This document shows, in pieces, positions 1 to 25,844 of a DNA stretch of 25,844 nucleotides. The notes beneath the pieces are model-generated. The model had not been told where the DNA came from. It did no database searches and saw only the letters and a program-made list of their open reading frames with translations. The stretch lies in contig JAZOLP010000093.1 in NCBI GenBank assembly GCA_045653225.1, positions 1-25,844 on the forward strand, given 5' to 3'. Numbering within the stretch: the first letter of the stretch is position 1; every line of letters begins with the position of its first letter. Both the position numbers and the translations under genes were made by a program. Source of the DNA: Bacilli bacterium. GTDB taxonomy: Bacteria > Bacillota_I > Bacilli_A > ML615J-28 > CAG-313.

Positions 1-1
1 T

Positions 2-472
2 AATGGTCTTGCAACTATTCGATATCTCAATGAAGGAAAAGACGAAGAACTTTTAAAACAATACAATATTTATTGGAGCGCTGTTCATAAGGGCGCAATG
101 TTCGATGCCAGATGCTTTAATATTCCAAAAGAAGAAGTAACCAATCTCATCTTTTGGCGTCAGCTTGACGCGGCACGAAATAGTATGCAAATGGTGGGTC
201 AGGCTTATTTCTCTCACAAAGAGCTTCAAAACAAATCTTGTAGTGATATTCAAAATATGCTTATGGAAAAATACAATATAAATTGGAATGATTTCCCAAC
301 TACTCAAAAAAGAGGTAGTTGTGCAACTAAAGTTCATTATCAAAATCCAGAAGTAGATATAAAAGATGGGGCTGATATTTGTTCCTCTTGGTTTATTGAT
401 AATGAAATTCCTCAGTTTAAAGGTGAAGATAGACAATATATTGAACAACTTATCAATTTTGAGGAGGAATAA
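2..472 (+). CDS. Thg1-like protein (tRNA-His guanylyltransferase / 3'-5' nucleotidyltransferase family), 5'-truncated by window edge
   Basis: The open frame runs in from the window edge. The C-terminal half aligns, by my recollection of eukaryotic Thg1, to ...GFDGRVV.YP....L.DYLSWRQ.D...NN...YNINYNNEP.M.RKGS.... The window shows AMFDARCFNIPKEEVTNLIFWRQLDAARNS...MLMEKYNINWNDFPTTQKRGS. Confidence 0.6.
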   Translation, partial: NGLATIRYLNEGKDEELLKQYNIYWSAVHKGAMFDARCFNIPKEEVTNLIFWRQLDAARNSMQMVGQAYFSHKELQNKSCSDIQNMLMEKYNINWNDFPTTQKRGSCATKVHYQNPEVDIKDGADICSSWFIDNEIPQFKGEDRQYIEQLINFEEE

Positions 473-473
473 T

Positions 474-710
474 ATGAACTCAACTTTTTGTGCATTTTGT
501 AAACACTATCAAGCCCTTCCTGCAAGAGAAGAAAAAATGCATTATCCTTGGGGTGGTTATGATATTCTCTATATTGAAGAGGGTATATGCTCAAAGGAAA
601 ATGTAAAAGTAAATGCAATGTATGAAGCATATTGCAAAAACTTTTGTTTAAAAGAAGAATACGCTAATGAGAGGAATGAAAACTATGAAAATGTATCTGC
701 CGTTTGGTGA
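474..710 (+). CDS. small Cys-rich hypothetical protein (78 aa)
   Basis: ATG at 474 lies 6 nt after a GAGGAGG RBS and in the same frame as the 366..710 ORF. It has CxxC plus further Cys and resembles a zinc-binding protein. Confidence 0.5.
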   Translation: MNSTFCAFCKHYQALPAREEKMHYPWGGYDILYIEEGICSKENVKVNAMYEAYCKNFCLKEEYANERNENYENVSAVW

Positions 711-739
711 GAAGAACTCATAATTATTATAAAAGATAA

Positions 740-776
740 AAACCTTTCTAAATAAAGAAAGGTTTTTTTATTTTTA
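740..776 (+). terminator. rho-independent terminator
   Basis: The stem aaacctttc/gaaaggttt with loop taaataaa is followed by tttttttatttttat. Confidence 0.6.
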
Positions 777-780
777 TAAT

Positions 781-825
781 AAAATATAATATTATATTTA
801 TATAAAGAAAAGGAAAGAAAGAGAG
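781..825 (+). promoter_or_regulatory. recurring phage promoter/RBS motif, copy 1 (aaaatataatattatatttatataaagaaaaggaaaga...)
   Basis: A 38-nt block is identical to 7934-7971 and related to blocks at 5722, 12335, 16003 and 25541. It always sits between a terminator and a start codon. Confidence 0.45.
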
Positions 826-834
826 TGATAAAAT

Positions 835-990
835 ATGAGAACAATAATGTTGGTAACAAATGCGATTTTAAGTGCTGTATCTTGCGCGGGAATTATAGTG
901 AATTTAGTAATGACACATTTTGGATATGCGTGGTTATGTGTTATTCCAATGGTGTATGGAATATTTAATATGATTGCTATAGACGAATAA
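835..990 (+). CDS. small hydrophobic membrane protein (51 aa)
   Basis: It is the first ATG after the promoter motif, preceded by gagagtga. The translation MRTIMLVTNAILSAVSCAGIIVNLVMTHFGYAWLCVIPMVYGIFNMIAIDE is mostly hydrophobic. Confidence 0.45.
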   Translation: MRTIMLVTNAILSAVSCAGIIVNLVMTHFGYAWLCVIPMVYGIFNMIAIDE

Positions 991-1016
991 TATTTGTATA
1001 AAAGGAGTTGATTGTT

Positions 1017-1466
1017 GTGCGTATTTGGCATAAAGATTTAATTTCAGTTTTACCAAGAGAACAATTAGTAGCGCAATGGAGAGAATGTAGCGCAATCGCG
1101 GGAGCCATTAAAAAGAATGGTGAACCAAATCATTTGTTAGTAAATAAAATTATGGATTTTAATTATAATCATTTTATCACATACAGTAAGTTAGTTCGTG
1201 CGGAAATGACCAAAAGAGGATACACAACAATGAACTCTGTTATGGATAAAATCGAAAGTCCATTAATAGAAGAAAGAGTAGAAATTCCGTTTAAAGAACT
1301 TTATTCTTCTTGGCACAATATGAGATATTTAAAACAGTGCTATTATAACTTACAAGAAAAGTTTGATTGCGGTGGTATCTCAAAAGAAGATTGGGCAAGA
1401 ATCGAAAAGAAGATGCATAATTTAGAGGAAGAAAGATATAATCAAATGCAGCTGGGAGGAGAATAA
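1017..1466 (+). CDS. denV: pyrimidine dimer DNA glycosylase (T4 endonuclease V / DenV-like)
   Basis: RIWHKDLISVLPREQLVAQWRECSAIAGAIKK...FITYSKLVRAEMTKRGY is collinear with the T4 EndoV N-terminus ([33 protein letters not shown]...[25 protein letters not shown]). The start is non-ATG: GTG at 1017 lies 9 nt after AAAGGAG, and the tracked TTG at 1008 abuts the RBS. Confidence 0.6.
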   Translation: MRIWHKDLISVLPREQLVAQWRECSAIAGAIKKNGEPNHLLVNKIMDFNYNHFITYSKLVRAEMTKRGYTTMNSVMDKIESPLIEERVEIPFKELYSSWHNMRYLKQCYYNLQEKFDCGGISKEDWARIEKKMHNLEEERYNQMQLGGE

Positions 1467-1469
1467 ATA

Positions 1470-1859
1470 ATGTTAAAAAATAAAACGAAATTTGATACTT
1501 GGATTGTTACTAATCAAGAAGATTTTAAAAAGAACAAAAAAGATTTACTATCTAAAAAATTACCAATTATGTTTTCAGATGATGAAGATAGCTATTATGA
1601 TGAAGTTGGCGGGTATCATTCTTGCGGAACTGGTTGGAATCCCAATGGTATGTGGTGCGGTGAATGTACGAGCTTCAGTTGTCGTGGTTGTTCAAGTGAA
1701 CACAAATGTATAAAAACATTTTTAATTGTTGCAAAAGACGAAGATTATCCAGAAGTAAGAACAACTATAGAAGCTATTGATTTGCAGCACGCAAGACTAG
1801 AAGCTTTCAATAAATATCCAGAATATCACGAAATAGGAGTATGGGAGTGGGAAGAATGA
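1470..1859 (+). CDS. hypothetical Cys-rich protein (129 aa)
   Basis: ORF with a GGGAGGAG RBS. It carries the Cys cluster CGTGWNPNGMWCGECTSFSCRGCSSEHKC. Confidence 0.55.
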   Translation: MLKNKTKFDTWIVTNQEDFKKNKKDLLSKKLPIMFSDDEDSYYDEVGGYHSCGTGWNPNGMWCGECTSFSCRGCSSEHKCIKTFLIVAKDEDYPEVRTTIEAIDLQHARLEAFNKYPEYHEIGVWEWEE

Positions 1860-2017
1860 TAACAATACAAAAAGCTACTGATATGATACTCGAAAGAGTA
1901 GATAGAATTATCGAAATAATTAACACACCTGATTTCTATCAGTTTTTAACTAGTACTGGCGGAGATATAGAAACATATAGAGTGTATAAAAAAGATGGAA
2001 GGATTGGTATAAAATGA
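1856..2017 (+). CDS. small hypothetical protein (53 aa)
   Basis: ATGA overlaps both the upstream and the downstream ORF and fills an otherwise non-coding gap. No RBS was evaluated. Confidence 0.3.
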   Translation: MITIQKATDMILERVDRIIEIINTPDFYQFLTSTGGDIETYRVYKKDGRIGIK

Positions 2018-2184
2018 CATTTACAGAAATTTTAGAATCATTAAAAAGAAGTTGCACACAAGTATTTTGGGAATCTAACCACTTTGCAAAAGAACACGCA
2101 GACACACTTTTGAAATGTGCAACAGAAATTTATATTGCACAGGAAGGCAAAACTCAAATTATTGTAAAGAGAGAGGAGAAATAA
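2014..2184 (+). CDS. small hypothetical protein (56 aa)
   Basis: It has an ATGA overlap with the previous small ORF and ends 2 nt before pncA. The tight packing is typical of phage genes. Confidence 0.3.
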   Translation: MTFTEILESLKRSCTQVFWESNHFAKEHADTLLKCATEIYIAQEGKTQIIVKREEK

Positions 2185-2185
2185 T

Positions 2186-2725
2186 ATGTCAAAAATGTTA
2201 ATTGTAATTGATATGCAAAATGATTTTGTAACAGGTAGTCTTGCAAACCCAGACGCACAAGCTATTATACCAAATATTCAAAAGAAAATTGAAGAATATA
2301 AGAAGAATGGTGATGATATTATCTTTACAAGAGACACTCATACAGTTTCTTATTTAGGTAGTGCGGAAGGTCAGAAACTTCCTGTTGAACATTGTATTGA
2401 TGGAACAAAAGGTTGGGTAGTTGTTGATGAATTAAATCATCCAGAGTATAAGCATATTAACAAATCAACTTTTGGATATCCTTATTGGGGATATGAAGAA
2501 ATGCCAGAAGAAGTAGAATTAGTTGGTACTTGTACAGATATCTGTGTTGTTTCAAATGCTATTCTTATTAAAACACATTTTCCAGATACAAAAATAGTTG
2601 TCGACGCGGCGTGCTGTGCGGGTACCACTCCAGCAAATCACACAGCCGCGCTGATGACAATGAAAGCTTGTCAGATAGATGTAATTAACGAAGGTAATAC
2701 TGTTATAGGCGGAAAGAGAGAGTGA
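2186..2725 (+). CDS. pncA: nicotinamidase / isochorismatase-family cysteine hydrolase
   Basis: The N-terminus MLIVIDMQNDFV and the catalytic-Cys motif GTCTDICV fit the isochorismatase fold. The gene sits immediately upstream of pncB. Confidence 0.75.
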   Translation: MSKMLIVIDMQNDFVTGSLANPDAQAIIPNIQKKIEEYKKNGDDIIFTRDTHTVSYLGSAEGQKLPVEHCIDGTKGWVVVDELNHPEYKHINKSTFGYPYWGYEEMPEEVELVGTCTDICVVSNAILIKTHFPDTKIVVDAACCAGTTPANHTAALMTMKACQIDVINEGNTVIGGKRE

Positions 2726-2731
2726 AGTATA

Positions 2732-3925
2732 ATGATGAAATTAAGTCCTATTGTTGTATCTTTATTAGATACTGATTTATATAAATTTAATATGAATATG
2801 GTAATGTTTCATAAACATACCAATTTAAATGGTGTATATATTTTCAAATGTAGAAATGAAAACATTGTATTTACTTCTGAAATGGTAGAAGAAATTAACG
2901 CACAGATTGATCATCTTTGTACTTTAAGATTTACAGGCGAAGAATTAAATTATTTAAATTCATTAAGATTTATGAAATCTGATTATATTGAATTTCTTCG
3001 CTTATGGCACCCACTCCGCGACTATGTAAAATGTTGCGCGGACGGCAAAGGTGGCTTGTTTTTAGAAGTAACTGGTCCGTTATTTAGTGCTATGCAATTT
3101 GAAATTTATTTACTTGAAATTATTAACGAAGTTTACTTTCGTATGCAATATAACTATTTAGATTTAATAGAATCCGCAAAAGAAAAACTCGAACTTAAAT
3201 TAAAAGGTTTTGAAGAAGGTAAATATAATTTTAATTTCGCAGAATTTGGTTGCCGCAGAAGATTAAGCAGAGAGTGGCAGGATTATGTTTTATCAAAGCT
3301 TCTTACAACTGGACATTGTGTTGGTACTTCAAATGTTTATCTTGCTATGAAATATAAAGTTAAACCTATTGGTACTTATGCACACGAGTATGTTCAAATG
3401 TATCAGGGTATCCCGGGTGTAACTCTTGCCTATACAAATAAAATGGCAATGGAAGAATGGTTTGATGAATTTCAGGGTGACAACGGTACAGCTTTAACAG
3501 ACACTCTTGGAACAGATTTATTCTTAAGAGACTTTAATAAATTACAGGCTATGTGCTATACAGGAGTAAGACACGATAGCGGAGACCCAATAGAATGGGG
3601 TAATAAAATAATTGACCATTATATTAAACTCGGTATCGATCCAAAAACTAAAACTTTATTATTTAGTGACAGTCTTAATTTTGATAAGGCTCAAGAAATT
3701 TATGATTATTTCAAAGATAAAATAAATGTAAGCTTTGGTATTGGAACTTATTTAAGTAATGATACAAATGTTGATGCATTAAATATTGTTATTAAATTAC
3801 AGTATGTAAATGGACATCCAGTAGCAAAGATTAGTGACACACCTGGTAAAGCAATGTGTCAGAATAATGTTTATTTAAAATACTTAAAGAACGCAGTAGC
3901 GTATAGATTGGAGGAGAATATTTAA
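2732..3925 (+). CDS. pncB: nicotinate phosphoribosyltransferase
   Basis: It is collinear with E. coli PncB: LLDTDLYKFNM, FGCRRRLSREWQ, VGTSNVYLA, TYAHEYVQ, ALTDTLGTDLFLRDF, RHDSGDPIEWG, KTLLFSDSLNFDKA, SFGIGT, LNIVIKL..NGHPVAKISDTPGK. It is 397 aa, like PncB and unlike the larger Nampt. Confidence 0.85.
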   Translation: MMKLSPIVVSLLDTDLYKFNMNMVMFHKHTNLNGVYIFKCRNENIVFTSEMVEEINAQIDHLCTLRFTGEELNYLNSLRFMKSDYIEFLRLWHPLRDYVKCCADGKGGLFLEVTGPLFSAMQFEIYLLEIINEVYFRMQYNYLDLIESAKEKLELKLKGFEEGKYNFNFAEFGCRRRLSREWQDYVLSKLLTTGHCVGTSNVYLAMKYKVKPIGTYAHEYVQMYQGIPGVTLAYTNKMAMEEWFDEFQGDNGTALTDTLGTDLFLRDFNKLQAMCYTGVRHDSGDPIEWGNKIIDHYIKLGIDPKTKTLLFSDSLNFDKAQEIYDYFKDKINVSFGIGTYLSNDTNVDALNIVIKLQYVNGHPVAKISDTPGKAMCQNNVYLKYLKNAVAYRLEENI

Positions 3926-4482
3926 TGACAGGAGTAATTTTATTTCGTGCGCAACCATTTCACAATGGACATTTACATATGATTAAAAAGGCTTGTCAAG
4001 ATATGTATCAAATAAATGGCGCATTATATATTTTAGTGGGTAGCGCAGATAAAGTAGGAACAAAAAGAAATCCAATTCCAATTGACTTAAGAATTAATAT
4101 GATAGAGGAAAGTTTAAAAGAAGCTTTAACAGAAGAAGAATATAATTGTGTTTTTGTTTATCCTCTTGCTGATTTAGACGATGAAGCCAATAATACTCAT
4201 AGTTGGGGTAGTTATCTTTACAAAGCTATGCGTGAAGTTTCCGCAGACGAAGATTTTATTATCTACTATAGCGACAACCCAAACATTATGTTAAGTTGGT
4301 TTAATGATGAAATTAGAGAACATATTGCTTTTAAATTTTTACCAAGATATGATGATATTTGTGCGACAGAAGTGCGCAAATGTATTGAAAAAGATTGGTC
4401 AGCAACTCTTTCTACTATTGTACCTGCTCCAGTTTATAATAGAAGAAAATTATTAAAAAAATATATTGAAGAAGGAAAATAA
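3925..4482 (+). CDS. nicotinamide/nicotinate mononucleotide adenylyltransferase (HxGH cytidylyltransferase-like, NadM/NadR type)
   Basis: ILFRAQPFHNGHLHMIK carries the (H/T)xGH nucleotidyltransferase signature in the NadM/NadR context GRFQPFHxGH. The gene lies between pncB and nadE. Confidence 0.7.
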   Translation: MTGVILFRAQPFHNGHLHMIKKACQDMYQINGALYILVGSADKVGTKRNPIPIDLRINMIEESLKEALTEEEYNCVFVYPLADLDDEANNTHSWGSYLYKAMREVSADEDFIIYYSDNPNIMLSWFNDEIREHIAFKFLPRYDDICATEVRKCIEKDWSATLSTIVPAPVYNRRKLLKKYIEEGK

Positions 4483-4484
4483 TA

Positions 4485-5255
4485 ATGAATATAGAAAAAA
4501 CAAAAAGAGAGATTGTTCAATGGATTAAAGACTGGTTCGCGGAAAATGGACCAGATTGTAACGCGATTATTGGCATTAGTGGCGGGAAAGATAGCTCTGT
4601 CGCGGCCGCCCTTTGCGTAGAAGCTCTGGGCAAAGATAGAGTTTATGGTATTATGATGCCAAATGGCAAGCAAGTGGATATAGATGATTCTTATAAGATT
4701 TGTAAACATTTAGATATTCCGTGTATGACAGCAAATATTGAACCTATCTATAGTACTTTTGTAAAAGCCATTACTTATAATGACGCACATTGGTTTAATG
4801 GAAAATGGAATGTTCTTATACCAGGTGGACTTTCTGAGCAGGCAGAAACAAACCTTCCTCCCCGTATTCGTATGACCACACTCTATGCTATCTCTCAATC
4901 TCTTAATGGTAGGGTAGTTTGTACAGATAATCTTTCAGAATCATATATAGGTTATTCTACTCGTTGGGGAGATAATGTAGGTGACTTCGCGCCTCTTGCT
5001 CATTTAACAAGTGAAGAAGTTGTTGCTCTTGGCGATGCTTGCGGCCTCCCGTACGAATTAACACACAAAACCCCAACAGATGGACTTTGTGGAAAAACAG
5101 ATGAAGAAAATTTTGGTTTTACATATGAAACATTGAATAAGTATATTTTAACGGGACAGTGCGAAGATACAGAAGCAAAAGAAAAAATAGATGCAATGCA
5201 TTTAAAAAATGCTTTTAAATTAAAACCTATTCCCGCGTATATCCCACATAGATAG
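4485..5255 (+). CDS. nadE: NH3-dependent NAD+ synthetase
   Basis: It has the PP-loop IGISGGKDSSVAAALC (SGGxDS), and its length and collinearity match NadE. Confidence 0.85.
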   Translation: MNIEKTKREIVQWIKDWFAENGPDCNAIIGISGGKDSSVAAALCVEALGKDRVYGIMMPNGKQVDIDDSYKICKHLDIPCMTANIEPIYSTFVKAITYNDAHWFNGKWNVLIPGGLSEQAETNLPPRIRMTTLYAISQSLNGRVVCTDNLSESYIGYSTRWGDNVGDFAPLAHLTSEEVVALGDACGLPYELTHKTPTDGLCGKTDEENFGFTYETLNKYILTGQCEDTEAKEKIDAMHLKNAFKLKPIPAYIPHR

Positions 5256-5267
5256 GAGTGAACAAGT

Positions 5268-5717
5268 ATGAAAGTAATCGATAGTTTTGAAGGCGAGTTT
5301 GAATTTTTAAGTAACTTTTTTTATAGTCCGCTATACTTTGCTGGTATTTGGTTTTCAACAGTAGAGCATTTCTTTCAAGCTAATAAATTATTTTCAAAAA
5401 ACGAAGAAATGTTTTATAAAATTGCTACTGCAGACACTCCTGGTAAAGCAAAAAGATTAGGTAGAAAATGTGAATTGCGCGAGGATTGGGATAACATAAA
5501 AGATACAGTTATGTTAATTGCTTTAAGAAAAAAATTTAGCAATTCTGTGTTAAAAAAGAAGTTACTTGCTACTGGCGATGCGCTCTTAATAGAAGGCAAT
5601 ACCTGGCACGATAACTATTGGGGCGATTGTAAATGTGAAAAATGCAAAGATATAAAAGGAGAGAATAGACTTGGACAGCTTTTAATGCAAGTAAGAGAAG
5701 AGTTGAAAAATAAATAA
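5268..5717 (+). CDS. NADAR / YbiA-like (DUF1768) domain protein
   Basis: FLSNFFYSP...FSTVEHFFQA...GNTWHDNYWG match the YbiA/NADAR family signature E..FLSNF ... W..N.WG. Confidence 0.65.
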   Translation: MKVIDSFEGEFEFLSNFFYSPLYFAGIWFSTVEHFFQANKLFSKNEEMFYKIATADTPGKAKRLGRKCELREDWDNIKDTVMLIALRKKFSNSVLKKKLLATGDALLIEGNTWHDNYWGDCKCEKCKDIKGENRLGQLLMQVREELKNK

Positions 5718-5721
5718 AATA

Positions 5722-5755
5722 ATAATATTATATATATACAAAGTAAAGAGAGGAG
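5722..5755 (+). promoter_or_regulatory. promoter/RBS motif, copy 2 (ataatattatatatatacaaagtaaagagaggag)
   Basis: It is related to the 781 and 7934 motifs and sits directly upstream of the RNA ligase ATG. No terminator precedes it. Confidence 0.35.
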
Positions 5756-5762
5756 AATTAAA

Positions 5763-6926
5763 ATGATAATCAATGACAAAAGAGCTTTAGCTTATACTGC
5801 ACGAGTTGGAGAAATTTCAAAAATCGAAGGCGCAGACAATATCGAGCTTATCACAGTTTTAGGCTGGAAAGTTATTGCTAAAATCGGAGAGTTTAAAGAA
5901 GGCGACCTTTGTGTTTACTTTGAAATCGATTCAAAGCTACCAGAAGCAGAATGGTCAGAGTTTATGAGAGCAAGACACTTTAAAGTTAAAACTATGAAAC
6001 TTGGTAAATTTAAAGTGATTTCACAGGGTTTAGCTTTACCTGTATCTGCTTTTGATAAAACAATACCGACAGAAGAAGGCATCGATGTTACAGAATTACT
6101 TGGAGTTACTTATTCTGTAGAAGAAGATAATGTTCGTAAATCAAACGGAGATCCAAATGTTAAGTATCGTTCTATGGCGGCCCGCCATCCAAAATTATTC
6201 AAACAGCCTTGGGCAAGATGGATGATGAGACGCGCGTGGGGTAGAAAGGTTATGTTTCTTTTCTTTGGTAGAAAAAAAGATAACCCTAAAAAATTCCCTT
6301 CTTTTGTTTCTAAAACAGATGAAGAAAGAGTTGAAAACCAGCCTTGGAGAATAGGCGATGGTCAGACATATTTATGCACAGAAAAACTCGATGGTACATC
6401 TTGTACTTACGCTCTTGAAAGAAAAGGTAGAAATAGATTTGAATTTTATGTTTGTTCAAGAAACATAAGACAGAAAGATGAAAAACAGTCTTGCTACCAC
6501 GACCATAATATTTACTGGGATTTAGCTTTTAAATATAATATCGAAGAACATTTAAAAGATTACCTTAATATTCACAAAGATTACAAATGGGTTTGTATTC
6601 AGGGCGAAGGTGTTGGCGCTGTTCAGGGCAATCCACTTAAATTAAAAGAAGATGACTTATATGTGTTTAACTTTATTACTTCTAAAAATGGTAGACACAA
6701 CTCTTTTGAAGGAAGAGATATTATAGAAAGCTGGAAAATGAAATGGGTTCCAATCCTTGGTCAGGTTCAGATGCCAGATACTATGGAAGAACTCAAAGAA
6801 CTTGCTACTGGTAAATCAGTAGTTAACCCAGATGTAATGAGAGAAGGTCTCGTATACAGAACAATGGACGGAAAAGATTCATTTAAAAATGTTTCAAGAG
6901 AATATTTATTAAAACATAATATGTAA
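5763..6926 (+). CDS. ATP-dependent RNA ligase (nucleotidyltransferase superfamily)
   Basis: It has the lysine-adenylylation motif CTEKLDGTSC (KxDG). The N-terminal region resembles an OB/tRNA-binding-like domain (GADNIELITVLGWKVIAK) of the Pab1020/DRB0094-type RNA ligases. Confidence 0.7.
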   Translation: MIINDKRALAYTARVGEISKIEGADNIELITVLGWKVIAKIGEFKEGDLCVYFEIDSKLPEAEWSEFMRARHFKVKTMKLGKFKVISQGLALPVSAFDKTIPTEEGIDVTELLGVTYSVEEDNVRKSNGDPNVKYRSMAARHPKLFKQPWARWMMRRAWGRKVMFLFFGRKKDNPKKFPSFVSKTDEERVENQPWRIGDGQTYLCTEKLDGTSCTYALERKGRNRFEFYVCSRNIRQKDEKQSCYHDHNIYWDLAFKYNIEEHLKDYLNIHKDYKWVCIQGEGVGAVQGNPLKLKEDDLYVFNFITSKNGRHNSFEGRDIIESWKMKWVPILGQVQMPDTMEELKELATGKSVVNPDVMREGLVYRTMDGKDSFKNVSREYLLKHNM

Positions 6927-6944
6927 GAAAGAGAGGATAAAATT

Positions 6945-7400
6945 ATGCTATTCTGGTTATTTATAATTTTAACTGTAGTTGGTATCGTTTTATGGGTTTT
7001 AGGCAGCAAAGACTGGAAATACGGTAGTTTTATGTGGGAATATGATGAAGGTTTCTGTCTCTCAGGCACAGTGCTTTCCGCAGTTGGTGCAATAGTTAGT
7101 ATTATAATGATTGCAATAATTAGTTGCTCATATTGTGGTAGCTCGGCATATGTCGCGGAAGACCAAGCAACATATGATTCGTTAATTTTTAAATTAGAAA
7201 ATACTGATTGCCGTGATGAACTTGGCTTACTCAATAAAGAAATTATAGATGAGGTTCAAGCTTGGAACGAAACATTATCCTACCACAAAACAATTCAAAG
7301 AGATTTTTGGATGGGCATTTTTTACCCAAATATGTATGATGAATTTAAATTAATTGATTTAAATAGATTTAAAATTTCACAAGGAGAATACAATGAATAA
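6945..7400 (+). CDS. hypothetical membrane protein (151 aa)
   Basis: An AGAGAGGA RBS precedes the ORF. There are two hydrophobic segments, LFWLFIILTVVGIVLWVLG and AVGAIVSIIMIAIISC. Confidence 0.55.
   Translation: MLFWLFIILTVVGIVLWVLGSKDWKYGSFMWEYDEGFCLSGTVLSAVGAIVSIIMIAIISCSYCGSSAYVAEDQATYDSLIFKLENTDCRDELGLLNKEIIDEVQAWNETLSYHKTIQRDFWMGIFYPNMYDEFKLIDLNRFKISQGEYNE

Positions 7401-25844: not shown

Follow-up and report, generated by a model that had tools for sequence, protein, structure and literature searches.

Part of a probable repair-type Thg1-like protein gene in a large phage of gut Clostridia

The stretch of DNA analysed here (25,844 nucleotides, referred to as the window) is cut at its left edge within a gene coding for a Thg1-like protein (TLP). 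With somewhat better than even confidence, positions 2-472 are taken to encode the C-terminal ~58% of an intact, repair-type phage TLP that would maintain the 5' ends of tRNAs while the phage infects, this being one of several independent functions in repair or counter-defence and not a part of a fixed operon. To our knowledge, Thg1-like enzymes are the only 3'-5' polymerases. The source of the window is a large phage (~150 kb class) of gut Clostridia.

Family assignment of the gene fragment

The TLP gene fragment contains the following parts.
2-472, + strand: 3' part of the TLP gene, 156 codons plus a TAA stop, cut by the left window edge
2-88, + strand: tail of a hypervariable insertion, fragment residues 1-29, located after the long palm helix and before the last palm strand
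92-331, + strand: conserved core, residues 31-110, with all family-invariant columns kept
104-106 and 110-112, + strand: D35 and R37 of the FDAR strand, within the conserved core
176-181 and 191-193, + strand: R59-N60 and M64 of the WRQxDAxRNSxQM helix, within the conserved core
within 92-331, + strand: the INWND (N94) and KRG (K103) motifs of the core
332-388, + strand: hypervariable β-hairpin, residues 111-129, VHYQNPEVDIKDGADICSS, counterpart of the flexible hairpin with which the M. acetivorans TLP (MaTLP) reads the tRNA elbow
389-469, + strand: conserved C-terminal segment, residues 130-156 (W-IDxEIPxFKGxxRxYIExLI, then an acidic tail)

An open frame of 156 amino acids, with neither stops nor frameshifts, begins at base 2 (frame 2, + strand) and ends with the TAA stop at positions 470-472, the other two + frames over 2-472 being stop-rich. 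An earlier note on this DNA had let the frame start at base 1, which had to be corrected to base 2; the motifs quoted in that note were all retrieved in frame, namely FDARCF (residues 34-39), LIFWRQLDAARNS (residues 49-61), and EKYNINWNDFPTTQKRGS (residues 89-106). The fragment represents about 58% of a TLP of ~270 amino acids, and ~114 codons of the 5' part, with the metal ligands of the palm domain, are missing beyond the left window edge.

The similarity of the fragment to the Thg1/TLP family appears to be far above chance. Indeed, a phmmer search against the PDB matched fragment residues 32-152 to the Thg1-like protein of B. thuringiensis (BtTLP; 4KGK; E = 6.2e-27) and also retrieved MaTLP (5AXK; E = 2.9e-4). 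Similarly, the fragment matched phrog_4717, listed as 'tRNA-His guanylyltransferase' in PHROGs, with E = 6.1e-36. The phrog_4717 and 4KGK matches bear out the earlier proposal of a Thg1-family 3'-5' nucleotidyltransferase fragment. Of the 150 amino acids said to align to this family, only ~121 (residues 32-152) match solved TLPs. A comparison with the PF04446 and Thg1C models, which had been put forward as a check, gave a divided answer. On the fragment, Pfam reported Thg1C alone, with 23.2 bits and thus below the gathering score of 26.3, and no PF04446 (Thg1 domain) match, because most of this domain, including both metal-binding motifs, lies off the window. Pfam by itself would hence not have accepted the fragment, and an NCBIfam search of it returned no matches. 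Full-length relatives (258-298 amino acids), however, pass PF04446 with 97-111 bits versus a cut-off of 29.2, and their matches extend into the FDAR strand. Finally, tblastn with the fragment retrieved homologues in 137 GenBank phage records, mostly of large phages, with identities of at most 55% (42-47% for cultured phages). The fragment is a genuine though ordinary addition to this family, which already has annotated members in more than 130 phage genomes.

Catalytic residues, fold and subtype

The viral-contig and metagenome-contig collections contained no exact DNA match for recovering the upstream half of the gene, exact-protein look-ups of three neighbouring genes returned no matches, and the route via the 78-amino-acid protein encoded next to the TLP reached only relatives that were ~90% identical. 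In full-length relatives, the metal-ligand carboxylates were Asp34 in 46 of 46 sequences, Asp79 in 87 of 88, and Glu80 in 86 of 88, the metal-binding D30 and D75 and the adjacent Glu of BtTLP being the reference positions; these counts concern the relatives, and the window gene's own residues lie upstream of the window. Loss of these carboxylates, which the earlier note had named as a refuting result, is thus contradicted by proxy only, in the relatives. The closest full-length relative, P0010 (91% nucleotide identity over window positions 2-322), matched BtTLP with E = 2.3e-60 and the Pfam Thg1 domain with 105 bits. With its AlphaFold model (pLDDT 83.5, pTM 0.85) as a Foldseek query against the PDB, the top 32 matches were all Thg1 or TLP structures, 4KGM being the best (E = 3.5e-21), and BtTLP was the structure with the closest fold (TM 0.83 on the target). 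The fold, consisting of an RRM-like palm and a C-terminal domain, was assessed on P0010 as a proxy for the window protein.

The part of the protein encoded in the window carries several residues that characterize the superfamily and its subtypes. The DxR signature of the Thg1/TLP superfamily (PMC2904730) occurs as FDAR (D35, R37) where the last palm strand begins, without variation among 117 sequences. R59 and N60, which are conserved in 100% and 99% of the family, respectively, align with R136 and N137 of MaTLP, which bind the 5' nucleotide of the tRNA and the C72 that serves as template (PMC4820378). Furthermore, the fragment has RNSMQM at the place of HINNLYN in yeast Thg1, and its M64 falls in the column of BtTLP M158, the TLP-type Met of the NSxxM helix (PMC3701042). 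In the C-terminal segment, which aligns with residues 217-238 of BtTLP, W130, D133, P137, and R144 are invariant. By sequence, the fragment belongs to the repair-type TLP subfamily and not to eukaryotic Thg1; BtTLP and archaeal TLPs kinetically favour the repair of 5' ends over N-1 addition (PMC3061083).

Two hypervariable segments

The first ~31 residues of the fragment are part of a lineage-specific insertion without counterpart in BtTLP, its length being 23-54 residues in the phage family versus ~8 residues in BtTLP. Column entropy in the insertion is mostly 2.3-4 bits, versus less than 1 bit in most of the core, and among pairs with a core identity of at least 90% the median identity of the insertion is 36%. 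In P0010, it is modelled as a helix-loop-helix extension (block-mean pLDDT 84-98). The second segment, the β-hairpin, has an entropy of 1.5-3.5 bits, a length of 7-39 amino acids across the family (about 22 residues for the window hairpin segment), and a median identity of 50% among pairs with a core identity of at least 90%.

In MaTLP, this hairpin measures the acceptor-stem length, and its R215 binds the tRNA elbow and matters for tRNA binding (PMC4820378). The window protein has Cys127 (TGT, 380-382) at the R215 column and BtTLP has Arg, the alignment being uncertain within the hairpin. Arg occurs at this column in 50% of the family sequences, and His, Lys, or Ile in close relatives. Inactivation by Cys127 was rejected, because the column varies naturally in the family. 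Some close relatives, such as P0010, possess a seven-residue stump instead of the hairpin; in MaTLP with such a stump, binding of truncated tRNA was nearly abolished (PMC4820378).

A new observation is that the insertion and the tRNA-elbow hairpin seem to vary like exchanged cassettes. In an arms race between large gut phages and their hosts, the helical insertion and the elbow hairpin could be cassettes on a near-invariant core that retarget the 3'-5' polymerase to tRNA or other RNA cut by local host nucleases, or that evade a host factor blocking repair; in some lineages, the target could be the phage's own tRNA-His (U-1:A73, fused to tRNA-Pro). Such a scenario is considered unlikely at present.

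Neighbouring genes and their linkage to the TLP gene

The window contains the following further features downstream of the TLP gene.
474-710, + strand: 78-amino-acid Cys-rich ORF, starting one base past the TLP stop, ribosome-binding site GAGGAGG
738-767, + strand: terminator-like hairpin with a 12-bp stem and a T-run behind it, ending the transcription unit of the TLP gene and the 78-amino-acid ORF
5763-6926, + strand: RNA ligase, OB domain at the N-terminus plus nucleotidyltransferase domain, NgrRnl, Rnl5-like, motif I KLDG at K208
8084-8752, + strand: λ-phosphatase-like metallophosphoesterase (DLH, GDCTDRG, GNHE, GH)
12947-13282, + strand: zinc-finger ORF, overlapping the start of the kinase gene (phrog_1257; E = 4e-11)
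13279-13764, + strand: P-loop kinase belonging to the polynucleotide kinase family (GIPGSGKT)
13757-14359, + strand: second metallophosphoesterase (DLH, GD, GNHD, GH), with an 8-nt overlap with the kinase gene

An identical copy of the 78-amino-acid protein is encoded behind a Thg1 gene in five contigs, with 5-6 nucleotide differences that are all synonymous; the ORF is under purifying selection. It had no Pfam or PHROG matches and no homologue in 80 IMG/VR loci centred on TLP homologues, and the small ORFs 3' of the TLP gene in two relatives (L007 and L010) are unrelated to it. A role as dedicated TLP partner was rejected on these grounds, and the ORF is a lineage-specific neighbour. As to the hairpin that follows it, three terminator-like sites occur in 2.8 kb versus 0.7 expected.

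The RNA ligase matched PF21189, PF09414, phrog_968 (E = 5e-63), and PDB entry 5COT (E = 6.9e-38), and is a candidate sealing enzyme of the RNA-repair toolkit of the window. The metallophosphoesterase at 8084-8752 (PF00149; phrog_246; phrog_8238; PDB 1G5B, E = 3e-10) is a candidate for 3'-end healing, although it could also be a protein phosphatase. The kinase matched PF13671, phrog_505 'polynucleotide kinase' (E = 1e-18), and, in the PDB, PSTK (E = 5e-8) and T4 PNK (E = 4e-3). The second metallophosphoesterase matched phrog_547 (E = 2e-44) and no PDB sequence. The 737-position profile of phrog_8238, listed as 'RNA ligase', joins two of these functions, its positions 1-152 matching the kinase and 175-349 the phosphoesterase at 8084-8752. 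Kinase, phosphoesterase, and ligase, i.e. all three healing-and-sealing enzymes, are thus encoded in the window with intact catalytic motifs. The earlier statement that the window also encodes an RNA ligase and a polynucleotide kinase/phosphatase pair agrees with these matches and motifs, which identify a ligase of the NgrRnl type (KxDG; E = 7e-38), a P-loop kinase, and metallophosphoesterases. Neither tRNA genes nor Rfam RNAs that could serve as substrates were found in the 25.8-kb window.

The earlier note had further read this set as a dedicated capacity for tRNA 5'- and 3'-end repair that includes the TLP; such a unit could not be established. The ligase gene lies 5.3 kb and the kinase gene 12.8 kb from the TLP gene, with 6.3 kb between ligase and kinase and with a DNA glycosylase gene and a NAD-salvage cluster between TLP and kinase. 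The hairpin at 738-767 sets the TLP gene transcriptionally apart from both. In the 80 IMG/VR loci (±10 kb each), homologues of the ligase, kinase, and phosphoesterases of the window occurred within 10 kb of the TLP gene in only 4-8 cases. In a 150-kb genome, ±10 kb covers ~13% of the length, so that this frequency does not exceed the expectation for randomly placed genes. The commonest TLP neighbours in these loci were unannotated genes, Pol III α, and adenylosuccinate synthetase, and in the cultured phages PMBT8 and TimeGriffin the TLP gene is surrounded by hypothetical genes. A conserved linkage between TLP and RNA-repair genes was hence rejected as a general rule. The repair set does stand beside a TLP gene in shuffled order in six relatives (L007, a 146.5-kb contig, and L081, L030, L039, L013, and L102), and the trio of zinc-finger ORF, kinase, and phosphoesterase, zinc finger first, recurs in L030, L039, L081, and L102.

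Phage origin

The earlier note had placed the Thg1-like gene in a phage, which was supported. The window contains genes for an amidase endolysin, PhoH, and a DenV-like glycosylase, and 257 stretches encoding relatives of the TLP were found on IMG/VR viral contigs, the 80 examined being mostly 90-200 kb in length. Moreover, the window has a set of genes in common with the 146.5-kb contig and with IMG/VR viral contigs. Capsid, portal, terminase, or other hallmark structural genes were not found in the window, and the ORFs between 18012 and 23583 gave no informative matches; the assignment rests on the endolysin, PhoH, the PHROG matches, and the viral-contig relatives. A megablast search of window positions 1-6000 against 50,697 phage records gave no matches, indicating a phage without a close cultured relative.

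Proposed function and alternative explanations

By analogy with BtTLP and MaTLP, the full-length TLP would bind a 5'-truncated tRNA, activate its 5'-monophosphate with ATP or GTP, and extend it in the 3'-5' direction with the 3' strand of the acceptor stem as template, the addition ending once the acceptor stem reaches its full length. The kinase encoded at 13279-13764 may act as a 5'-OH kinase, supplying the 5'-phosphate for both the TLP and the ligase. The TLP gene lies in a shuffled accessory region that also holds the kinase, the phosphoesterases, the RNA ligase, and NAD-regeneration genes. Such surroundings make the upkeep of tRNA 5' ends the most likely role of the TLP. The damage itself would be made by a host nuclease, and no defence nuclease with a tRNA 5'-trimming activity is known to us, whether from the host or from another source. 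This tRNA-repair reading is plausible and not new, as a linkage between Thg1, polynucleotide kinase, and RNA ligase was proposed to indicate tRNA repair in 2010 (PMC2904730) and, for jumbo phages, in 2021 (PMC7824862).

Alternatively, the TLP may not be a general repair enzyme but may add or restore the -1 nucleotide of phage or host tRNA-His, keeping this tRNA chargeable during infection. Every annotated phage homologue is indeed named tRNA-His guanylyltransferase, and MaTLP can bind tRNA-His in a second mode that depends on the anticodon (PMC4820378); of its three proposed anticodon-site residues, N179 and R188 are retained or conservatively exchanged, as N94 and K103 of the fragment, and F174 aligns to M88. 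In addition, a tRNA-His(GTG) gene occurs on three IMG/VR contigs, two of them among the 80 TLP loci (L013 and L029), where it lies 5-7.5 kb upstream of the TLP gene and adjoins a tRNA-Pro gene without spacer. This unusual tRNA-His near the TLP gene of some relatives, a new observation, has T-1 pairing with A73 instead of G-1:C73 and no encoded CCA, and BtTLP puts U-1 opposite A73 in vitro (PMC3061083). The exact pattern was found on these three IMG/VR contigs only, and a blastn search of the 83-nt tRNA-His against phages gave only short T-arm matches to other tRNAs. However, a tRNA-His gene lies within 10 kb in only two of the 80 IMG/VR loci, and any tRNA gene in only 11; there is none in the window, nor near the TLP gene of PMBT8 or TimeGriffin. 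Bacillus phage BM10 combines a TLP with 17 tRNAs, none of them tRNA-His (PMC6292376). Furthermore, the -1 nucleotide of the L013 and L029 tRNA-His is already encoded in the genome, so that there is no obvious need to add it after transcription, G-1 is encoded by bacterial hosts, and characterized TLPs prefer repair substrates (PMC3061083). A -1 addition role is regarded as unlikely.

More doubtful still is a substrate other than the tRNA acceptor stem, in which case the TLP would act on other structured RNAs, chosen by the variable insertion and the hairpin, by extending or activating their 5' ends, for example by filling gaps in duplex RNA ahead of sealing by the NgrRnl-type ligase or by producing App- or Gpp-activated 5' ends. 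The window ligase falls within the Naegleria gruberi RNA ligase family, whose members seal nicks in duplex RNA. The substrate-facing segments are swapped like cassettes between cores that are at least 90% identical, over the length ranges given above (hairpin 7-39 and insertion 23-54 amino acids), the elbow-measuring mode of MaTLP (PMC4820378) would not be expected in variants that lack the hairpin, such as P0010, and a ligation-assisting 5'-App role has been suggested before (PMC2904730). Nevertheless, R59 and N60, which would hold the tRNA 5' end and the templating base, are invariant. As hairpin residues are weakly conserved even in bona fide tRNA-repair TLPs (PMC4820378), their variability alone is no sign of new substrates. 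Lastly, it is highly improbable that the fragment is a decaying or inactive copy, or that the window is bacterial instead of viral, so that no phage function would have to be explained. The N-terminus outside the window, the Cys at the hairpin Arg position, the missing capsid, portal, and terminase genes, and the occurrence of relatives in bacterial assemblies, including the chromosome of Lacrimispora sp. HJ-01, would fit with this. Against it stand the 156 open codons with all invariant residues kept, the natural variability of the hairpin Arg column (His, Lys, Ile), and the purifying selection on the downstream 78-amino-acid gene. Also, the endolysin, PhoH, and the gene set shared with the 146.5-kb contig and IMG/VR contigs point to a virus, and many of the 'bacterial' TLP loci carry the same phage accessory genes. 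The upkeep of tRNA 5' ends is retained as the preferred function.

Comparison with known systems

BtTLP (4KGK/4KGM), a template-dependent 3'-5' polymerase preferring 5'-truncated tRNAs (PMC3061083), is the best solved relative, sharing FDxR, WRQxDAxxNSxxM with its Met, INWND, KRG, and W-xDxExP with the fragment. It differs in its identity of only ~45%, in having ~8 residues where the phage family has the 23-54-residue helical insertion, and in being encoded by a chromosomal gene with the hairpin Arg, whereas the window gene, known here from its sequence, is viral and has Cys. MaTLP (5AXK-5AXN, including the tRNA complex) shares the R136/N137 pair (R59/N60) and a β-hairpin at the elbow-reading position, but the match is weak (E = 2.9e-4) and the window hairpin is unrelated in sequence and without Arg. 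Eukaryotic Thg1 (human 3OTB, Candida 3WBZ, and yeast 5XOX) has the same fold and two-metal palm chemistry, with ligands that align in the relatives; its identity is, however, ~20%, and RNSMQM stands in the place of HINNLYN, whose Asn yeast requires for adenylylation. In addition, the G that Thg1 places opposite A73 is non-templated and its reading of the His anticodon spans a tetramer, whereas TLPs are template-dependent (PMC3061083, PMC4820378).

The phage 'tRNA-His guanylyltransferases' of phrog_4717, encoded for example by the Bacillus phages TimeGriffin, Goe8, G, and BM10/BM15 and by Staphylococcus phage PMBT8, belong to the same family and may, as has been noted, modify or repair tRNAs (PMC6292376, PMC7824862). 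Unlike these, the window lineage has gut Clostridia-type hosts and carries the gene in an island of NAD-salvage and RNA-repair genes. T4 Pnkp with Rnl1/Rnl2 and Clostridium thermocellum Pnkp resemble the window in combining a 5' kinase, a λ-phosphatase-type phosphoesterase, and an ATP-dependent RNA ligase, but in the window each enzyme has its own gene, and the ligase is an NgrRnl-type enzyme and not an Rnl1 or Rnl2. We know of no healing-and-sealing system of the T4 or C. thermocellum kind that needs a Thg1-like enzyme.

As the family is already widely annotated and the repair idea dates from 2010 and 2021, the locus alone changes little. A 'tRNA repair operon' draws less support from gene neighbourhoods than this single window would imply. 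The clade is well populated, with full-length foldable relatives, the 257 IMG/VR stretches, and thousands of metagenomic proteins. No assay of any phage TLP was reported in the papers found, and the full-length relatives are expression candidates for a first biochemical test. The sharp variation of the substrate-reading parts beside a frozen chemistry offers a concrete specificity hypothesis. With respect to gene order, a YqeY-domain gene lies directly 5' of the TLP gene in several relatives (L001, L003, L007-9, L013, L029, and L081), the YqeY domain being a tRNA-binding module in GatB.

Identification of the Thg1-like protein gene

The reading frame at the left edge of the window (+ strand, frame 2) is open from base 2 to the TAA stop codon at 470-472, comprising 156 codons, and the two other + frames of this region contain many stops. 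The frame continues past the left edge of the window and is therefore a 3' gene fragment. The Thg1-like observation made for this edge in the earlier note was correct, and all three motifs quoted there were found in the fragment. Indeed, membership of the Thg1 family was confirmed by a phmmer search of all PDB sequences, which retrieved the Thg1-like protein (TLP) of Bacillus thuringiensis (BtTLP; 4KGK, E=6.2e-27, fragment residues 32-152), the TLP of Methanosarcina acetivorans (MaTLP; E=2.9e-4), and, weakly, yeast Thg1 (E=0.06), as well as by the phage family phrog_4717, annotated as tRNA-His guanylyltransferase (E=6.1e-36). The HMM search proposed with that observation was less clear-cut: Thg1C was found below its cut-off (23.2 versus 26.3 bits), and the Thg1 palm model PF04446 gave no match to the fragment because most of that domain lies off-window. 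Pfam by itself would thus have failed the fragment; NCBIfam gave no match either.

By its sequence, the fragment is a repair-type TLP and not a eukaryotic Thg1. Yeast and human Thg1 contain HINNLYN, whereas the fragment has RNSMQM at the same place. Residue M64 aligns with M158 of BtTLP, a position occupied by Asn in eukaryotes (PMC3701042), and R59-N60, conserved in 100% and 99% of the family alignment, respectively, align with R136-N137 of MaTLP, the pair that in the crystal complex binds C72, the templating base, and the 5' nucleotide of the tRNA (PMC4820378). Characterised bacterial and archaeal TLPs perform Watson-Crick-templated addition and prefer 5'-truncated tRNAs over N-1 addition to tRNA-His (PMC3061083).

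Alignment with BtTLP indicated that the fragment begins near residue 115 of a protein of about 270 aa; therefore, the two metal-binding aspartates (D30 and D75 in BtTLP; PMC3701042) are encoded upstream of the window. Exact-DNA scans of viral and metagenome collections for the upstream DNA of the gene, and exact-protein look-ups of three genes near it, gave no match. A protein search returned 3,512 relatives. In addition, five contigs encode an identical copy of the 78-aa neighbour directly after a Thg1 gene; in four of these contigs, the Thg1 gene is complete and encodes 278-297 aa. The best proxy was P0010, a full-length relative encoded at locus L006, with 91% DNA identity over window positions 2-322, unusual insertion included; it matched BtTLP with E=2.3e-60 and Pfam Thg1 with 105 bits. 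Its AlphaFold model (pLDDT 83.5, pTM 0.85) had only Thg1 and TLP structures among the top 32 PDB structure matches, the best being BtTLP (E=3.5e-21, TM 0.83). The catalytic residues are essentially invariant in the aligned family (Asp34 in 46/46, Asp79 in 87/88, and Glu80 in 86/88 relatives). Judged by proxy in these relatives, the palm carboxylates, the loss of which would have counted against the observation of the earlier note, appear to be retained.

Hypervariable segments

Across 117 aligned sequences, fragment residues 31-110 and 130-151 were almost frozen (column entropy <1 bit at most columns), every invariant family residue being retained, and residues 1-29 and 111-129 were hypervariable (about 1.5-4 bits). 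Residues 1-29 are the last part of an insertion; it spans 23-54 aa among relatives, versus about 8 residues in BtTLP, and is confidently predicted in the P0010 model as a helix-loop-helix extending the long palm helix. Residues 111-129 correspond to a β-hairpin of 7-39 aa among relatives, which in MaTLP binds to the elbow of the tRNA and gauges the length of the acceptor stem (PMC4820378). Among pairs with a core identity of at least 90%, median identity was 36% for the insertion and 50% for the hairpin, and both segments appear to be replaced or exchanged rather than drifting. Weak hairpin conservation among TLPs in general has already been noted (PMC4820378); the new element is the cassette-like behaviour of the hypervariable segments at near-identical cores. 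A hairpin Arg described as completely conserved in a published TLP set aligns, in a segment of uncertain alignment, with Cys127 of the fragment (TGT, 380-382). This Cys was rejected as a sign of inactivation, because the column contains Arg in only half of the family sequences.

Gene neighbourhood

Features of the window downstream of the TLP gene
474-710, + strand: 78-codon Cys-rich ORF, beginning one base past the TLP stop, with a GAGGAGG ribosome-binding site ahead
738-767, + strand: terminator-like hairpin, 3' of the 78-codon ORF
2186-2725: isochorismatase/PncA-like protein
2732-3925: NAPRTase
3925-4482: NadD-like adenylyltransferase
4485-5255: NAD synthase
5268-5717: NADAR
5763-6926, + strand: RNA ligase, N-terminal OB and nucleotidyltransferase domains, motif I KLDG
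8084-8752, + strand: metallophosphoesterase, λ-phosphatase-like, full DxH/GD/GNH/GH motifs
8825-9820: papain-like cysteine peptidase domain plus S-layer-homology (SLH) domain
9842-12289: 815-aa protein, Major Vault Protein (MVP) shoulder, Vault_3, and SPFH domains
13279-13764, + strand: P-loop polynucleotide-kinase-family gene
13757-14359, + strand: metallophosphoesterase, full DxH/GD/GNH/GH motifs
14372-15862: 496-aa SPFH/flotillin-like protein
16740-17960: PIN-domain nuclease fused to PhoH-like ATPase (406 aa; phrog_2765, E=4e-74)
18012-23583: four consecutive ORFs (676, 108, 523, and 545 aa)
24593-25438: endolysin, 3' of these four ORFs

The 78-aa Cys-rich protein matched no database family. 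In the five other contigs encoding the identical protein, its gene shows 5-6 nucleotide differences, all synonymous, versus 52-62 of 386 positions in the adjoining TLP DNA. Divergence therefore steps sharply at the gene boundary, as a recombination mosaic, and the 78-aa gene is under purifying selection. Several relatives have a YqeY-domain gene (PF09424) upstream of the TLP gene, immediately so in most (L001, 3701-4144; L003, 24-416; L007, 9314-9763; L013, ~9127; L029, ~9133; L081, ~7796), and such a gene therefore probably also lies just past the left edge of the window. The tail domain of GatB, which is related to YqeY, binds tRNA; the YqeY protein may be an RNA-binding partner of the TLP.

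Region 2186-5717 encodes, on one strand, a complete nicotinamide-to-NAD route followed by NADAR, whereas L001 and L081 contain NAMPT and PRPP synthetase in its place. NAD-reconstitution pathways are known phage counter-defences, and similar Preiss-Handler clusters are already known in gut jumbo phages (PMC11662467). Three 'huge phage' records (LR756500/1/3), with 37-44% identity, were the only GenBank phage matches of the MVP-like protein; its gene recurs beside the TLP gene in many related loci.

Phage origin and probable host

The window carries phage-type genes (an Amidase_2 endolysin, the PIN-PhoH fusion, a DenV-like glycosylase, and many PHROG matches); its DNA had no DNA-level match among 50,697 phage records. 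L007, a 146.5-kb contig, has an almost identical gene set that is arranged differently. In IMG/VR, 257 stretches encode TLPs that are 55-68% identical, and the 80 examined were mostly located on viral contigs of 90-200 kb. Relatives in bacterial assemblies came from gut Clostridia, namely Lacrimispora, Robinsoniella, and MAGs of Ruminococcus, Lachnospiraceae, and Clostridium; the same phage accessory genes were present at many of the loci. The GC content of the window (33%) and the SLH-domain protein fit a Clostridia-type host. The peptidase-SLH gene points to an S-layer or an SLH-anchored wall in the host (Clostridia or Negativicutes), and its product may be a wall-associated lytic or virion protein. 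The four ORFs at 18012-23583 had no PHROG, Pfam, or cultured-phage match, the one exception being a β-roll repeat of the 'ice-binding' type in the last ORF, and may be tail-fibre or adhesin genes.

RNA-repair genes and their relation to the TLP

The RNA ligase and the polynucleotide kinase/phosphatase pair that the earlier note had read, with the TLP, as a dedicated capacity for tRNA-end repair do exist, with intact motifs, the window encoding two metallophosphoesterases. The ligase matched that of Naegleria gruberi (E=6.9e-38), and the kinase matched phrog_505, PSTK, and T4 PNK. Within 12947-14359, the kinase gene overlaps a zinc-finger ORF by 4 nt and the gene of the second metallophosphoesterase by 8 nt; this trio recurs at L030, L039, L081, and L102 and looks like a split bacterial Pnkp-type end-healing enzyme plus a zinc-finger subunit. 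However, the case for one unit with the TLP is weak. The TLP unit closes at the terminator-like hairpin, and the ligase and kinase lie 5.3 kb and 12.8 kb away, with a DNA glycosylase, the full nicotinamide-to-NAD pathway, and NADAR in between. Homologues of the ligase, kinase, and phosphoesterases occurred within ±10 kb of the TLP gene in only 4-8 of the 80 IMG/VR loci (tblastn), which is no more than chance placement, because ±10 kb represents about 13% of a 150-kb genome. Unbiased neighbour clustering returned mainly families with no annotation, together with Pol III α and adenylosuccinate synthetase, and in PMBT8 and TimeGriffin, both cultured phages, hypothetical genes surround the TLP gene. 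A shuffled accessory island, with the TLP and subsets of YqeY, NAD-salvage genes, ligase, kinase trio, MVP-like protein, and flotillin, recurs in about a dozen IMG/VR loci, L007-9, and L102; it is not an operon but would fit a common theme of repair or counter-defence.

Possible function of the TLP

Linkage of Thg1 genes with polynucleotide kinase, RNA ligase, and Macro-domain genes was described in 2010, when a tRNA-repair role was proposed explicitly (PMC2904730). A 2021 survey included Thg1 in the RNA-repair repertoire of jumbo phages (PMC7824862), and Bacillus phage genome papers mention that the gene may serve in tRNA modification (PMC6292376). No paper assaying a phage TLP was found in the literature. 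The tRNA-repair interpretation, already published in outline, is reasonable but unproven.

The analysis leans modestly towards a full TLP that would work as a template-dependent tRNA 5'-end repair polymerase in a large Clostridia phage, where it would be one of several repair or counter-defence functions acting independently. Next to the retained family residues and the phage-type gene content, an inactive or non-viral gene is highly improbable. A substrate other than tRNA is quite unlikely. A role specific for tRNA-His is doubtful too: the window contains no tRNA and no Rfam RNA, and within 10 kb of the TLP gene a tRNA of any kind occurred in only 11/80 IMG/VR loci and tRNA-His in 2/80. Those two, L013 and L029, are among the closest IMG/VR relatives of the window and share with a third contig, L093, an unusual arrangement of abutting tRNA-Pro(TGG) and tRNA-His(GTG) genes without spacer (2397-2546, 5067-5216, and 6704-6853, respectively). 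These tRNA-His genes encode no CCA, and their 8-bp acceptor stem has T at -1 paired with A73 in place of G-1:C73. Since BtTLP can put U opposite A73 (PMC3061083), a maturation role is conceivable in this lineage, but Bacillus phage BM10, with a TLP and 17 tRNAs and no tRNA-His (PMC6292376), argues against its generality. The neighbouring tRNA-Gln(TTG) measures 84-85 nt in L013 and L029 and 74 nt in L093, and the neighbouring tRNA-Cys(GCA) 82 nt, the longer forms having unusually long extra arms.

What the first reader, a model, noticed from the sequence alone, without database searches (positions are those of the whole stretch)
2186..5255. Complete four-enzyme Preiss-Handler NAD+ salvage cassette (PncA, PncB, NaMN adenylyltransferase, NadE) encoded by a phage
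Four consecutive, translationally coupled genes convert nicotinamide to nicotinate, then to NaMN, then to NaAD, then to NAD+. That rebuilds NAD+ from the nicotinamide released by NAD+-cleaving immune effectors such as TIR, SIR2 and SEFIR domains (Thoeris, DSR, prokaryotic Argonaute-associated effectors). The phage NAD+ reconstitution pathways I know of (NARP1: ADPR-PP synthetase plus Namat; NARP2: Nampt plus Nmnat) use different chemistry. A PncA-PncB-NadM-NadE route would be a distinct, third solution. Alternatively it may simply boost NAD+ for phage ligase or nucleotide metabolism.
Basis: partly seen in the sequence, partly recalled or inferred. Interest (0 to 1): 0.75.

Follow-up and report, generated by a model that had tools for sequence, protein, structure and literature searches.

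The report
Phage nicotinamide-to-NAD+ salvage operon
A large gut phage carries four adjacent genes that can probably rebuild NAD+ from nicotinamide; similar clusters, and the idea that they counter NAD+-destroying defences, were published in 2024 but remain untested.

Summary
Window 2186-5255 carries four tightly packed + strand genes:
- PncA, with the catalytic triad and all three metal ligands present.
- Type-I PncB, above NCBIfam's equivalog cut-off.
- A stand-alone NadM-type adenylyltransferase, supported by sequence and by predicted fold.
- A single-domain, ammonia-dependent NadE.

A NADAR gene follows 12 nt downstream and is linked to these genes in many related phages.

The window is phage DNA. 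Relatives lie on virus-classified contigs of 157-402 kb, and the window also encodes an endolysin.

The same gene set recurs, in shuffled order, in several divergent phage lineages. It is also present in the cultured Sinorhizobium jumbo phage Phosso.

Cultured rumen Butyrivibrio carry nrtR-pncA-NMNAT-pncB-nadE. PncA, PncB and NadE there are about 50% identical to the phage proteins. The phage cassette therefore looks like a regulator-less copy of a host-clade salvage operon.

"NARP3" now names PnuC+NadR. Preiss-Handler clusters in gut jumbo phages, and the counter-defence idea, were published in 2024. No experiment has tested either. The order of the last two steps (via NaAD, or via NMN as in Francisella) cannot be resolved from sequence.

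Verdict: a real, probably functional pathway and a new member of a known kind, of moderate interest.

The parts
2186..2725 (+). PncA-type nicotinamidase (179 aa): nicotinamide -> nicotinate + NH3
   Evidence: Pfam Isochorismatase, 92 bits. Best solved relative is P. horikoshii pyrazinamidase/nicotinamidase 1ILW/1IM5, E 2.4e-11. In that alignment, window D9/K93/C120 match the D10/K94/C133 positions and D50/H52/H69 match the D52/H54/H71 positions. That these positions are the triad and the metal ligands is from my memory of the structure paper. PHROG 19305, 122 bits.
2732..3925 (+). PncB, type-I nicotinate phosphoribosyltransferase (397 aa): nicotinate + PRPP (+ATP) -> NaMN
   Evidence: TIGR01514 equivalog 422.6 bits (cut-off 269.55) and PRK05321 483 bits (cut-off 379). 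PDB 1YIR P. aeruginosa PncB2, E 1e-85 over residues 7-388; the GT-AHE segment aligns (GTYAHEY against GTMAHEW). The Nampt-type model PRK09198 scores only 14.7 bits.
3925..4482 (+). Stand-alone NadM-type NMN/NaMN adenylyltransferase (185 aa)
   Evidence: FRAQPFHNGH (HxGH motif) and C-terminal ATEVR are visible in the sequence and conserved across the family. All 12 PDB hits of the family profile are NadM- or NadR-type NMN adenylyltransferases. AlphaFold model has pLDDT 88.9. The top 15 Foldseek PDB hits are archaeal, Synechocystis or Francisella NadM, with TM-scores 0.69-0.76 normalised to the query and up to 0.79 normalised to the target. Preference for NaMN or NMN is not determinable from sequence.
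4485..5255 (+). Single-domain, NH3-dependent NadE (256 aa): amidates NaAD to NAD+ (or, less likely, NaMN to NMN)
   Evidence: TIGR00552 166.6 bits (cut-off 63.65). PP-loop GISGGKDS is visible in the sequence. No glutaminase domain at 256 aa. Best PDB matches are 2E18 (P. horikoshii) at 3e-31 and 3FIU (Francisella) at 2.8e-30.
5268..5717 (+). NADAR/YbiA-type domain protein (149 aa), 12 nt downstream; a linked accessory gene, probably an ADP-ribose-adduct hydrolase
   Evidence: Pfam NADAR 103.5 bits. TIGR02464 102.5 bits (cut-off 73.7). It lies next to NadE or NadM in L005/L024, L008-L010, L011, L015-L018 and L020-L022.
738..767 (+). Terminator-like hairpin followed by an AT-rich stretch; possible upstream boundary of the long transcription unit that holds the cassette
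   Evidence: 12-bp stem followed by a T-run. From 835 to 7909 the genes follow one another with gaps of 45 nt or less, or overlaps, apart from the stretch before the 1008/1152 start. This is a consensus scan only, not shown to be functional.

Best explanation
The cassette is a functional, phage-borne, four-step deamidating salvage pathway that turns nicotinamide into NAD+ during infection.

Steps:
1. PncA deamidates nicotinamide to nicotinate.
2. PncB joins nicotinate to PRPP to give NaMN.
3. The NadM-type enzyme adenylates NaMN to NaAD.
4. NadE re-amidates NaAD with free ammonia to give NAD+.

The cassette resembles the nrtR-pncA-NMNAT-pncB-nadE salvage operon of rumen Lachnospiraceae but has two differences. 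It lacks the ADP-ribose-responsive repressor NrtR, and it uses a phage-family NadM in place of the bacterial NadR-type adenylyltransferase. It would therefore be expressed from phage signals, independent of host control.

The most likely selective benefit is to keep NAD+ available when host NADase effectors (TIR, SIR2 and similar) cleave it to ADP-ribose plus nicotinamide. The adjacent NADAR probably handles ADP-ribose adducts.

Shown: gene presence, active-site residues, family and fold membership, and conservation across phages.
Inferred: catalytic activity, substrate order, expression and the counter-defence benefit.
For: Conservation:
- Contigs about 90% identical in DNA show the same order with NADAR.
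- L007 has the same order. L012 and L014 have pncA-DUF5662-pncB-x-nadM-nadE. L005/L024 have Thg1-pncA-nadM-DUF5662-Macro-pncB-nadE-NADAR.
- An independent instance exists in the cultured phage Phosso: NadE, PncB, Nudix, NMNAT and isochorismatase.

Long residence in the phage: GC3 of the cassette genes is 0.17-0.25, against 0.19-0.25 for the other sampled window genes.

Host-clade operon with NrtR. No NrtR homologue is found in the window or in the phage loci.

Support for a conflict role:
- PncA makes nicotinamide, the NADase product, the entry point.
- The cassette is linked with NADAR, and in relatives with Macro.
- In the syntenic island of related megaphages (L015-L022), the same NadM, NadE, NADAR and PncA genes sit beside a NAMPT-like and a PRPS-like protein and a SIR2. 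These are the protein types used by the experimentally validated NARP1 and NARP2 (abstracts).
- The hypothesis has been stated in print (PMC11662467).
Against: - No activity, expression or phenotype data exist for any phage Preiss-Handler cluster.
- The route costs PRPP plus about three ATP per NAD+, so it is not obviously fast enough to outrun an NADase.
- Bacteria of the likely host clade already have the same pathway, which fits a simple dosage boost as well as it fits counter-defence.
- The neighbours in the window are mostly RNA/DNA repair and housekeeping-like genes, not recognised anti-defence genes.
- The NadM assignment is below NCBIfam's equivalog cut-off (53.8 against 181).
- Orthologous NadM proteins (51% identical) occur with NAMPT-like enzymes in relatives, so this family may prefer NMN.
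Confidence: 0.6

Rival explanations
1. General metabolic booster. The cassette simply raises NAD+ supply for a very large phage's own needs, such as NAD+-dependent ligase, ADP-ribosyltransferases, sirtuins, redox enzymes and RNA/DNA repair. It has no specific relation to NADase-based immunity.
For: Relatives encode NAD+ consumers near the island: SIR2 in L016 and a PARP-domain protein in L012. The window's neighbourhood is rich in repair functions: Thg1-like, pyrimidine dimer glycosylase, RNA ligase, metallophosphoesterase, AAA_33 kinase and PIN-PhoH. [quoted passage not shown] NadE alone is widespread in cyanophages, a pelagiphage and Bacillus phage G.
Against: No NAD+-consuming enzyme was recognised in the 25.8 kb window itself. 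The RNA ligase matches an ATP-dependent family, TIGR02306, but below its cut-off. Including PncA and linking to NADAR/Macro point to recycling of NAD+ cleavage products rather than to net synthesis. The two readings are not mutually exclusive.
Confidence: 0.3
2. Same net pathway, but with the last two steps inverted as in Francisella tularensis. NadE would act as an NMN synthetase (NaMN -> NMN) and NadM would then adenylate NMN to NAD+.
For: NadM-family enzymes use NMN efficiently. In Francisella, replacement of NadD by NadM goes with a NadE that is an NMN synthetase (PMC3376133). The Francisella enzymes are among the best solved relatives of both phage proteins: NadE 3FIU at 2.8e-30, and NadM 2QJT/2R5W. 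Orthologous NadM (51% identical) sits with NAMPT-like enzymes in L015-L022, so this family probably accepts NMN.
Against: The archaeal NadE, which pairs with NadM, is a plain NAD synthetase with no NMN synthetase activity, and archaeal NadM is bifunctional (PMC3376133). P. horikoshii NadE (2E18) is an equally good match. I recall three Francisella residues as specificity determinants: Y27, Q133 and R236. Across 11 phage and Butyrivibrio NadEs, the Y27 position is never Tyr (mostly Asn in the MAFFT alignment), the R236 position varies, and only Q133 is mostly kept. The residue list is from memory, so this test is weak.
Confidence: 0.25
3. The window is not phage but a bacterial chromosome segment or another mobile element, and the cassette is an ordinary bacterial salvage operon.
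For: PncB relatives of 68-79% identity occur on contigs binned into Clostridia, Ruminococcus or Lachnospiraceae MAGs. True bacterial operons with the same functions exist.
Against: - Relatives are in IMG/VR on contigs of 157, 299, 332 and 402 kb.
- The cassette genes, NADAR and the RNA ligase match PHROG families.
- An Amidase_2 endolysin lies at 24593-25438.
- All genes run in one direction, with many small ORFs that have no family.
- Neighbouring genes are phage-typical: RNA ligase PHA02142, PhoH and a DNA pol III alpha on L012.
- No NrtR regulator is present.
- The binned contigs are most simply mis-binned phage.
Confidence: 0.03

Closest known systems
Preiss-Handler NAD+ gene clusters of 'NAD-jumbo phages' (Microbiome 2024, PMC11662467; e.g. 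Kuafu_71 pncB-nadD-nadE)
   Same: A phage-encoded, physically clustered set of pncB, an adenylyltransferase and nadE. It comes from animal-gut metagenomes and has been proposed to supply NAD+ and possibly counter NAD+ depletion.
   Different: - Here the adenylyltransferase is NadM-type, not NadD.
- PncA is part of the operon, so the entry point is nicotinamide.
- NADAR is linked.
- The likely host is Clostridia rather than Bacteroidota.
- Genome size cannot be read from a 25.8 kb window.
Bacterial NrtR-controlled salvage operon nrtR-pncA-NMNAT-pncB-nadE of rumen Butyrivibrio/Lachnospiraceae (e.g. B. hungatei DSM 14810, locus L051)
   Same: The same four enzymatic functions lie in one operon. 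PncA, PncB and NadE are 44-52% identical to the phage proteins. The gene order of the L005-type phages (pncA-nadM...pncB-nadE) mirrors the bacterial order.
   Different: The phage lacks the NrtR repressor and shows no excess of the Butyrivibrio operator-like repeat. Its adenylyltransferase is a distant, non-orthologous NadM-type protein, 21% identical to the bacterial NadR-type one.
NARP2 (Nampt + Nmnat; e.g. vibriophage KVP40), an experimentally validated phage NAD+ reconstitution pathway
   Same: It starts from nicotinamide and PRPP, ends at NAD+, and uses a NadM-family adenylyltransferase. T4-like phage NMNAT/Nudix proteins are detectable homologues at 27-32% identity.
   Different: NARP2 has two steps through NMN. 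The window has four steps through nicotinate, NaMN and NaAD. Its phosphoribosyltransferase is PncB-type, not Nampt. Its NadM has no Nudix domain. The extra enzymes PncA and NadE are required.
Sinorhizobium jumbo phage Phosso (PV764938) NAD cluster
   Same: A cultured phage with NadE, PncB, NMNAT and an isochorismatase-family protein within 6 kb.
   Different: It is an unrelated phage of an alphaproteobacterial host. PncB is only 30% and NadE only 28% identical. A Nudix gene is interposed. The order and strand differ, and no NADAR is seen in the stretch.
NARP1 (Adps + Namat) and NARP3 (PnuC + NadR)
   Same: Phage pathways that restore NAD+.
   Different: The window has no PRPS-like, NAMPT-like, PnuC or NadR-kinase gene. 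The substrates also differ: ADPR-PP for NARP1 and imported nicotinamide riboside for NARP3.

Membership tests
Four-step deamidating nicotinamide salvage (PncA + Preiss-Handler enzymes) | Nicotinamidase: isochorismatase fold with Asp-Lys-Cys triad and Asp-His-His metal site | tested here: met
   alignment to P. horikoshii PncA (1ILW/1IM5). Window D9, K93 and C120 align with D10, K94 and C133. Window D50, H52 and H69 align with D52, H54 and H71. The roles of those residues are from my memory of the structure paper. The full-length PncA equivalog model PRK11609 matches only partially (32 bits against a cut-off of 174).
Four-step deamidating nicotinamide salvage (PncA + Preiss-Handler enzymes) | Nicotinate (not nicotinamide) phosphoribosyltransferase | tested here: met
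   TIGR01514 scores 422.6 against 269.55 and PRK05321 scores 483 against 379. The Nampt-type model scores 14.7 bits. PDB 1YIR at 1e-85.
Four-step deamidating nicotinamide salvage (PncA + Preiss-Handler enzymes) | Adenylyltransferase that accepts NaMN | not testable with these tools
   Membership of the NadM family is met by sequence and by fold. Archaeal NadM is bifunctional for NMN and NaMN (PMC3376133). The preference of this phage family cannot be read from sequence.
Four-step deamidating nicotinamide salvage (PncA + Preiss-Handler enzymes) | NAD synthetase with PP-loop; its ammonia or glutamine source | tested here: met
   TIGR00552 scores 166.6 against 63.65. The SGGKDS motif is visible. 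It is a single 256-aa domain without a glutaminase domain, hence the ammonia-dependent type. NaAD versus NaMN preference is unresolved.
Phage NAD+ reconstitution pathways (NARP) as counter-defence systems | Encoded by a phage | tested here: met
   IMG/VR relatives on contigs of 157-402 kb, PHROG matches and an endolysin.
Phage NAD+ reconstitution pathways (NARP) as counter-defence systems | Restores NAD+ and phage replication in cells with an NADase defence | not testable with these tools
   This needs expression and infection assays. No published test for a PncA/PncB/NadE route was found.
NARP1 | PRPS-like Adps plus NAMPT-like Namat | tested here: not met
   No homologue in the window of the PRPS-like or NAMPT-like proteins of L016. 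The Pfam scans of window ORFs show no such domains either.
NARP2 | Nampt (nicotinamide phosphoribosyltransferase) plus Nmnat | tested here: not met
   An Nmnat-like NadM is present, but the phosphoribosyltransferase is PncB-type.
NARP3 | PnuC transporter plus bifunctional NadR | tested here: not met
   No PnuC domain and no NadR kinase domain in the Pfam scans of window ORFs. The definition is from PMC13464706.
'NAD-jumbo phage' Preiss-Handler cluster (PMC11662467) | Phage genome above 200 kb encoding every gene of the pathway | tested here: inconclusive
   All pathway genes are present. Genome size is unknown for the window. The closest contigs (L008-L010) are 15 kb or shorter. More distant relatives lie on contigs of 157-402 kb.

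The most novel reading that the evidence does not exclude
The cassette, together with the linked NADAR, is a fourth, chemically distinct phage NAD+ reconstitution system. It would be captured from the host clade's own ADP-ribose-inducible salvage operon and freed from NrtR control, and it would actually defeat TIR/SIR2-type NAD+-depleting immunity in gut Clostridia. A possible further twist is that the NadM/NadE pair runs through NMN, as in Francisella.
Probability: 0.3. Interest if true: 0.6.

Novelty: new member of a known kind. Interest (0 to 1): 0.38.

Why it matters
If active, the cassette shows that phages of anaerobic gut Firmicutes can regenerate NAD+ by the long, deamidating route. 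Validated phage pathways so far use NMN, ADPR-PP or imported nicotinamide riboside.

The system is compact (four or five genes) and directly testable against NADase defences.

It also gives a clear case of a phage copying a host-clade operon while dropping its repressor.

Practical uses would be two. It would extend anti-defence annotation, since no listed homologue of its NadM carries an informative name apart from one JGI NMNAT label. It would also offer a module for engineering phages against hosts with NAD+-depleting immunity.

Tried and rejected
1. Near-identical DNA search of 2186-5717 in the phage collection found no match.
2. Exact-protein look-up of PncB is not on record.
3. tRNA scan of the window found none.
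4. Search for host NrtR control. No NrtR homologue is in the window or the phage loci. The Butyrivibrio promoter repeat AAATGAAACAAA occurs 11 times at up to 2 mismatches, against 17.5 expected by chance. The idea that the phage operon keeps the host operator is not supported. The true host's operator is unknown, so the test is weak.
5. Promoter and terminator scans gave promoter-like counts at chance level (46 against 48.7). Only the hairpin at 738-767 looked worth noting.
6. Francisella-type specificity residues in NadE gave an inconclusive result that leans against. Sorci et al. 2009 (PMC2651253) is not held, so the residue list rests on memory.
7. Supplementary tables of PMC11662467 are not held. 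I could not check whether this exact phage lineage or a pncA-containing cluster is listed there.
8. The two Aravind-lab surveys (PMC9503650, PMC7824862) mention only the NadV/NadM/NadR route, not PncA, PncB or NadE.
10. I considered whether PncB might be recently acquired. This is rejected: its GC3 matches the rest of the window, and phage PncBs form a 68-79% identity group distinct from the roughly 50% bacterial ones.
Full report
**What is there.**
The window is AT-rich (about 31-39% GC by 1-kb bins). All long ORFs are on the + strand. Gene starts are preceded by AG-rich, GGAGG-like ribosome-binding sites. They are separated by 6 nt, a 1-nt overlap (TAATG) and 2 nt. A fifth gene, 5268-5717, follows after 12 nt. 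GC3 of these genes is 0.17-0.26. The other sampled window genes give 0.19-0.25, so nothing suggests a recent import.

**Enzyme by enzyme.**

*ORF 1 (PncA).* It is an isochorismatase-family protein (92 bits). Its best solved relative is the Pyrococcus horikoshii pyrazinamidase/nicotinamidase (1ILW/1IM5, E 2.4e-11). In that alignment D9, K93 and C120 of the phage protein align with D10, K94 and C133. D50, H52 and H69 (the TRDTH and EHC segments) align with D52, H54 and H71. I recall these as the catalytic triad and the metal ligands. That is the signature separating nicotinamidases from other isochorismatase-fold hydrolases.

*ORF 2 (PncB).* It is unambiguous. It exceeds the curated cut-offs of the PncB models TIGR01514 (422.6 against 269.55) and PRK05321 (483 against 379). 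It barely touches a Nampt-type model (14.7 bits). It aligns end to end with P. aeruginosa PncB2 (1YIR, 1e-85).

*ORF 3 (NadM-type adenylyltransferase).* This was the weakest assignment by HMM. CTP_transf_like gives 36 bits, and arch_NMN_Atrans gives 53.8 bits, below its cut-off.
- A homologue search found at least 203 clusters at 90% identity. All listed ones come from metagenome-derived data, and almost none carries an informative name. Several sit on contigs of 140-240 kb.
- A profile of this family hits only NadM- and NadR-type NMN adenylyltransferases in the PDB.
- An AlphaFold model (pLDDT 88.9) has NadM enzymes as its 15 best Foldseek PDB matches. These are from M. thermoautotrophicum, M. 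jannaschii, Synechocystis and Francisella. TM-scores are 0.69-0.76 normalised to the query and up to 0.79 normalised to the target.
- The HxGH motif (FRAQPFHNGH) and the C-terminal T..R motif are invariant in the family.

*ORF 4 (NadE).* It exceeds the TIGR00552 cut-off (166.6 against 63.65). It has the SGGKDS PP-loop. It is a single 256-aa domain, so it is the ammonia-dependent type.

**Is it a phage?**
- Relatives of PncB and NadM are in IMG/VR on contigs of 157, 299, 332 and 402 kb.
- The cassette proteins, NADAR and the RNA ligase match PHROG families.
- An Amidase_2 endolysin lies at 24593-25438.
- Related contigs carry a DNA polymerase III alpha subunit and similar large-phage genes.
- Contigs about 90% identical in DNA (L008-L010) show the same order, pncA-pncB-nadM-nadE-NADAR.

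**Conservation.**
Searching the window proteins against all fetched loci with tblastn shows the four functions recurring in several divergent lineages, in different orders:
- L007: pncA-pncB-nadM-nadE.
- L012 and L014: pncA-DUF5662-pncB-small ORF-nadM-nadE.
- L011: pncB-x-nadM-NADAR-nadE.
- L005/L024: Thg1-pncA-nadM-DUF5662-Macro-pncB-nadE-NADAR-phosphoesterase.

NADAR is next to NadE or NadM in about half of the lineages.

In a group of megaphage contigs (L015-L022, up to 402 kb) the syntenic island holds PncA, a PRPS-like protein, YqeY, SIR2, a NAMPT-like protein, Macro, NadE, NADAR, an AAA_28 kinase and NadM. Downstream it shares the phosphoesterase, AAA_33 kinase, flotillin and PIN-PhoH genes with the window. 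The island is therefore old, and the phosphoribosyltransferase in it differs between lineages. PRPS-like and NAMPT-like proteins are the building blocks of the validated NARP1 and NARP2 (abstracts). This is circumstantial support for a role in conflict.

Independently, the cultured Sinorhizobium jumbo phage Phosso has NadE, PncB, Nudix, NMNAT and an isochorismatase within 6 kb.

**Origin.**
In the species-representative genome collection, PncB hits fall into two groups.
- Hits of 68-79% identity lie on contigs binned into Clostridia MAGs from ruminant and horse gut. One is a 297 kb contig. These are most simply mis-binned phage.
- Hits of about 50% identity are in cultured Butyrivibrio and other Lachnospiraceae.

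In those bacteria PncB is flanked by PncA and NadE homologues that are 44-52% identical to the phage proteins. In B. hungatei DSM 14810 the operon reads NrtR-like repressor, PncA, a 170-aa NadR-type NMN adenylyltransferase domain, PncB, NadE. The phage cassette thus has the same functional composition as a host-clade salvage operon. That independently supports reading the embedded adenylyltransferase as the pathway's third enzyme.

There are two differences. The phage has no NrtR. Its adenylyltransferase is a distant, non-orthologous NadM-type protein, 21% identical to the bacterial one. I looked for retention of the Butyrivibrio operator-like repeat in the window and found no excess over chance.

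**Mechanism and open step order.**
The net reaction is nicotinamide + PRPP + ATP + NH3 -> NAD+. The default order is NaMN -> NaAD (NadM) -> NAD+ (NadE).

NadM-family enzymes use NMN well, and Francisella pairs NadM with a NadE that amidates NaMN to NMN (PMC3376133). The inverted order is therefore possible. Francisella NadE (3FIU) is among the two best solved relatives. However, the archaeal NadE, which also pairs with NadM, is a plain NAD synthetase. The three Francisella residues I recall as specificity determinants are not conserved as a set in phage or Butyrivibrio NadEs. I put the inverted order at about 25%.

**Function.**
I consider the enzymatic reading well supported (about 0.85). The biological role is inferred.

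Arguments for counter-defence:
- The pathway enters at nicotinamide, which is the NADase product.
- The host regulator has been lost.
- The cassette is linked with NADAR and Macro, both ADP-ribose-processing domains.
- Related islands carry NAMPT-like and PRPS-like genes.

Arguments against:
- The route has a high ATP cost and four steps.
- It is redundant with the host-clade operon.
- The neighbourhood is mostly repair and housekeeping genes.
- There are no experimental data.

The main rival is a general NAD+ boost for a large phage's own NAD+-consuming enzymes (SIR2 and PARP in relatives).

**Comparison with the literature.**
- NARP1 is Adps plus Namat, and NARP2 is Nampt plus Nmnat.
- The Microbiome 2024 paper on gut jumbo phages reports 174 phages with complete salvage or Preiss-Handler pathways. 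It reports clustered pncB-nadD-nadE genes (Kuafu_71). [quoted passage not shown]
- Two broad surveys from the Aravind group describe only the NadV/NadM/NadR route.
- I found no paper testing a phage PncA/PncB/NadE route.

**Verdict.**
The idea is not new in kind. This is a new member of the already reported class of phage Preiss-Handler clusters. It has a somewhat different make-up: PncA is included, the adenylyltransferase is NadM-type rather than NadD, NADAR is linked, and the likely host is Clostridia. I also add a plausible origin from a host-clade NrtR operon. Interest is moderate. It would rise if the cassette were shown to defeat NADase immunity.

Noticed in passing
window 1-472, 5763-6926, 8084-8752, 13279-13764, 13757-14359, 16740-17960: An RNA-repair-like gene set surrounds the cassette. 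It comprises a Thg1-like 3'-5' polymerase (cut by the left end; 60% identical to the full-length L005 protein), a PHA02142/DRB0094-type RNA ligase, a calcineurin-like phosphoesterase, an AAA_33 kinase, a 200-aa protein with a weak Metallophos_2 hit in the L008 orthologue, and a PIN-PhoH protein. Thg1 and the phosphoesterase travel with the NAD genes in relatives.
   Followed up: partly
window 9842-12289: An 815-aa protein with major-vault-protein shoulder and repeat domains plus an SPFH-like stretch. It is conserved in L008/L009. A 2023 preprint describes the first viral MVPs in human-gut phages (10.1101/2023.11.10.566534).
   Followed up: partly
window 14372-15862: A flotillin/SPFH (Band_7 plus Flot) protein of 496 aa. 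It is 52% identical to one in the L016 megaphage island and is syntenic with the AAA_33 and PIN-PhoH genes.
   Followed up: no
window 8825-9820 (or 8876-9820): A papain-family (C1) peptidase fused to an S-layer homology domain. This hints at a Gram-positive host with an S-layer. It might be a lysis or entry enzyme.
   Followed up: no
window 25584-25844 (cut by the right end): The N-terminal part of a DUF5662 protein, 47% identical to the L005 protein. In many relatives DUF5662 sits between PncA and PncB (L001-L004, L012, L014). It may be a further, uncharacterised partner of the NAD genes.
   Followed up: partly
window 4663-4843 and 5726-7381 compared with L008: Mosaicism between relatives about 90% identical in DNA. 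PncB is 99% identical in protein, but NadE only 75% and NADAR 78%. The 387-aa RNA ligase plus the next ORF are replaced in L008 by a different 460-aa RNA-ligase-like protein.
   Followed up: partly
L016 71-8564 (also L015, L017-L018, L020-L022): Megaphage NAD island with PncA, a PRPS-like Pribosyltran protein, YqeY, SIR2, a 515-aa NAMPT-like protein, Macro, NadE, NADAR, an AAA_28 (NRK-like) kinase and NadM, but no PncB within 8 kb. The PRPS-like plus NAMPT-like pair could be a NARP1-type Adps/Namat pair. This was not tested.
   Followed up: partly
L012 13688-14902; L011 3822-5072: A PARP-catalytic-domain protein of 404 aa lies 4 kb downstream of the NAD genes in L012. An OrfB_IS605/Cas12f-like TnpB gene lies inside the NAD island of the 214 kb contig of L011.
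   Followed up: no
L011 9017-9985 and L012 8579-9544: The NadE of these phages carries an extra N-terminal segment of about 70 aa that is rich in Cys (CGCGSNC...CNACKS) and looks like a zinc-ribbon. It is absent from the window's NadE.
   Followed up: no
L051 3226-6996 (Butyrivibrio hungatei DSM 14810) and L053, L054, L057, L059, L063, L049: Upstream of nrtR the promoters carry two copies of a repeat like AAAAATGAAACAAAA flanking the -35/-10 region. Other Lachnospiraceae show TAGT-N-ACTA-type palindromes there. These are presumably NrtR operators.
   Followed up: partly
window 1008-1466: A pyrimidine dimer DNA glycosylase (Pyr_excise, 60.9 bits), of the T4 endonuclease V type, lies upstream of the cassette. 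It is conserved in L008-L010.
   Followed up: no

Follow-up and report, generated by a model that had tools for sequence, protein, structure and literature searches.

The window, by which we mean the whole stretch of 25,844 nucleotides that was analysed, is AT-rich (33% GC) and carries all of its plausible genes on the plus strand. Four consecutive genes make up a cassette for NAD+ synthesis from nicotinamide (2186..5255): a pncA-like nicotinamidase of the isochorismatase type (2186-2725; HMM matches), pncB (2732-3925; NF003704, 483 bits), an archaeal-type NMN/NaMN adenylyltransferase (NMNAT, 3925-4482; HMM matches) and an NH3-type nadE (4485-5255; PF02540, E=1.2e-49; TIGR00552, 166.6 bits). 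The spacings within the cassette are 6, -1 and 2 nt, and a further 12 nt separate nadE from a NADAR-domain gene (5268..5717), which thus lies directly after nadE, as the first-pass annotation had described. A Shine-Dalgarno-like GGAG stands approximately 9 nt upstream of the NADAR ATG, and the plus strand of the nadE-NADAR gap contains no terminator-like site. A scan of promoters and terminators returned counts at or below those of shuffled sequence and was uninformative. The layout of cassette and NADAR gene is compatible with a single transcription unit.

Downstream of the NADAR gene by 45 nt begins an RNA ligase (5763..6926, plus strand; PHA02142 OB domain and RNA_ligase domain, PF21189 and PF09414; phrog_968, E=5e-63), followed by a NinI-like metallophosphoesterase (8084..8752, plus strand; HMM match) whose counterpart lies directly or closely downstream of NADAR in related phages. 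Further on the same strand, a polynucleotide-kinase-like P-loop kinase (13279-13764) and a phosphoesterase (13757-14359), matched as a pair by AAA_33, phrog_505 and phrog_547, belong to what in relatives is a block of NADAR, metallophosphoesterase, kinase, phosphoesterase and Band7. The other downstream genes encode an SLH and papain-like protein, a major-vault-protein-like protein of 815 aa, a Band7/flotillin protein, a PIN-PhoH protein and an endolysin; upstream of the cassette, also on the plus strand, are a Thg1-like C-terminal fragment (98-472) and a DenV-like glycosylase (1008-1466). The region is rich in RNA-repair genes. The scanned open reading frames of the window contain no ADP-ribosyltransferase (ART), Macro or riboflavin-pathway (RibA/RibD) domain.

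In the list of open reading frames, 5268-5717 is bounded by ATG and TAA on the plus strand (stop codon included in the coordinates) and encodes 149 aa that form a single core domain without N-terminal extension. Pfam PF08719 (DUF1768) matched the protein at 103.5 bits (E=1.9e-29; gathering cutoff 35.1), with residues 11-147 aligned to profile positions 10-163 of 163, and phrog_1017 matched at E=8e-44. TIGR02464, a model named 'riboflavin biosynthesis intermediates N-glycosidase' that spans only the generic domain, scored 102.5 bits against a cutoff of 73.7. An AlphaFold2 model computed from an alignment of 43 homologues reached a pLDDT of 96.1 and a pTM of 0.89. Foldseek against solved structures aligned this model to E. 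coli YbiA (2b3w) with a TM-score of 0.83 and to the ADP-ribose (ADPr) complex of the Phytophthora nicotianae NADAR (8bau) with a TM-score of 0.79, and returned nothing besides these two NADARs at E<1; as modelled, the window protein has the YbiA-like alpha-helical core fold. Compared with its closest sequenced relative (locus L026, protein identity 77%), the gene has a dN/dS of 0.23; it is real and under purifying selection. Its protein is 98% identical to an ENA metagenome protein (P0001) and belongs to a family with 18,060 representatives (50% clustering) at E≤1e-3; an exact look-up of the protein found no entry. The family is also common in cultured phages, with 532 records, every one of them below 60% identity; the T5-like records are the protein NADAR-Bas32. 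Megablast against cultured phages found no nucleotide-level relatives of the window. Profile match, fold and active-site residues together bear out the NADAR identity proposed in the first-pass annotation, and we conclude that 5268-5717 is a phage gene of the NADAR family.

To map active-site residues, we aligned the window protein to the 8BAU sequence and took residue roles from PMC11543638 and PMC12945103; conservation was counted over 155 related sequences, and summaries of subset alignments of 44 and 43 sequences agree. Both motifs on which the annotation had relied are present, FLSNFF at residues 13-18 (5304..5321) and GNTWHDNYWG at residues 110-119 (5595-5624). S15 and N16 of the first occur in 155/155 relatives, and its Ser corresponds to the conserved substrate-cleft Ser of NADARs (PMC12945103). 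E33 and K40, in the stretch VEHFFQANK (5364..5387), are likewise conserved in all 155 and correspond to P. nicotianae E43, which positions the distal ribose, and K50, which binds the pyrophosphate (PMC11543638). The second motif is preceded by E109 (residues 109-119 together span 5592..5624), which is found in 155/155 relatives, as is D115, while W118 is found in 154/155. E109 corresponds to the catalytic Glu, E125 of P. nicotianae and E167 of SCO5665, and D115 and W118 to D130 and W133, which contact ADPr in the P. nicotianae enzyme (PMC11543638, PMC12945103). In full, P. nicotianae E43/K50/W89/E125/D130/W133 map to window E33/K40/W74/E109/D115/W118, all invariant or nearly so among the 155 relatives. 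At the catalytic position, E109 (LIEGNTW) is matched by a Glu in both 8bau (LYEAS) and YbiA (LVE-HTE), which places the window NADAR, as judged by alignment, in the Glu-type (the YbiA and 'NADAR' families of PMC12945103). A sequence search of the PDB placed YbiA closer (E=1.5e-19) than the oomycete NADAR (5.5e-11), and at E≤0.01 no G. lovleyi DarG1 NADAR chain was among the matches.

The protein also carries a clade-specific insert, in which H114 and a C121-x-C123-x-x-C126 triad (5607..5645, plus strand) look like a putative structural zinc site beside the active site. The Cys triad follows directly on the catalytic W-H-D-x-x-W-G. Among the 155 relatives, H114 is conserved in 146, C121 in 155, and C123 and C126 in 152 each; of the 150 best family representatives, 112 have the motif. 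The His and the Cys triad go together (236/239 against 8/24), in counts that are not phylogenetically independent. The NADAR of a 735-kb phage (LR756501) carries the motif; in alignments it is absent from YbiA, from the P. nicotianae (oomycete) NADAR, from the NADAR of Xanthomonas phage Seregon and from NADAR-Bas32, the product of bas32_0066, which we located in the genome of the T5-like Escherichia phage IrisVonRoten (Bas32). Neither 'zinc' nor 'cysteine' is mentioned in the two structural NADAR papers searched. By PDB sequence and Foldseek searches, His/Cys3 marks a large NADAR clade without a solved structure; with YbiA, the P. nicotianae NADAR and Bas32 all lacking the insert, this makes the clade a reasonable target for work on structure and specificity.

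We then compared the genomic setting of the gene with that of its relatives. NADAR directly follows nadE in L026 (NADAR 77% identical), in L030-032 (61%) and L092/098 (51%), and in the MAG-binned phage contigs L110, L118 and L160 (47-55%), and this adjacency persists even where the phosphoribosyltransferase of the cassette has been swapped (PncB versus a NAMPT-like enzyme). In five further loci (L001, L003, L057, L105, L116) NADAR lies within a few genes of NAD genes in other arrangements. A link between NADAR and NAD metabolism, as the annotation had stated, is indeed published in the form of a phage association with NAD+ salvage genes (PMC9503650). All direct nadE-NADAR loci except the short contig L026 share one block downstream (metallophosphoesterase, AAA_33 kinase, phosphoesterase, Band7) and therefore belong to a single lineage of gut phages of about 120-200 kb, in which much of the adjacency can be put down to vertical inheritance. 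In sister phages (L004/006/007, L027-029, L108/109) NADAR stands just before the same block and is preceded by a vault-like protein, and flanks of 4-8 kb contain no NAD genes; conversely, L081 has the NAD cassette and the downstream block but no NADAR. When 61 nadE-anchored phage loci were searched with tblastn and a clade HMM, NADAR was found in the flanks of only two (L057, L092).

We therefore reject NADAR as an obligate part of the cassette and regard it, on the strength of these 2/61 loci, of L081 and of the sister phages, as a separable accessory neighbour of the cassette to which the annotation had it appended. Two related points hold in part. The position after nadE, which had been offered as a functional argument, does recur, but within one phage lineage only, and a NADAR lies in the flanks of just 2/61 nadE loci, which makes the argument weaker than the annotation had assumed; and co-occurrence with pnc and nad genes is found in related phages such as L026 and L030-032, whereas the sister phages carry NADAR without NAD genes. 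We also considered nadE and NADAR as a recombination module apart from pncB and NMNAT, given that the protein identities to L026 are 99% and 95% for pncB and NMNAT versus 75% and 77% for nadE and NADAR. This was rejected, as DNA identity is patchy: nadE is 95% identical to that of L026 at both ends and falls to ~60% only in 4651-4924.

Elsewhere the gene after nadE is heterogeneous, the largest group being a NUDIX gene that overlaps the nadE stop codon (L062-L072, L090), and in one locus a Tad2-like protein follows. Metallophos, NAPRTase, Thg1, AAA_33 and NUDIX recur around NADAR in 18 dereplicated phage loci, and across 68 non-phage-like genomic loci the neighbours or fusion partners include DSPc, SLOG (YAcAr, DNA_processg_A), rhodanese and an ADP-ribosylglycohydrolase (ARH). 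The top 25 neighbour Pfam families of related phage and bacterial NADARs include neither riboflavin genes nor ARTs, and an ADP-ribosyltransferase partner was thus found neither in the window nor in these 25 families.

Every NADAR tested hydrolyses ADP-ribosylated guanine (G-ADPr) on DNA and RNA, in line with what the annotation had said of the family, and the Glu-type enzymes also remove C-ADPr, which the Asp and His types do not (PMC11125620, PMC11833690, PMC12945103). With moderate confidence, we favour the reading that the window NADAR is an ADP-ribosyl N-glycohydrolase that removes the modification from G, and probably also C, in phage DNA or RNA, serving as counter-defence against DarT1-like or pierisin-like host toxins and expressed together with the NAD+-rebuilding cassette. 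In such an enzyme K40, R63/R66, W74, K78 and W118 would hold the diphosphate of ADP-ribose and E33 and E109 the distal ribose, and E109 would hydrolyse the N-glycosidic bond from ribose C1'' to the exocyclic base nitrogen, so that ADP-ribose is set free and the base is restored. Since Glu rather than Asp or His occupies the catalytic position, the predicted activity is removal of G-ADPr, and probably also C-ADPr, from single-stranded DNA and RNA. In the infected cell the protein may act like an orphan antitoxin, countering host ARTs that modify phage nucleic acid (DarT1-like, or pierisin/ScARP/YarT-like), and its probable co-expression with the salvage route from nicotinamide to NAD+ would counter NAD+-depleting defences at the same time.

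We infer the substrate, the counter-defence role and the co-expression from the 50% identity to DarT1-neutralising Bas32, the invariant active site and the operon-like packing with the NAD genes. Removal of ADPr adducts or an anti-ART role, rather than riboflavin metabolism, was also what the annotation had suggested, and with a 50% identical Bas32 and no riboflavin genes in the window or among the 25 commonest neighbour families it is the best-supported reading. Several points weigh against this reading: G-ADPr activity in vitro is generic to NADARs, and protection in vivo is not predictable from it; no ART gene was found in the window or in the 25 commonest neighbour families; the protein has no basic N-terminal extension and carries the His/Cys3 insert; and the bacterial relatives of the clade stand beside or are fused to SLOG, DSPc/rhodanese and ARH domains, a context that others have taken to indicate the processing of soluble ADPr derivatives (PMC9503650).

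An alternative which we consider less likely is that the enzyme acts mainly on soluble, low-molecular-weight N-glycosidic ADPr conjugates (signals of the cADPR or His-ADPR type, ADP-ribosylated nucleotides or toxic NAD by-products), so that a signal or toxin would be destroyed and NAD+ at the same time rebuilt from nicotinamide by the cassette. Iyer et al. argue the same from context for phage Macro, NADAR, SLOG and Nudix proteins (PMC9503650), and the SLOG (YAcAr, DNA_processg_A), DSPc and rhodanese phosphatase and ADP-ribosylglycohydrolase partners of the bacterial relatives point the same way. The NUDIX hydrolase found right after nadE in a sister set of phage NAD cassettes fits an ADPr-processing enzyme travelling with NAD synthesis, the Tad2-like domain (Thoeris anti-defence) after nadE in one locus is in keeping with it, and so is the lack of a nucleic-acid-binding extension in the window NADAR. 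Set against this, cleavage of an immune signal has been demonstrated for no NADAR, the demonstrated substrates being base-linked ADPr (in nucleic acids and nucleotides) and riboflavin intermediates. The known Thoeris gcADPR signals have a ribose-ribose, O-glycosidic linkage, so that an N-glycosidase is not expected to cut them. The closest characterised homologue, Bas32, moreover acts on DNA in vivo (PMC11257639).

Less probable again is that the protein serves as the de-ADP-ribosylating arm of a phage RNA-repair toolkit, taking G- or C-ADPr off tRNA, rRNA or mRNA hit by RNA-targeting ARTs, alongside the Thg1-like enzyme, RNA ligase, PNK-like kinase and phosphoesterases. The window offers a suitable setting, with the RNA ligase 45 nt downstream, the Thg1-like fragment at 98-472, the NinI-like phosphatase, the PNK-like kinase and the phosphoesterase; NADAR-metallophosphoesterase-AAA_33 kinase-phosphoesterase is the most constant neighbourhood, also in relatives without NAD genes; and Thg1 and RNA ligase recur near NADAR. 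[quoted passage not shown] No NADAR-sensitive anti-phage system that ADP-ribosylates RNA bases is known, CmdT, which modifies adenine N6, is reversed by a partner of its own (PMC12945103), and the genes shared around NADAR may be no more than an early or accessory region.

The absence of the His/Cys3 insert from the characterised homologues means that the specificity of the window NADAR could differ from theirs. We give only a slim chance to the further step that the His/Cys3 clade is specialised for a substrate other than guanine-ADPr DNA, such as a soluble N-linked ADPr immune signal or an ADP-ribosylated nucleotide, and that it forms with pncA-pncB-NMNAT-nadE a two-pronged operon, in which adducts or signals are removed and NAD+ is rebuilt from the released nicotinamide. 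If true, phages would have a fourth, uncharacterised kind of NAD+ counter-defence module, one that includes a partner dedicated to ADPr processing. Very improbable, finally, is a YbiA-like metabolite-damage N-glycosidase that removes reactive intermediates of the riboflavin pathway: TIGR02464 scores above its cutoff, YbiA is the best PDB sequence match (1.5e-19, with 37% identity structurally) and the active site is Glu-type, but TIGR02464 covers the generic domain only, riboflavin genes are missing from the window and from the relatives' 25 commonest neighbour families, a lytic phage has no obvious need for the activity, and YbiA's own activities include hydrolysis of G- and C-ADPr (PMC11125620, PMC12945103).

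The NADAR domain has been described before, as have its occurrence in phages, its location close to NAD+ salvage genes and its role in counter-defence, and the present findings do not overturn current understanding; they add, modestly, the pairing with pncA-pncB-NMNAT-nadE and the His/Cys3 insert. That phage NADARs form a class of enzymatic counter-defence, as orphan antitoxins against DNA-ADP-ribosylating toxins, has been recognised recently. With the window gene, the Bas32-like Glu-type branch reaches large gut phages that probably infect Clostridia, and the gene is a natural example of such an enzyme placed closely after a complete nicotinamide-to-NAD+ route. Should the pairing be functional, a single transcription unit would oppose two NAD+-consuming defences, NAD+ depletion and ADP-ribosylation.

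Among known systems, DarG1 (the BC4488 family) shares the superfamily and the chemistry, hydrolysis of guanine-N2 ADPr, with the window NADAR. It differs in having a catalytic Asp, an adjacent darT and a basic N-terminal beta-beta-alpha extension, which is thought to bind ssDNA (PMC11543638), none of which the window NADAR has: its domain begins at residue ~10, and its neighbours are nadE and the RNA ligase. The DS32_2 NADAR-family anti-phage protein model (NF053876) scored 65.7 bits, below its cutoff of 240, and PADLOC gave only a weak match, PDC-M42C at 58.8 bits. T4 gp30.3/AdfN, an anti-DarTG1 factor, is like the window NADAR a phage orphan NADAR of the same overall fold family, but the T4-type has a catalytic His where the window protein has Glu. 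The T4-type removes G-ADPr only (PMC12945103), AdfN is specific for T-even modified DNA, and the T4 and Bas32 types are too distant to be linked by BLAST or PSI-BLAST (PMC11257639). Among the Pfam matches of the window protein at E≤0.01, PF08719 alone was reported and the gp30.3 model, PF08010, was not. YbiA (2B3W) is the best solved-structure match (TM 0.83, 37% identity in the structural alignment; phmmer E=1.5e-19) and shares the catalytic Glu and the 'naked' core fold with the window NADAR, but it lacks His/Cys3; its gene has a housekeeping function and belongs to an operon under LexA control, and the protein is reported to act as an N-glycosidase of riboflavin intermediates. Neither E. 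coli YbiA nor T4 gp30.3 rescued uninfected E. coli from DarT1 toxicity (PMC11125620).

With respect to NAD+ metabolism, the enzymes of the window cassette do not correspond to those of NARP1 (Adps and Namat), NARP2 (Nampt and Nmnat) or NARP3 (PnuC and NadR). The original NARP preprint does not include NADAR, and the NARP3 paper features it solely as AdfN, an anti-DarT factor; no NARP that these two papers describe therefore has NADAR as a component. Iyer, Burroughs, Anantharaman and Aravind (2022) described phage NADARs near NadM/NadV NAD+ salvage genes, RNA repair genes and SLOG, Macro and phosphatase partners, without mention of pncA or nadE (PMC9503650), and the neighbour patterns of the window and its relatives match their descriptions. 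Li et al. (2024) described pncB-nadD-nadE clusters in gut jumbo phages, without mention of NADAR (PMC11662467). The window shares with these systems a NADAR beside phage NAD+ synthesis genes and a Preiss-Handler-type cluster in gut phages, respectively; its four-gene pncA-pncB-NMNAT-nadE order with NADAR after nadE is a combination absent from both papers.

The nearest characterised relative is NADAR-Bas32, to which the window protein is identical at 74/148 positions (50%) over the full length (E=4e-43). In E. coli, NADAR-Bas32 neutralises DarT1, a guanine-DNA ADP-ribosyltransferase, and gives DarTG1-sensitive phages a several-log gain in plating, with no gain against DarTG2 (Johannesman et al., PMC11257639); this activity is demonstrated for Bas32, whereas that of the window NADAR is predicted. 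Bas32 has G at the H114 position, a loop six residues shorter and a single Cys without CxCxxC, and its gene lies among nrd genes (nrdAB), thyA and rnhA, whereas the window NADAR lies beside NAD genes. With these neighbours, the idea of a T5-like NADAR adjoining NARP3 genes was dismissed. In common, the two proteins are 149 aa long and consist of the core only, they share the E/K/E/D/W active site, and both are stand-alone orphans encoded in an early or metabolic region of a phage genome.

The NADAR protein carries an insert directly behind its catalytic WHDxxWG motif, formed by one His and a CxCxxC motif (H114, C121, C123 and C126; window 5607-5645). These four positions are nearly invariant in its clade, the CxCxxC motif was recovered in 112 of the 150 best representatives of the NADAR family, and its presence co-varies with that of the His among relatives. 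The insert is probably a structural Zn site. It is absent from the comparison NADARs, namely YbiA, the P. nicotianae NADAR-ADPr complex (8BAU), NADAR-Bas32 and the Seregon NADAR, and a limited search of the NADAR structure literature found no mention of it.

The position behind nadE is occupied differently in some other phages. In one PncB-NadE lineage (loci L062-L072 and L090, at about 8710-9330), the slot held by NADAR in the window is filled by another kind of ADPr- or nucleotide-processing enzyme, a 202-aa NUDIX protein (PF00293, E=8.5e-14) that directly follows nadE and overlaps its stop codon. Clustering of proteins downstream of nadE gave 74 representatives, one of which matched a Tad2-like domain (Thoeris anti-defence 2, PF11195, E=3.4e-08) encoded no more than 3 genes past a phage nadE.

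Scattered around NADAR in the window is an RNA-repair-like gene set, comprising a Thg1-like C-terminal fragment (98-472), an RNA ligase (5763-6926), a NinI-like phosphatase (8084-8752) and a PNK-like kinase with a phosphoesterase (13279-14359). The same accessory region encodes a DenV-like pyrimidine-dimer DNA glycosylase (PF03013; 1008-1466) and a PIN-PhoH fusion protein (16740-17960). The most constant block in relatives consists, in order, of NADAR, metallophosphoesterase, AAA_33 kinase, phosphoesterase and Band7. The window's Band7/flotillin protein (14372-15862) is separate from an 815-aa vault-like protein (9842-12289) with major-vault-protein shoulder, Vault_3 and SPFH-like regions, which is kept in sister phages at about 51% identity and is 44% identical to a vault-like protein near the NADAR of the 735-kb phage LR756501.

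A protein combining an SLH domain with a papain-like peptidase domain (8825-9820) suggests a phage host with an S-layer, and phage-like contigs of the same lineage (L105, L110, L116, L118 and L160) were assigned to MAG bins of gut Clostridia (Acutalibacteraceae, Agathobacter and Ruminococcus); together these offer a hint of the host of the lineage.

DNA identity to L026, the locus with the closest sequenced relative of the window NADAR, is 95-100% over pncB and NMNAT and at either end of nadE, about 60% in mid-nadE (window 4651-4924) and 73-88% over the NADAR gene. This mosaic divergence suggests recombination inside genes.

Upstream of NADAR, a nicotinamidase-like protein, PncB, an archaeal-type NMNAT and NadE make up a complete four-gene route from nicotinamide to NAD+ (window 2186-5255). 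Related cassettes were found at 61 phage loci in IMG/VR, with either PncB or a NAMPT-like protein of 500-585 aa as the phosphoribosyltransferase. The cassette adenylyltransferase is NadM-like rather than NadD-like, so amidation and adenylylation may occur in either order. In its composition, the window cassette differs from the published phage NAD+ reconstitution pathways NARP1, NARP2 and NARP3.
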